From an uncultured cyanobacterium (GTDB lineage Bacteria; Cyanobacteriota; Cyanobacteriia; Cyanobacteriales; Nostocaceae), in assembly GCA_963706595.1 (NCBI GenBank), contig OY970166.1, positions 3,936,001-4,000,000 on the forward strand: a stretch of 64,000 nucleotides of DNA, given 5' to 3'. Below, piece by piece: positions 1 to 64,000 of the stretch. The stretch's first letter is position 1, and the number at the start of each line of letters is the position of its first letter. A program made the position numbers and the translations under genes. The notes under the pieces were generated by a model. That model made no database searches. It saw nothing but the letters and a program-made list of their open reading frames with translations, and had not been told where the DNA came from.

Positions 1-1
1 T

Positions 2-973
2 AATTTAGCTGGAATCAATTTGAGTGGAAAAGATTTTAACCATATTAATTTAAGTCAAGCTAATTTAAAAGGTGCAAATTTTAGTGGTACTAGCATAATT
101 TCAGGAAAGTTAAATGGTGCAAATCTTCAGGATGCAGATATGAGTAAAGCCTACTTATTTAATACAACATTGAGTCAAGCTAATTTTGATAACGCCAATC
201 TGAATCAGATAAGGCTCAGTTCTATGAGTCTAGAAAACGTCACCCTGAAAAAAGCCAACCTCGTCGGAGCCGAGCTTAACAATACTAACTTGAGTGGAGC
301 TAACTTAAGTGGAGCTAATTTAAGTAGTTTAAATTTGAGAGAAGGCAGTTTAAGCGGAGCTAACTTGAGTAATGCTAATCTGCAAAATGCTAACCTATTG
401 GAAACAAACTTGGAAGGAGCAAATCTTCAGGGAGCGAATCTGGAAACAGCAATTTACAATGAAAAAACTATCTTTTCCAAAGGTTTTGTTCCTCCTACAG
501 GGGCTTATTTAATCGCTCCAGGTGCGTGGTTGGAAAATGCTAAATTAGCGGGTGCTGATTTAAGTCAGGTTAATTTAACAGGAGCTAACCTACAATCTTC
601 TAACCTCGATTCAGTAATATTACATGGTACAAATTTAAGTCAGGCTAATTTGAGTAATGCAAATTTAAGCAAAGCAAATTTGAGCGGTACAAAACTGATT
701 CAGGCTAATATGACTGGAGCAAACTTGGATGAAGCGGATCTGTCTGATGCTAATCTAACTGCTGCTATGCTCACTAATGCAACACTAATGCTGTCAAACT
801 TAAGTGGAAGTAACCTAAATGCGGCGGTATTAAGTGGGGCTAATTTGACAAACGCAAGATTATCTAACGTAAACTGTAGCGGTGCTGATTTCACTGGAGT
901 AAATTTAGTTGGTGCGACTCTTCAGGGTAACTTTAGTAGTGCAAATTTAACCAATGCAAACCTCTGTGGTTAG
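2..973 (+). CDS. Pentapeptide repeat protein (5' partial; the frame is open from the window start)
   Basis: Continuous A(N/D)LxX pentapeptides (ANLSG, ANLQG, ADLSD). The frame is open upstream of the TTG at 20 (NLAGIN). Confidence 0.9.
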   Translation, partial: NLAGINLSGKDFNHINLSQANLKGANFSGTSIISGKLNGANLQDADMSKAYLFNTTLSQANFDNANLNQIRLSSMSLENVTLKKANLVGAELNNTNLSGANLSGANLSSLNLREGSLSGANLSNANLQNANLLETNLEGANLQGANLETAIYNEKTIFSKGFVPPTGAYLIAPGAWLENAKLAGADLSQVNLTGANLQSSNLDSVILHGTNLSQANLSNANLSKANLSGTKLIQANMTGANLDEADLSDANLTAAMLTNATLMLSNLSGSNLNAAVLSGANLTNARLSNVNCSGADFTGVNLVGATLQGNFSSANLTNANLCG

Positions 974-1008
974 TTAAAAAAGCCATCGCCTGACTTTCCT
1001 TAATTAAC

Positions 1009-4000
1009 TTACTGTGTTAGAGGAATTTCTAGCCACAACTCACAACCCTTAGCAGATTCAGAAACACACTCGATTTTACCACCGTGTTTTTCCACAATAA
1101 TTTGATAGCTAATAGATAGCCCCAAACCAGTACCTTTGCCAGGTTCTTTGGTAGTAAAGAAAGGTTCAAAAATGCGCGATCGCATATTCTCAGGAACGCC
1201 ACAACCATTGTCACAAATACCAATTAAAATTCTATTTTGGGATATGACTTTCGTAGAAATAGAAATTAGAGGCTTTGCAGTTATTGTACCATCTGCTACT
1301 GACTGTTCCAAAGCATCGATAGCATTATTAATGATATTCATAAATACCTGATTCATTTGGGCTGCATAACACAAAACGGGAGGTAAGTCACCATATTGTT
1401 TCACTACCTCAACAGCAAAAGAATTACCCGGTGGTTGCAGGCGATGTTTTAAAATTAAGAGCGTGCTATCAATGCCTTCATGAATATCAACAGGCTTCAT
1501 TTCTGATTCGTCAAGGCGAGAAAAACTCCGCAAAGACAAAACTAATTGAGAGATTCGATCTGCTCCCATGCTCATCGAAGTAATAATTTTTGGCAAGTCA
1601 TCAGCAATAAAATCTAAATCTACTTCTGCCGTTTGTTCTGCGATTTTGCCTATTGCTTGAGGATAATCTCGCTCGTAAAGACGCAGTAATTTAAATAAAT
1701 TTTCGGTATGTTCTTTCACATAAGTGATGTTACCATAAATGAAGGTAATAGGGTTATTAATTTCATGTGCTATGCCAGCTACTAACTGCCCTAATCCTGC
1801 CATTTTTTCACTTTGGATTAACTGGCTTTGAGCTTGTTTCAATTCTATGAGAGTCTCTGCAAGTGCTTCTTTTTGCCTTTGCGTCTGTTCTAGTAATTCT
1901 GCTTGCTGAATTCCTACGCCTAATTGACTGCCAATCTGTACTAGCAAATCTATCTCATTCTCTTGCCAGTCACGAGGTTTGACATTGTGATACGCTGCTA
2001 ACAATCCCCATAATTTCTCGCCTTGAAAAATTGGCACCATCATCAATGCTCTGGCTAGAATTGGCGTAGTTATGGGAATATTAGTGCCAGTATTATTGAT
2101 ATGATAAATATCTGGAATCACCATAATTTTACCATTAGCAAAGTCTGCTCCTTGGGTTGATTGCAAATAGTCATCTGCAATCATCGGCAAAAGTTCTTGC
2201 ACTGGTGTCAAACTTGGGGCTAATGATTCAGCTACGAATTCGCCACTCCAATCTGGATTGAAGCGATAAATTGTGACTCGATCAACTTCTAATAGCCTTT
2301 GGACTTCTTGAGTTGTAGCTTTAAATATAGTGTCAATATCCAACGATTGACGAATTTTTTCCACGGTTGCAGCTAAAGTTTTTTCTCTTTGTGCTGCTTT
2401 GCGTTCTCGTTTAGCAGCTTTAGCTAGTTTTTCAGCTTGCATTTGCACTTGCTGTAAAGATTCTGCTTGTCGCAATGCTACCCCCAGTTGTACACCAACC
2501 TGTGCCAGCAAATTGATTTCTTCATCTTGCCAATAACGAGGCTGGGAGTTCTGATAAGCTACTAATAATCCCCATAGTTTCTCGCCTTGCGAAATTGGCA
2601 CAAAAATTTCATTTCGTGCGTACTTATTCCCTTGTTTACCTGGGGAAAAAGTTCGTTCTGTGACTAACTGAGGCTTGACTATTGGTGTCCAGCCATCAAC
2701 TATAGAATCGGCTACAAATTCGCCACTCCAGTCAGGGTAAAAGCGATAAATCGCTACTCGTTCTACTTCTAATAACCGCAGCACTTCTTGAGTAGTGGTT
2801 TTAAAGATGGTGTCAATATCCAGAGATTGGCGAATTTTTTCGACAGTGTTCGCCAGTGCCTTTTGCCTTTCCGCAGCTTTACCGATTTCTGCGGCTTGGG
2901 TTTGTAGTTGTCGCAAAAATTCTGCTTGCTGCAAAGCTACACCTAATTGAGTGCCTACTTGAGTGAGCAAATAGACTTCATCTTCTTGCCAATAACGAGG
3001 CTGGGAGTTTTGGTATACTGCTAACAAGCCCCAGAGTTTTTGACCGTGGTAAATAGCCATGATCACGTAAGCTTTTGCTTGATAGCTTTCTAAAACTTGA
3101 AGGTAGCAATCACTAAAACCTGCATTGTAAATATCATTACAAATGCGATAAACTTCACCTCTAGCAAAGTTACCACCTGCTGTATCTTGTAAGTAAGTAT
3201 CTACTTCTGGAATTTTAGTTAAATCTTTGACGCTACATTCACTAACATTTTCACGTAATTTGGGTTGTTTTAATTGCTCATCTATGAGGGAAGACCAACC
3301 CTCGGCCACAGATTCAAAGGCAAATTCACCACTCCAATCTGGATTAAAACGATAGATAGATACACGGTCAGCATTCAACAACTTTCGCAGTTCGGCTGTA
3401 CTTGTGTGGAAAATAATTTCTATGTCAAGAGTTTGACGAATTTTTTCTATGGTGATGGCGATATTTTTTTGCCATTCTGCTGCTTTTTCTCTGGCTTTCG
3501 CTTCTGCTAGTTCTGCCGATTGGATTTTTGCCTGTTCTAAGTAATCTGCTTGCTGCAAAGCTACACCCAGATGTTCAGCGATCAGTTGCACAAACTCAAT
3601 TTCCGGTGTGGTCCATTGCCGAGGTCCTGTACACTGATGAATACATAATAATCCCCATAAATCTTTGCCCTTCATTAAAGGACAAGCTATGTTAGCACGT
3701 ACTTGGAAGGCTTCTAGCATCTGGATATGGCAATCGCTGATCCCTGTTTCATAAATATCAGCGATGAAATTAGTTCGACCTTCCTGATATAGTCCAGCAA
3801 ACTCCGCAGCAAAGCAGTGGTCGCGCAGTTTAACCGTTAATGCTGAATTCCATTCTTCTGCCACATCCTCATAGATAAATTCCCCTTCCCATGCCAATTC
3901 AGGATAAAAACGAAATACCCCTACCCGGTCAGTGTTTATCAGATGGCGTACTTCAGTGACTGTGGTTTTAAAAATGGTGTCTATATCCAGAGACTCACGA

Positions 4001-4059
4001 ATGCGGGAAATTACTCCAGATAGGGCTTTCTGCTGGTCGCTGTGAGATAGAGGGAGCAT
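1009..4059 (-). CDS. Multi-GAF (cyanobacteriochrome) sensor histidine kinase
   Basis: Four GAF repeats ([11 protein letters not shown]...LWGLL...W..EE..LL.Q). GAF1 has DHCF and CH; GAF2 has ECS, DTYLQ and CY. HisKA H-box [10 protein letters not shown]; HATPase motifs [32 protein letters not shown]. Confidence 0.93.
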
Positions 4060-4284
4060 GGTATGAGACTTGTTTGGTTATTGTCCTGAATTCGGTCTTA
4101 TTGCTGGTATGTAACCAGGGTTTTCTAGACTCGGTGTAATTTTAAATATTCAATGAAAGCTTTTGATCATATTTGAAAATTCTCCTAGTAACTAATAAGT
4201 TAACATAAAATAATACTTTTTATACATAAAAATAGGGACATGACTATATCGTGTCCCTACAAAAAATTTTCACCTGTGAGTGAA

Positions 4285-4446
4285 TTATCGCCGTTTGGGA
4301 GAACTGCGTCGAATTTCGCGTTTTTCGTCTTCTCGGCGACGGCGATCGCGCCAATCTGCTAAGGTTAAGTAACCAACGCCACCAGTAACCGCTACGAGCA
4401 GTAATAAGGCTAATAAAGCCAAAATATTCAGGAATGGATTTTCCAC
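4285..4446 (-). CDS. Small (53 aa) single-TM hypothetical protein directly downstream of petN
   Basis: Read by hand: GTG start 7 nt after the petN stop. MENPFLNILALLALLLLVAVTGGVGYLTLADWRDRRRREDEKREIRRSSPKRR*: hydrophobic helix followed by a charged tail. Confidence 0.7.
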   Translation of the reverse strand: MENPFLNILALLALLLLVAVTGGVGYLTLADWRDRRRREDEKREIRRSSPKRR

Positions 4447-4453
4447 GCTTCCC

Positions 4454-4543
4454 CTATAATCCGTTACGTCCCCAAACTACCATTGCAATCGACCAAGTAA
4501 ACACAGCCAAGAGTGATACCCAACCCAGTGTCAAAGTTGCCAT
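4454..4543 (-). CDS. petN: Cytochrome b6f complex subunit PetN
   Basis: Read by hand (below the ORF-track cutoff): [29 protein letters not shown], the 29-aa PetN signature. Confidence 0.95.
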
Positions 4544-4730
4544 AGTCTTACTTTCTAAATAATTACAAAACGTCTCTAATATTTATCATAATGGGAAAGG
4601 GCTGTTGATTCTGCAACCGTGTGGTTGAGGACCATGGTGGGTGACGCGATCGCTAACCCAGCCTACTGGTATGAGAAGGGTGATTTTGGGTATAAACTAA
4701 CGATTGTATAGTATTACCCATAGATTCAAG

Positions 4731-5189
4731 GTGAACGAAACTTCAGATATGCAATTGATGGCGGAACGCCTAGAATCTCTCAAGGCTGGTGTAATTGGGG
4801 GTTTGTCTTTGTGTCTGGCTTTCCTGATTACCAATCTGGTGAATATTCTGGTGTTAGCAAGGTATTTTCCTCCACTTGCAAGTCTGCAAACAGAGATTAA
4901 TTGGCATTGGTGGCTGAGTGGGGGAATTGCGGGTTTCTCTGGCTTGTTATTTGGTGTCACCTATCGTTATATCATCCGCACAGATGAAAATCCTCAACTC
5001 AAATCGGGTGGTGTATTGGCTTTCGGTTTAGTGCGAGGTTTAACCCAGATAGATTGTACTCAGGCAATGTTACCTGATTTTATCCTAGCCGGGGAAAGTG
5101 TGTTGTGGTTTGCAATGGGGGCGATCGCTCTCGATACCGCTCTTCAAATCGGCTGGATCAAACCTTTTACATCTCAAAACTCAAGTTGA
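4731..5189 (+). CDS. Conserved-type cyanobacterial hypothetical membrane protein
   Basis: Several hydrophobic segments; motifs ERLESLKAG, LFGVTYRY, LKSGGVLAFGLVRGL. Start uncertain (4704, 4731 or 4749). Confidence 0.7.
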   Translation: MNETSDMQLMAERLESLKAGVIGGLSLCLAFLITNLVNILVLARYFPPLASLQTEINWHWWLSGGIAGFSGLLFGVTYRYIIRTDENPQLKSGGVLAFGLVRGLTQIDCTQAMLPDFILAGESVLWFAMGAIALDTALQIGWIKPFTSQNSS

Positions 5190-5263
5190 GTCAAGGGAGT
5201 GATGAAGCTGGCAAAAATTAAAAGATACACTGAAATAATAACAATTTCAGGAGCAAACACCTC

Positions 5264-6646
5264 ATGCCAGCACCTAATCGTCTGAAAACCCCTGCTTTTC
5301 TCCAGCAGTTACAGTGGGTAGCCGACCCTGTAGGATACATGGAAAAAGCAGCCCAACAATATCCTGACATTTTCACGGCTCACGTTGTTGGTTTTGGTAA
5401 TGACTTGGTATTTGTCAACCATCCCCAAGCGTTACAAGAAATTTTAACTAATGACCGCAAGAAGTTTTTCGCTGGTGGTAAAGAAAATAAAATTTTGCAA
5501 CCGTTATTAGGTGATTATTCGATGATTATGCTGGATGGCGATCGCCATCGAAAACGGCGACAATTGGTAATGCCATCTTTTCATGGCGATCGGATGCGGA
5601 ATTATGGTGAAATCATTAGTAATATTACTGCACAAGTCTGGAGTCAGTTACCGACAGATAAATCTTTTACGGCTCGTAATGTTACCCAAGATATCACCTT
5701 ACAAGTCATGTTACAGGCAGTGTTCGGTGTATATCAAGGAGAACGCAGCCAACAATTAAAGAAACAACTAGAGGGAATGGCGAATATATTTCGCTCACCT
5801 CTGAGTTCTAGTATGCTCTTTTTTTCGTCTCTCCAAAAGGATTTAGGCGCTTGGAGTCCCTGGGGTAAGTTTGTCAGGGATAGACAGGAACTGGATCGTT
5901 TAATTTACGCTGAAATTGCTGAACGCCGCCAGCAGAAACTGGAAAATCGGATTGATATCCTTTCCTTGCTGATGTCAGCAGAAGATGAAGCAGGTAATCC
6001 CATGACAGATCAGGAATTACGCGATGAGTTGATGACTTTGTTGTTTGCGGGATATGAAACTACAGCTACAGCAATGGCTTGGGGATTATATCTGATTCAA
6101 AAACACCCAGAAGTCCGAGAAAAACTGCTGCAAGAACTGGATACTCTGGAGGATTCACAAGATCCCATGGGCATTTTCCGTTTGCCTTATTTAACGGCTG
6201 TTTGTAATGAAATCTTACGGATTCATCCCGTGGCGATGTTGACGTTTCCCAGAATAGTAAAAGAACCTGTGGAAATTTTGGGTTATTCTCTAGACACTGG
6301 TACGGTATTAGTTGGCTCTATGTATCTGATTCACCAGCGTGAAGATTTATATCCAGAACCCAAGCAATTCAGACCAGAGCGTTTTTTAGAACGTCAATTT
6401 TCGCCTTATGAATTTATCCCCTTTGGTGGCGGTGTGCGGCGCTGTGTGGGCGAAGCTTTGGCGGTGTTTGAACTCAAGCTGGTTTTGGCAAAAATCCTCT
6501 CAAGCTATGAACTCGCATTGGTTGATGATCAACCAGAAGTACCCCGTCGTCGAGGTGTTACCCTTGCGCCTGGCCGTGGCGTGAATATGATGATTACAGG
6601 GAAGCGATCGCGTCAAGAATCTTCACTGAGTATGGCAACAAATTAG
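5264..6646 (+). CDS. Cytochrome P450 (CYP110-like)
   Basis: I-helix AGYETT, ExxR (EILR), FRPERF, heme motif PFGGGVRRCVG. Confidence 0.95.
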   Translation: MPAPNRLKTPAFLQQLQWVADPVGYMEKAAQQYPDIFTAHVVGFGNDLVFVNHPQALQEILTNDRKKFFAGGKENKILQPLLGDYSMIMLDGDRHRKRRQLVMPSFHGDRMRNYGEIISNITAQVWSQLPTDKSFTARNVTQDITLQVMLQAVFGVYQGERSQQLKKQLEGMANIFRSPLSSSMLFFSSLQKDLGAWSPWGKFVRDRQELDRLIYAEIAERRQQKLENRIDILSLLMSAEDEAGNPMTDQELRDELMTLLFAGYETTATAMAWGLYLIQKHPEVREKLLQELDTLEDSQDPMGIFRLPYLTAVCNEILRIHPVAMLTFPRIVKEPVEILGYSLDTGTVLVGSMYLIHQREDLYPEPKQFRPERFLERQFSPYEFIPFGGGVRRCVGEALAVFELKLVLAKILSSYELALVDDQPEVPRRRGVTLAPGRGVNMMITGKRSRQESSLSMATN

Positions 6647-6704
6647 ACTCAGAAAAGGTGATAGGATTTTGACTGTATTATTTTTATCCAACATCTAATT
6701 TTTT

Positions 6705-7877
6705 ATGGACTCCCTAACCTCCCGTATGCAGGCGGTACAGTCGCCAATCATTCCTGTGGTTGGGGAATTAATTCAAAATTCTCCCGGCACTATTTCTTTG
6801 GGACAGGGTGTAGTTTCATACAATCCACCGCCAGAAGCCATTGAGCTTCTACCGCAATTCTTAGCGGAATCTTCTAATAATTTATACAAAGCTGTTGAGG
6901 GAATTCCGCCATTATTAGCAGCGTTGGCGGTCAAGTTACAAACCTTCAATGGGATTGCAATTAATCAAGATAACTGCATTGTGGTGACTGCGGGAAGCAA
7001 TATGGCGTTTATGAATGCTATTTTGGCGATTACTTCCCCAGGTGACGAAATTATCCTGAATACGCCTTATTATTTCAATCATGAAATGGCGATCGCAATG
7101 GCTGGTTGTCGTGCCGTATTGGTAGCAACAGATGCAAATTATCAACTACGTCCAGAGGCGATCGCCCAAGCAATAACCGCCAAAACACGGGCTATAGTCA
7201 CAATATCCCCCAATAATCCCACCGGAGTTATTTATACAGAAGCCGCATTACAACAGGTAAATCAAATCTGTGGAACTCATGGCATTTACCACATTAGCGA
7301 TGAAGCCTATGAATATTTTACCTACGACGGAGTAAAACACATTTCGCCTGGGGCATTCAGTGGTAGTAGAGAGTACACCATTTCCCTGTATAGCCTTTCC
7401 AAAGCTTATGGTTTTGCCAGTTGGCGGATTGGTTATATGGTGATTCCGCAACACTTGTTTGTCTCCGTCAAAAAAATTCAAGATACGATTTTGATTTGTC
7501 CGCCCGTTATCTCTCAGTATGCAGCGTTAGGAGCATTACAAGCTAAAGCAGAGTATTTACAGAAAAATATTGGTGCAATTGCCCAAGTCCGAGAAATAGT
7601 CATCGATGCCCTCAAACCCTTAGAAGGTTTATGTAGCATAGCCCCTGCCAATGGTGCATTTTACTTTTTTCTAAAAGTTCATACTCAAATAGATGCGTTA
7701 GAATTAGTTAAAAGCTTAATTCAAGAACATCAAGTAGCAGTGATTCCCGGTACAACATTCGGGATGAAAGAAGGATGCTATCTGCGGGTTGCTTACGGTG
7801 CGCTGCAAAAAGATACCGCCAAAGCAGGTATAGAAAGATTAGTCCAAGGCTTACACAGGATAGTGATTAGTGGTTGA
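6705..7877 (+). CDS. PLP-dependent aminotransferase class I/II
   Basis: ISLGQG, SPNNPTG, ISDEAY and SLSKAYGFASWRIG (PLP lysine) motifs. Confidence 0.92.
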   Translation: MDSLTSRMQAVQSPIIPVVGELIQNSPGTISLGQGVVSYNPPPEAIELLPQFLAESSNNLYKAVEGIPPLLAALAVKLQTFNGIAINQDNCIVVTAGSNMAFMNAILAITSPGDEIILNTPYYFNHEMAIAMAGCRAVLVATDANYQLRPEAIAQAITAKTRAIVTISPNNPTGVIYTEAALQQVNQICGTHGIYHISDEAYEYFTYDGVKHISPGAFSGSREYTISLYSLSKAYGFASWRIGYMVIPQHLFVSVKKIQDTILICPPVISQYAALGALQAKAEYLQKNIGAIAQVREIVIDALKPLEGLCSIAPANGAFYFFLKVHTQIDALELVKSLIQEHQVAVIPGTTFGMKEGCYLRVAYGALQKDTAKAGIERLVQGLHRIVISG

Positions 7878-7940
7878 GTGGATTAATTATCTGAATTCCG
7901 CCTCCCTAAATTACCAAATATTAGTGTTAATCTTCCCACG

Positions 7941-7977
7941 AAAAAACCTCCATAAGAGTCACCTTACAGAGGTTTTT
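7941..7977. terminator. Probable bidirectional intrinsic terminator between the aminotransferase and tRNA-Gly
   Basis: AAAAAACCTC...GAGGTTTTT inverted repeat between convergent genes. Confidence 0.55.
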
Positions 7978-7982
7978 GTCTA

Positions 7983-8053
7983 AGCGGGCGGCGGGAATCG
8001 AACCCGCATTATTAGCTTGGAAGGCTAAAGTTTTACCACTAAACTACGCCCGC
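7983..8053 (-). tRNA. trnG: tRNA-Gly(TCC)
   Basis: Reverse strand GCGGGCGTAGTTTAGTGGTAAAAC-TTAGCCTTCCAAGCTAA-TAATGCGGGTTCGATTCCCGCCGCCCGCT folds as a cloverleaf with a TCC anticodon. Confidence 0.96.
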
Positions 8054-8224
8054 GAAATCAGAAAATATTTAATTAGCTAAATGTCCTAATATACAAACTT
8101 TACATAAAATGGATATATGTTTTAGCTTGCACACAGACATAAGTCAGTATAGCATACAATAATTTTATTGCACAAGATAATTTTCCAACTATTTTAAGAC
8201 CAGCATTTTTGGTAATATTGAAAA

Positions 8225-9553
8225 ATGACCAAGAAATCTGATGCTGACGGGAAGTCAGTTGATTCTCAGCAATTTACCGAGCCGACTGATGGCACACCTA
8301 AGTCGGGAGATAGCGCTTGGTCAAACCGTATTACTAATATCTGGAATAAAACTAGAAACCGCTTGGGGAATCTCGTACCTGTAGAGCAAGTAACACAGAC
8401 TATAGTTCAATGGTTTAGCGTGAGTGAAACTGAGGTAGCAGAGATTTTGGCGACAGTTCGAGCCGAACTCCCAACCACAGAGGCTTTGCTGATTGGTAAA
8501 CCCCAAGCTGGCAAAAGTTCCATTGTCCGGGGCTTAACAGGAGTATCTGCGGAAATTGTGGGTCAGGGATTTCGCCCCCACACTCAACATACCCAGCGTT
8601 ACGCCTATCCATCTCATGAATTACCGTTGCTGATTTTCACAGATACGGTGGGACTAGGAGACGTGAATCAGGAGACTCAAGCGGTAATTCAGGATTTGGT
8701 TAATGATTTACAAGAATCCACCCGTCGGGCTAGAGTCCTGATTTTGACAGTCAAAATCAATGATTTCGCCACCGAGACACTGCGACAAATTGCGGAAAAA
8801 CTCCGTCAGCAGTACCCAGAGATTCCCTGTCTATTGGCTGTTACCTGTTTACATGAAGTTTATCCCCCCAGTACAGCTGACCATCCTGATTATCCACCAG
8901 ACTATGAGGAAGTCAACCGCGCCTTTACAGCCATTGAGGAAGCTTTTACAGGATTATACGATCGCTCTGTCCTGATTGACTTCACTTTAGAAGAAGATGA
9001 GTATAATCCTGTGTTTTATGGATTAGAAGTATTACGGGATTCCTTAGCGGAAATACTTCCAGAAGCAGAAGCCCGTGCAATTTATCAGTTATTAGACGAT
9101 GCAGCTGGTAAGCAACTGGGCGATATTTACCGAGATGCTGGTCGGCGTTACATTTTACCATTTTCGATTATGGCAGCGGCTTTGGCGGCTGTGCCATTAC
9201 CATTCGCTACTATGCCAGTTTTAACTTCTTTACAAGTCTCAATGGTGGGTCTGCTAGGTAAATTATATGGGCAAACGGTAACACCATCACAGGCAGGAGG
9301 TGTTGTCAGTGCGATCGCAGGCGGTTTTTTAGCCCAAGCTGTTGCACGAGAGTTAATCAAATTTGTGCCTGGTTTCGGTAGCGTCATCGCTGCTTCTTGG
9401 GCTGCTGCTTACACTTGGGCGCTGGGAGAAGGTGCTTGTGTTTATTTTGGTGACTTAATGGGTGGTAAAAAACCCGATCCTCAAAAAATCCAGGCGGTGA
9501 TGAAAGAAGCTTTTCAGAAAGCACAGGAAATGTTTAAAGGTATCAAAACTTGA
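8225..9553 (+). CDS. P-loop GTPase with C-terminal DUF697/YcjF-like domain
   Basis: G1 GKPQAGKSS and G3 DTVG; C-terminal AVPLPFA...GLLGKLYG...K.VPG.GS hydrophobic region. Confidence 0.8.
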   Translation: MTKKSDADGKSVDSQQFTEPTDGTPKSGDSAWSNRITNIWNKTRNRLGNLVPVEQVTQTIVQWFSVSETEVAEILATVRAELPTTEALLIGKPQAGKSSIVRGLTGVSAEIVGQGFRPHTQHTQRYAYPSHELPLLIFTDTVGLGDVNQETQAVIQDLVNDLQESTRRARVLILTVKINDFATETLRQIAEKLRQQYPEIPCLLAVTCLHEVYPPSTADHPDYPPDYEEVNRAFTAIEEAFTGLYDRSVLIDFTLEEDEYNPVFYGLEVLRDSLAEILPEAEARAIYQLLDDAAGKQLGDIYRDAGRRYILPFSIMAAALAAVPLPFATMPVLTSLQVSMVGLLGKLYGQTVTPSQAGGVVSAIAGGFLAQAVARELIKFVPGFGSVIAASWAAAYTWALGEGACVYFGDLMGGKKPDPQKIQAVMKEAFQKAQEMFKGIKT

Positions 9554-9660
9554 AAATCATTGGACAAACTCAATAGGAATGTAGAGACGTTGCATACAAC
9601 GTCTCTACAAGGGTTCACCGAAAACGCATATTTGAATATTTGAATTCGGTCGTTGTTCAC

Positions 9661-12018
9661 TTAAAAAATCGAAGATTTATTTTCAGTTGCTTGAACAAAC
9701 GCCTCAAATTGACCGTTGTGTGTCCATTGGATAGCACCGTCATCTCTAGTTAAAAATAATTTTGTCTTGTTTTTACTCAGTTCAGACAGAGTTTTGGAAT
9801 CAACATTACCATAAGAGGCGATCGCCACCTGTGGTTGCAACATTTCGACTAAATTTTTCAAAGACTGAGGGCTACACCACAACACTTGCGGACGCAGCAA
9901 GCTTCCCGCCTTATATAGCTGTTCCACCTCTGTAGGCTTGACATTACCTACCAATAGCCAATTCTGACCTTGAATTTGAAATTGTAACACAGGTAACTGC
10001 TCATTAATTAATTGAGCCACTACTGAACCAGTATTTACAGTTTGACCAGGTGCTAAAGGCTGATAGCTTCCTTGTTGCTTTTGAACTTCCTGTTGAATTG
10101 CCTGAATAGCAGTGGTATTTTTTAGATTGGGTGAATATTCATAAAAATTTTTAATGGGTAGAGTTTGCAGCACTTCCAACCAAGCATTGCTATCTTGATA
10201 TTTAAAATTACTAGCGATCGCCCAATCTATCTGATTAACGCCCTGCTGTTGTAGAAATGGTAAAATTGTGAAACGTCCAGTCCCCTCATCACCACTATTA
10301 ATCAGCGTCACCTTTCCTCGGTCTTGAATGACTACAACTGGTTCTGTACCTGCGGCTAAAACCGTGATTCTAAATAATGTATTTGCAGAATACCACGATG
10401 GGATCAGCACCAAACTAATAGCCATTAAACCTGCGAACAACTGGCGTTTCTGCCACCAACGTACCAGCCAAACCGAAATAATCAGTGCATATATCCCTAG
10501 TAACTGCCAAGTAGAGATACTTCCCACAGTCAGAGAATTACCTGGCAAATTGCTAAATGCTTCTACTAATTTAATCAGCCAATCAGTAGGATAATATAAT
10601 ACACCAGCTAAAGCGCTACCACCCTCAGGCCAAACTAATGCGGCGATCGCACTAATAATTCCACCTATACTAATAGTTGCAATCAAAGGAGTACTGATAA
10701 TATTCAGTAGCACACCATAAGCAGGCATTACCCCAAATACATAAAGTTGCAGAGGTAAAGTCCAAATTGTAGCAGCCAGAGGAACAGCAATTAAAGAGGC
10801 GATCGCCAGTGGTAGCCAATCTAAGCGTTTCACAAGTGCCGGAACTGTGACAATTAACCCTAACGTGGCTAAAAAACTCAATTCAAAGCCTAAATCCCAA
10901 ATCCATAACGGGTTAATCAACAATAATATAGTTGCAGCTAGTAACAGAGAGCCAAATTGTTTAACCTTTCTTTTTAATAGCAAACCGACTAACGCCGCAA
11001 AACCCATAATTACCGCACGCAGTACCGAAGGCTGAAACCCTGTTAAACTCAGGAAAATAATTAACGCCAAACAGCCAAAAGTAAATTGTGTTCCCTTAGA
11101 TGTCCGCCTTGTCAACTGTAGAATTAAACCTAATACCAAAGAAACGTGAAATCCTGAAGCAGCCAAAGTATGAGCCAAACCAGCTTTCACAAACAAATCG
11201 CGGATATCGTAAGGTAAATCAACCGCCCTACTACCCAGAACCATTGCACTAACAAGGGGACCGGCTGGAACACCTAACCAACGAACCTGCGATCGCACAA
11301 TGCGTTGCCGAACTTGCCACCATCCCCACTTACGTTCATCATACTGATCAAGAACATTAATCTGTCTGCCAGTCAAACCAGCAAATATTCCCTGTTGCTG
11401 GAGAAACTTCTGAAAATCGAAAGCACCAGGATTTGATGCAGTTCTCGGCTTGTATAAAACTCCAGTCACAGCAACTTGTTGACCAGGATATAACCCCGTA
11501 GCCTGAAGCATTGGCACTGTCACATATAATTTACCTGTCACGCCCTTAGAAACAGCTACCGGGCCAGTTTCATTTTTCACCTCATCCAGTTGAGTAGCTG
11601 CTAACACAAATTGACCTCGTTGGCTACGAGTTAAACGGGGATTACTCGCCACCTCCCCACGCACAATCACCAGTTGTTGTTGATTACCGTTATTTTCTGA
11701 CGCAATAAATGTACTTATATCATTTTCATTTGGTTGTGGCGATCGCCATTGAAAATAGAAAGTTGCTAACAACCCCACCAACCCAGCAACCAGCCATATT
11801 CTAGGATGAGGAACATTTTGCCAAATACTAGGAAAACCCTCAGTTTTACCCCCAGCATATTCGGATTTTTGAGCAAATCGCCCTAATCTGCGTCTTCCAA
11901 ACAGAACTGCTCCCACAACCGCAAAACCTAGAACCCAAAACCCACCCCCAGGAACACCCGTCAACAGCAATCCCAGAATAAAGCCAAGACAGATAAACAC
12001 ACCACTTGTCTGAATCAT
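9661..12018 (-). CDS. comEC: ComEC/Rec2 competence channel protein
   Basis: NPGAFDF, GLAHTLAASGFHV, PSVLRA, GFELSFLAT motifs; many TM segments; degenerate C-terminal MBL-like domain. Confidence 0.93.
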   Translation of the reverse strand: MIQTSGVFICLGFILGLLLTGVPGGGFWVLGFAVVGAVLFGRRRLGRFAQKSEYAGGKTEGFPSIWQNVPHPRIWLVAGLVGLLATFYFQWRSPQPNENDISTFIASENNGNQQQLVIVRGEVASNPRLTRSQRGQFVLAATQLDEVKNETGPVAVSKGVTGKLYVTVPMLQATGLYPGQQVAVTGVLYKPRTASNPGAFDFQKFLQQQGIFAGLTGRQINVLDQYDERKWGWWQVRQRIVRSQVRWLGVPAGPLVSAMVLGSRAVDLPYDIRDLFVKAGLAHTLAASGFHVSLVLGLILQLTRRTSKGTQFTFGCLALIIFLSLTGFQPSVLRAVIMGFAALVGLLLKRKVKQFGSLLLAATILLLINPLWIWDLGFELSFLATLGLIVTVPALVKRLDWLPLAIASLIAVPLAATIWTLPLQLYVFGVMPAYGVLLNIISTPLIATISIGGIISAIAALVWPEGGSALAGVLYYPTDWLIKLVEAFSNLPGNSLTVGSISTWQLLGIYALIISVWLVRWWQKRQLFAGLMAISLVLIPSWYSANTLFRITVLAAGTEPVVVIQDRGKVTLINSGDEGTGRFTILPFLQQQGVNQIDWAIASNFKYQDSNAWLEVLQTLPIKNFYEYSPNLKNTTAIQAIQQEVQKQQGSYQPLAPGQTVNTGSVVAQLINEQLPVLQFQIQGQNWLLVGNVKPTEVEQLYKAGSLLRPQVLWCSPQSLKNLVEMLQPQVAIASYGNVDSKTLSELSKNKTKLFLTRDDGAIQWTHNGQFEAFVQATENKSSIF

Positions 12019-12043
12019 AAGTCACTCATAAAAAAACTTACTT

Positions 12044-12068
12044 GTTCGTAGTAAGGGCTTTAGCCCTT
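12044..12068. repeat. Short dispersed hairpin repeat (second copy inverted at 44522-44546)
   Basis: GTTCGTAGTAAGGGCTTTAGCCCTT; the reverse complement of 44522-44546 is GTTCGTAGTAAGGACTTTAGTCCTT, a compensatory stem change. Confidence 0.7.
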
Positions 12069-12177
12069 AAAACACTTGTACCGAATGCTAAAAAACTAAC
12101 TACAAACTACTATTTATACTTATTAAGTAAATATAATTTACAATTTATTTAAAAATACCTGGGGAAGCAATAAAAGC

Positions 12178-12268
12178 AGGATTTACGCAAAAACTCTCTC
12201 AAACCCTTATTCCTCTGTGTTCTCTGCGTCTCTGTGGTTCGTTATTCCGTAATTTGTGCGTAAGTCCT
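12178..12268. mobile_element. MITE-like small dispersed element with terminal inverted repeats
   Basis: AGGATTTACGCA...TGCGTAAGTCCT ends (11/12 match). The internal CTCTGTGT/CTCTGCG segment recurs at about 61083-61130. Confidence 0.6.
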
Positions 12269-12347
12269 AAAAAGAAAGCCTTATGCTTTTTGCTGCTGTA
12301 TATAGTAATTCGTTTTGATTTCGTGAATATCGGAAATCGGTTATCTG

Positions 12348-12505
12348 ACATCTTGTACTAGCCGATTAGAAGATTGGGCTACACAAACAAAACTCTCCTA
12401 TGCGGGTTTGAGACCTTTGAGACTCTTGATTTTTCATTAGTCCGCGAAGGCGGACTTTGTTTGTATAGCCGCGATTTCTAATCGCCAGGACTAGGTACAA
12501 GATGT
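12348..12505. mobile_element. MITE-like element with nested inverted repeats
   Basis: Pairs ACATCTTGTAC/GTACAAGATGT (outer), CGATTAGAA/TTCTAATCG and GGCTACACAAACAAA/TTTGTTTGTATAGCC; non-coding. Confidence 0.6.
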
Positions 12506-12523
12506 GAAGAATCTTATTGATTT

Positions 12524-13576
12524 TTACTTAAACAACGAAAGTATTACCCATAGAGCATAAAAGGCAATTGGAATCCAAAGCACCCAATTAGATCGATAAT
12601 TAGCTTTAATGGCGGAATTTGAAATAAAGTGTGGATTTTTTGGCTCTAAAACCAATTGTGGTAAAGGTTGTATGGTATCTGGCTGTATAACTGGATGCAT
12701 AATTGGTTGTAAATCTTTGAGTGGAAAACCCAACTTTTCCCGTTGCTCAACATATAGATGAGCCACCTTCCGAGCCAAATGACGAATCCTGCCAATGTAA
12801 CGAGTTCTCTCCGTCACCGAAATCACACCTCTAGCATCCAGCAGATTAAACGTGTGCGAACACTTCATCACATAATCCAGACTCGGTACAACCAACCCAC
12901 GCTCAGTCAATTGACCAGCTTCCTGCTCATATAAATTAAACAGTGTCAGCAGCAACTCAGGATTCGACCCCTCAAAATTGTAAGTACACTGCTCAATCTC
13001 ACTTTGCAGAAAAACATCACCATAAGTAATAGTGTCCGTCCAATCAATCTTAGTAATAGCTTCCACCTGCTGGAGATACATCACCAGACGCTCCAACCCG
13101 TAAGTAATTTCAATAGATACAGGACGACAATCAATTCCCCCACACTGTTGGAAATAGGTAAATTGAGTAATTTCCATCCCATCTAACCAGACTTCCCAAC
13201 CAGTACCCCAAGCGCCCACCGTCGCATCTTCCCAGTTATCCTCCACAAATCGAACATCATGATCTTCTGGACGAATCCCCAAAACCCTTAAAGAATCCAG
13301 ATAAATATCTTGAATATTATCCGGTGAAGGCTTAATCAAAACTTGGTACTGATAATAATGTTGAAAACGATTCGGATTTTCGCCGTAACGGCCATCAGTA
13401 GGACGACGACATGGTTCAACATAAGCAACAGACCAAGGTTCCGGACCCAACGCCCTTAAAAATGTATGAGGGTTTTTAGTACCCGCCCCCTTCTCAATAT
13501 CGTAAGGCTGGGCAATTAAGCAACCACGTTCACCCCAAAACTGGTGCAATAAACTAATGACAGACTGAAAATTCAC
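12524..13576 (-). CDS. glyQ: Glycine-tRNA ligase alpha subunit with an atypical ~64-aa C-terminal extension
   Basis: [70 protein letters not shown]. Confidence 0.97.
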
Positions 13577-13689
13577 GCTCTACCCTCCCATAATCAGCAA
13601 AGTGCATAAACCATTGTTGCCTACAACCTAGCACTGTGGGGAGTTTCAGGCGCACAAAAAAATGAATTCAAAAATATTTGAAAAAAGAG

Positions 13690-13718
13690 TTGACAAAGAT
13701 AGGAGCGCTCGCTATATT
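13690..13718 (+). promoter_or_regulatory. rRNA operon sigma70-type promoter
   Basis: TTGACA (13690-13695), 17-bp spacer, TATATT (13713-13718), upstream of 16S. Confidence 0.8.
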
Positions 13719-13770
13719 AGATAAGTGCCTGAGAGACGAGCGCCAAAGAGCGGCGTTTTGAAGACACACC

Positions 13771-13782
13771 GAACCTTGAAAA
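13771..13782 (+). promoter_or_regulatory. boxA antiterminator of the rRNA leader (second copy in the ITS at 15899-15911)
   Basis: GAACCTTGAAAA, the cyanobacterial rRNA boxA consensus, following a boxB-like hairpin. Confidence 0.75.
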
Positions 13783-13891
13783 TATTATAGTTTGAAAGCA
13801 ATTATACAGCAAATATTGCGCGTCAAGTCAATAAAATAACGAGACTAAAGTTAAAAAACAGTAGTCAAGAAAGAGCTAAAACAAACAAACC

Positions 13892-15380
<1,489 letters not shown>

Positions 15381-15501
15381 TAGGGAGACCGAATCCACTC
15401 AAACATCGAAAGCAAATTGCAATTAGATAATGAGTTGGTCATTCCTAGGTCGGTCGCGAATATTTGTTAAGCTTTCAAACTATAGATTTGGTTCGGATAA
15501 T

Positions 15502-15575
<74 letters not shown>

Positions 15576-15658
15576 CCTGAAATCAGTTAACAGTCAACAG
15601 TAATCAGTAATCAGTAAAAAGCTGATAACTGGTAACTGATACCTGATAACTGACTGAT

Positions 15659-15731
15659 GGGGGTTTAGCTCAGTTGGTAGAGCGCCTGCTTTGCAAGCAG
15701 GATGTCAGCGGTTCGAGTCCGCTAATCTCCA
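15659..15731 (+). tRNA. trnA: tRNA-Ala(TGC)
   Basis: GGGGGTTTAGCTCAGTTGGTAGAGCGCCTGCTTTGCAAGCAGGATGTCAGCGGTTCGAGTCCGCTAATCTCCA in the ITS. Confidence 0.98.
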
Positions 15732-16050
15732 CCTTGTGTAAAAATCGCAAAAAAATCATATCGTTGATTGTCAGACAAGACAAAAAATAGATATAATAAT
15801 TTTTGTGGTCATTAGCACAGTATGATAAAATAATAGATCGGGGAAGATTCAGCAATTGATTGATAGAACAATCGAACTGCTGGGTAAATATCCAGCCAGA
15901 ACCTTGAAAACTGCATAGTAACGCGAAAAAAAAGCAGGCAGACGGATTAGAGTCCTGATTGCTTCTTGACTAAGTGCTGAGTAAAATCAGTGCAAAGAAC
16001 GAAGTAAACAGAACGAAGAAAAGTTTGCAGAAAAACACCAATGAAAAAGT

Positions 16051-18879
<2,829 letters not shown>

Positions 18880-18955
18880 CAGATCATTGCTTGTGTGAAT
18901 TGCTAATTATTTCGCGTGACTGTGCAGCCTTCAGGGTCTCTGACCCACCATTCTT

Positions 18956-19073
18956 TCCTGGTGTTTATTGCGCGGTGGAACCACACTGATCCCTTCCCGA
19001 ACTCAGAGGTGAAACGCTGCTGCGGCGACGATAGTTTTGGGGTAGCCCTCTGCAAAAATAGCTCGATGCCAGG
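18956..19073 (+). rRNA. rrf: 5S ribosomal RNA
   Basis: TCCTGGTG...GAACCACACTGATCCCTTCCCGAACTCAGAGGTGAAAC...GATGCCAGG. Confidence 0.96.
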
Positions 19074-19087
19074 TTTATTTTTTAACG

Positions 19088-19123
19088 AAAACCCCTTAGC
19101 TTTTATCATTGCTAGGGGGTTTT
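19088..19123 (+). terminator. rRNA operon intrinsic terminator
   Basis: AAAACCCCTTAGC-loop-GCTAGGGGGTTTT hairpin with a T tract, right after 5S. Confidence 0.8.
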
Positions 19124-19372
19124 TGTTTATGATGTTTTTATTTTGAGCTTTCAATCACTCTGCTGTTGTTAGCTAAACAGTGTAAAATTACACGCTTTAT
19201 GTAGTAAATATTATACTAACTTGAAAAGACATGATTCTGTAGAAACTTTCTCGATAATACTCCAATACTAGAGATATAACGAGAAAAATTACTTCAATAA
19301 TGTTTGCGTTCGGATATTACCGAGAGAAAATGTTATAAAATAAGTCCTTATACAAAAGATAGACAAGTCAGG

Positions 19373-20323
19373 ATTTAGCTTGTTAGTGCGTATGTCACAA
19401 ATTTTAGGTCTATTGAGGATAGTAATAAATTTGAAATTGGGGATCTGACTTGCCTAGTTGGGAAGAACGAAGCAGGTAAAACTGCTATCCTTCAGGCCTT
19501 TTACGGCATTAATCCGTTTGCATCTTTTATTTACGATAGAACTCGTGACTATCCCCGTCGTCACTTTAGTCGTTTTGATGATCGACATACAGATGGTTAC
19601 TCGAAAGTCATCGAAACACATTGGATTCTATCGTCTGCCGATATAAAACTCGTAAGTGACATTTATAGGACAGACGGGCTGAAGGTGGTAATTGATATAG
19701 CTGAAGGCAAAGCTGGAGACAAGCCCCCATTCAACTCTGGAACTATTGTCAACATTCGTATTGAAAACAGCAATCATCGAGTAACTGTCCCACTTTCCGA
19801 ACGAAGTGCTGGCTTTGTATGGTTCTTTTCTTTCTTATCCCAGTTCAAACAACTTAAGAAGACTACGGGTAATGCCATCATACTACTGGATGAGCCAGGA
19901 TTAACTCTACACGGAAAAGCTCAATCTGATTTGCTACGTTACATTGAGGAGAGGCTTCTTCCTGAGCATCAGGTCATTTTCACAACACACTCTCCATTTA
20001 TGGTACCTGCGGAGCGCATGGCAGATGTTCGGATTGTTGAAGATGTAATCAAGTATTAAGGCAGAAAGCCGACCGTACTAGGTACCAAAGTTTCTTCCGA
20101 CGCATTACTTGTTGATAAAGATACGCTATTCCCGCTACAGGCTGCACTTGGATACGAAATCACCCAGTCACTTTTTATCGGTAAAGATACGCTGCTTGTA
20201 GAAGGACCATCAGACATTCTTTATCTTCAAGCATTCTCTACAGCTTTAAAGAATCGCAAACGTGAAGGCTTAGATTCGCGCTGGACGATATGCCCTTCTG
20301 GTGGGATAGATAAAATATCCTGA
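19373..20323 (+). pseudogene. Degraded OLD-family ABC-ATPase/TOPRIM nuclease gene
   Basis: One reading frame, 19379-20320: NFRSIEDS, Walker A GKNEAGKT, Walker B LLDEPG, H-loop FTTHSP, TOPRIM LLVEGPSD. No valid start (ATT TAG at 19373), in-frame TAA at 20057-20059, cut at 20320 by the IS end. Confidence 0.8.
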
Positions 20324-20710
20324 CGGGGCGACAAACAAGGCTGAAAACAAGACAGTATAAACAATGTAACGATTTATGGTAAAAAAAGATAGGTCAGGGA
20401 TTGTCAATAAGACCTATCTAATGAAAATAATACCTTTATTCTATCAAAAGCACTTAAAAAGTCAATTGAGTCTAGCAGAATACCTGTTTCTCCAAATTTT
20501 GGTGAACATCTTACAGTCAATTAAAAACGTGAATTTAGAAAGGTTAGCGACTGGGATACCTTTGCCAATTAAATTTGAGAGTAGAAGGAGAAGAATACAA
20601 AGATTTCTCTCATTACCAAATCTCACAATTGAAAAAATTTGGTTTCCTATCATTACGGAATGGCTATCAATATACTTCACTAACGAAAAAATAATTTATG
20701 TAGCAATATT
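20320..20710 (+). mobile_element. IS4-family transposase fragment with left terminal repeat
   Basis: End CTGACGGGGCGACA at 20320. The ORF from 20376 (...FESRRRRIQRFLSLP...IWFPII..W...IYVAI) resembles the N-terminus of cyanobacterial IS4 transposases and breaks before the first catalytic Asp. Confidence 0.75.
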
Positions 20711-20768
20711 TGGCAGTTCTAAAAATGGATCGGCTAGCACAAAGATAAATAATTGTGAAGCGAACAGT

Positions 20769-20855
20769 ATATAACAACCGTATTGGAGCGGACTAGCTAA
20801 AAATTATAATATGGTTTTCAAAGTTGCTATTAGCCGCTCAATACAACCGTTAGCC
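20769..20855 (+). other. Integron attC-like recombination site (no integrase in window)
   Basis: R'' ATATAAC (20769-20775), L'' GTATTGGAGCGG (20780-20791), L' CCGCTCAATAC (20834-20844; L'' has one extra G), R' GTTAGCC (20849-20855). The upstream ORF stops inside R''. Confidence 0.7.
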
Positions 20856-21101
20856 TTCAATCTTTCGATAGGGGTGTAGCGAGAGGTGATCTTTGGGTTG
20901 TGATGTCCAAGTGAGCTACAATGCAATCGCGATCGCCTGTATTTTGTTCTGGTTGTAGTTTGAAGACGCGTTATGTATCAGCAATGCATACATCGTAAAC
21001 GCTGACTACCAGGGCGATCGCGCATTCACCTAGAGAAAGATACCCTTATGCTGAAAGTTTGTAAGAATTGAAATAATAGTAGATGTTATGGAGATAGTTC
21101 A

Positions 21102-22028
21102 ATGGCAAATGACAGTGTGAGGATTGTTTCTCTGATTCCTGGTGGAACCGAGATTTTAGCCGCCCTGGGATTGACAGATCAAATTGTGGGGCGATCGCAT
21201 GAATGTGACTACCCTCCAGAAATCCAAAATCTTCCAGTGTGTACCAAAGCACGCTTAAGCCCTCGTGACCCTAGCCGCAAAATTAATGATGATGTCAACA
21301 ATTTATTACAATCTGCCTTAAGTATTTATGAAATCAAAACAGATATATTAGAAAAATTACAACCCACCCACATTATTACACAAGACCAGTGTGATGTCTG
21401 TGCAGTCAGCCTTGCAGATGTAGAAAAAGCTGTTGCTAGTCTCGTCCACAGCTCACCTCAGATTATTTCCTTAAAACCTAACCTTCTGCAAGATGTTTGG
21501 AAAGATATTGAGAGAGTAGGTAATATCTTTGGTGTAGACTCAGTTCACCTGTTAGAAAATTTAGCAGCTCGCGTCACCATTTGTCAGAGCAAACTCCAAG
21601 GGCTTTCTGTAACAGAATTACCCACAGTAGCCTGTATTGAGTGGACAGACCCTTTAATGACCGCCGCCAATTGGATTCCCGAACTAGTCAACTTAGCCGG
21701 AGGTCAATCACAGTTTAGTCTTACAGGTCAGCCATCTGCTTGTGTCCCGTGGGAAACATTGTTACAGAGCAATCCAGATATTATCATTTTTATGCCCTGT
21801 GGCTTTGATTTAGATCGGACTCGTCAAGAAGCCAAATTATTCATTCAACGTCCAGATTGGCAAAAACTTCATGCTACCCACAGTGGGAGAGTTTATATTA
21901 CTGATGGTAACGCCTTCTTCAACCGTCCAGGGCCACGACTTGCAGATTCTCTAGAAATTTTGGCAGAAATTTTGCATCCTGAAATTTTTGATTATGGCTA
22001 TAAAGGAACAGGCTGGGAGACTATTTGA
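21102..22028 (+). CDS. Cobalamin-binding / BtuF-like periplasmic-binding-fold protein
   Basis: RIVSLIPGGTEIL, VGRSHECDYP, TQDQCDVCAV, FNRPGPRL motifs. Confidence 0.85.
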   Translation: MANDSVRIVSLIPGGTEILAALGLTDQIVGRSHECDYPPEIQNLPVCTKARLSPRDPSRKINDDVNNLLQSALSIYEIKTDILEKLQPTHIITQDQCDVCAVSLADVEKAVASLVHSSPQIISLKPNLLQDVWKDIERVGNIFGVDSVHLLENLAARVTICQSKLQGLSVTELPTVACIEWTDPLMTAANWIPELVNLAGGQSQFSLTGQPSACVPWETLLQSNPDIIIFMPCGFDLDRTRQEAKLFIQRPDWQKLHATHSGRVYITDGNAFFNRPGPRLADSLEILAEILHPEIFDYGYKGTGWETI

Positions 22029-22074
22029 ACACAGTAATCAGACGCGATAAATCGCGTCTCTACAAGTGAGTTTT

Positions 22075-22812
22075 TTACATCCAAGCACTAAAAACAGCTA
22101 AACCGTAATATTTCCAAGGTACTGCTACTGTCTTAAATCCAGATGTGGTCAACATTTGTAATTGGGTATCTAAGGTAGCGAGCTGGTCTTGGTTAGAGTA
22201 TCCTTGCTGAGTACTAATACCAATTTTAGCCCGCACCTCTGTTAAATTAGTTCCCTGTTGGATTGCCCATTCCTCTCGTGCTGTCTGATAAACTTCTGCT
22301 AGGACAGATGATTCTGGTAATGTCGGATCCGCATTGCCAAAATACCCTCCAGGGCTAAGACTTGTAACAATTCGTTGAAATAACTTTAGCTTCATCGGAT
22401 CATTGAGATGGTGAATTGCCAAAGATGAAACACAGGCATCAAATTCGCTACCAATATGCAACTTTTCTGAATTTTCTGCCCATTCGCCAAAATCGGCTTG
22501 TATCCCAGTCCATTGTTGTTGATATCCAGCGGATGTAATTTTATCGCCAGCAGATTTTAACATTCGAGGTGAGTAATCGAGGGCAATGATTTCGGCATCG
22601 GGAAAGCGCTGAAAGATTTTTAGAGTCAGTTCCCCTGTACCGCAGCCTAATTCTAAAATCCGGCGAGTTGTGGTAGGGAGACACCGGGTAATTACCTCCA
22701 ACATTTCATCATATCGGGGTAAGAGTTGGCGAATCCCATGATCAAAATCCGCAGTGTTGGCGAATACTTCTCCAGGAAATATTTGTTGCATGAGAATTGA
22801 ACAGATAAACAA
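22075..22812 (-). CDS. Class I SAM-dependent methyltransferase
   Basis: ILELGCGTG, DYSPRML, FDACVSSLAIHHL. The start may be 22791. Confidence 0.88.
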   Translation of the reverse strand: MFICSILMQQIFPGEVFANTADFDHGIRQLLPRYDEMLEVITRCLPTTTRRILELGCGTGELTLKIFQRFPDAEIIALDYSPRMLKSAGDKITSAGYQQQWTGIQADFGEWAENSEKLHIGSEFDACVSSLAIHHLNDPMKLKLFQRIVTSLSPGGYFGNADPTLPESSVLAEVYQTAREEWAIQQGTNLTEVRAKIGISTQQGYSNQDQLATLDTQLQMLTTSGFKTVAVPWKYYGLAVFSAWM

Positions 22813-23019
22813 ACAGATGCACTATTATTTATGATGACCTATATTTGAGAATCCCACCCTACCGTATACACACAAGGTAGCTAAGGAGAGGAGGAAAGAA
22901 AAGCATCGCTTTGGCAGATCGTTCTTGGATATTGATAAAATAAAAAAAATAATATATTATATCTAGTTGCCCCTGGCGGTACTCAGTCCCAAATTTTCTT
23001 CCCATACTTGGGAAACTTT

Positions 23020-24066
23020 ATGCTCCAGCTTGTAATCATTGTGTTGGTTGTTATTTTAGGTTCAGCGCTTTGTTCTTGTACAGAAACGGCGCTGTTTTCT
23101 GTTTCTCCTCTGAAAGTTAGACAATTAGCACAATCAAATAACCCTTCAGCAGTTGCACTTTTGGCGATTCGAGAAAATATGAATCGACCGATTGCAACCA
23201 TTGTAATTCTGAACAATATTTTTAATATTGTTGGCAGTATTCTTACAGGTAGTATTGCTAGTCAAGTGTTAGGAGATACTTGGTTAGGGATATTTTCGGG
23301 AATGTTTACCTTCTTGATTATTATCTTTGCTGAAATCATTCCCAAGACTATTGGAGAGCGTTACTCTGAACCCATCGCCATGTTGGCAGCTTTACCTGTG
23401 ACTGGACTTTCTATAGCTTTCACACCCTTAGTCTGGATTATCGAAAATCTGACGGCACGTTTTTTTAAAACCAAAAAACGACCAACTACAAATGAGGCTG
23501 AAATTAAGCTACTGGCAAACATTGGTCAACAAGAGGGAATTATTCAAAGCGATGAAGCAGAAATGATCCAACGGGTGTTTAGATTAAATGATGTGACAGC
23601 CGCAGATTTGATGACACCGAGAATTATGTTGACATATATCCGAGGTCATCTAACTCTTGAGGAAGCAAAAAAAGATATTATTGCTTCTCAACATACCCGG
23701 ATTATTGTAGTTGATGAATTTATTGATCAAGTAATTGGATTTGCCTTAAAGCAAAATTTACTGACAGCGATGGTTGAAGGCAATAACCAGGAAAAAATTG
23801 CTAATTTAGCCCGCAAAGTTAATTTCGTTCCGGAAATAATTCGCGCAGATAAACTGATGAAAAATTTTATAGCCGCGCGTGAACATTTAGCTGTGGTGGT
23901 TGATGAATATGGGGGTGTGGCTGGGGTTGTCACTTTGGAAGATGTGTTGGAAGTGATAACTGGTGAAATCGTAGATGAGACGGATAGAACGGTTGATTTA
24001 CAGGAAATTGCCAGGAAGAAGCGAGAAAAAATGTTGCAGTCTATTAATGTTGGTAATACGCCTTAA
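23020..24066 (+). CDS. CNNM/DUF21 + CBS domain membrane protein (hemolysin/CorC-like)
   Basis: SCTETALFS, AEIIPKT, DLMTPR, VVDEYGGVAGVVTLEDVLE. Confidence 0.9.
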   Translation: MLQLVIIVLVVILGSALCSCTETALFSVSPLKVRQLAQSNNPSAVALLAIRENMNRPIATIVILNNIFNIVGSILTGSIASQVLGDTWLGIFSGMFTFLIIIFAEIIPKTIGERYSEPIAMLAALPVTGLSIAFTPLVWIIENLTARFFKTKKRPTTNEAEIKLLANIGQQEGIIQSDEAEMIQRVFRLNDVTAADLMTPRIMLTYIRGHLTLEEAKKDIIASQHTRIIVVDEFIDQVIGFALKQNLLTAMVEGNNQEKIANLARKVNFVPEIIRADKLMKNFIAAREHLAVVVDEYGGVAGVVTLEDVLEVITGEIVDETDRTVDLQEIARKKREKMLQSINVGNTP

Positions 24067-24397
24067 TTATCAAAACTTAGCGATGAGAAAATGTGTGAGA
24101 TTAGAAGTTGTATTGTTTTCTTGATGAGATATCTGGAGACAAAAAATACAGAGACTAAGGATGACTTGTCTCTCATAGGTTTCTTGAAGGAAGATACATA
24201 TTTGAATGCGGTATATGCCTATGATAGCGGTGTGTATTTGAGTGATATCCAAAAACAATCCTGAAATCATATCACCGCCAGAATTTTGGTGTTCTCAAAT
24301 AATTGAAAGCCGCTAGAGTTATATTAAATTAGTGCGTTAGGTTTAATGTCCATAACGCACCCTAGCAAATAAGAAACACAGTTTTTCTGTCCGCCTA

Positions 24398-26668
24398 CTA
24401 TTCGTCAATTTGACCAAGGCGACGGATATTTAAAATGTCGCTCATTTTTTTAATTTGAGTAAATACTTGCTCTAGTTGCAAGCGATCGCGTATATCTATT
24501 CCTAAGTCAATCAACGCTGGTTGACCAATGGAAGTATTTACCTGTGCATGACGCACATTGATTCCCTGGTCACTCAACCGCGATAAAATATCCTTCAAAA
24601 CTCCCACACGGTCAAGGGCTTCGATTTGCACATTCACTGGGTAAGTGTGGGGACGGCTAATGTTTTCGATGGCTGAGTTCCAACTCACGGGTACTAAGCG
24701 CTCATATTCCACACTCTCCAAATTATTGCACCCTTGGCGATGAATGGTAATTCCCCTACCCCGCGTTACCACGCCAATAATCGGTTCACCAGCAATGGGG
24801 GTACAACACCCACCTAAGTGATACACCAATCCTTCTACACCAATAATCGGTGAATCACAAGGACGCGTGCTGGGGGGAGGCGTATCGCGGACAGTTTTTG
24901 ATGTCGTTGGTAGTTCTTTACCCGGAAATAAAGGAATAACGTTAGCAGGTTGTTGTCCTTTAGCTACTTCTCGCCAGCGATTTAGCACGAGGTTGAGAGT
25001 AATTTCACCGTAACCCAAATTGGCGAGTAAATCTTCTGCACTGTGGTAATTACACTTTTCAGCTACAGTTTGCATGGCTTGGGATTTCAACAAACTATCA
25101 AAACCAGTTTTACCCAGTTCCTTTTCTAACAACTCCCGTCCACGAGCCACATTTTCATCGCGGCGCGATCGCTTGTACCATTGTTTAATCCGATACTTCG
25201 CTGCTGAACTCCTGGCAAAGTTCAACCAATCCAAACTGGGATGGCTGTTCTTTTGGGTAATAATTTCGACAATCGCACCGTTCTGTAACCGCGTTGACAA
25301 AGGGACCATGCGACCATTCACCCGCGCCCCTGCACAGTGGTTGCCTACTTCTGTATGAATATGATAAGCAAAATCTATACACGTTGCACCAGGGCTTAAG
25401 GGTACAACATCCCCCTTTGGGGTGAAGACATAAACATCATCTTCAAATAAATTGTCTTTGACACTATCAAGATATTCTTGAGCATCCTTTAGATCACTTT
25501 GCCATTCCAGCAGATGTCTTAGCCAAGTAAACTTTTCATCTGTGCTTGTCAATGGGCTAGTAGAACCACCTGTTTCTTTGTACTTCCAATGGGCTGCAAT
25601 CCCATACTCAGCGACATGATGCATTTCTATAGTGCGAATTTGAATCTCCAAAGGACGGCCACTCAGTCCAATCACTCCAGTATGCAACGACTGGTAATGG
25701 TTAGGCTTGGGCAATCCAATATAATCCTTAAATCGAGAGGGAATCGGGCGAAAAGCATCATGAACTACTGCCAAAGCCCGATAGCATTCCTCATTGGTTT
25801 GGACTATAATCCGCAGGGCTGCCAAATCGTAAATTTCATGAAATTCTTTTTGCTGCCTTTGCATTTTTTGATAAATGCTATAAAGGTGCTTGGGACGACC
25901 GCTAATATCTTGACAGTGAATGCCGGCTTGGTGCAAACGTTCCCGCAGCATCTCTGTAGTTTTGGCCAGTTTTTCTTCCCGCGCCGCCCGTTTGTCGGAA
26001 ACATACTCTTGTATTTGCCGATAAGCTTCTGGTTCGAGGTATTTAAAAGATAAATCTTCCAGTTCCCATTTTATATGCCACATTCCCAAGCGATTTGCTA
26101 AGGGGGCAAAAATATCTCTGGTTTCTTGAGCGCTGCGGCGGCGACTGGACTCTGACATATACTGTAAAGTTCGCATATTATGCAAACGGTCTGCCAGTTT
26201 CACCACAATTACTCGGATATCCTGCGCCATAGCCAAAAACATCCGCCGGAAGTTTTCCGCTTGGCTTTCGGTTTTGCTGGTGAAATTTATTTTAGACAGC
26301 TTGGTGACACCTTCCACCAATTGCCGCACTTCTGGTCCAAAATGTGCTTCTATATCATCGCTTGTGACATCTGTATCTTCAACTACATCATGAAGAAATC
26401 CAGCTGCTATCATAGCAGCACTGCCCCCCAAATCTCGCAGCAATCCAGCCACGGCAACGGGATGACTAATATACAGTTCGCCCGATTTGCGATACTGTCC
26501 TTCATGCAGTTGATAAGCAAATTCAAAGGCCTGACCAATTAATACTGCATCAGTATATTTTCGGTCTGATTCTGGTTCGCCCCTATATGCTGAAGATTCT
26601 CGTAAACATTTGATCAGCCATTCCGGGAGGGCGAGATCGGTTGTGGAATTTATAAGTATGCTGCTCAT
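24398..26668 (-). CDS. rel: Bifunctional (p)ppGpp synthetase/hydrolase RelA/SpoT
   Basis: HD motif LHDVVEDT, KLADRLHNMRT, RFKDYIGLPKPN.YQSLHT, TGS domain (VFTPKG) and C-terminal ACT domain. Confidence 0.96.
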   Translation of the reverse strand: MSSILINSTTDLALPEWLIKCLRESSAYRGEPESDRKYTDAVLIGQAFEFAYQLHEGQYRKSGELYISHPVAVAGLLRDLGGSAAMIAAGFLHDVVEDTDVTSDDIEAHFGPEVRQLVEGVTKLSKINFTSKTESQAENFRRMFLAMAQDIRVIVVKLADRLHNMRTLQYMSESSRRRSAQETRDIFAPLANRLGMWHIKWELEDLSFKYLEPEAYRQIQEYVSDKRAAREEKLAKTTEMLRERLHQAGIHCQDISGRPKHLYSIYQKMQRQQKEFHEIYDLAALRIIVQTNEECYRALAVVHDAFRPIPSRFKDYIGLPKPNHYQSLHTGVIGLSGRPLEIQIRTIEMHHVAEYGIAAHWKYKETGGSTSPLTSTDEKFTWLRHLLEWQSDLKDAQEYLDSVKDNLFEDDVYVFTPKGDVVPLSPGATCIDFAYHIHTEVGNHCAGARVNGRMVPLSTRLQNGAIVEIITQKNSHPSLDWLNFARSSAAKYRIKQWYKRSRRDENVARGRELLEKELGKTGFDSLLKSQAMQTVAEKCNYHSAEDLLANLGYGEITLNLVLNRWREVAKGQQPANVIPLFPGKELPTTSKTVRDTPPPSTRPCDSPIIGVEGLVYHLGGCCTPIAGEPIIGVVTRGRGITIHRQGCNNLESVEYERLVPVSWNSAIENISRPHTYPVNVQIEALDRVGVLKDILSRLSDQGINVRHAQVNTSIGQPALIDLGIDIRDRLQLEQVFTQIKKMSDILNIRRLGQIDE

Positions 26669-26958
26669 ACACTAAAGATTAAAGGTGTTGGGTAGATAGG
26701 TGAGAGATGAATCTAATGGATAGCATCGTTGACATAAAATGCTATCTGCAAGGGATCAGTAAAAAAATGAGAAGGATTCTCTAGTGGTCTATGGTAATTA
26801 TCCATACAGCCATTAAAAAATCTTATGTTGAAAAATAGACTTATTGCAAATAAAACCTCAAAGCGTAATTTGAGGTTTATGGTTTTTAATAAGAAGTTGA
26901 GAAAGTTTATTGTAAAAGATAATTTTCTTGACACTAATACTATCTTAACTAGCACTGA

Positions 26959-27312
26959 ATGTCTCTAAACCTTGAGAAATATCAGACACTAGCAATTTTG
27001 CTAGAGCAAGTACGTTCTGATACCACTTCTGCCCAAGTAACTGCATTGGAACTGCGAAAGGGTGTATCGTTGTTGCAGCAAATGTTTAGGCAGCAGATTG
27101 TGCCTTTGCCTGATGGCAGTTCGCGGGTACAATCCTATCGGACAGAAATTAGTAAGCAGTTGCGCTTGTTGGAAATTGATGTGATGTTTTTCCAAGGAGC
27201 GCGCCAACCATCCACTGCCGAAGGGAGGCTGAAGACGATTAGCGATCGCCTGACTACTCTCATTCAATACTGTGACGCTATTCTCCAGGCAGAACCGGAG
27301 GAGGAAAAATAA
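26959..27312 (+). CDS. patD: Heterocyst frequency control protein PatD-like
   Basis: QSYRTEISKQLRLLEIDVMF..GARQ..T...RL..ISDRLTTLIQYC matches my recall of the PatD family; divergent from rel. Confidence 0.75.
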   Translation: MSLNLEKYQTLAILLEQVRSDTTSAQVTALELRKGVSLLQQMFRQQIVPLPDGSSRVQSYRTEISKQLRLLEIDVMFFQGARQPSTAEGRLKTISDRLTTLIQYCDAILQAEPEEEK

Positions 27313-27857
27313 CAATTCTTTACCTTTTGCTCTATTTCTGACATAATCTCATTTTTCACTGCCAATTGAAAGTTATTTTTGTAACAACTTTTAAAATGGT
27401 TAGTGTGGAAGAGGTTCAGAGGTAAAATGTGGGGAGTTGTCAAGAAAACAGATGCAATTTTCTGGTAAATTTTTCAAGAATTGCCCCATATTTATTTGAA
27501 CTTATCGGTAAACCGGATACTAACGTAACTGTTCACACTCGACTACCAAGAAGGTATTAAGAAGCAACAGGAATAGGAGGATTTTTGATACCCAGAGGAG
27601 CTTAAGTGAGAACTTGAGCAACATAACTGAATAGTCTAATGATTATCATGATTGTATATGAGATGTTTTATTTTTTGGAAGTCTCTTAAAGCATTAATCA
27701 AGTTATTTAACTGTCAGTCACATTAAATGCGGTATAAAAATTAGCTTTAAAATAAACAATTGGATTGTTTATTAACTAAATTATTGTGTATACTAATACT
27801 TAGTACGAAAAAATAATTGCATGAAAATTTGTATAAACTCATACTTATATCTTTGAT

Positions 27858-28889
27858 ATGACTAAAAATTTGCCATCTATTTATTTCTACCTTTCTCAAT
27901 TTGAGTGGTTCTCACAAAATGTCTTATCTCATTTATCTAATGCAAATACTTACTTGCCTTTTTTAAACCAGCAAGGAATTAGCGATGGAGAGTATGCCTG
28001 GATTGTACAAACCTATTTAAACTTGAAGGCAGCAGGGTTTCCTTGTGAAATAACCGGAACTATGCCCCAAGAAGGTATCGTTTTGGTTCACCATAATTCT
28101 CTATCGTTTTTTCTGCGTCCTGGACCTCGTTTGCTACTGATTTATTTAAAAGCTGATAAACCCCCTAGGCCTTATGCTCAATTGCAGGTTGTTCAGAATA
28201 GCTATGAGGTAGAGAAATTACCTAACAGTTATTATATGCCTCATTGGCCAATACCAGGACTCATTCCCAGAGATCCAGCACGGGGTGATCTATTTGAGAC
28301 AATTGCCTACTTTGGTACTGGCGGGAATCTTACACCAGAACTCTTAGATCCATCCTGGGAAAAGACTTTGAGCGATATGGGACTACGATGGAGGTTCAAG
28401 GGTAGAAATGAATGGAACGATTTTAGTGATGTTGATGCTATCTTAGCGGTACGTGGGTTTAATACTGTGCCTCAGAGTTGGGATAAAGAACAGGGAGCTT
28501 GGAAACCGCCAACCAAGCTATTCAATGCTTGGTTAGCAGGAGTTCCAGTTCTTTTAGGTAATGAACCGGCTTATCGAGATCAACGTCAGAGTGAGTTAAG
28601 TTATATTGAGGTCAATTCTCTGGAAGAAACCATAACTCAGATTAAACGGCTACGGGACGATAAAGCCTTTCGATGTGCAATTGTTGAAAATGGGCGAGAG
28701 CAAGTCAAGCAATTTGGTGTAAAACAGACATTAGAAGCATGGCAAATGTTTTTTACAGATGTGGCTGTACCAGCTTATGAATCCTGGAATCGAAGGTCTT
28801 GGTTAAGTCAGAAATCATTCATTTTGGAACGATACTTGGGAGTTAAATGGGATGGAGTCAAACGTCGCATAGGCTCAATTAAAGTTTAA
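27858..28889 (+). CDS. Putative glycosyltransferase-like protein
   Basis: WIVQTYL.L, WP.PGLIPRD..RG and KPPTKLFNAWLAGVP (GT-B-like C-terminal lobe). Confidence 0.6.
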   Translation: MTKNLPSIYFYLSQFEWFSQNVLSHLSNANTYLPFLNQQGISDGEYAWIVQTYLNLKAAGFPCEITGTMPQEGIVLVHHNSLSFFLRPGPRLLLIYLKADKPPRPYAQLQVVQNSYEVEKLPNSYYMPHWPIPGLIPRDPARGDLFETIAYFGTGGNLTPELLDPSWEKTLSDMGLRWRFKGRNEWNDFSDVDAILAVRGFNTVPQSWDKEQGAWKPPTKLFNAWLAGVPVLLGNEPAYRDQRQSELSYIEVNSLEETITQIKRLRDDKAFRCAIVENGREQVKQFGVKQTLEAWQMFFTDVAVPAYESWNRRSWLSQKSFILERYLGVKWDGVKRRIGSIKV

Positions 28890-29135
28890 GTTTATTAACA
28901 AGCTACAAGCCAAAACGGGCGACTTCTAAACCTTATTTAATCAGCTTTTTGGTTCCAAATTATTACCAATAGCTATGAATTCATAGTACCAGAAATTAAA
29001 CAAAAAAGCTTTCGACTAGATGGGTTGGGGGTGAGGTTCTGTTTAGACTCATCCGCATTGGGGAGTTAATCTGATAGACTGACGGAAATTTAAACTTATT
29101 ATCTCCAGTGGTAGCTCAGGGCTAACAACTAATAT

Positions 29136-30770
29136 ATGAGTGAAGCTTTATTTTGTATAGAAAATCTGCGTGTTGCTTATCCTCAGAGTCACGAGGAAGC
29201 GTTAAGTTGGGCAATTGATGATGTATCTTTGACTTTGCAGCCTGGGGAAACCATGGGTTTGGTGGGTGAGTCTGGTTGTGGTAAATCAACTTTAGGAAGG
29301 GCTGCAATGCGCTTGTTACCGCCTGATAGTCGCGTTGAGGGTCGGGTGACGTTTCAGGGTGAATCGGTGTTTGATTTGATGCCTAAGCAGTTACGGAAAT
29401 TTCGGGGAGAGGCGATCGCACTAATTTTTCAAGATCCCATGACACGCCTCGATCCTTTGATGACTATTGGTAAGCACTGTATTGAAACTCTTCAGGCGCA
29501 TTCACCAAAGTTATCCACCAAAGAAGCCAAGGAACAAGCGATCGCTACTTTGGCAAAAGTGAATATTCCGGCGAGTCGTTGGAATCAGTATCCTCATGAG
29601 TTTAGCGGCGGAATGCGCCAACGGGTAGCGATTGCTTTGGCTTTACTTCTCAACCCCAAGTTAATTGTCGCTGATGAACCCACCACCAGTTTAGATGTCA
29701 CCGTCTCAGCCCAGATTTTACAAGAATTAACCCGTCTATGTAGTGAAGAAAACATGGCGTTGTTATTGATTTCTCACGATTTGGCGATGGTGGGTGAGTA
29801 TTGCGATCGCATCGGTGTGATGTATCAAGGCAAAATGGTAGAAATGGGTGCGACTGAAACTGTATTGAGACAACCTCAACATGAATACACGCGATCGCTA
29901 TTAAAAGCAGCTTTGCATATTCAAGCAGTGGATGAAGACATTAGAAAAGAAACTTCCCAATCACCAATATTGCAGATTACGGAATTGCAGCAGCATTACA
30001 CTATAGAACCCAATTTTATGGAAAGACTCTGGAAAAAGCCAGGGGAAACAATTAAAGCTGTCGATGGAATTAACTTAGAACTATATCAAGGGGAGATTTT
30101 CGGATTAGTTGGAGAATCAGGTTGTGGTAAAAGTACCCTATCCAGGACAATCTTACAACTCATTCGTCCTACGGCTGGCAAAGTTGAATTTTTGGGACAA
30201 GAGTTAACGACTTTATCGCGTCCAGAAATTCGGGCTTCCCGGCGACAAATGCAAATGATTTTTCAAGATCCTCATGCTTGTTTGAATCCGGTGATGACAG
30301 TGGGACAAAGTATAGCTGATCCGTTATTTATCCACAATTTAGCTGATGCAGAAAAGGCGAAATCACAAGTATTATGGATGTTGGAAAAGGTGGGATTAAC
30401 ACCGCCAGAACTTTATTATCAACGTTATCCATCGGATTTGTCTGGGGGACAGCAGCAACGAGTGGCGATCGCCCGTGCTTTGATTACTCGTCCCAAACTG
30501 TTAATCTGTGATGAACCTGTGAGTATGTTAGATGCCAGTGTTCAGTCACAAGTGCTGGATTTAATGTTAGAATTAAAAGTAGAGTTTGAATTAACTTACT
30601 TGTTTATTACTCACGATTTGTGGTTAGCACGGTTTTTGTGCGATCGCATTGCCGTAATGCACAGTGGTAAAATTGTGGAAATCGGTAGTACCAAGCAGAT
30701 TTTTAGCGATCCTCAACACCCCTACACTAAAACTTTACTAGCAGCCGCCCCCTTGCTGGCGCGTGCTTAG
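29136..30770 (+). CDS. Dipeptide/oligopeptide ABC transporter ATP-binding protein (two fused ATPase domains)
   Basis: Two GESGCGKST Walker A motifs, FSGGMRQR/LSGGQQQR signatures, DEP Walker B, P.H.YT tails. Confidence 0.94.
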   Translation: MSEALFCIENLRVAYPQSHEEALSWAIDDVSLTLQPGETMGLVGESGCGKSTLGRAAMRLLPPDSRVEGRVTFQGESVFDLMPKQLRKFRGEAIALIFQDPMTRLDPLMTIGKHCIETLQAHSPKLSTKEAKEQAIATLAKVNIPASRWNQYPHEFSGGMRQRVAIALALLLNPKLIVADEPTTSLDVTVSAQILQELTRLCSEENMALLLISHDLAMVGEYCDRIGVMYQGKMVEMGATETVLRQPQHEYTRSLLKAALHIQAVDEDIRKETSQSPILQITELQQHYTIEPNFMERLWKKPGETIKAVDGINLELYQGEIFGLVGESGCGKSTLSRTILQLIRPTAGKVEFLGQELTTLSRPEIRASRRQMQMIFQDPHACLNPVMTVGQSIADPLFIHNLADAEKAKSQVLWMLEKVGLTPPELYYQRYPSDLSGGQQQRVAIARALITRPKLLICDEPVSMLDASVQSQVLDLMLELKVEFELTYLFITHDLWLARFLCDRIAVMHSGKIVEIGSTKQIFSDPQHPYTKTLLAAAPLLARA

Positions 30771-30796
30771 AATATTCATACTCCGGAAATCCAGTT

Positions 30797-30887
30797 CCCC
30801 TCCTCGCTTGCGGTGAACCAGCGCTGTAGGCGGGTTTCCCACCGTAGGCGACTGGTGAACCCGAAGGGGGAGGGGTTAGGGGTGGGG
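30797..30887. repeat. Dispersed C/G-rich repeat carrying a nested small insertion
   Basis: Halves CCCCTCCTCGCTTGCGG and GGAGGGGTTAGGGGTGGGG match the uninterrupted copy at 44573-44610; about 55 bp inserted between them. Confidence 0.7.
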
Positions 30888-30972
30888 TCTTATGACAAAA
30901 AAGAGAATTTCCCGACTTGCTTCATACCCCCTCTCCTTACTAAGGAGAGGGCTGGGGTGAGGTTCCACAGAT

Positions 30973-31884
30973 TCAATGATTTCCTTCAATTAATTTAGCT
31001 GTGTTTCCACTCGTTCCATAAAGCTCAACAAATCTTTTAAAGAGTAACGTACTTGCATTATTAGAAAATTTACTTAATTTGAATAAACGCTCAATATTCT
31101 TGTCAGTTAAGTTGCGGAGATAGGGTAAATCCTCAAATAATGTCAAACAAGAAGCAAAATGTAAGAGTATTTGCAATAAGGGTTTAGGCCAATTTAGATC
31201 GCTGTAAATATCTATGAATAACTGATGTTCCTTATCCGTCAATGGGAAAGCTTGAAAAATTACAATTATTCTTTTATTATTGTAAACTGGAATACTCAAT
31301 TCAATTGTATAGGGAGTGTGTAAAATTAAATCGACCTCTACAATCGGTTTTCTCCAAATTCTCAGAGGATTAGCGGGAGAATCTAAAATTGTTTGAAATT
31401 TGATAATTCCACCAATCTTTGTGGGCTGAAAGTGGCTAATATTGAGAATTTTTAAATTATTTAAGCTAAAATTATGAACTGTTTCCAAATGTTTTAAGTT
31501 TAGCAGATGATAAATTTGGCAAAGGTAAGGAAAAGGTAAAATATATTCTTGGCTGATCATGTGTCGCTTTTTTAATGCAAACTTATTTGATTGCACTGGA
31601 CACAAGTTTAATTGAGATTGCTGATCTTTAATATCCGGTTTTAAATACAACCAACTTAAAAAAAACAAAACTGTAGTCAAGAGATGAAAAAATTCTAAGC
31701 TAGATAAATAACCATCAGCAAAGGTGTCCAAACTCTGATCTACTATTCCATAAATCCAAGCCGGAATGCCTAACAGCCAAATACTAGTTCTGAATTTACT
31801 TATAAATAAAGTTAATTCTACAGTTGAATCTTGCTGCTCGTTATTTTCGGAAATTTCAGGATTCTTTACTAAATTCTTAAACAT
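30973..31884 (-). CDS. Hypothetical protein with two N-terminal TM segments
   Basis: 303-aa open frame; hydrophobic stretches IWLLGIPAWIYGIV and FFHLLTTVLFFLSWLYL. Confidence 0.7.
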   Translation of the reverse strand: MFKNLVKNPEISENNEQQDSTVELTLFISKFRTSIWLLGIPAWIYGIVDQSLDTFADGYLSSLEFFHLLTTVLFFLSWLYLKPDIKDQQSQLNLCPVQSNKFALKKRHMISQEYILPFPYLCQIYHLLNLKHLETVHNFSLNNLKILNISHFQPTKIGGIIKFQTILDSPANPLRIWRKPIVEVDLILHTPYTIELSIPVYNNKRIIVIFQAFPLTDKEHQLFIDIYSDLNWPKPLLQILLHFASCLTLFEDLPYLRNLTDKNIERLFKLSKFSNNASTLLFKRFVELYGTSGNTAKLIEGNH

Positions 31885-32191
31885 AAAATGTAGTTAGAAA
31901 TTTTCTCAGCTACATTAATCCTAGATATAGCTAATAGAAACAACCTCTACCTTTGGTGCATATAGCTTTTTAAATAGGTTGAAATTTCCCAGGTTTATTT
32001 GTAGTTATAGCTACAAAAATTAGCCAATATATTTATTCTTTCTCATATTCAGAGATTCATCTGTTTCTCTAGGATGAATAATTGAAAATTATGATAAACA
32101 AATAAACTGATAGCATTTCTGCAAGATTAACCAAGAATTTGATTATTTTGCTATTATTTTAAAGATTTTATCTTTCTCCAAAACGGCAGCA

Positions 32192-32680
32192 ATGACCATC
32201 CGCCATGCGAATGAGATTGATTTACCTGCAATAGTGGCAATTTATAATGCATCAATTCCCAGCCGCAAAGCCACAGCTGATTTAGAACCAGTTTCTGTAC
32301 AAAGTCGCCGGGCTTGGTTTCAAGGGCGATCGCCTTTACAAAGACCAGTTTGGGTGATAGAAGTAGAAGGTATCGTTGTGGGCTGGCTGAGTTTTAAATC
32401 ATTTTATGGACGGCCAGCTTATGATGCCACTGCCGAAATTAGTATTTATATTTCCCCATCTGTTCATGGACGTGGTTTAGGCGGACTACTCCTCGCCCAA
32501 GCAGTTAGTCAAAGTCCAAATTTACGGATAAAAACGCTGTTGGGCTTTATTTTTGCCCACAATCAACCCAGCTTAAAGCTATTTGCCAAATTCGGGTTTC
32601 AACAGTGGGGATATTTACCGCAAGTTGCAGAACTTGACGGTATAGAACGGGATTTAATAATTATGGGACTGCGAATTTAG
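32192..32680 (+). CDS. GNAT N-acetyltransferase (phosphinothricin/MnaT-like)
   Basis: IVAIYN, AEISIY, GRGLG, N.PSL.LF.KFGF motifs. Confidence 0.9.
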   Translation: MTIRHANEIDLPAIVAIYNASIPSRKATADLEPVSVQSRRAWFQGRSPLQRPVWVIEVEGIVVGWLSFKSFYGRPAYDATAEISIYISPSVHGRGLGGLLLAQAVSQSPNLRIKTLLGFIFAHNQPSLKLFAKFGFQQWGYLPQVAELDGIERDLIIMGLRI

Positions 32681-32684
32681 GTTT

Positions 32685-33881
32685 TTACTTTTTCTGCAAA
32701 ATCCGGCGTTGACGCGAGTTCTGAGGCTGGGGTTTTCGCAATGGTACTACCTCCGCTTCACTACTCTCACGGGCTACCCGAATCAGCAAAGCCATACTTA
32801 CTAAGCTGGAAATCATGGAATTACCACCATAACTAAACATGGGTAGTGGTAAACCTGTTGTGGGTAATGCACCTGTGGAAACAGCAATATGTAGTAAAGA
32901 TTGTCCTATAATCACGATTGTGACACCGATGGCTACTAGTCGATTGACTGTATTCTTGGCTTTTAATGCCACGATTAATCCTAGTGTGGTGAATATAGCT
33001 AAGATCATCAACATGACAATACTGCCAGCAAAACCAAATTCTTCAGCAAACACGGCAAAAATAAAATCAGTGTCCTGAATTGGTAAATAAAACAGCTTTT
33101 GTTGGGAAAGCCCAAACCCAGCCCCCCAAGTTTGACCAGAACCTACTGCTAGCAAACTTTGTACTAGTTGGTAGCCATCACCTCTAGGGTCAGCCCAAGG
33201 ATCGAGAAATGACATGACACGTCTGCGCTGATACTCTTTCAGGCTAATACTCATTAACCCTAACATTAGCCCACCAGTTGCTGTTCCTCCCAAATATTTG
33301 TAAGGTAATCCAGCCGCTAAGGCAATTAACCAAATAGTCATCCCACAGAGTGCGGCTGTACTTAAGTTAGGCTGTGCCAGAATTCCTAATAGTACTAGAC
33401 AAAAAACACCCAACCAAGTTAAACGAATTGACCAACTCAACCGTTCCCATTGTCCAAACAGTCGCGCACTTTGCAGAACCAAAAAGGGTTTAATTAATTC
33501 TGAAGGTTGCAGGGGAATTGGCCCGATTGCTATCCAACGTGCTGCATCAAAAGCCTTTCTACCCAATCCTGGTATCAATGTCGCGAAGATTAACAGCAAA
33601 AACAGCGCGAGAAACCAATGAGTATTGCCCAACATTTTCCGTAAAGGAAGATTCACAATCATGTTGAATCCTATCAGGGCAACGAAGACCCAAGCAATTT
33701 GGCGCTTAAAGTAGTACAGTCCATCTCCTTGATTCGCTTCAGCTACGACATAGGATGCTGAAAACAGCATAATTAAGCCGACAAACAGCCAAATTAATGT
33801 TAACCAGCGTAGCAACCGCGCCTCTAAAGCCCAGGTGGAGACGGAATTATCAAAAATTGGAATCAGGTGGCGTAGATTCAC
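32685..33881 (-). CDS. ftsW: Cell division SEDS protein FtsW
   Basis: AARWI...QPSELIKP, QPNLST, GYQL.QSL.A.GSG...G.G, TDFIFAVFAEEFGF, PTTGLPLPMFSYGG. Confidence 0.92.
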   Translation of the reverse strand: MNLRHLIPIFDNSVSTWALEARLLRWLTLIWLFVGLIMLFSASYVVAEANQGDGLYYFKRQIAWVFVALIGFNMIVNLPLRKMLGNTHWFLALFLLLIFATLIPGLGRKAFDAARWIAIGPIPLQPSELIKPFLVLQSARLFGQWERLSWSIRLTWLGVFCLVLLGILAQPNLSTAALCGMTIWLIALAAGLPYKYLGGTATGGLMLGLMSISLKEYQRRRVMSFLDPWADPRGDGYQLVQSLLAVGSGQTWGAGFGLSQQKLFYLPIQDTDFIFAVFAEEFGFAGSIVMLMILAIFTTLGLIVALKAKNTVNRLVAIGVTIVIIGQSLLHIAVSTGALPTTGLPLPMFSYGGNSMISSLVSMALLIRVARESSEAEVVPLRKPQPQNSRQRRILQKK

Positions 33882-34358
33882 GATTTGGTACAGTAATAAA
33901 TTAAAAATTAGAAGTAAAACTCATAACTCACAACTTATAACTCATAATTTGATACTCTGCTTGCACAGCACCATTAACATAAGCTGACGGAGACTGGTTT
34001 TTTGCTGTATTTACTTGGTTTAGCAAAATTTTCACAGTAGCGATCGGCAAAGCCGCACCGAAGGCGATCGCTTGTTCCTGCCAAGTTTACCACAATTTCA
34101 CAGTTACCAACTTGCAAGCGATCGCCATCTCTGAGAGGTTGTTTTAAAAGTGTTCGACTATTTAATGCTATGTTCCAGTAAAATTACATTAGTATTTATA
34201 TTATGTATAATTTAAAAATATTAGTTAAGTATAGTCAGGTCTATGGCAGTGTCAAAACAAGAGGTTAAGTTAATTAATTGGCAAAATTACACACAACAAA
34301 AAAGAGGCCTATCTTGACCTCTTGACAACTCCCTAGAATGATGTTCGTTATATATTAA

Positions 34359-34565
34359 TTAAAGCAACCCAGCGTTAGTACCTTGCTTACCAGTTGCTAA
34401 TTCTACCTTCACAATTTTGCCACCCATTTTTTGAATGCGTTGCTGTTCGCGAAACCAGTTTTCGTAAGGAACTAGCTTGGTGAAGTAAGTATTTTGCAAC
34501 TCTCTTTGAGTACGAATGCGGGATTGGCTGGGGACACAAGCAGTAACTTTAAACAAACGAGCCAT
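34359..34565 (-). CDS. apcC: Phycobilisome core small linker Lc7.8
   Basis: RLFKVTACVPSQSRIRTQRELQNTYFTKLVPYENWFREQQRIQKMGG; follows apcB. Confidence 0.97.
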   Translation of the reverse strand: MARLFKVTACVPSQSRIRTQRELQNTYFTKLVPYENWFREQQRIQKMGGKIVKVELATGKQGTNAGLL

Positions 34566-34794
34566 ATCTTAAATCTCCTACGGTGATTGTGAAAAGTTTT
34601 TTATTACAAACAAAAGTGGGAGTGTATATTTCTATGCAAATATTTAAATTAATCACTCCAAGTCTGGAAATCAACTATCAATACTAGACCGCTAACACTC
34701 ATTCACAATATAAGCAATAAAACGTTCTAACACTCACAATTGATTTCCAGACCTTAATAAAGCCGCACCTAATGTATTAAGTGCCAACTAACTC

Positions 34795-35280
34795 TTAGCT
34801 CAAGCCAGAGGAGATATAGTCTAAGTAAACGCCCATTTCTTTACCAGCATCGGGGCCGACTAAGCTAGCGGTTACTTCTTTGATAGCTTGGATAGCTTGT
34901 ACAGTAGCGCCTACGGGAACACCCAAGGAGTTGTAGGTTTCTTTCAAGCCATTCAATACGCGCTCGTCTAGGATCGAAGGATCGCCAGCTAGCATAGCGT
35001 AGGTTGAATAACGTAGGTAGTAGTCCAAATCGCGGATGCAAGCAGCATAGCGACGGGTGGTGTACATATTTCCACCGGGACGGGTGATGTCAGAGTATAA
35101 CAAGGACTTAGCTACTGCTTCTTTAACGATCGCAGCTGCGTTAGCACTAATAGCTGTAGCAGCGCGCACGCGTAGTTCACCAGTTACGAAGTAGCCTTTG
35201 AGCTTTTCTAGAGCCGCAGTATCCAAGTATTTACCTTGAACGTCTGAAGCATTAATGACAGAGGTAATTGCGTCTTGCAT
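34795..35280 (-). CDS. apcB: Allophycocyanin beta subunit
   Basis: [10 protein letters not shown]...[23 protein letters not shown]. Confidence 0.98.
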
Positions 35281-35349
35281 GTTGTTCTTTCCTTATTTCC
35301 AACCTGATTGCAATAGTTGTGTTTCAGCAGCAGTAAAAACAGCTTCAGC

Positions 35350-35835
35350 TTACTGCATCGCACCGACTAGGTAATCGAAGTAAGCGCCAGCTTCACCAGA
35401 GTCTTCAGCAGACAACAAGGTAGCAGCAACATTCTTCATCGCGTTAACGCCACCAGCCACAGCGTCAATAGGAGTGCCGAGAGACTTGTACATTTCACGC
35501 ACACCCACAACACCGATTTCTTCGATGGGGGTAACATCACCGGAAACAATTCCGTAGGTGACAAGGCGGAGGTAGTAGTCTAAGTCGCGCAGACAAGTAG
35601 CGGTCATTTCTTGGCCGTAAGCGTTTCCACCAGGAGAAACAACATCAGGGCGTTTTTGGAACAACTGATCACCAGCTTGCTTAACAATGCGCTCGCGGTT
35701 TTCGGTCAAAATTTGAGCGATGCGGAGGCGACGTTCACCACCGGAAACAAAGCTTTTGATCCGATCCAGTTCGCCGGGGCTAAGGTAGCGGGCTTCTGCA
35801 TCAGCATTCACGATGGACTTCGTGACGATACTCAT
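35350..35835 (-). CDS. apcA: Allophycocyanin alpha subunit
   Basis: [23 protein letters not shown]...[14 protein letters not shown]. Confidence 0.98.
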
Positions 35836-36358
35836 TAATGGATTCCTCCAGTACTAATGAAACCAGAATTTGAAGAAACTGGTGAGACTTTAATTGGTGT
35901 AGAAGTAGCTTTCTGTTCTCGTCGCTTGAGAGAAAACAATTAAATAATTGCCATAGCTATCGCATGACGAGTTAGAGAGAAAACTCAACTACCTTCCGCA
36001 AAACATTTTCCGGCATTCTGTCGGGCATTTATGACTGTTCTTAATACTTTGTAATATTAATTTTCAGATTTAACAGCCATTTTTTGCCGGAAAGCTTTAT
36101 TACACAAGGCGATGAGGGAAAAGAGGCAGGGGAGCAGGGAGCAGGGAGCAGGGGGAAAACTTCAATTAAGCATTTCTTCCTCTTCTTTCTTCCCTTGGCG
36201 CTCTTGGCGTACTTGGCGGTTCGTTAAAAAAAAATGACTTTCATCTTTAACCGAACCGAATAAAGCTCCAATTTCCAAACCTCGGTAAGGGCGGGTTTAT
36301 TAAGATCCTCGTTCATTTTGAATGATATCTGTGAACCCGCCCCTACAAGCGTTAACTC

Positions 36359-39787
<3,429 letters not shown>

Positions 39788-40278
39788 TTAATTTATCTAT
39801 GTGTTAAATCTGGGTTGTTTTGAGGCTTGACACATTGGTGTGAGCATGGACTAAGAGTGCTACCTGCAAAACTGCCAGTAAGTTAACCCAGTTAGCTTTA
39901 GATTAAAACGTTTTGCGTTGACGCTGGTGATTTATTAAGAAGTATGTACAATCTGCAATCCAAATGGGTTATCTGGAATGAGTACATATTCTCTCTGGGC
40001 GAAAATTACCATTATTTTGTATCCTATCGTACAAAGTCACAATCATACTTTGTAACAAAATTAGTATTTTTTAATATAATTTAATATTTAGCTAAGTTTT
40101 GTTTAAGTAGGGTGGGTTAGACGGCTACAAAACTTTGGAAAACACTGAAAATGTATTTCCGTTGTAACCCACCTTTAAGGCTAATGACGCGAAATCCCCC
40201 GGAATTTAGTCGGGGAATGTGCTTAACATCCAGCATCAATTTCATGTAGGTAACAAAAGTGGAATTACATCGCAGCAT

Positions 40279-40722
40279 TTATTGCTTCATAGTTAAAGAA
40301 GTATCCTTAATTTTCAGCTTATTTACAATACTTTCCTCCAAAAGATGATACAGGAAATGAGGAGTTGTTAAATTAGCTGAATGTAATAGTTTTTGATAAG
40401 CTTCACAAGCTGTTTGATCATTTAAAATCCGGTTATGTATGATTCTTGTCCATTCGGGTGCAGTTATCATTAATTGGGGTAAAACTTTAATAAATGCTGC
40501 AATTTGTTTTTCTACATGGAAAGATTCCAGAAAATGAATTAAGCTAAACATCACTTCTGGCTGTTCACATTGATCATTTAAAATCAGATGATATGCAGAT
40601 AAATTATCGTCATCTGGATGATTAGCAATTTCAACTAAAGCATTTTCAAATTGTGTAACTTGCGCTGCTGTTTGCATTAAACAATTTTCTTTGAGAATTG
40701 CCAGTAAATCATCTTGATTCAA
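40279..40722 (-). CDS. Imm30-like immunity protein
   Basis: FENAL, D.CE.PEVMFSLIHFLESF and APEW...H.RILN pattern, recalled for the Imm30 family; TTG start. Confidence 0.65.
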   Translation of the reverse strand: MNQDDLLAILKENCLMQTAAQVTQFENALVEIANHPDDDNLSAYHLILNDQCEQPEVMFSLIHFLESFHVEKQIAAFIKVLPQLMITAPEWTRIIHNRILNDQTACEAYQKLLHSANLTTPHFLYHLLEESIVNKLKIKDTSLTMKQ

Positions 40723-40903
40723 ATAAGTCTCTATAAGTCCCTCCCTTTCCTTCTCCTGGAATCAGTTGAAGTTGATAATTAGTAATTTATTTACTTCTGA
40801 TTGGTGAAAAAACATAATTTCAGATATTTATCGCTACAAATTTAAAAGCCAAATTTAGCAAAAAAATAGATAATAGATGATAAAATGCTATAAATACTCA
40901 TTT

Positions 40904-42901
40904 TTAGTATGTGATTCGCCAAATCTTGATAGTGTTGTCCTCACTACCACTAGCAAGGGTTTTACCATCTAGGCTGAATGCTACAGAATGAACCAAGTTG
41001 GAATGCCCAGATAGGGTTTGAAGTAGTTTTCCTGTAGTCACTTCCCACAGTTTGATAGTGTTGTCAGAACTCCCACTAGCAATAGTTTTACCATCTGGAC
41101 TGTAGAATACAGAATTAACTGATTTGGAATGCCCAGATAGAGTTTGGAGTAGTTTTCCTGTAGTCACTTCCCACAGTTTGATAGTGTTGTCAGAACTCCC
41201 ACTAGCAATGGTTTTACCATCTGGACTGTAGAATACAGAATTAACTGATTGAGAATGCCCAGGTAGGGTTTGAAGTAGTTTTCCAGTAGTCACTTCCCAC
41301 AGTTTGATAGTGTTATCCCAACTTCCACTAACAAGGGTTTTACCATCTGGACTGAATGCTACACAATTAACACCCCCTCTATGATTTTTGAGAGTTGAAA
41401 TACTTATTACTTTAGTCATATCCCAAATCTTAATAATTGTGTCACGACTCCCAGTGGCAAGATTTTTGCCATTAGGACTGAACGCTACAGAATTAACAGG
41501 CTTAGAATGATAAGTTAGGGTTTCTAGTATTTCTCCTCTAAGCTTATTCCATATCTTATTAATATTTCTGATTATAGCCTTGTTCCCAGTGCCAATAGCA
41601 AGAGTTTTACCATCAAGACTGAATGCTACAGAGTTAACCGACTCAGGATGACGTTTTTGTTTGAAGGTGTCAAGTAAGTTTCCTTTAGCCACATCCCATA
41701 TCTTGACACTGTTATCCCAACTTCCACTAGCAAGGATTTGTCCGTCGGGGCTGAACGTTACAGAAGTAACGGACTTAGAATGATCATTTAGGGTGTGTAT
41801 TAGTTGTCCTATTATCTTATTGTTAAAAAATTGCGGTTGTGATGTAGATTCAACTACAGCAGCTGAATCTACTTTAACAACTCCAGGAAAAATCTCAACA
41901 CCAAGATTTGTAGAGCGATCGCACCAATAGCATTTACCATAAGTTTGGCTATAGTAGTGACCATCTATCCTTTCACATGGCATCAGACTATTACTAGCAA
42001 CTTTTAACGCCGCTAACCATTCCCTAGCCGTAGGGCGTAAATGAGGATTTTTATGCCCATCATTAAAGCATCTCAGAAAACATCGCTGAATCTCTGGATG
42101 TACAATTTCAATCGGAATTGTTCTCTCCACAGGTTGAAACGGGCTGTTTAGTGCATACAGCCATAAACCCTGACAGATAAGTTCATCGATTTCTGGAGTT
42201 TCCCCCGCACCTATCCACTTTCCCCCAAAAGGACTTTCACCACCAAATAATAATTGATAGATAATGACTGCTAACCGAAAACGGTCATGTATTTCCGTTT
42301 GGTCAATATTAGAAAAGTCCTTACCAATCAGTTCTGGTGGTGTATATCCCTCAGAACCTACCAAACAACGATAAACTTTACCATTTTGGGGATGACGAAC
42401 CTGAAAAGAATCTGTATCAATAATTGAAGGTAGAGCTTGATTATTAACCAAAATATTTTGCTGCTTGATGTCACCCAATACATAACCATAATAATGAAGT
42501 GCAGCAATAATTGAGGCGATATTCTGTGCTGTTGTGTGCAGAAAACGCCAATCAACCTGAAGTTTTAACCTCTTGCGACGCTGGGGATTATATATATCAA
42601 GAAGTTCTTTTGCGCCCTTAATTTCTGGCATCAAAAAGCCCACACAATCACCCTCAGCATTTTTCAGCGATGACTTAGGCCAAGCAAAAGAAATATGATT
42701 GAGGTGGGAATTTGGCTCTGTGGGTGGGTGCGCTGTCATCACAGCTAATTTCTGCACCCTTTCAAGTGTGGACGAGTGGTAAATTTTGGCTAAATAACCA
42801 TTGTCATTAGTTCGCCAAACCTTACCTTCACCACTATTAGCCAGAGGTTCACCCACAAGAGTGATTGATTTACCCGTACTACCACAAATGAGACGCGTCA
42901 T
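40904..42901 (-). CDS. YegI/TerY-P-type Ser/Thr kinase with Cys/His cluster and C-terminal WD40 propeller
   Basis: SGEGKV, LAKIY, LGDIKQQNILV, IDTDSF, YTPPEL, HDRF, RPTA..W; C..GHYY....C.WC cluster; seven WD40 repeats (H...V.SV.FSPDG..LASGS.DNTIK.W). Confidence 0.9.
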   Translation of the reverse strand: MTRLICGSTGKSITLVGEPLANSGEGKVWRTNDNGYLAKIYHSSTLERVQKLAVMTAHPPTEPNSHLNHISFAWPKSSLKNAEGDCVGFLMPEIKGAKELLDIYNPQRRKRLKLQVDWRFLHTTAQNIASIIAALHYYGYVLGDIKQQNILVNNQALPSIIDTDSFQVRHPQNGKVYRCLVGSEGYTPPELIGKDFSNIDQTEIHDRFRLAVIIYQLLFGGESPFGGKWIGAGETPEIDELICQGLWLYALNSPFQPVERTIPIEIVHPEIQRCFLRCFNDGHKNPHLRPTAREWLAALKVASNSLMPCERIDGHYYSQTYGKCYWCDRSTNLGVEIFPGVVKVDSAAVVESTSQPQFFNNKIIGQLIHTLNDHSKSVTSVTFSPDGQILASGSWDNSVKIWDVAKGNLLDTFKQKRHPESVNSVAFSLDGKTLAIGTGNKAIIRNINKIWNKLRGEILETLTYHSKPVNSVAFSPNGKNLATGSRDTIIKIWDMTKVISISTLKNHRGGVNCVAFSPDGKTLVSGSWDNTIKLWEVTTGKLLQTLPGHSQSVNSVFYSPDGKTIASGSSDNTIKLWEVTTGKLLQTLSGHSKSVNSVFYSPDGKTIASGSSDNTIKLWEVTTGKLLQTLSGHSNLVHSVAFSLDGKTLASGSEDNTIKIWRITY
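40925..41370 (-). repeat. 126-bp near-identical tandem repeats encoding WD40 blades
   Basis: Units start at 40925, 41051, 41177 and 41303. The two middle units differ at about 7 of 126 nt. Confidence 0.85.
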
Positions 42902-42907
42902 GGAATA

Positions 42908-43684
42908 TTAATTTTTTTCCCAAAGACACAATAGCAAAGTTTTATCATCATCAGTGCGAGCATTTAGCCGTTCCGATTTGAGGAAATTAACGAGATATTC
43001 CGCTTCATCCTCTGGATTAGCTGTTTCTTCTAAGTATTCTTCAAAAGGCTTAAAGAATGGTGAAAAAGGTTTCCAATCACTCATGCGAATTGCTAATTTC
43101 TCCAGTCCATCAGTAGAAGCACAAATAAACTTTTGTGGCTCTGAAATCACCTTTATCTGCATTTCCGCTAGTGCATCTCTGGAAGTAATAAAAGTGGTTT
43201 CATTAGCAAACTCACCCTTATCTGGTTGAAACAACAATTGATAATCTTCTGAGTCTTGGGGACGCACCACTATAAATCCATCCCCAATTTGCATAGCACC
43301 CAACCAATGGGGAGTAGCTATAAAAACCAAGAGTGTACAAGCTAAATCATTGATATCATAATCTTTTTCATCTGCTAATTGGCGTAACTGTGCAATTACT
43401 TTTTTGACAATTTCAGCAAAAACATTCTCAGTTTGTTTTTGGGAAAGTGGCTGAGAAAAGCCTTGTTGATCAGAAATTTGATTAATGCTTTCAAAGCAAT
43501 TGAGTACAGTTTCGACCGCTAATTTAGAACCCACATCAGAATATTTAGCACTACCAGCACCATCAGCAATCACTCCCACAATCACATCCTGAAAGATGCG
43601 ATATTTTCCATAGTCTTGACAAGGTAATTCTTGGCTTTGATGACTCGTTCCCACGTCATAACGAGCAATTGCTTTCCAACCCAC
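42908..43684 (-). CDS. PP2C-family phosphatase (YegK/PphC-like)
   Basis: G.SH......CQD, ADGAGSA, QIGDG, GEFANETTF, STDGL and RTDDDKT motifs. Confidence 0.9.
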   Translation of the reverse strand: MGWKAIARYDVGTSHQSQELPCQDYGKYRIFQDVIVGVIADGAGSAKYSDVGSKLAVETVLNCFESINQISDQQGFSQPLSQKQTENVFAEIVKKVIAQLRQLADEKDYDINDLACTLLVFIATPHWLGAMQIGDGFIVVRPQDSEDYQLLFQPDKGEFANETTFITSRDALAEMQIKVISEPQKFICASTDGLEKLAIRMSDWKPFSPFFKPFEEYLEETANPEDEAEYLVNFLKSERLNARTDDDKTLLLCLWEKN

Positions 43685-43701
43685 GATAAACCCTCAAAAA
43701 T

Positions 43702-44364
43702 CTAAGTGGTAATTTGTCCCCATCCCACAGCAGGTAATGCTACAGCTTCCCCAACTTTGCCACTAGAAACCCGTTTCATGGAAGTGGAAAGCCAAACAAA
43801 CAGTGAGCGAAAGTCTAAACCATTCAGCATGACTGGGGGATGCTTTGTGCTAAGTTGTCGTAAAACGTTAAAATCAGCACCTTGTACGCCTACGGAAAAA
43901 AAACACAATCTCTTCTTACTTTCAGCTTTTTTAAGTAGTTGCGCCGCATTGTTCAATTTAGCCTTATCCGTAGGCACTCCATCGGTAATTAGAAATACCC
44001 AAGGACGGTAATATAAAATGCCATTATCTTTGTATGTTTTCTTCCGGTTTTCCAATAAATTCAAACCAGACTCGATAGCTTCACCCATTGGTGTTAAACC
44101 ATCTGCTTTTAACTGTGGTGGCGTAAAGTGTTCAATATTGACAAAATCTTGTGTTAGCTGCACAGAACTACCGAAAGTGACAATAGCCACTTCTACGCTC
44201 AGTGCTGCTTGGGAATCTTTTACTACATCTTCTTTGAAAGCAGCCAGTCCGCGATTCAACTCTTGAATGGGTTCTCCTGACATAGAGCCAGATACATCTA
44301 GCAATAAAATTACTGGGCAACGAGTTTCCGGATTTTCAACGAATTCAGGCAGTCCTACTGGCAT
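43702..44364 (-). CDS. vWA domain protein (TerY/YegL-like)
   Basis: RCPVILLLDVSGSM (MIDAS DxSxS), GLTPMGEA, YYRPWVFLITDG, F..LF.WLS.SM. Confidence 0.9.
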   Translation of the reverse strand: MPVGLPEFVENPETRCPVILLLDVSGSMSGEPIQELNRGLAAFKEDVVKDSQAALSVEVAIVTFGSSVQLTQDFVNIEHFTPPQLKADGLTPMGEAIESGLNLLENRKKTYKDNGILYYRPWVFLITDGVPTDKAKLNNAAQLLKKAESKKRLCFFSVGVQGADFNVLRQLSTKHPPVMLNGLDFRSLFVWLSTSMKRVSSGKVGEAVALPAVGWGQITT

Positions 44365-44736
44365 TTGGATACTCCTGGTTAAGCACAATTAGATGCTAAA
44401 TATTTAATGAATATTTTTCCTTGTTGTGTATAATTTAACATAAACATTCGTATAAATCTATGGAATTAGCGCTCTTTTATGAGTCTCGTTGTGCAGAAAT
44501 TATCAACCCTCATGAAATGGAAAGGACTAAAGTCCTTACTACGAACTTTTATTCAATCAAGGTATATCATAGCCCCCTCCTCGCTTGCGGGGAGGGGGTT
44601 GGGGGTGGGGTTCTTGTATCTAACTCAACCGAGAAACGCTATAAAGGCAATTATTAATAAAGCTTCAGAGATTTATTAGTTGTGAAAACAGAAAGTTAAA
44701 ATTATTCAAGAACAGAAATATGGGGAGTTGAGCAAA

Positions 44737-45486
44737 ATGTATCAAGTAGACCCGCCCTTACCTCCTACAGAAACACTGCCAACCATGTATGACTTGCCCA
44801 GCGAAAATCAGGAGGAACCAGGTTTGCCAGATGAATTTCACCTTCTCCAACCTGAGTTACTCCGCATGACTTTTCGTCCGCCTAGTTATGCTGAGGATAA
44901 TATTTTTACAGCTAGTGATTTAAACTTATACTATGATCCTCATCATCCCCAATGGTATAAACGCCCCGATTGGTTTGCCGTTTTGGGAGCATCGCGTTTT
45001 TATAATCAAACAGAATTGCGATTAAGTTATGTTACTTGGCAAGAGGGAATTAATCCTTTTGTAGCAGTTGAACTAATATCACCAGGGACAGAAGCGGAAG
45101 ATTTAGGGCGAAGTTTACGGGAGGTGAATCAACCGCCTAATAAATGGTCTGTGTATGAGCGAATTTTAAGAGTTCCCTATTATTTTGTCTTCAACCGTTA
45201 CACTAATGAGTTTCACTGTTTTGGTTTAATGATGAACCGCTATCAACCTCTTTCTGTAAATGGATTAGGGGTGTGGTTAGAGCCAGCAGAGTTAGGTTTA
45301 GGATTATGGGATGGAGAATATCAAGGATTAAAAAGACTGTGGCTGCGTTGGTATGATCAAGACAATAATTGGTTACTCACACCCGTAGAACAGGAAAAAC
45401 AACGGGCTGATTCTGCCGAGTTAGAAAATGCTAAGTTGCGGCAATTGTTACTTGAACAAGGAATCAGTTTACCAAATGGTGAATAA
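44737..45486 (+). CDS. Uma2 (DUF820) family putative endonuclease
   Basis: LPTMYDLPSE..EEPGLPDEFH, PDWF.V.G, VELISPGT..ED, K..YE..L.VPYY. Confidence 0.88.
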   Translation: MYQVDPPLPPTETLPTMYDLPSENQEEPGLPDEFHLLQPELLRMTFRPPSYAEDNIFTASDLNLYYDPHHPQWYKRPDWFAVLGASRFYNQTELRLSYVTWQEGINPFVAVELISPGTEAEDLGRSLREVNQPPNKWSVYERILRVPYYFVFNRYTNEFHCFGLMMNRYQPLSVNGLGVWLEPAELGLGLWDGEYQGLKRLWLRWYDQDNNWLLTPVEQEKQRADSAELENAKLRQLLLEQGISLPNGE

Positions 45487-45531
45487 TTCTCCCAATCCGC
45501 TAAACTCAGAAATGCTGCGTTCTTCCTCATC

Positions 45532-46713
45532 ATGTCAGACTCCCAAACTGTTAGTGCTGCTGTTGCGAAACTCTACGACACTTATCCCTTCCCCCCAGAA
45601 CCTCTACTAGATGAAGCCCCTCCTGGGTACAATTGGCGCTGGAATTGGTTAGCCGCTTACAATTTCTGCACTGGACGCAAACCACCAAAGCAAGATATCC
45701 GCATTTTAGATGCTGGTTGTGGTTCCGGTGTGAGTACTGAATATTTGGTACATCTCAACCCCCAAGCCCAGGTGGTAGGTATTGATTTAAGTGCGGGAAC
45801 TTTGGAGGTAGCCAAAGAACGCTGTAAACGTTCTGGTGCTGATAGGGTGGAGTTTCATCACCTGAGTTTGTACGATGTGGAACAGCTACCAGGGGAGTTT
45901 GATTTAATTAACTGCGTGGGTGTGTTGCATCACTTACCTGACCCTATTCGTGGTATTCAAGCTTTAGCCAAGAAGTTAGCCCCTGGTGGACTAATGCACA
46001 TTTTTGTCTATGGCGAATTGGGACGCTGGGAAATTCAACTTATGCAAAAGGCGATCGCACTTCTCCAAGGTGACAAAAAAGGCGATTATCGTGATGGGGT
46101 ACAAGTCGGACGCAAATTATTCTCTTCTTTACCAGAAAAGAACAGAATTGTCAAGCGAGATCAGGAACTTTGGTCTTTAGAAAACCATAAGGATGAATGC
46201 TTTGCTGATATGTACGTTCATCCCCAGGAAATTGATTACAACATTGAGACGCTGTTTGAATTAATTGATGCTTCTGGCTTGGAGTTTATTAATTTTTCTA
46301 ATCCTGATTTTTGGCAGTTAGGAAGACTTTTGGCGAAAGCACCGGAGTTAATTGAACGGGCGCATGAATTGAGCGATCGCCAGCGTTACCGGCTGATAGA
46401 ATTACTAAACCCCGAAGTCACCCATTATGAGTTTTTCCTCGGTCGTCTTCCCCTAATTAAATCCAACTGGTCAGAGGATAAAGACCTATTGCCAGCCATT
46501 CCCGAACTGAATCCTTGTACTGATGGTTTTCCCAACCAATGTCTATTTAATTACAATTATCAAATTGTCAACTTATCAGAATTAGAGTTGCAATTTTTAC
46601 AAAAATGTGATGGAAATTTAACCGTAGCAGAAATTTTGGCAACCGTGCAAATCGACTTGAATCAAATCAGGTCACTCCTCGAACAGCAGATAATTTTATT
46701 GTCACCGAGTTAA
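45532..46713 (+). CDS. Class I SAM-dependent methyltransferase
   Basis: ILDAGCGSG, GIDLS, FDLINCVGVLHHL motifs. Confidence 0.88.
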   Translation: MSDSQTVSAAVAKLYDTYPFPPEPLLDEAPPGYNWRWNWLAAYNFCTGRKPPKQDIRILDAGCGSGVSTEYLVHLNPQAQVVGIDLSAGTLEVAKERCKRSGADRVEFHHLSLYDVEQLPGEFDLINCVGVLHHLPDPIRGIQALAKKLAPGGLMHIFVYGELGRWEIQLMQKAIALLQGDKKGDYRDGVQVGRKLFSSLPEKNRIVKRDQELWSLENHKDECFADMYVHPQEIDYNIETLFELIDASGLEFINFSNPDFWQLGRLLAKAPELIERAHELSDRQRYRLIELLNPEVTHYEFFLGRLPLIKSNWSEDKDLLPAIPELNPCTDGFPNQCLFNYNYQIVNLSELELQFLQKCDGNLTVAEILATVQIDLNQIRSLLEQQIILLSPS

Positions 46714-47112
46714 TTGCAGTACCAAGACCAGAAAGCTGATTCTACAATTACCCAATCAGCTGAACATCCGATAATTTGCATACCATCATTTAATATAACC
46801 CTTGTGGGGTAGGCATCCGTCCCGCCCTGGATGTGCAAATTCAAAGCCGAATAGCCTAAAACAGGCAATAACGATAAAAAGGCGAAATTTGAAGAAAGTT
46901 GGAATTTGATTAGCCTGAATTTCGGCTTTTTATCCCCGTTCTGCCTCACTCCCTCGCCTACGATTTTCCGTTACAGGGCGGGCTTCTACCCTGAGTCTGA
47001 TCATGGCAAGAAGTTAATTGTTTTTTTCTAAAGTATTGTTACCTGATCGTGATATGATTCAGCTGACTGAATGTGCAGTCATTATAAGTTAGCTGTACTG
47101 GTTTCAAGTCTC

Positions 47113-47553
47113 GTGAGCTTGTCAGAAGATTCAATCGACCCCACTCCGACAACACAACAAGAAACTCAATCTGGTTTTGAAGACACAGAACCAGATAACG
47201 CCTCCATGCAGGAGTTCTATCAACTCTACCAGGAGTTGTTGATAATTACACTTGCCTTAACAGTGACTGTTTTTATCTCTGTGTGGATTGCTTACTCGCT
47301 GAACATTGCCCTAAATTATCTATTAGGGGCGTGTGCAGGTGTGCTTTACTTGAGGCTGTTGGCAAAAGATGTTGAGCGTTTAGGTAGAGAAAAACAGGCG
47401 CTGAGTAAAACCCGGTTAGCCTTATTAGTAGCTCTGATTTTCCTAGCATCGCGGTGGAATCAACTACAAATATTACCCATATTTTTGGGATTTCTCACAT
47501 ACAAAGCCACACTCATCTTCTACGTAATTAGGATGGCTTTTGTCTCTGACTAG
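47113..47553 (+). CDS. atpI: ATP synthase protein I (cyanobacterial atp1)
   Basis: First gene of the atp operon; four TM segments; YL.G...G..YLRLLAK.VE and GFLTYKA motifs; probable GTG start. Confidence 0.88.
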
Positions 47554-47670
47554 CCAAAGCGCGGACAACCTGAAAAAGCTAAACTAAGCCTTGCGTGAGG
47601 AATATCCACACTGCAACGAAAGCTCCTCTTCTCCAGGTAATATTGGAGAAACGATTGATATGGAAAGAAA

Positions 47671-48417
47671 ATGCTGAATTTTCTGAACTTCTACTCTCTT
47701 CCACTTGCCGAATTGGAAGTGGGTAAACATCTGTACTGGCAAATAGGCAACTTGAAGCTACACGGTCAGGTGTTTCTCACATCCTGGTTTGTTATTGGTG
47801 TGCTAGTGCTAGTTTCCTTAGCCGCAAGCAGTAACATCAAAAGAATTCCCAGTGGGTTGCAGAACCTCATGGAATACGCCCTGGAATTCATTCGGGATTT
47901 GGCTAAAAACCAAATTGGCGAAAAAGAATATCGCCCTTGGGTGCCTTTTGTTGGCACTTTGTTTTTGTTCATTTTTGTGTCAAATTGGTCAGGGGCGCTG
48001 GTTCCTTTCAAGCTGATACATTTACCAGAAGGTGAACTAACAGCACCTACAAGCGACATCAATACAACAGTTGCCTTAGCGTTGCTGACATCGCTGGCGT
48101 ATTTTTACGCTGGATTCAGCAAAAAGGGTTTAGGGTATTTTGGCAACTACGTCCAACCAGTGTCGTTTATGTTGCCCTTCAAGATTATTGAAGACTTCAC
48201 CAAGCCTCTTTCCCTCAGCTTCCGTTTATTCGGCAACATTTTGGCTGACGAACTTGTAGTAGGTGTACTTGTATTGCTAGTACCCTTGTTTGTACCTCTG
48301 CCAGTCATGGCTTTGGGACTATTTACCAGCGCCATCCAAGCACTAATTTTTGCGACTTTAGCCGCCGCTTACATCGGTGAAGCGATGGAAGATCATGGCG
48401 AAGAGCATCATGAATGA
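47671..48417 (+). CDS. atpB: F0 ATP synthase subunit a (cyanobacterial atpI)
   Basis: [34 protein letters not shown]. Confidence 0.97.
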
Positions 48418-48529
48418 GGGGCATTCAATACCCTCAAAAGTCATGAGTCATTGGTTATTTAACAATGATCAAGGGCAAATGGCAACTGACACACAACAAC
48501 GTCTAAATCAACTCAACTCAGTAAATTAA

Positions 48530-48787
<258 letters not shown>

Positions 48788-48911
48788 TCGGTACTGAGTA
48801 CTGAGTACAAAAAGTTAGGAGTTAGGAGTTAAGAGTTAGAAAATTAACTCATAACTCATAACTCACCGACTCAGGACTCAGGACTAATATATTAGATAGA
48901 AATTAGCAACC

Positions 48912-49403
48912 ATGACACACTGGATCACCTTATTAGCAGTAGAAGAGGTTGCCAAGGAAGGGGGGCTGTTCGATCTAGATGCTACCCTGCCCTTAATGGC
49001 AATTCAGTTTCTAGTTTTAGCTTTAGTGTTGAACGCAACACTATACAAGCCACTGGGCAATGCGATTGATGGCCGGAATGATTACATCCGTAGTAATCAA
49101 TTAGAAGCACAGGAACGCTTGTCAAAAACCGAAAAATTGGCAGAGGAATATGAGCAATCTCTAGCAGGTGCTAGACGACAAGCTCAAACAATCATTGCTG
49201 ATGCTCAAGCCGAAGCTCAAAAAATTGCGGCTGAGAAAATAGCAGCAGTGCAGAAACAAGCCCAGGTAGAAAAAGAAAAGGCTGCTAGTGAAATTGAGCA
49301 GCAGAAACAAGCCGCTTTTGCTTCATTGGAGCAACAAGTAGATTCACTCAGTCGCCAAATACTAGAAAAGCTTTTAGGAGCAGATATAGTAAGTCGGCGC
49401 TAA
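48912..49403 (+). CDS. atpF2: F0 ATP synthase subunit b' (cyanobacterial atpG)
   Basis: [18 protein letters not shown]-terminus followed by a coiled coil; operon position. Confidence 0.95.
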
Positions 49404-49517
49404 TGAAAATTTAGCTTGGAATCATTAAGCGACATTGTAAAGACGCACTCGCCAAGTAACATTTGTTGGCGGCGTGGGTCACGTTAAGCCTTGGCAGCGA
49501 GTTGTGGACGAAAAATC

Positions 49518-50081
49518 ATGGGGACTTTTTTACTGTTGATGGCGGAAGCCAGCGCCGTCGGAGGTGACTTGGCAGAAGAAGCGGGACATGGTGGTTTTAG
49601 TCTAAATACAGATATATTTGACACCAACCTGATTAACCTGGCCATTATTATTACTGTGCTGTTAGTTTTCGGGCGGAAGGTTTTGGGTAAAACCCTGAAA
49701 GGCCGCCGGGATACAATTGAAACAGCAATTAAGAATGCAGAGCAACGTGCTTCTCAAGCTGCACAGCAACTCAAAGAAGCACAGCAGAAGTTAGAGCAAG
49801 CTCAAGCAGAAGCCGAAAGAATCAAACAAGCAGCGCAAGAAAACGCCCAAGCTGCAAGTGAAGCTATCTTGGCGCAGGCTGCTGTAGATATTGAACGCTT
49901 GCAAGCAGCAGGTGCAGCTGACTTAAATGCAGACCTAAATAAAGCGATCGCGCAGTTACAGCAACGAGTAGTTGCTCAAGCCTTGCAAAAGGTCGAATCT
50001 GAACTACAAAGCGGCATAGCCGACGATGCTCAACAAATTTTGATTGAACGTAGCATCGCACAACTGGGAGGCGAGGTATGA
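49518..50081 (+). CDS. atpF: F0 ATP synthase subunit b
   Basis: F.LN.DIF.TNLINL, a TM segment and a coiled coil; operon position. Confidence 0.95.
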
Positions 50082-50635
50082 CAAGTAAAATAGCCACAGA
50101 TGAAATAGCCGCCCCTTATTCACAGGCTCTGTTGTCACTCGCGCAATCAAAAAACTTGACCGAAGAGTTTGGCGAAGATGCCCGGAGTTTGTTAGGACTG
50201 CTTTCAGAAAACCAGGATCTACAGAACTTTATTGGCAACCCCTTTATTAAGGATGAGAACAAAAAGGCTCTGATTAGACAAATACTGGGTGAAAGTGGTA
50301 ACGCCTACTTACGCAATTTTTTGTTGTTACTGGTAGATAAACGACGGATCGTTTTTCTAGAAGCAGTTTTACAGCAATATTTGGCTTTATTGCGGCAGCT
50401 AAATCAAACCGTATTAGCGGAAGTAATTTCAGCAATTCCTCTGAGTGAGCTTCAACAGCAAGCAGTAGTGGAAAAAGTTCTGGCCATCACTAATGCTCGC
50501 CAGGTAGAAGTGCAATCTAAAATAGATAGCGAGTTAATTGGTGGTGTGATTATTAAAGTCGGCTCCCAAGTAATTGATGCTAGTTTACGTGGTCAGTTGC
50601 GCCGCCTTTCCTTGCGCTTAACCAGTAATTCGTAA
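50078..50635 (+). CDS. atpH: F1 ATP synthase subunit delta (cyanobacterial atpD)
   Basis: [34 protein letters not shown]. Confidence 0.96.
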
Positions 50636-50821
50636 TTTGCAATTCTCCTGAAGTTTCCTTGCTGTGCTGATAGTCTGGCAAGGTAACTGGGCAGGGGATG
50701 AAATAATTGGAGAATCACCGGAAAATTATTTCCCCACTCCCCATTGCCCCTTATCCCCAGAGGGGACCCTGAGTTCCCCACTCCCTACTCCCTACTCTGA
50801 AAAGCAAAAAACATAGACACA

Positions 50822-52342
50822 ATGAGTATTTCAATTAGACCTGACGAAATCAGCAGCATTATTCAGCAACAAATCGAGCAATACGACCAAGAAGTTAAAG
50901 TTGCTAACGTTGGTACAGTTCTCCAAGTGGGTGATGGTATCGCCCGCATCTATGGTCTGGAAAAGGCTATGGCTGGGGAACTATTAGAATTTGAAGATGG
51001 CACAATTGGCATCGCCCAGAACTTAGAAGAAGACAACGTGGGCGCTGTGCTTATGGGTCAAGGTCTGGAAATTCAAGAAGGTAGCTCCGTTACTGCTACT
51101 GGTAGAATTGCCCAGGTTCCCGTAGGTGAAGCTATGGTTGGACGGGTAGTAGATGCCTTGGGTCGTGCGATCGATGGTAAAGGAGATATTAACACGACAG
51201 AAAGTCGTTTGATTGAATCTGCTGCACCTGGTATCATCGCTCGTCGATCTGTACACGAACCCATGCAAACTGGGATTACAGCTATTGACTCGATGATTCC
51301 TGTCGGTCGTGGTCAACGGGAATTAATCATTGGAGACCGTCAAACAGGTAAAACTGCGATCGCCATTGACACAATCATCAACCAAAAAGGTGAAGATGTA
51401 ATTTGTGTCTACGTTGCCATTGGTCAAAAAGCATCCACAGTTGCTAACGTGGTGCAAACCCTCCAAGAAAAAGGCGCAATGGACTACACCGTAGTCGTCG
51501 CCGCTAGTGCCAGTGAACCAGCTACATTACAATATCTAGCTCCTTACACCGGAGCCACCATTGCTGAGTACTTTATGTACAAAGGCAAAGCCACCTTGGT
51601 GGTTTATGATGACCTTTCCAAGCAAGCCCAAGCTTATCGCCAAATGTCCTTGCTGCTACGTCGTCCACCAGGACGGGAAGCATATCCTGGAGATGTATTC
51701 TACATTCACTCCCGCTTATTGGAACGCGCTGCTAAGTTAAGTGACGAATTGGGTAAAGGTAGCATGACTGCCCTACCAATCATCGAAACCCAAGCTGGTG
51801 ACGTTTCGGCATACATCCCCACCAACGTAATTTCGATTACCGACGGTCAAATCTTCCTTTCTTCTGACCTGTTCAACGCTGGTATTCGTCCCGCAGTAAA
51901 CCCCGGTATTTCGGTATCACGTGTGGGTTCGGCGGCGCAAACCAAGGCGATGAAAAAAGTTGCCGGTAAGATTAAATTGGAACTAGCACAATTTGATGAC
52001 CTGCAAGCTTTCGCCCAATTTGCGTCTGACTTAGACAAAACCACTCAAGACCAATTGGCACGGGGTCAACGGTTACGGGAACTACTCAAGCAGCCACAAA
52101 ATGCTCCTCTGGCAGTATATGAGCAAGTAGCAATTTTGTATGCGGGGATTAACGGTTACTTAGATGATGTTCCTGTAGAAAAAGTAACTACCTTCACCAA
52201 AGGTCTGCGGGAATTCTTAAAAACCGGCAAACCTGAGTACACCGACTCCGTGAAAACCAAAAAGGTACTCGGTGACGAAGAAGAAAAAGCTTTGAAGGAA
52301 GCGCTAACTGAATTTAAACAGACCTTCAAAGCAACAGCGTAA
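50822..52342 (+). CDS. atpA: F1 ATP synthase subunit alpha
   Basis: [32 protein letters not shown]. Confidence 0.99.
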
Positions 52343-52463
52343 TTAGTCATTACCCTTCGACTACGCTCAGGGTTAAGTCATTAGTCATTAGTCATTGGGA
52401 AACGCTTAATGGCTATTGACTGTTGACAGTTGACAATTGACTCAGGACTCAGAAGTTAAGAAT

Positions 52464-53411
52464 ATGGCTAATCTCAAATCAATACGCGATCGCATTCAGT
52501 CGGTCAAAAACACCAAGAAAATTACAGAAGCCATGCGGCTGGTAGCGGCGGCTAGAGTACGTCGCGCCCAAGAACAGGTAACTGCTACCCGTCCTTTTGC
52601 TGACCGCTTGGCACAAGTATTGTATGGTTTGCAGACTCGTCTCCGGTTTGAAGATGTAGACCTCCCACTACTGAAAAAGCGGGAAGTGAAAACAGTTGGG
52701 CTGTTGGTAATTTCCGGCGACCGGGGTTTGTGTGGCGGTTACAACAGTAATGTTATCCGTCGGGCAGAAAATCGCGCCAAAGAACTGCAAGCAGAAGGCG
52801 TAAATTACAAATTCGTGCTGGTAGGACGCAAAGCCATCCAGTATTTCCAACGTCGGGAACAACCCATTGACGGTACTTACACTGGTTTGGAACAAATTCC
52901 TACCGCCACCGAAGCTACGGAAGTTGCAGATCAACTACTTTCTTTGTTCCTCTCAGAAAGTGTGGATCGAATTGAGCTAATTTATACCAAATTCGTCTCA
53001 TTGGTTAGCTCCCGCCCAGTGGTGCAAACTTTGCTGCCTTTAGATCCTCAAGGTCTAGAAGCCGCAGATGACGAAATTTTCCGCCTGACAACCCGTGGCG
53101 GTCAATTTGAAGTAGAACGGCAAAAAGTGACTAACCAAGCTCGCCCTCTGCCTCGTGACATGATCTTTGAGCAAGATCCTGTGCAAATTCTAGATTCTTT
53201 ACTACCCCTGTATCTGAGTAATCAGCTATTGCGGGCGTTACAAGAATCAGCAGCCAGTGAACTAGCCGCCCGGATGACAGCGATGAACAACGCCAGCGAC
53301 AACGCCGGTGATTTGATTAAGAGTCTTTCGTTGTCTTACAACAAAGCTAGACAAGCCGCTATTACCCAAGAACTTTTAGAAGTTGTGGGTGGTGCTGAAG
53401 CACTAACTTAA
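52464..53411 (+). CDS. atpG: F1 ATP synthase subunit gamma (cyanobacterial atpC)
   Basis: [44 protein letters not shown]. Confidence 0.98.
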
Positions 53412-53439
53412 GGAATTGCTCATTGTTTAGTAGTGATAA

Positions 53440-53484
53440 ATAGCTAATTGCTAGTTGTTGGGAAATTAGCAATTGGCTATTTTT
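53440..53484 (+). terminator. atp operon intrinsic terminator
   Basis: ATAGCTAATTGCTA...TAGCAATTGGCTAT followed by a T tract. Confidence 0.65.
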
Positions 53485-53915
53485 AGTATTTGGGACTGTT
53501 TAGCTGCAATTTTCCCGAAAATTAATTGGGCTTAATATATCTTAAGTATGATATGGTCGTAGGTTATAGGTATAAGTCTAAATCCTGTTTGAAGAACGCC
53601 CGACGTGGCTCTATAGTTTCTCCAAACTCGCACTACCTGAAAGATTTGCTTGAGTTATACTTTGGTGACAAATTGAGAGTTGGTTACTCTGGTAATAGAT
53701 AGTCAAATCAGAATAGAAGCTATGATGAGGCTGTAGAGTTGATTAAGGAGTAATTTATTGGCTTAGGTAAATTAATTATTAACATCTGCTGGTATCTGCC
53801 AGCTATAATCATGATCCAAAATTGGATATGTCGAGTTAGAGAAACACCAGCGGTCTGAATTGCCGCTCCCAATGCTGCCCTTGAAAATTGCCAATCGCTG
53901 ATCACTGCGAACACT

Positions 53916-56156
53916 ATGGAAAATGATGCGGCAACGCTCTACTGCCCAAATGAAGCTTGTCTGGCTGCTAACCCCTTAACTCACAAGTTTTGCCAGCGAT
54001 GCTCTACACCCCTACCCAAACGTTACCTCTGGGCTGTAGGGGATGGCTTGAGTGTGGGTAGCCCTGGAGATGTATTAGCTGATCGCTATTTGGTAATTAG
54101 TAAATCTGTGGTTTTAGATCAGAAGCCGGGATTACTACCCCAATCACCTGAATTAGATAATTCACAGGGTATCAAAGCTTATCTGAGATTAATACCTTAT
54201 AGCTTAAACGTACCACAGGTATATGGCATCCTGCCTCTATCTGAGGGACAGTCTCACAAAGAAATATTACTTTTAGAACAGCCGCCTTTATCCGCAGATA
54301 TTTCAGGACTACAAGTGCAGCTATGTAGCCAGTTAAATATTGCTTGGCGTGATGCTACATCAATGCGTCAACTTAATTGGCTATGGCAGATAGCTAATTT
54401 GTGGCAACCTTTGAAGAGTGAAGGGGTGGCTACTAGCTTAATCGATCCTCATGTACTCCGGGTGGAAGGATCATTAGTTCGCTTGTTAGAATTGCGTTTT
54501 GACGCGGCAACAGCCCCAGAATTGCCTCAATTAGGTGCATTTTGGCAAAAATTACAGCCAGAGTCCAAACCAGTTATAGCTGAATTTGTGCAGCAAATTA
54601 GTAACTTTCTGATTCAGGGACAGATTAGTTCACCGGAAATACTAATTGCAGTTTTAGATCAAGGTCTGGCAGAATTAGGACGCTCACAAACTCCCACGAT
54701 TAAAATTGTCACTAAAACAGACACTGGTCCGAGTCGTCAACGCAACGAAGATGCCTGCTACCCTGCCAGTGGAACAGTTTTGAGCAAACCACCACAGGCA
54801 GTCGGCTCCTTAGCCATTGTCTGTGACGGCATTGGCGGACACCAAGGCGGCAATGTGGCATCTAATTTGGCGATTGAAACAATTCATCAGCAGATACAGC
54901 AACTGACAAAGGTTCCTTATGATCACATTGAACCTTTATTACTGCTGGCTGATTTAGATAATGCCGCCGCAATTGCCAATGACAGAATTAGCCAACGCAA
55001 TGACAGCGAAAATCGCCAAGCGCGTCAACGTATGGGTACAACCTTAGTGATGGCGTTGCCTATTGCCCACGAAATGTACATTACTCACGTTGGAGATAGT
55101 CGTGCCTACTGGATTACCCGCCACGGTTGTTATCAAGTTACCCTTGATGATGATGTGGCTTCTCGTGAGGTACGACTCGGCTATGCTATCTATCGTGAAG
55201 CTGTGCAACAAGGTGGTGCTGGTTCTTTGGTGCAAGCTTTAGGAATGAGTTCTAGTAATTCATTACATCCTACTTCCCAGAGGTTTATCCTTGATGAAGA
55301 TGCGATCTTTTTGCTGACTTCAGATGGATTGAGTGATTTTGACCGTGTGGAAGATTACTGGGAAACAGAAATTTTACCAATTCTTCATGGTGAAGATGAT
55401 ATTGTCCAGGTCGCTGACAAATTGGTGGAACTTGCTAACACCAAAAATGGACATGATAATGTGACTTTGGCATTACTACACTATAAAGTCAAATATTGCG
55501 AACCAGAATTATCTCTCAAAGCAGTTATTCCAGATATTTCCTCGCTGCCATCTACAAATGCTGTAACTCAAGGGTTACAACCCACATTACTAGAAGATAG
55601 CCCTAACAAAAAAACGAAAATTATTCCCGAAAATCAGCCTACTGCAATTGCGAGACTGCCCTTAAATTTAATAGTTCCCTTGGTGCTGGTTGTCTTAGCT
55701 GGTTCACTAGGATACTTGATCATGCAAATGCGATCGCCTAGCCTCTCCGACGGAGAATCGCCGGCAAATACCATTCCGACTACAACAATACCGCCAATTC
55801 TGAGTAATCCAGTCAATGAAAGGTTGGAGAATCTCAAGCCAGGAGCGGTGATTAGAAGCAACAGTAACGTTACCTTGAACAAGATAACTTTTCCCCCCGA
55901 TAGTTATTGGCAAGTTATCGATATCCAACCCAATCCCCAACCAGGTACAGGAGATTTATTAGTAAATTTACGGCTTTGCTCCACAACTACTGCACCTTTA
56001 CCGTTAGCAGATACACAAGAATCAATAAAATTGTCTCAACTGCAAAGTTTTGCAGTCTCTGTCTTGCCATCAAACCAAGAGAATCCTTGTGATTCGGTTT
56101 CAGGCCAAACATCATCACCAAATGATCCGACTTCAAATCGGTCAAATTCTCGATAA
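53916..56156 (+). CDS. prpJ: Membrane PP2C phosphatase with N-terminal 4-Cys finger and kinase-like remnant (PrpJ-like)
   Basis: CPN..C...C..C N-terminus; R..NED, CDGIGGH, MGTT, HVGDSR, SDGL and GHDN PP2C motifs; one C-terminal TM (LIVPLVLVVLAGSLGYLIM). Size and architecture match my recall of Anabaena PrpJ. Confidence 0.75.
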   Translation: MENDAATLYCPNEACLAANPLTHKFCQRCSTPLPKRYLWAVGDGLSVGSPGDVLADRYLVISKSVVLDQKPGLLPQSPELDNSQGIKAYLRLIPYSLNVPQVYGILPLSEGQSHKEILLLEQPPLSADISGLQVQLCSQLNIAWRDATSMRQLNWLWQIANLWQPLKSEGVATSLIDPHVLRVEGSLVRLLELRFDAATAPELPQLGAFWQKLQPESKPVIAEFVQQISNFLIQGQISSPEILIAVLDQGLAELGRSQTPTIKIVTKTDTGPSRQRNEDACYPASGTVLSKPPQAVGSLAIVCDGIGGHQGGNVASNLAIETIHQQIQQLTKVPYDHIEPLLLLADLDNAAAIANDRISQRNDSENRQARQRMGTTLVMALPIAHEMYITHVGDSRAYWITRHGCYQVTLDDDVASREVRLGYAIYREAVQQGGAGSLVQALGMSSSNSLHPTSQRFILDEDAIFLLTSDGLSDFDRVEDYWETEILPILHGEDDIVQVADKLVELANTKNGHDNVTLALLHYKVKYCEPELSLKAVIPDISSLPSTNAVTQGLQPTLLEDSPNKKTKIIPENQPTAIARLPLNLIVPLVLVVLAGSLGYLIMQMRSPSLSDGESPANTIPTTTIPPILSNPVNERLENLKPGAVIRSNSNVTLNKITFPPDSYWQVIDIQPNPQPGTGDLLVNLRLCSTTTAPLPLADTQESIKLSQLQSFAVSVLPSNQENPCDSVSGQTSSPNDPTSNRSNSR

Positions 56157-56259
56157 ACGGGTAAAAACCTGGAATAATACAGGTAATAACTACACAAAAA
56201 ACACCAGAAAAAATTGTTATTGAAAATTATTGGTTCTCACATTTTAGTAGATTGAATCC

Positions 56260-57825
56260 ATGCCATCCCTGAACTTGGCGATCGCCCGTCTCACCAACAC
56301 TGGCACAGATAACTTCGCTATTTGGGTGGTCAAGGCTCCCTATCCCAGTGGTTATGTTTTACATGACTGCGTCTGGCCAGTTGAACTGACTCAAGTTTGG
56401 CAAGAATGGCAGCAGATGTTTGCTGGGCATAGTGGTTTATATATTTTTCCAGATTTAAAGCCGCAGTCAGTTCCACCACTTGCCATCAATTTAGTTTCAC
56501 CTCCTTCCGGACAGAAGGCTGTTTATAGTAGTCGTCTGATGCAACACTTGGGCATTAAGCTCTGGGAGTGGATATTTGACAGTCCGATTCTTGGTAGTCT
56601 CGAACGCAGTCGGGGCATAGCTATGGGGCGTTATACTCGTTTGCGGTTTCGATTAGAAATTCGTGACCCGGATCTGATTGCTTTGCCTTGGGAAATTATG
56701 CAGAGCCAACCAGGGCAATCAGCAATGTCTCTCTCGCCAGATTTGCTATTTAGTCGCACTACTAGTCAAGTTGAACCCCTACCGTATTTGCGAACCGATC
56801 AGGCTTTAAATATTTTGTTGGTTTTAGGACACGATGACAACTTGCAATTGGCACAAGAAGCCATGATCTTAGAAAAAATTCTGGCAAGTAGCAATTCTCA
56901 GGGTTATGCCCCCTGCACAGTCAAGACACTTCTGCAACCTACACCACAAGAATTAATTCAAGAGTTAGAAACCGCAGCGTATAACATTTTCTTTTACGCT
57001 GGTCATGGACTACCGGGACCAGATGGCGGATTATTCTTTTTGCGTCCGGGTATGACCCTGAATGGGATTGAATTAGCACAAGTATTAACCCGGAGTGGTT
57101 TGAAATTGGCGGTGTTTAATGCTTGTTGGGGCGCACAACCAGCCGCGATCAATCACCAAGCTATCCCTGCCAGCAGTATGGCAGAAGTGTTAATCCGTCA
57201 TGGTGTTCCTGCGGTTTTGGGGATGCGTGATCAAATTGCTGACCACGAAAGCCATAGTTTTATTCAAGCTTTTACTGAGGCTTTGCGATCGCGTAAGTCA
57301 ATTGATGAGGCGGTTGCTGAAGCTAGGCAAGAACTGTTAACACTATATAAGTTCAATCAACTTGCTTGGACTTTGCCTGTGCTTTATCTGCATCCTGATT
57401 TTGATGGTGAACTGATTAAAATTTCTGATGAAGGCATTACCGAATTACCAGATAGTGTCATCCCCAATATCAATTCCCCGATTCCCATCGCTGTTTTGCG
57501 ATCGCTTTCATCGGGAGGGCAAACTTGGGTACTACGATCTGGAGTCACCCGCATCGGTCGTACGAAAGATAATGATATTGTCATCCCAGAACCATCGGTC
57601 TCTAAGCGCCACGCCGAAATTTTATGCCGTAATACTCTGACTGGGACTACGACAGTGAGAACTTATTATTTGCAAGATTTTTCTACCTACGGCACAACTT
57701 GGTGTTTAGTCGCTAACGGTTGGCAACAAATCCTCCGTGAGGAAGTTCCTCTAAAATCGGGAATGCAGTTACAGTTTGGCAGTTCGAGAGGTGAAATTTT
57801 GCAGTTTGTGATTGAAGATTCCTAG
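56260..57825 (+). CDS. CHAT (caspase/HetF-type) protease with C-terminal FHA domain
   Basis: LPWE; catalytic His in YAGHG and Cys in FNACWG; GVPAVLGM, W.LPVLY; FHA motifs IGR...NDIVI....VSKRHA and STYGT. Confidence 0.88.
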   Translation: MPSLNLAIARLTNTGTDNFAIWVVKAPYPSGYVLHDCVWPVELTQVWQEWQQMFAGHSGLYIFPDLKPQSVPPLAINLVSPPSGQKAVYSSRLMQHLGIKLWEWIFDSPILGSLERSRGIAMGRYTRLRFRLEIRDPDLIALPWEIMQSQPGQSAMSLSPDLLFSRTTSQVEPLPYLRTDQALNILLVLGHDDNLQLAQEAMILEKILASSNSQGYAPCTVKTLLQPTPQELIQELETAAYNIFFYAGHGLPGPDGGLFFLRPGMTLNGIELAQVLTRSGLKLAVFNACWGAQPAAINHQAIPASSMAEVLIRHGVPAVLGMRDQIADHESHSFIQAFTEALRSRKSIDEAVAEARQELLTLYKFNQLAWTLPVLYLHPDFDGELIKISDEGITELPDSVIPNINSPIPIAVLRSLSSGGQTWVLRSGVTRIGRTKDNDIVIPEPSVSKRHAEILCRNTLTGTTTVRTYYLQDFSTYGTTWCLVANGWQQILREEVPLKSGMQLQFGSSRGEILQFVIEDS

Positions 57826-58014
57826 CAACTGAGGACTGGTAAAGTATTAGCTATTTCTGTTTTGTCTTTTTCTTCTATAACTAATCACTAGGAAAAACTC
57901 AATTTTATGGGCTAGTACCATCTGCCAAAGTATATTTTCAACCTGAGATCAAATTAACTGTTTTGCGGAAATCTAATTTGGGCAGTTGTAGCTGTCAATA
58001 TTGCTAAATAATGC

Positions 58015-58677
58015 ATGAGGAGACCACAAATGATTGACAAGATTAACGGCTCAGACACTTTCAACGCCTTACCGTCTCAATTGGAATTAGAATTATTAGA
58101 GACGTTGCTAGTGCCAGAGGATGGGACTTATCCTTGGAATCCGGCTGATGATCAGTCTGAAGCTTATTTTAGCGAATTAGAACAACAATTTGCGATGCAG
58201 GATTGGCTAGATGAAGAACTGAATCCAAAATCGTCAGCTTTTTATGGCAAACTAGATAGCCTTTGGTCTGAGGTTGCAATTAACTCAAATTACAAATGTC
58301 AACCAAATCAGTCTGTTGTCGATCATCTGCAAGTGGCTTTAAATTCAGCTTTTGCTCATAGTGTACCCCCAGGATGGCTGAATGCGATCGCCCTGAAAGC
58401 GGCTGACATTTTTGCTTCTCAACAATCCATGAGTGATCAACTGGTGCAGTGTGTTCAATCTGTACTACCTGCTTGGGGCGTAGATGATCTGTTTGTTTTC
58501 ACTCGTCCCTTTGCCCATTCTATGCGTAGTAGCGAATCTCCAGAGGAGACCTCGATTATTAGTAAAGTGAAAAACCGAGATTGGATAACTTTATCGGAAA
58601 TTGAGCAGGCAAAGATTAGTGTAGCGATCGCTTACTATGCCTTTAAGCAATTAAACAGTTATCAGTCTGAAGACTAA
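58015..58677 (+). CDS. Hypothetical protein, probable PatU3-like fold
   Basis: 220-aa ORF downstream of the CHAT gene; YPWN...VP..W...I...A......LVQ.V....P...RDW..L...EQ..IS pattern (see findings). Confidence 0.7.
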   Translation: MRRPQMIDKINGSDTFNALPSQLELELLETLLVPEDGTYPWNPADDQSEAYFSELEQQFAMQDWLDEELNPKSSAFYGKLDSLWSEVAINSNYKCQPNQSVVDHLQVALNSAFAHSVPPGWLNAIALKAADIFASQQSMSDQLVQCVQSVLPAWGVDDLFVFTRPFAHSMRSSESPEETSIISKVKNRDWITLSEIEQAKISVAIAYYAFKQLNSYQSED

Positions 58678-59021
58678 TCTTAGTTTTTGATTTAGACCGC
58701 AAATAGTTTACCTTACAGATGATACTCATTTTGTGAGTTGGAAATTTTTTATTCCCTTTTAGATATAGATAACCCAGAATAATCTCACCATAGAATGATT
58801 GCGAGATCAGCGTCATCTATCCCAAGACATACAACGAAATTTTCATCATCTGAATATTAATCATTTGGTCAAATTTTCTGTGAACTTCGGAGGAGGGGCT
58901 GGGCGTGGGGTATTAGAATGTGGCAAACATCACTAATTAACCGGATTTGAGATAAATCCTCCCACTTACCAGAATATTAATTTCCTTGTGTTCCTTCTCC
59001 CCTCTCAAGCAAGTCAGTTTC

Positions 59022-60389
59022 TTATTTGGGTCCGATAAAGCGGGTGGCGAAATTTTGCGATCGCGTTGGTGACAACACCCGTGCTTTCAGAATGGCTGCC
59101 ATCAAGAAGGCATAAGATAACACCCCAACCACCACCAAGAGCAAAGCATTGATAGATCCTGTCGCATTCCACAAAGCATGGAGTGCAGAGGCACTCAGAT
59201 AACCAATAGAGAGAATCTGCCAACTCATCCGGGGCTTAAGGACAGCTAACCCGATAAAATAGCCTAGATAGCCACTGTAAGCCATGTGTCCGGCTACAGA
59301 GCCTAAAATTCGCGGAATTAGCAGTTGAAACCCCGCCAATTGACCAGCCGCCCCTATTCCTACCTGTTGGGTAATTTGTGGCACATACTGCCCCAGAGTT
59401 TCCAACAGAGTGAAACCGATAGCCGAAGCTGTTCCCAGGAGAATGCCATCTAAGGGTTCCCAAATCCCGATGCGTTCCCGCCAAGGTGAAGGTAAGCCGC
59501 GACCGATTAAATATGCCCCGATTAACGGTAATGCCTTGAGTAATTCTTCCATCAACCCCGCACCAAAGAACATTCTTACCAGCAATTCTGTAAAGGTGAT
59601 CGGCTCTTGAGGTGAAGGTAAGCTACCCGGTAAGATGACGCGAAACACAAAGATAAATACATCCAACAGGGGACTCAGCAAAATCAACGTTGTACTTAAT
59701 GCTGCGCCCATTAGCACCCACCAGGGCTTCTGTTTACCGCAAAGTTGGTAAACAAAATAGTAAGCAGCTGATGCTATGTAAGTTGCTACTATCACCTGAT
59801 TAGCTTGGGGATTACCGACAGTAGCAAACATCAACACTACAAAGATGACGGTGAGTATTCCCGGTATCAGGTAGGCTTTGCGAGTTAAATCCTTACCCGT
59901 GGAAATAATCGGAAACAGTTGGGTAAAACTCACCGAATCTGGTTGTTTTAAATGGGTATGTCCGTTATTTTTAGAAGCCGATGGTAGGGGTTTGACTTGT
60001 TTTGTCATCACCGTCGGCTGAGAGATCAAATCATACTCAAATATAAATTGCGGCCCATCAGAACCTAGAGAAATGCGATCGCCTGCGTGTAATTCCTGAC
60101 ATTCAGACAAGCATTTTCCGTTTAAAAAAGTACCATTTGCACTATTTAAATCACAAAGTACCCAGGTAAATTTGTGATCGGTCGGTGAAGAGAGGGGACG
60201 AACCACAGCATGACGGCGAGATACCATCCGATACATCATGGCATCTAAGACAACTTGGCAGGTGGGGTCGCGTCCAATTACTACCTCTTTACTGGTTAGC
60301 AGCGAGTAGCGAGATTCTGATCCAAAAGCTGCTACATTACCAGACACTAGCCGCAGAAATGCATTATGTCTTGTGTTTTTGCCTGTCAT
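59022..60389 (-). CDS. FHA-domain PrsW-family intramembrane metalloprotease
   Basis: FHA motifs IGRD, VSRRHA, DLNSANGTFLNG; PrsW motifs MEELLK, GFTLLE, GHMAYSG and HALWN; several TM segments. Confidence 0.9.
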   Translation of the reverse strand: MTGKNTRHNAFLRLVSGNVAAFGSESRYSLLTSKEVVIGRDPTCQVVLDAMMYRMVSRRHAVVRPLSSPTDHKFTWVLCDLNSANGTFLNGKCLSECQELHAGDRISLGSDGPQFIFEYDLISQPTVMTKQVKPLPSASKNNGHTHLKQPDSVSFTQLFPIISTGKDLTRKAYLIPGILTVIFVVLMFATVGNPQANQVIVATYIASAAYYFVYQLCGKQKPWWVLMGAALSTTLILLSPLLDVFIFVFRVILPGSLPSPQEPITFTELLVRMFFGAGLMEELLKALPLIGAYLIGRGLPSPWRERIGIWEPLDGILLGTASAIGFTLLETLGQYVPQITQQVGIGAAGQLAGFQLLIPRILGSVAGHMAYSGYLGYFIGLAVLKPRMSWQILSIGYLSASALHALWNATGSINALLLVVVGVLSYAFLMAAILKARVLSPTRSQNFATRFIGPK

Positions 60390-60866
60390 CTAGTTAGAGT
60401 GTCTTTCCAAACAAATTTATGAAAAATACTTTGGCATTAGGATTTAACCTGAGCCACGCCAACAGCAGCATTGCTAACTACACTATAGCTTTACTTACTG
60501 CGAAGAAACTTTAAATTTGCTGATTTAAAATTTAAAATTGCCTAACTCATTAATGACAAGCATTCTAGCGAAGAAAAATATTTTCTGTGCTTTATTTGTC
60601 AAATTTATTAGTTAGATTCTATGGATGATATAGTAAAAGCAATTACATACACAACCAATTATTAAATATTAGTAGTATACACCACATTTAGTTGAGTTGA
60701 AAGGTTATAAAATTGTTAATTATCCCCTATGAGTTCTTGTTGACTACAAATATTTTCTGATTTTTAGACAAAGTTTTGTAGAGGCACAGCACTAAAAATA
60801 GTTTAGTTCATCTGTGGGACTGTCTAAGAGGATGAATCACAAGTCTTATTTTGGTAGCAAAATATT

Positions 60867-60992
60867 GTAGATCCCCCTAAATCCACGCCAGTTGCTCATG
60901 GGGGAAACCCCCAAGACCGCACTGGCTCCCCTTAAGAAGGGGGACTTTGATTGCTGTCTCCCTCTTTTTAAGGGGGGCTAGGGGGGATCTAC
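60867..60992. repeat. Palindromic dispersed repeat with nested 43-bp insertion
   Basis: Ends GTAGATCCCCC...GGGGGATCTAC; insert 60885-60927 is related to the insert at 30816-30858. Confidence 0.65.
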
Positions 60993-61185
60993 AAGTGCCT
61001 AAAATCACAGCCAACCACTTTTTAAACATCCTCTCAGGGACTTCCAAATAAAAAAACACTCAACCACCTAACGTAAAAAATATCTCAAACCCTGATTCCT
61101 CTGTGTCCTCTGCGCCTCTGCGGTTTGTTAATAAACTGTAACTCTGACTACAGATTCTAATTTTCTGTGCATCAAGACAATTTCT

Positions 61186-61641
61186 TTATTCCACCAGATT
61201 AAATTCTGCCATAGCTCTAGAAAAGTTTTTATTTTCATGTCCTGGACGACTGAGTTTAATCAAAGCAAAGCGCTGTAAGGGTGTTAAACTTGCCCATTGT
61301 GACAATGTGAGGCTAGTAGCCATTTCTTGAGCTTTTTCCTGGATACTAGCTGGGACAATACCAGCATCCATCCATAACGGATCAGCGTCAATGGGTATCT
61401 TTGCTGCTGGATTTCCCGTGTGTTCTAAAATGATTTGTTGGAGATAGTCTTGGTAAGCTTCAATTTCTGTTGCCGTCCTACAAGGTAATTGTACTAAAGC
61501 TGCACGCTCATCTTCAGTCATTTGATGCCAATGAGATAATTTCAGCTTGATACCAGATGTATCTAGCTTATAACGCACCTGCATGGGTATACAACGCAGG
61601 GAATCTACAAAATCCGCTTCAAATTCAAAGAAATCTGCCAT
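61186..61641 (-). CDS. narM: Nitrate reductase-associated protein NarM
   Basis: FFEFEADFVDSLRCIPM.VRYKLD..GIKL and W..L.PLQRFALIKLSRPGHEN.NF signatures. Confidence 0.88.
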   Translation of the reverse strand: MADFFEFEADFVDSLRCIPMQVRYKLDTSGIKLKLSHWHQMTEDERAALVQLPCRTATEIEAYQDYLQQIILEHTGNPAAKIPIDADPLWMDAGIVPASIQEKAQEMATSLTLSQWASLTPLQRFALIKLSRPGHENKNFSRAMAEFNLVE

Positions 61642-61797
61642 AATTTTAGAAGCTTGAATAAAATTGAGGTTCGCTCATTGTGCCGTGGGCATGGAAAACA
61701 TGACTCCACGAATGGGAGTTGGTTTTCTAGCTCAGTCTAATCAATTAGTGGTTGGAGGCGTTGCGATCGCCTTTTTTTAGTAGAGTTGTAAATCAGT

Positions 61798-62050
61798 TTT
61801 GCGTCAACCAGTAGGTGTTTTTTTGAACATTGAAAATTTTGCGTCTGTAATCCTTACCTCATCTGCCTTTGAACTCTCTCACACCTAAATTGAGGTTGAC
61901 GCAAACCTTCAAAGCCTTGATATCAAAGCTTTTGAGCTATTTATCCAAATGTGTTTCTTGACAAACCAATTCCTGAAAAGCTATATTCGTTTTAGGTTGA
62001 CGGAACAGAACCTTGAAAACTAAATATATCAATGCTTCCAGATGCGGGCG
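61798..62050 (+). promoter_or_regulatory. CRISPR leader with promoter, repeat motifs and boxA-like element
   Basis: IR TTTGCGTCAACC (61798) / GGTTGACGCAAA (61894); third GGTTGACG at 61995; TTGACA (61958), 18 bp, TATATT (61982); GAACCTTGAAAAC at 62008. Confidence 0.8.
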
Positions 62051-63674
62051 GTAACAATTACCAATAATCCCTATCAGGGATTGAAACGGCTAGATTAGCC
62101 TCAAAGACATTTTTAGCACAAGTAACAATTACCAATAATCCCTATCAGGGATTGAAACAGCCTATGAAGAATATACCGGTTTAGATGACTGGGTAACAAT
62201 TACCAATAATCCCTATCAGGGATTGAAACAACCCTGATGCACAGCCGCCCTAACAAGATTTGGTAACAATTACCAATAATCCCTATCAGGGATTGAAACT
62301 TTTGAGGAACAATAGTAATCCGTATGGCTGGGTTAGTAACAATTACCAATAATCCCTATCAGGGATTGAAACCATCTACAAGGGAACCGTAAATCTTACG
62401 CAGTACATCAGTAACAATTACCAATAATCCCTATCAGGGATTGAAACACTTGAAACAAGTAACACAAAACAAGTCACACCCCTGTAACAATTACCAATAA
62501 TCCCTATCAGGGATTGAAACAGGTTGCTCTAAATTGAAAACTTTTACTTTCATCCGTAACAATTACCAATAATCCCTATCAGGGATTGAAACCAGGAATT
62601 GACTGAGACAAACCAGAGACAGATTCAGGTAACAATTACCAATAATCCCTATCAGGGATTGAAACGCAGCACCACTAGCTAGTCGCGTTGCACCCGTTCC
62701 AGTAACAATTACCAATAATCCCTATCAGGGATTGAAACGATGCAGGGAAGGGAATAACTTTCTCTAAGGGTAACAATTACCAATAATCCCTATCAGGGAT
62801 TGAAACAAAACCTGTATGATCATAATCTTCACCAGTCCAGGCTCGTAACAATTACCAATAATCCCTATCAGGGATTGAAACTTTATAGAATTTAATGTTT
62901 GCTCCAATAGGTTAATTTCGGTAACAATTACCAATAATCCCTATCAGGGATTGAAACTGGCAATATTTAGCTATTATTGCGGGAATTAAATTTGTAACAA
63001 TTACCAATAATCCCTATCAGGGATTGAAACTTGATGTTTGGGTGTATCCTTCGGCATTTGATGAAGTAACAATTACCAATAATCCCTATCAGGGATTGAA
63101 ACAGAACAAAAATCTTGAGATTCAGAATAAAACTCTGGTAACAATTACCAATAATCCCTATCAGGGATTGAAACAAGGTAGTAGCTTCAACTGCTGCAAG
63201 AACATCAGGTAACAATTACCAATAATCCCTATCAGGGATTGAAACTCAAACCAGATTTGATTTTGTTCGCAGATACTGGTAACAATTACCAATAATCCCT
63301 ATCAGGGATTGAAACATACTGTATTTATGGATGTTACTATATAGAAAGTGTAACAATTACCAATAATCCCTATCAGGGATTGAAACTGCACAAATCTGCT
63401 ACCAACTTGCTTAGTAAATGGGGTAACAATTACCAATAATCCCTATCAGGGATTGAAACAAGCTCATATTGGTAGACTTACCCGTACACGGATGAGTAAC
63501 AATTACCAATAATCCCTATCAGGGATTGAAACGCGGTACTCAAATTCTTTGATTATTTGACAACCAAGTAACAATTACCAATAATCCCTATCAGGGATTG
63601 AAACTGATTGAAATGACTGCCCTGGTATTGATGTTTGGTAACAATTACCAATAATCCCTATCAGGGATTGAAAC
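62051..63674 (+). CRISPR. CRISPR array: 23 identical 37-bp repeats and 22 spacers (31-39 bp), type I-D-like repeat, no adjacent cas genes
   Basis: Repeat GTAACAATTACCAATAATCCCTATCAGGGATTGAAAC with an internal AATCCCT/AGGGATT hairpin and an ATTGAAAC 3' end; leader on the left. Confidence 0.99.
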
Positions 63675-63838
63675 TCTTTCTAAAAATATGCTTTCAAAAG
63701 TTGCTAAATCTATAAAAAATTCATCAATTTATCAATATTTAAAAATGATAAATGAATAAATTAGGAAGAAAAAGATCCCCGACTAATTCAAGAAGCCTGG
63801 GATATGTGTGTCTCGGTATTTGTAAATATAATTGCTAT

Positions 63839-64000
63839 TTAATGTCTGATATTGCTGCTACGAATAATCCAATAACTAATCGATAGAGCTAAAACGGCAA
63901 CTCCTAAACCAATGATATCAACACCTGTGACTTTTCCTAAATCCAGAATGATGATTTTACGCGCAACTGCAATTAAGGAAGTAACAATAACTAACTCAAC
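63839..64000 (-). CDS. PsiE-family (phosphate-starvation-inducible) membrane protein, C-terminal part (runs off the window)
   Basis: Read by hand: VELVIVTSLIAVARKIIILDLGKVTGVDIIGLGVAVLALSISYWIIRSSNIRH*. Confidence 0.8.
   Translation of the reverse strand, partial: VELVIVTSLIAVARKIIILDLGKVTGVDIIGLGVAVLALSISYWIIRSSNIRH

Follow-up and report, generated by a model that had tools for sequence, protein, structure and literature searches.

The window analysed here is a stretch of 64,000 nucleotides from an uncultured cyanobacterium of the Nostocaceae. It carries four adjacent genes, which encode a PP2C phosphatase, a CHAT-FHA protease, a PatU3-like ORF product and, convergently, an FHA-PrsW protease (Table 1). 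An ORF check, Pfam searches and alignments confirmed these genes with the domains and motifs that an earlier note had claimed for them. Judged from gene order and annotation rather than sequence, the cluster is the counterpart of all1731 (prpJ), all1730, all1729 and alr1728 of Anabaena, and the strand pattern is also the same in the available text of PMC13056922. Their clustering is not due to chance: the full set of four sits at one locus in 77 of 80 named close relatives, and the same holds for 24 of 60 loci picked for diversity. The CHAT-FHA gene lies immediately upstream of the PatU3-like ORF in 43 of the 60 loci, and in 19 of 36 outside its own family. A plasmid search with the cluster gave no match. 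A promoter scan gave 17 matches where 16.4 were expected by chance, and no exact DIF1-type promoter was present in the locus. HetZ ChIP peaks occur close to all1730, but they were not counted as evidence, since wild type and hetZ mutant alike show them and all1730 is absent from the HetZ differential-peak file.

Table 1. Positions of the genes and candidate residues (window coordinates unless a contig is given)
Feature	Position	Strand	Remarks
PP2C phosphatase gene	53916-56156	+	746 aa
CHAT-FHA protease gene	56260-57825	+	521 aa
Thr394 codon of CHAT-FHA, candidate phospho-switch residue	57439-57441	+	between CHAT and FHA domains
PatU3-like ORF	58015-58677	+	220 aa
Arg171-Ser172 codons of the PatU3-like ORF, predicted cleavage site	58525-58530	+	aligned to Anabaena PatU3 Arg117-Ser118
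FHA-PrsW gene	59022-60389	-	455 aa, convergent
HetZ-related protein 2 gene	G000:C1:184557-185741		NF037965; unlinked, outside the window

The phosphatase consists of an N-terminal ribbon with four cysteines, an unassigned domain extending to about residue 258, the PP2C domain (296-481, Pfam), a linker, a predicted membrane helix and a C-terminal tail. Five acidic motif residues and R274 were found in 34/34 orthologs, and Thr567, inside the variable linker, in 30/34 aligned orthologs. The scan that located the only hydrophobic segment, 585-603, was crude and overlooked the membrane helix known in HetF. For the N-terminal domain only weak YukC/EssB-type Atlas leads (0.81) were obtained. The comparison with PrpJ made in the earlier note holds: by gene order and annotation the protein corresponds to PrpJ1 (All1731), and it shares the N-terminal extension, the predicted membrane helix and the position upstream of the all1730 counterpart. 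In Anabaena, PrpJ1 and the Fox gene alr1728 are known just individually, through their maturation or Fox phenotypes, as far as the available parts of PMC6161253, PMC4005646 and PMC13056922 describe them.

The counterpart of Alr1728, the FHA-PrsW protein, contains an FHA domain at 36-109 and a PrsW domain at 221-433 (Pfam; PF13367 at 126.8 bits against 23.5). All the PrsW motifs (EExxK, FxxxE, H, HxxxN) are present, with E281, E282, K285, E330, H368, H404 and N408 conserved in 29/29 orthologs, as are R40, S57, H60 and N85 of the FHA domain.

In the CHAT-FHA protein, the CHAT domain spans residues 98-364 and the FHA domain 430-507 (Pfam; PF12770 above cut-off), and the dyad His249/Cys289 was kept in 63/63 aligned orthologs. 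Residues 84-394 matched the HetF profile at 100% (E 2e-58), which bears out the proposed relationship to HetF; judged by this match the protein is a HetF paralog. Against the HetF family NF045509 it scored 144 bits (cut-off 1200), indicating a relative and not HetF itself, and the true hetF lies elsewhere in the genome (G000:C1:698274-700811; 1429 bits on NF045509). The C-terminal membrane helix and TPR domain of HetF are absent and the FHA domain occupies this end. The HetF-like N-terminus that had also been suggested was rejected, being undetected by hhalign (0.1%) and by HMM ranking (1524 of 5133 and 2623 of 3153).

Between the two domains a motif Thr394-x-x-Pro397 was identified, with the threonine in 62/63 and the proline in 63/63 orthologs, while the linker columns that follow are mostly 16-38% conserved. 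Of 21 HetF sequences 19 could be anchored, and in these no such motif was seen behind the CHAT domain. Thr394 is a candidate phospho-switch residue, its phosphorylation being putative. The key residues of the FHA domain are Arg434 and Ser448; in the orthologs the Arg is found in 58/63, with a replacement in 4/63, and the Ser in 62/63, and the usual Asn is mostly Tyr or Phe. The deviations at the Arg and the Asn count against the pathway proposed below.

No named family in Pfam, NCBIfam or the Atlas covers the PatU3-like ORF, and because pairwise BLAST against PatU3 gave no match, the kinship is visible by profiles only. With hhalign the ORF matched PatU3 at 85% (E 6e-6, score 44.9), whereas the reversed profile scored 25.4 and 60 block shuffles at most 25.6. 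The match reached 88% with tool alignments and 90.7% with 150 representatives, a range of 85-91% compared to less than 6% for control matches. When an HMM of the 150 representatives was run on the 18,341 ORFs of its own genome, PatU3 was the second match (E 0.011). The reference PatU3 sits behind hetZ and agrees with the cross-linked Anabaena PatU3 peptides. At 16% identity the homology is remote, but together with the retained cleavage-site Arg these profile results substantiate the likeness to PatU3 suggested before, and on this basis the ORF is a formerly unrecognised PatU3 paralog. Since the true patU3 was located elsewhere, behind hetZ (G000:C1:140410-141219), the ORF is not an ortholog of PatU3 or PatU.

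The ORF product is acidic (net charge -17) and its model is all-helical, without the C-terminal beta domain that begins at residue 168 in the PatU3 model. Two regions can be distinguished, predicted sigma-binding helices at 23-97 and a PatU3-like bundle at about 112-214; the function predicted for the protein is that of an anti-sigma factor. The cross-links of PatU3 with HetZ fall mostly in PatU3 residues 3-149, the stretch that aligns with the ORF. No Thr column of the ORF alignment exceeds 40%, which makes it unlikely that an FHA domain reads the ORF product itself, and its role as phospho-ligand was dropped. Foldseek with the ORF model found no match at E 0.001; the best VIA match (Z 7.5, rmsd 2.6, 76 aligned) is uninformative for a helical bundle. 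Likewise, fold searches with the PatU3 model gave generic matches only, and no informative Pfam family, DUF1822 included, was found for PatU3 members.

In Anabaena sp. PCC 7120, HetF is the protease that removes PatU3, the likely anti-sigma factor of HetZ, which was not recognised as a sigma factor until 2026 (available sections of PMC9457339 and PMC13342950). The HetF cleavage site of PatU3 has been mapped to Arg117-Ser118 (PMC9457339, in the part available), and this Arg aligns with Arg171 of the ORF, which is present in 60/61 aligned and 145/150 divergent members. Arg171 closes a predicted helix (156-171); after it, as after the aligned Arg in the PatU3 family, come a small residue and a variable linker, which in the ORF is rich in gaps. 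By analogy, the CHAT-FHA protease is likely to cut the ORF product after Arg171.

The predicted partner is HetZ-related protein 2 (All4254 type), which scored 612.9 bits on NF037965 (cut-off 400) and matched the HetZ profile at 99.7% over residues 121-395. With sigma70-ECF it reached 24 bits, below the cut-off, and a PDB search found no similar sequence below E 0.06. From the match to HetZ we infer that it is a sigma factor; the members for which holoenzyme formation and transcription have been demonstrated are HetZ and, in E. coli, HetZ' alone. It has K293/Y296/R297/E300 where HetZ uses R/D/Y/Q to read the -35 element, and it would therefore read promoters other than DIF1. The complex model of the ORF product with this protein scored 0.83 and the best of three controls 0.00; the runs shared at least 35% of contacts and the partner pLDDT was at least 70. 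Of 157 solved complexes 116 attained this mark, as did 2 of 215 mismatched pairs, figures that are rough for self-made alignments, and close cousins of a partner pass too. On this model, the ORF product is predicted to bind HetZ-related protein 2. The confident contacts place ORF residues 23-97 on sigma residues 56-196, and the contact positions F52, F76, L80 and W84 hold hydrophobic residues in 136-148 of 150 members. These contacts are distant from Arg171, lie mostly beyond the best-aligned PatU3 region and leave out sigma region 4, where PatU3 cross-links HetZ.

Among 301 genomes, most of them without any of these genes, all 86 with the ORF also had HetZ-related protein 2, and one genome had the sigma only. 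CHAT-FHA accompanied the ORF in 84 of the 86, even where the genes were unlinked. These counts overstate the association because the genomes are kin. Twelve genomes of four families had the ORF, CHAT-FHA and the sigma while HetF and full PatU3 were not found. Both genomes without CHAT-FHA show changes in the ORF: in G011 the site motif has drifted, and in G291 just 91 aa remain, comprising the predicted sigma-binding half alone.

Since a HetF relative adjoins a PatU3 relative with a kept Arg and a predicted grip on a sigma factor, a second copy of the heterocyst switch is likely. We consider it reasonably probable that the CHAT-FHA protease cuts the PatU3 paralog after Arg171 and frees the third HetZ-family sigma, in a paralogous protease/anti-sigma/sigma pathway. 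As anti-sigma factor, the PatU3 paralog would hold the unlinked HetZ-related protein 2; by extension from the Anabaena pathway, cleavage would release the sigma and general proteolysis would turn over the fragments. A Ser/Thr kinase and the PrpJ1-type phosphatase may use a pThr-FHA contact to switch the protease or to localise it. Such gating is suggested by the FHA domain and the conserved Thr394, which replace the membrane helix and TPRs of HetF; it is the weakest step, and we give it about an even chance if the rest holds. The complete cascade is a tentative proposal, possible but rather doubtful as a whole: kinase and PrpJ1 would toggle Thr394 against the protein's own FHA domain, the cut at Arg171 would follow, and the third sigma would serve its own promoter class, in a twin of HetF-PatU3-HetZ that persists in lineages lacking it and forms the missing pathway downstream of PrpJ1.

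Alternatively, the cluster may be a phospho-signalling hub without a dedicated pair, the ORF product being a PatU3-derived anti-sigma factor or scaffold and CHAT-FHA finding other substrates through its FHA domain. Arg171 could then be structural, since Arg164 is equally kept (149/150) and the residues preceding Arg171 are far better conserved than those in PatU3; Asp158 and Pro165 are also conserved to the same degree. Genome G161 has Leu at 171 despite a CHAT-FHA with intact dyad, genome G011 keeps the Arg with CHAT-FHA missing, and the two genes do not adjoin in 17 of the 36 loci from other families, a few of which end at contig edges. However, we judge the hub unlikely, as Arg171 falls precisely on the mapped HetF site in the alignment, the same kind of linker follows in both families, and the protease and the ORF co-occur even when unlinked. 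The pair could also be real with HetZ or HetZ' as its main target, adding another brake to heterocyst development; the binding of HetZ-related protein 2 would then be a cross-reaction. The complex tool cannot tell close cousins apart. Both genes flanking the pair are Fox genes in Anabaena and PatU3 itself inhibits two HetZ paralogs. This reading is nevertheless improbable, for in five tested genomes of the twelve above HetZ-related protein 2 was the sole HetZ-family match, and in genome G209, where PatU3 and HetF occur along with two other HetZ-family matches, the ORF, CHAT-FHA and HetZ-related protein 2 were not found.

The earlier note had combined all four genes in one obligatory system, with FHA-PrsW as a second protease step at the membrane. 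The linkage stands: of 24 own-family loci 18 show the grouping, which also recurs in other orders (L037, L038, L047). Both proteases carry an FHA domain, and Fox genes include prpJ as well as alr1728. Obligatory membership of FHA-PrsW is doubtful, as it was found in 67 of the 86 ORF genomes, missing from 19 and present in 8 without the ORF, and it still adjoins the PP2C gene in both genomes that lost CHAT-FHA. PrsW enzymes act on membrane substrates, whereas no membrane helix was predicted in the ORF product. The full system thus has little probability, and FHA-PrsW, which tracks the ORF poorly, is probably accessory. A caspase-like module acting against phages or in cell death would fit CHAT proteases and sigma/anti-sigma pairs known from defence islands (PMC11506125, available part); it is very improbable, as PADLOC matched 0 families for the four proteins and the cluster is present in single copy in 36/36 own-family genomes, unlike patchy defence systems.

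The favoured protease/anti-sigma/sigma pathway resembles HetF-PatU3-HetZ in its HetF-homologous CHAT protease with a His/Cys dyad, its PatU3-homologous candidate substrate with the aligned Arg and its predicted partner from the HetZ family, which belongs to the ECF-type sigma factors. It differs in having an FHA domain in place of the membrane helix and TPRs, a longer N-terminal helical part in the PatU3 paralog, a third paralog (NF037965) as partner sigma, and a wider distribution; the protease gene is linked to the substrate gene, whereas patU3 is linked to its sigma, and the present pathway is predicted from sequence and models. No published description of the cluster as such a system was found. 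The locus proposes functions and partners for All1729, All1730 and All4254, given as 'Unknown' in a 2026 table of Anabaena (PMC13056922, in the portion available). It also names an exact bond and residues, and suggests a downstream route for PrpJ1, the phosphatase needed for heterocyst maturation. If the gating is true, Ser/Thr phosphorylation would be linked to sigma release via a caspase-like protease, and the heterocyst switch would be one of two paralogous circuits.

Type III-E CRISPR Csx29-Csx30-CASP-sigma is a CHAT protease/sigma circuit in defence. Myxococcus DdvA-DdvS is another (available part of PMC11506125). In both, as proposed here, the freeing of an ECF-type sigma is under the control of a CHAT domain. 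Those two are defence regulators of the RNA-triggered or the membrane TPR-CHAT type, whereas the present protease is soluble, FHA-bearing and encoded by a core single-copy gene. Intramolecular pThr-FHA switches are known in GarA/OdhI and Rv1747, which likewise combine an FHA domain with a conserved Thr in a neighbouring variable linker; here the FHA domain is fused to a protease and self-binding is putative. GarA/OdhI and Rv1747 sequences were among the matches of the sequence search.

The four adjacent genes of the window, together with the unlinked gene for HetZ-related protein 2, are on balance best read as a protease, anti-sigma, sigma pathway paralogous to that of Anabaena, in which the CHAT protease HetF cuts PatU3, the likely anti-sigma of the sigma factor HetZ. 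ORF reading of the window returned the same positions, strands and lengths for the four genes as the earlier note, and the catalytic motifs it had called intact were conserved among aligned orthologs (CHAT dyad His249 and Cys289, 63/63; PrsW motifs, 29/29; PP2C motifs, 34/34). Pfam found PP2C in the first gene, CHAT and FHA in the second, FHA and PrsW in the fourth and no domain in the 220-aa ORF. The nearest named relatives were Nodularia and other Nostocales. The Anabaena counterparts, equated through gene order and annotation rather than sequence, are neighbours in a 2026 supplement: all1731 (PP2C, Fox), all1730 (CHAT), all1729 (hypothetical) and alr1728 (PrsW, Fox); HetZ-related protein 2 is All4254, given as unknown in a table of the same source (PMC13056922). 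The first of these genes, all1731, is prpJ (PMC6161253), while all1729 was once a candidate filament gene and was later dropped, as some of its members clustered with unicellular taxa (PMC2821919). Among the papers listed from the full-text literature, with subscription journals mostly outside it, none likened all1729 to PatU3, named all1730 as the protease acting on it or called all4254 a sigma factor, though an earlier mention elsewhere is possible; in a full-text search by gene name all1730 was absent and all1729 had one mention. The locus is real and conserved, and partly known gene by gene. It is flanked by the ATP synthase operon and narM. A strong hairpin lies by the operon, and one translated frame of the window holds a short sequence three times with differing spacers and looks like a CRISPR-type array.

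Coordinates of the genes and other features in the window, in its own genome (G000) and in other genomes searched
Feature	Location	Strand
ATP synthase operon	window 47071-53411	
Hairpin	window 53438-53482	
PP2C gene	window 53916-56156	+
PP2C N-terminal region	window 53916-54689	
CHAT-FHA gene	window 56260-57825	+
220-aa ORF	window 58015-58677	+
FHA-PrsW gene	window 59022-60389	-
narM	window 61186-61641	
Frame with repeats	window 62967-63215	
Split patU (L094)	G000:C1:140218-141219	
Gene 3' of HetZ-related protein 2	G000:C1:186026-187279	
PP2C paralog, heptad repeat	G000:C1:2694600-2696675	
PP2C paralog, then kinase	G000:C1:4143623-4146994	
HetZ-related protein 2 near patU3	G038:C1:159571-162440	
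Partial HetF match, family f5	G011:C28:53502-54332	
Partial HetF match, family f5	G291:C56:23286-24341	
Short HetZ-related 2 frame	G217:C1:1490786	
Short HetZ-related 2 frame	G217:C2:48753	
Short HetZ-related 2 frame	G159:C1:1717	
Short HetZ-related 2 frame	G068:C5:125753	
Short HetZ-related 2 frame	G257:C1:2076759	
Second HetZ-related protein 2 copy	G133:C1:3790026	
Second HetZ-related protein 2 copy	G267:C9:112521	

Judged from its sequence, the 220-aa ORF is a PatU3 paralog. This likeness, suspected in the earlier note, gave no match in pairwise BLAST and emerged in profile alignment at 85% (E 6e-6); the score of 44.9 compares with 25.4 when the profile was reversed, and none of 60 block shuffles exceeded 25.6. 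The figure was 88% with the tool's own alignments and 90.7% when the profile was built on 150 sequences, the best of 318 representatives at 50% identity. An HMM of the 150 representatives ranked PatU3 second among 18,341 own-genome ORFs. The own-genome patU3 is located behind hetZ and closely matches the reported Anabaena PatU3 peptides. Here patU is split, as in Anabaena, into a short patU5-like ORF and patU3; in many relatives it is a single frame of 330-400 aa. PatU3 was found with neither a protein nor an alignment query in G041, a complete genome of the heterocyst family that does have HetF and three matches to the HetZ family.

CHAT-FHA is, on sequence comparison, a HetF paralog and not HetF itself; it scored 144 bits with the HetF model against a cut-off of 1200, and the genuine hetF sits elsewhere in the genome. 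The profile alignment with HetF covered residues 84-394 (100%, E 2e-58, 33% identity), and the N-terminal likeness claimed earlier was detected by neither profile alignment nor HMM ranking. CHAT-FHA would cut the ORF, and cleavage would destabilise it, as has been suggested for PatU3. HetF cuts PatU3 after Arg117 (PMC9457339), with which ORF Arg171 was aligned; this Arg was kept in 60/61 and 145/150 sequences and stands at the end of a predicted helix, just before a small residue and a linker rich in gaps. Against Arg171 as the cleavage site, however, Arg164 is equally conserved, and genome G161 carries Leu at 171 despite an intact protease dyad.

The synteny survey proposed in the earlier note bore out conserved linkage. 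In 60 of the 86 ORF-bearing genomes, picked for diversity and covered about 8 kb upstream and 5 kb downstream (4 loci cut by contig ends), CHAT-FHA lay directly upstream of the ORF at 43 loci (own family 24/24, outside 19/36); PP2C was found at 33, FHA-PrsW at 28 and all four genes at 24, the full set also being present in 77/80 named close relatives. FHA-PrsW, a Fox gene, shares the synteny of the cluster but was unfound in 19 ORF-bearing genomes and present in 8 without the ORF. We regard it as probably an accessory output belonging to this phospho-network.

A single draw of 301 genomes was searched with each gene. The ORF was counted in 86 genomes, CHAT-FHA in 85 (93 matches, less 8 weaker than E 1e-60), HetZ-related protein 2 in 87 (88, less G209 at E 3e-23), PatU3 in 72 (74, less one fragment and one weak match), HetF in 72 (74, less two matching the C-terminal half only) and FHA-PrsW in 75. 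All 86 ORF-bearing genomes carried HetZ-related protein 2, with CHAT-FHA in 84, PatU3 in 71 and FHA-PrsW in 67. The discordant lineages carry the weight here, because related genomes are not independent cases and none of these genes occurs in most of the 301. ORF, protease and sigma occurred in 12 genomes of four families where the search found neither HetF nor full PatU3, and HetZ-related protein 2 was the sole HetZ-family match in the 5 tested. G209 was the mirror case, with PatU3 and HetF and none of the other three. In G193 (270 contigs) sigma and protease were present and the ORF was unfound even with an alignment query. In the two ORF genomes without protease, G011 and G291, the PP2C gene is immediately next to the ORF; G011 has a drifted site motif, and in G291 the ORF is shortened to 91 residues. 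The HetF match in these genomes (family f5) was to the C-terminal half only, in frames of 525-542 aa, and neither HetF-type CHAT domains nor PatU3 were found in them, an apparent joint loss.

The output of the ORF and protease is likely the predicted sigma factor HetZ-related protein 2, a third HetZ paralog in the own genome. When the alignments of both partners came from one set of 55 genomes, the predicted complex scored 0.83 (runs 0.84, 0.83 and 0.75) and the best of three controls 0.00. The runs shared at least 35% of their contacts and the partner pLDDT was 70 or more; this mark was reached by 116/157 solved complexes and 2/215 mismatched pairs, counts that apply only roughly here. No PDB sequence was similar to HetZ-related protein 2 below E 0.06. 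Confident contacts joined ORF residues 23-97 with sigma residues 56-196, the core ones being conserved hydrophobics. The model supports binding of the ORF to HetZ-related protein 2, a partner whose close cousins can also pass such a model. The contacts are distant from Arg171, so cleavage would act through destabilisation of the protein, as already proposed for PatU3 (PMC9457339). PatU3 cross-links extend to sigma region 4, where the model has no confident contact. The -35-reading residues were R, D, Y and Q in 21/21 HetZ and K, Y, R and E in 48-55/55 HetZ-related protein 2; from this difference HetZ-related protein 2 is predicted to read another promoter class than HetZ.

In G038 the gene for HetZ-related protein 2 and patU3 are about 1 kb apart, which hints that the paralogous sigma genes were once linked. 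The gene 3' of HetZ-related protein 2 in the own genome has relatives at many of the extracted loci L003 and L166-L235, and the own family has ccmK-like genes upstream. Short frames (176-215 aa) matched the HetZ-related 2 model over its N-terminal 165-180 positions alone, about the stretch predicted to bind the ORF, and are possible decoys or fragments. Two second copies of HetZ-related protein 2, whose frames measure 809 and 835 aa, are probably fusions.

The whole cascade with phosphorylation control as an added layer seems to us rather doubtful. The FHA domain of CHAT-FHA keeps Arg434 (58/63) and Ser448 (62/63), with Tyr/Phe replacing the usual Asn, and the alignment of ORF sequences held no conserved Thr. 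In the CHAT-to-FHA linker Thr394 (62/63) and Pro397 (63/63) stand among variable positions. No motif of this kind was seen in HetF, where 19 of 21 sequences allowed anchoring. A comparable conserved island, with Thr567 in 30/34, occurs in the PP2C linker. GarA/OdhI and Rv1747 are self-binding FHA switches, and their FHA domains were among the top PDB matches. By analogy, the linker Thr islands of CHAT-FHA and PP2C may resemble such switches; the Thr394 motif could instead pack against the protease domain. The cluster holds no kinase gene. The own genome has two further PP2C paralogs, one with a tandem acidic heptad repeat and the other followed by a Ser/Thr kinase, itself weakly similar in its frame to both FHA proteins and a candidate input kinase. 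The N-terminal region of the cluster PP2C (four Cys and about 220 residues) gave weak Atlas leads to EssB/YukC-type domains and is possibly a pseudokinase.
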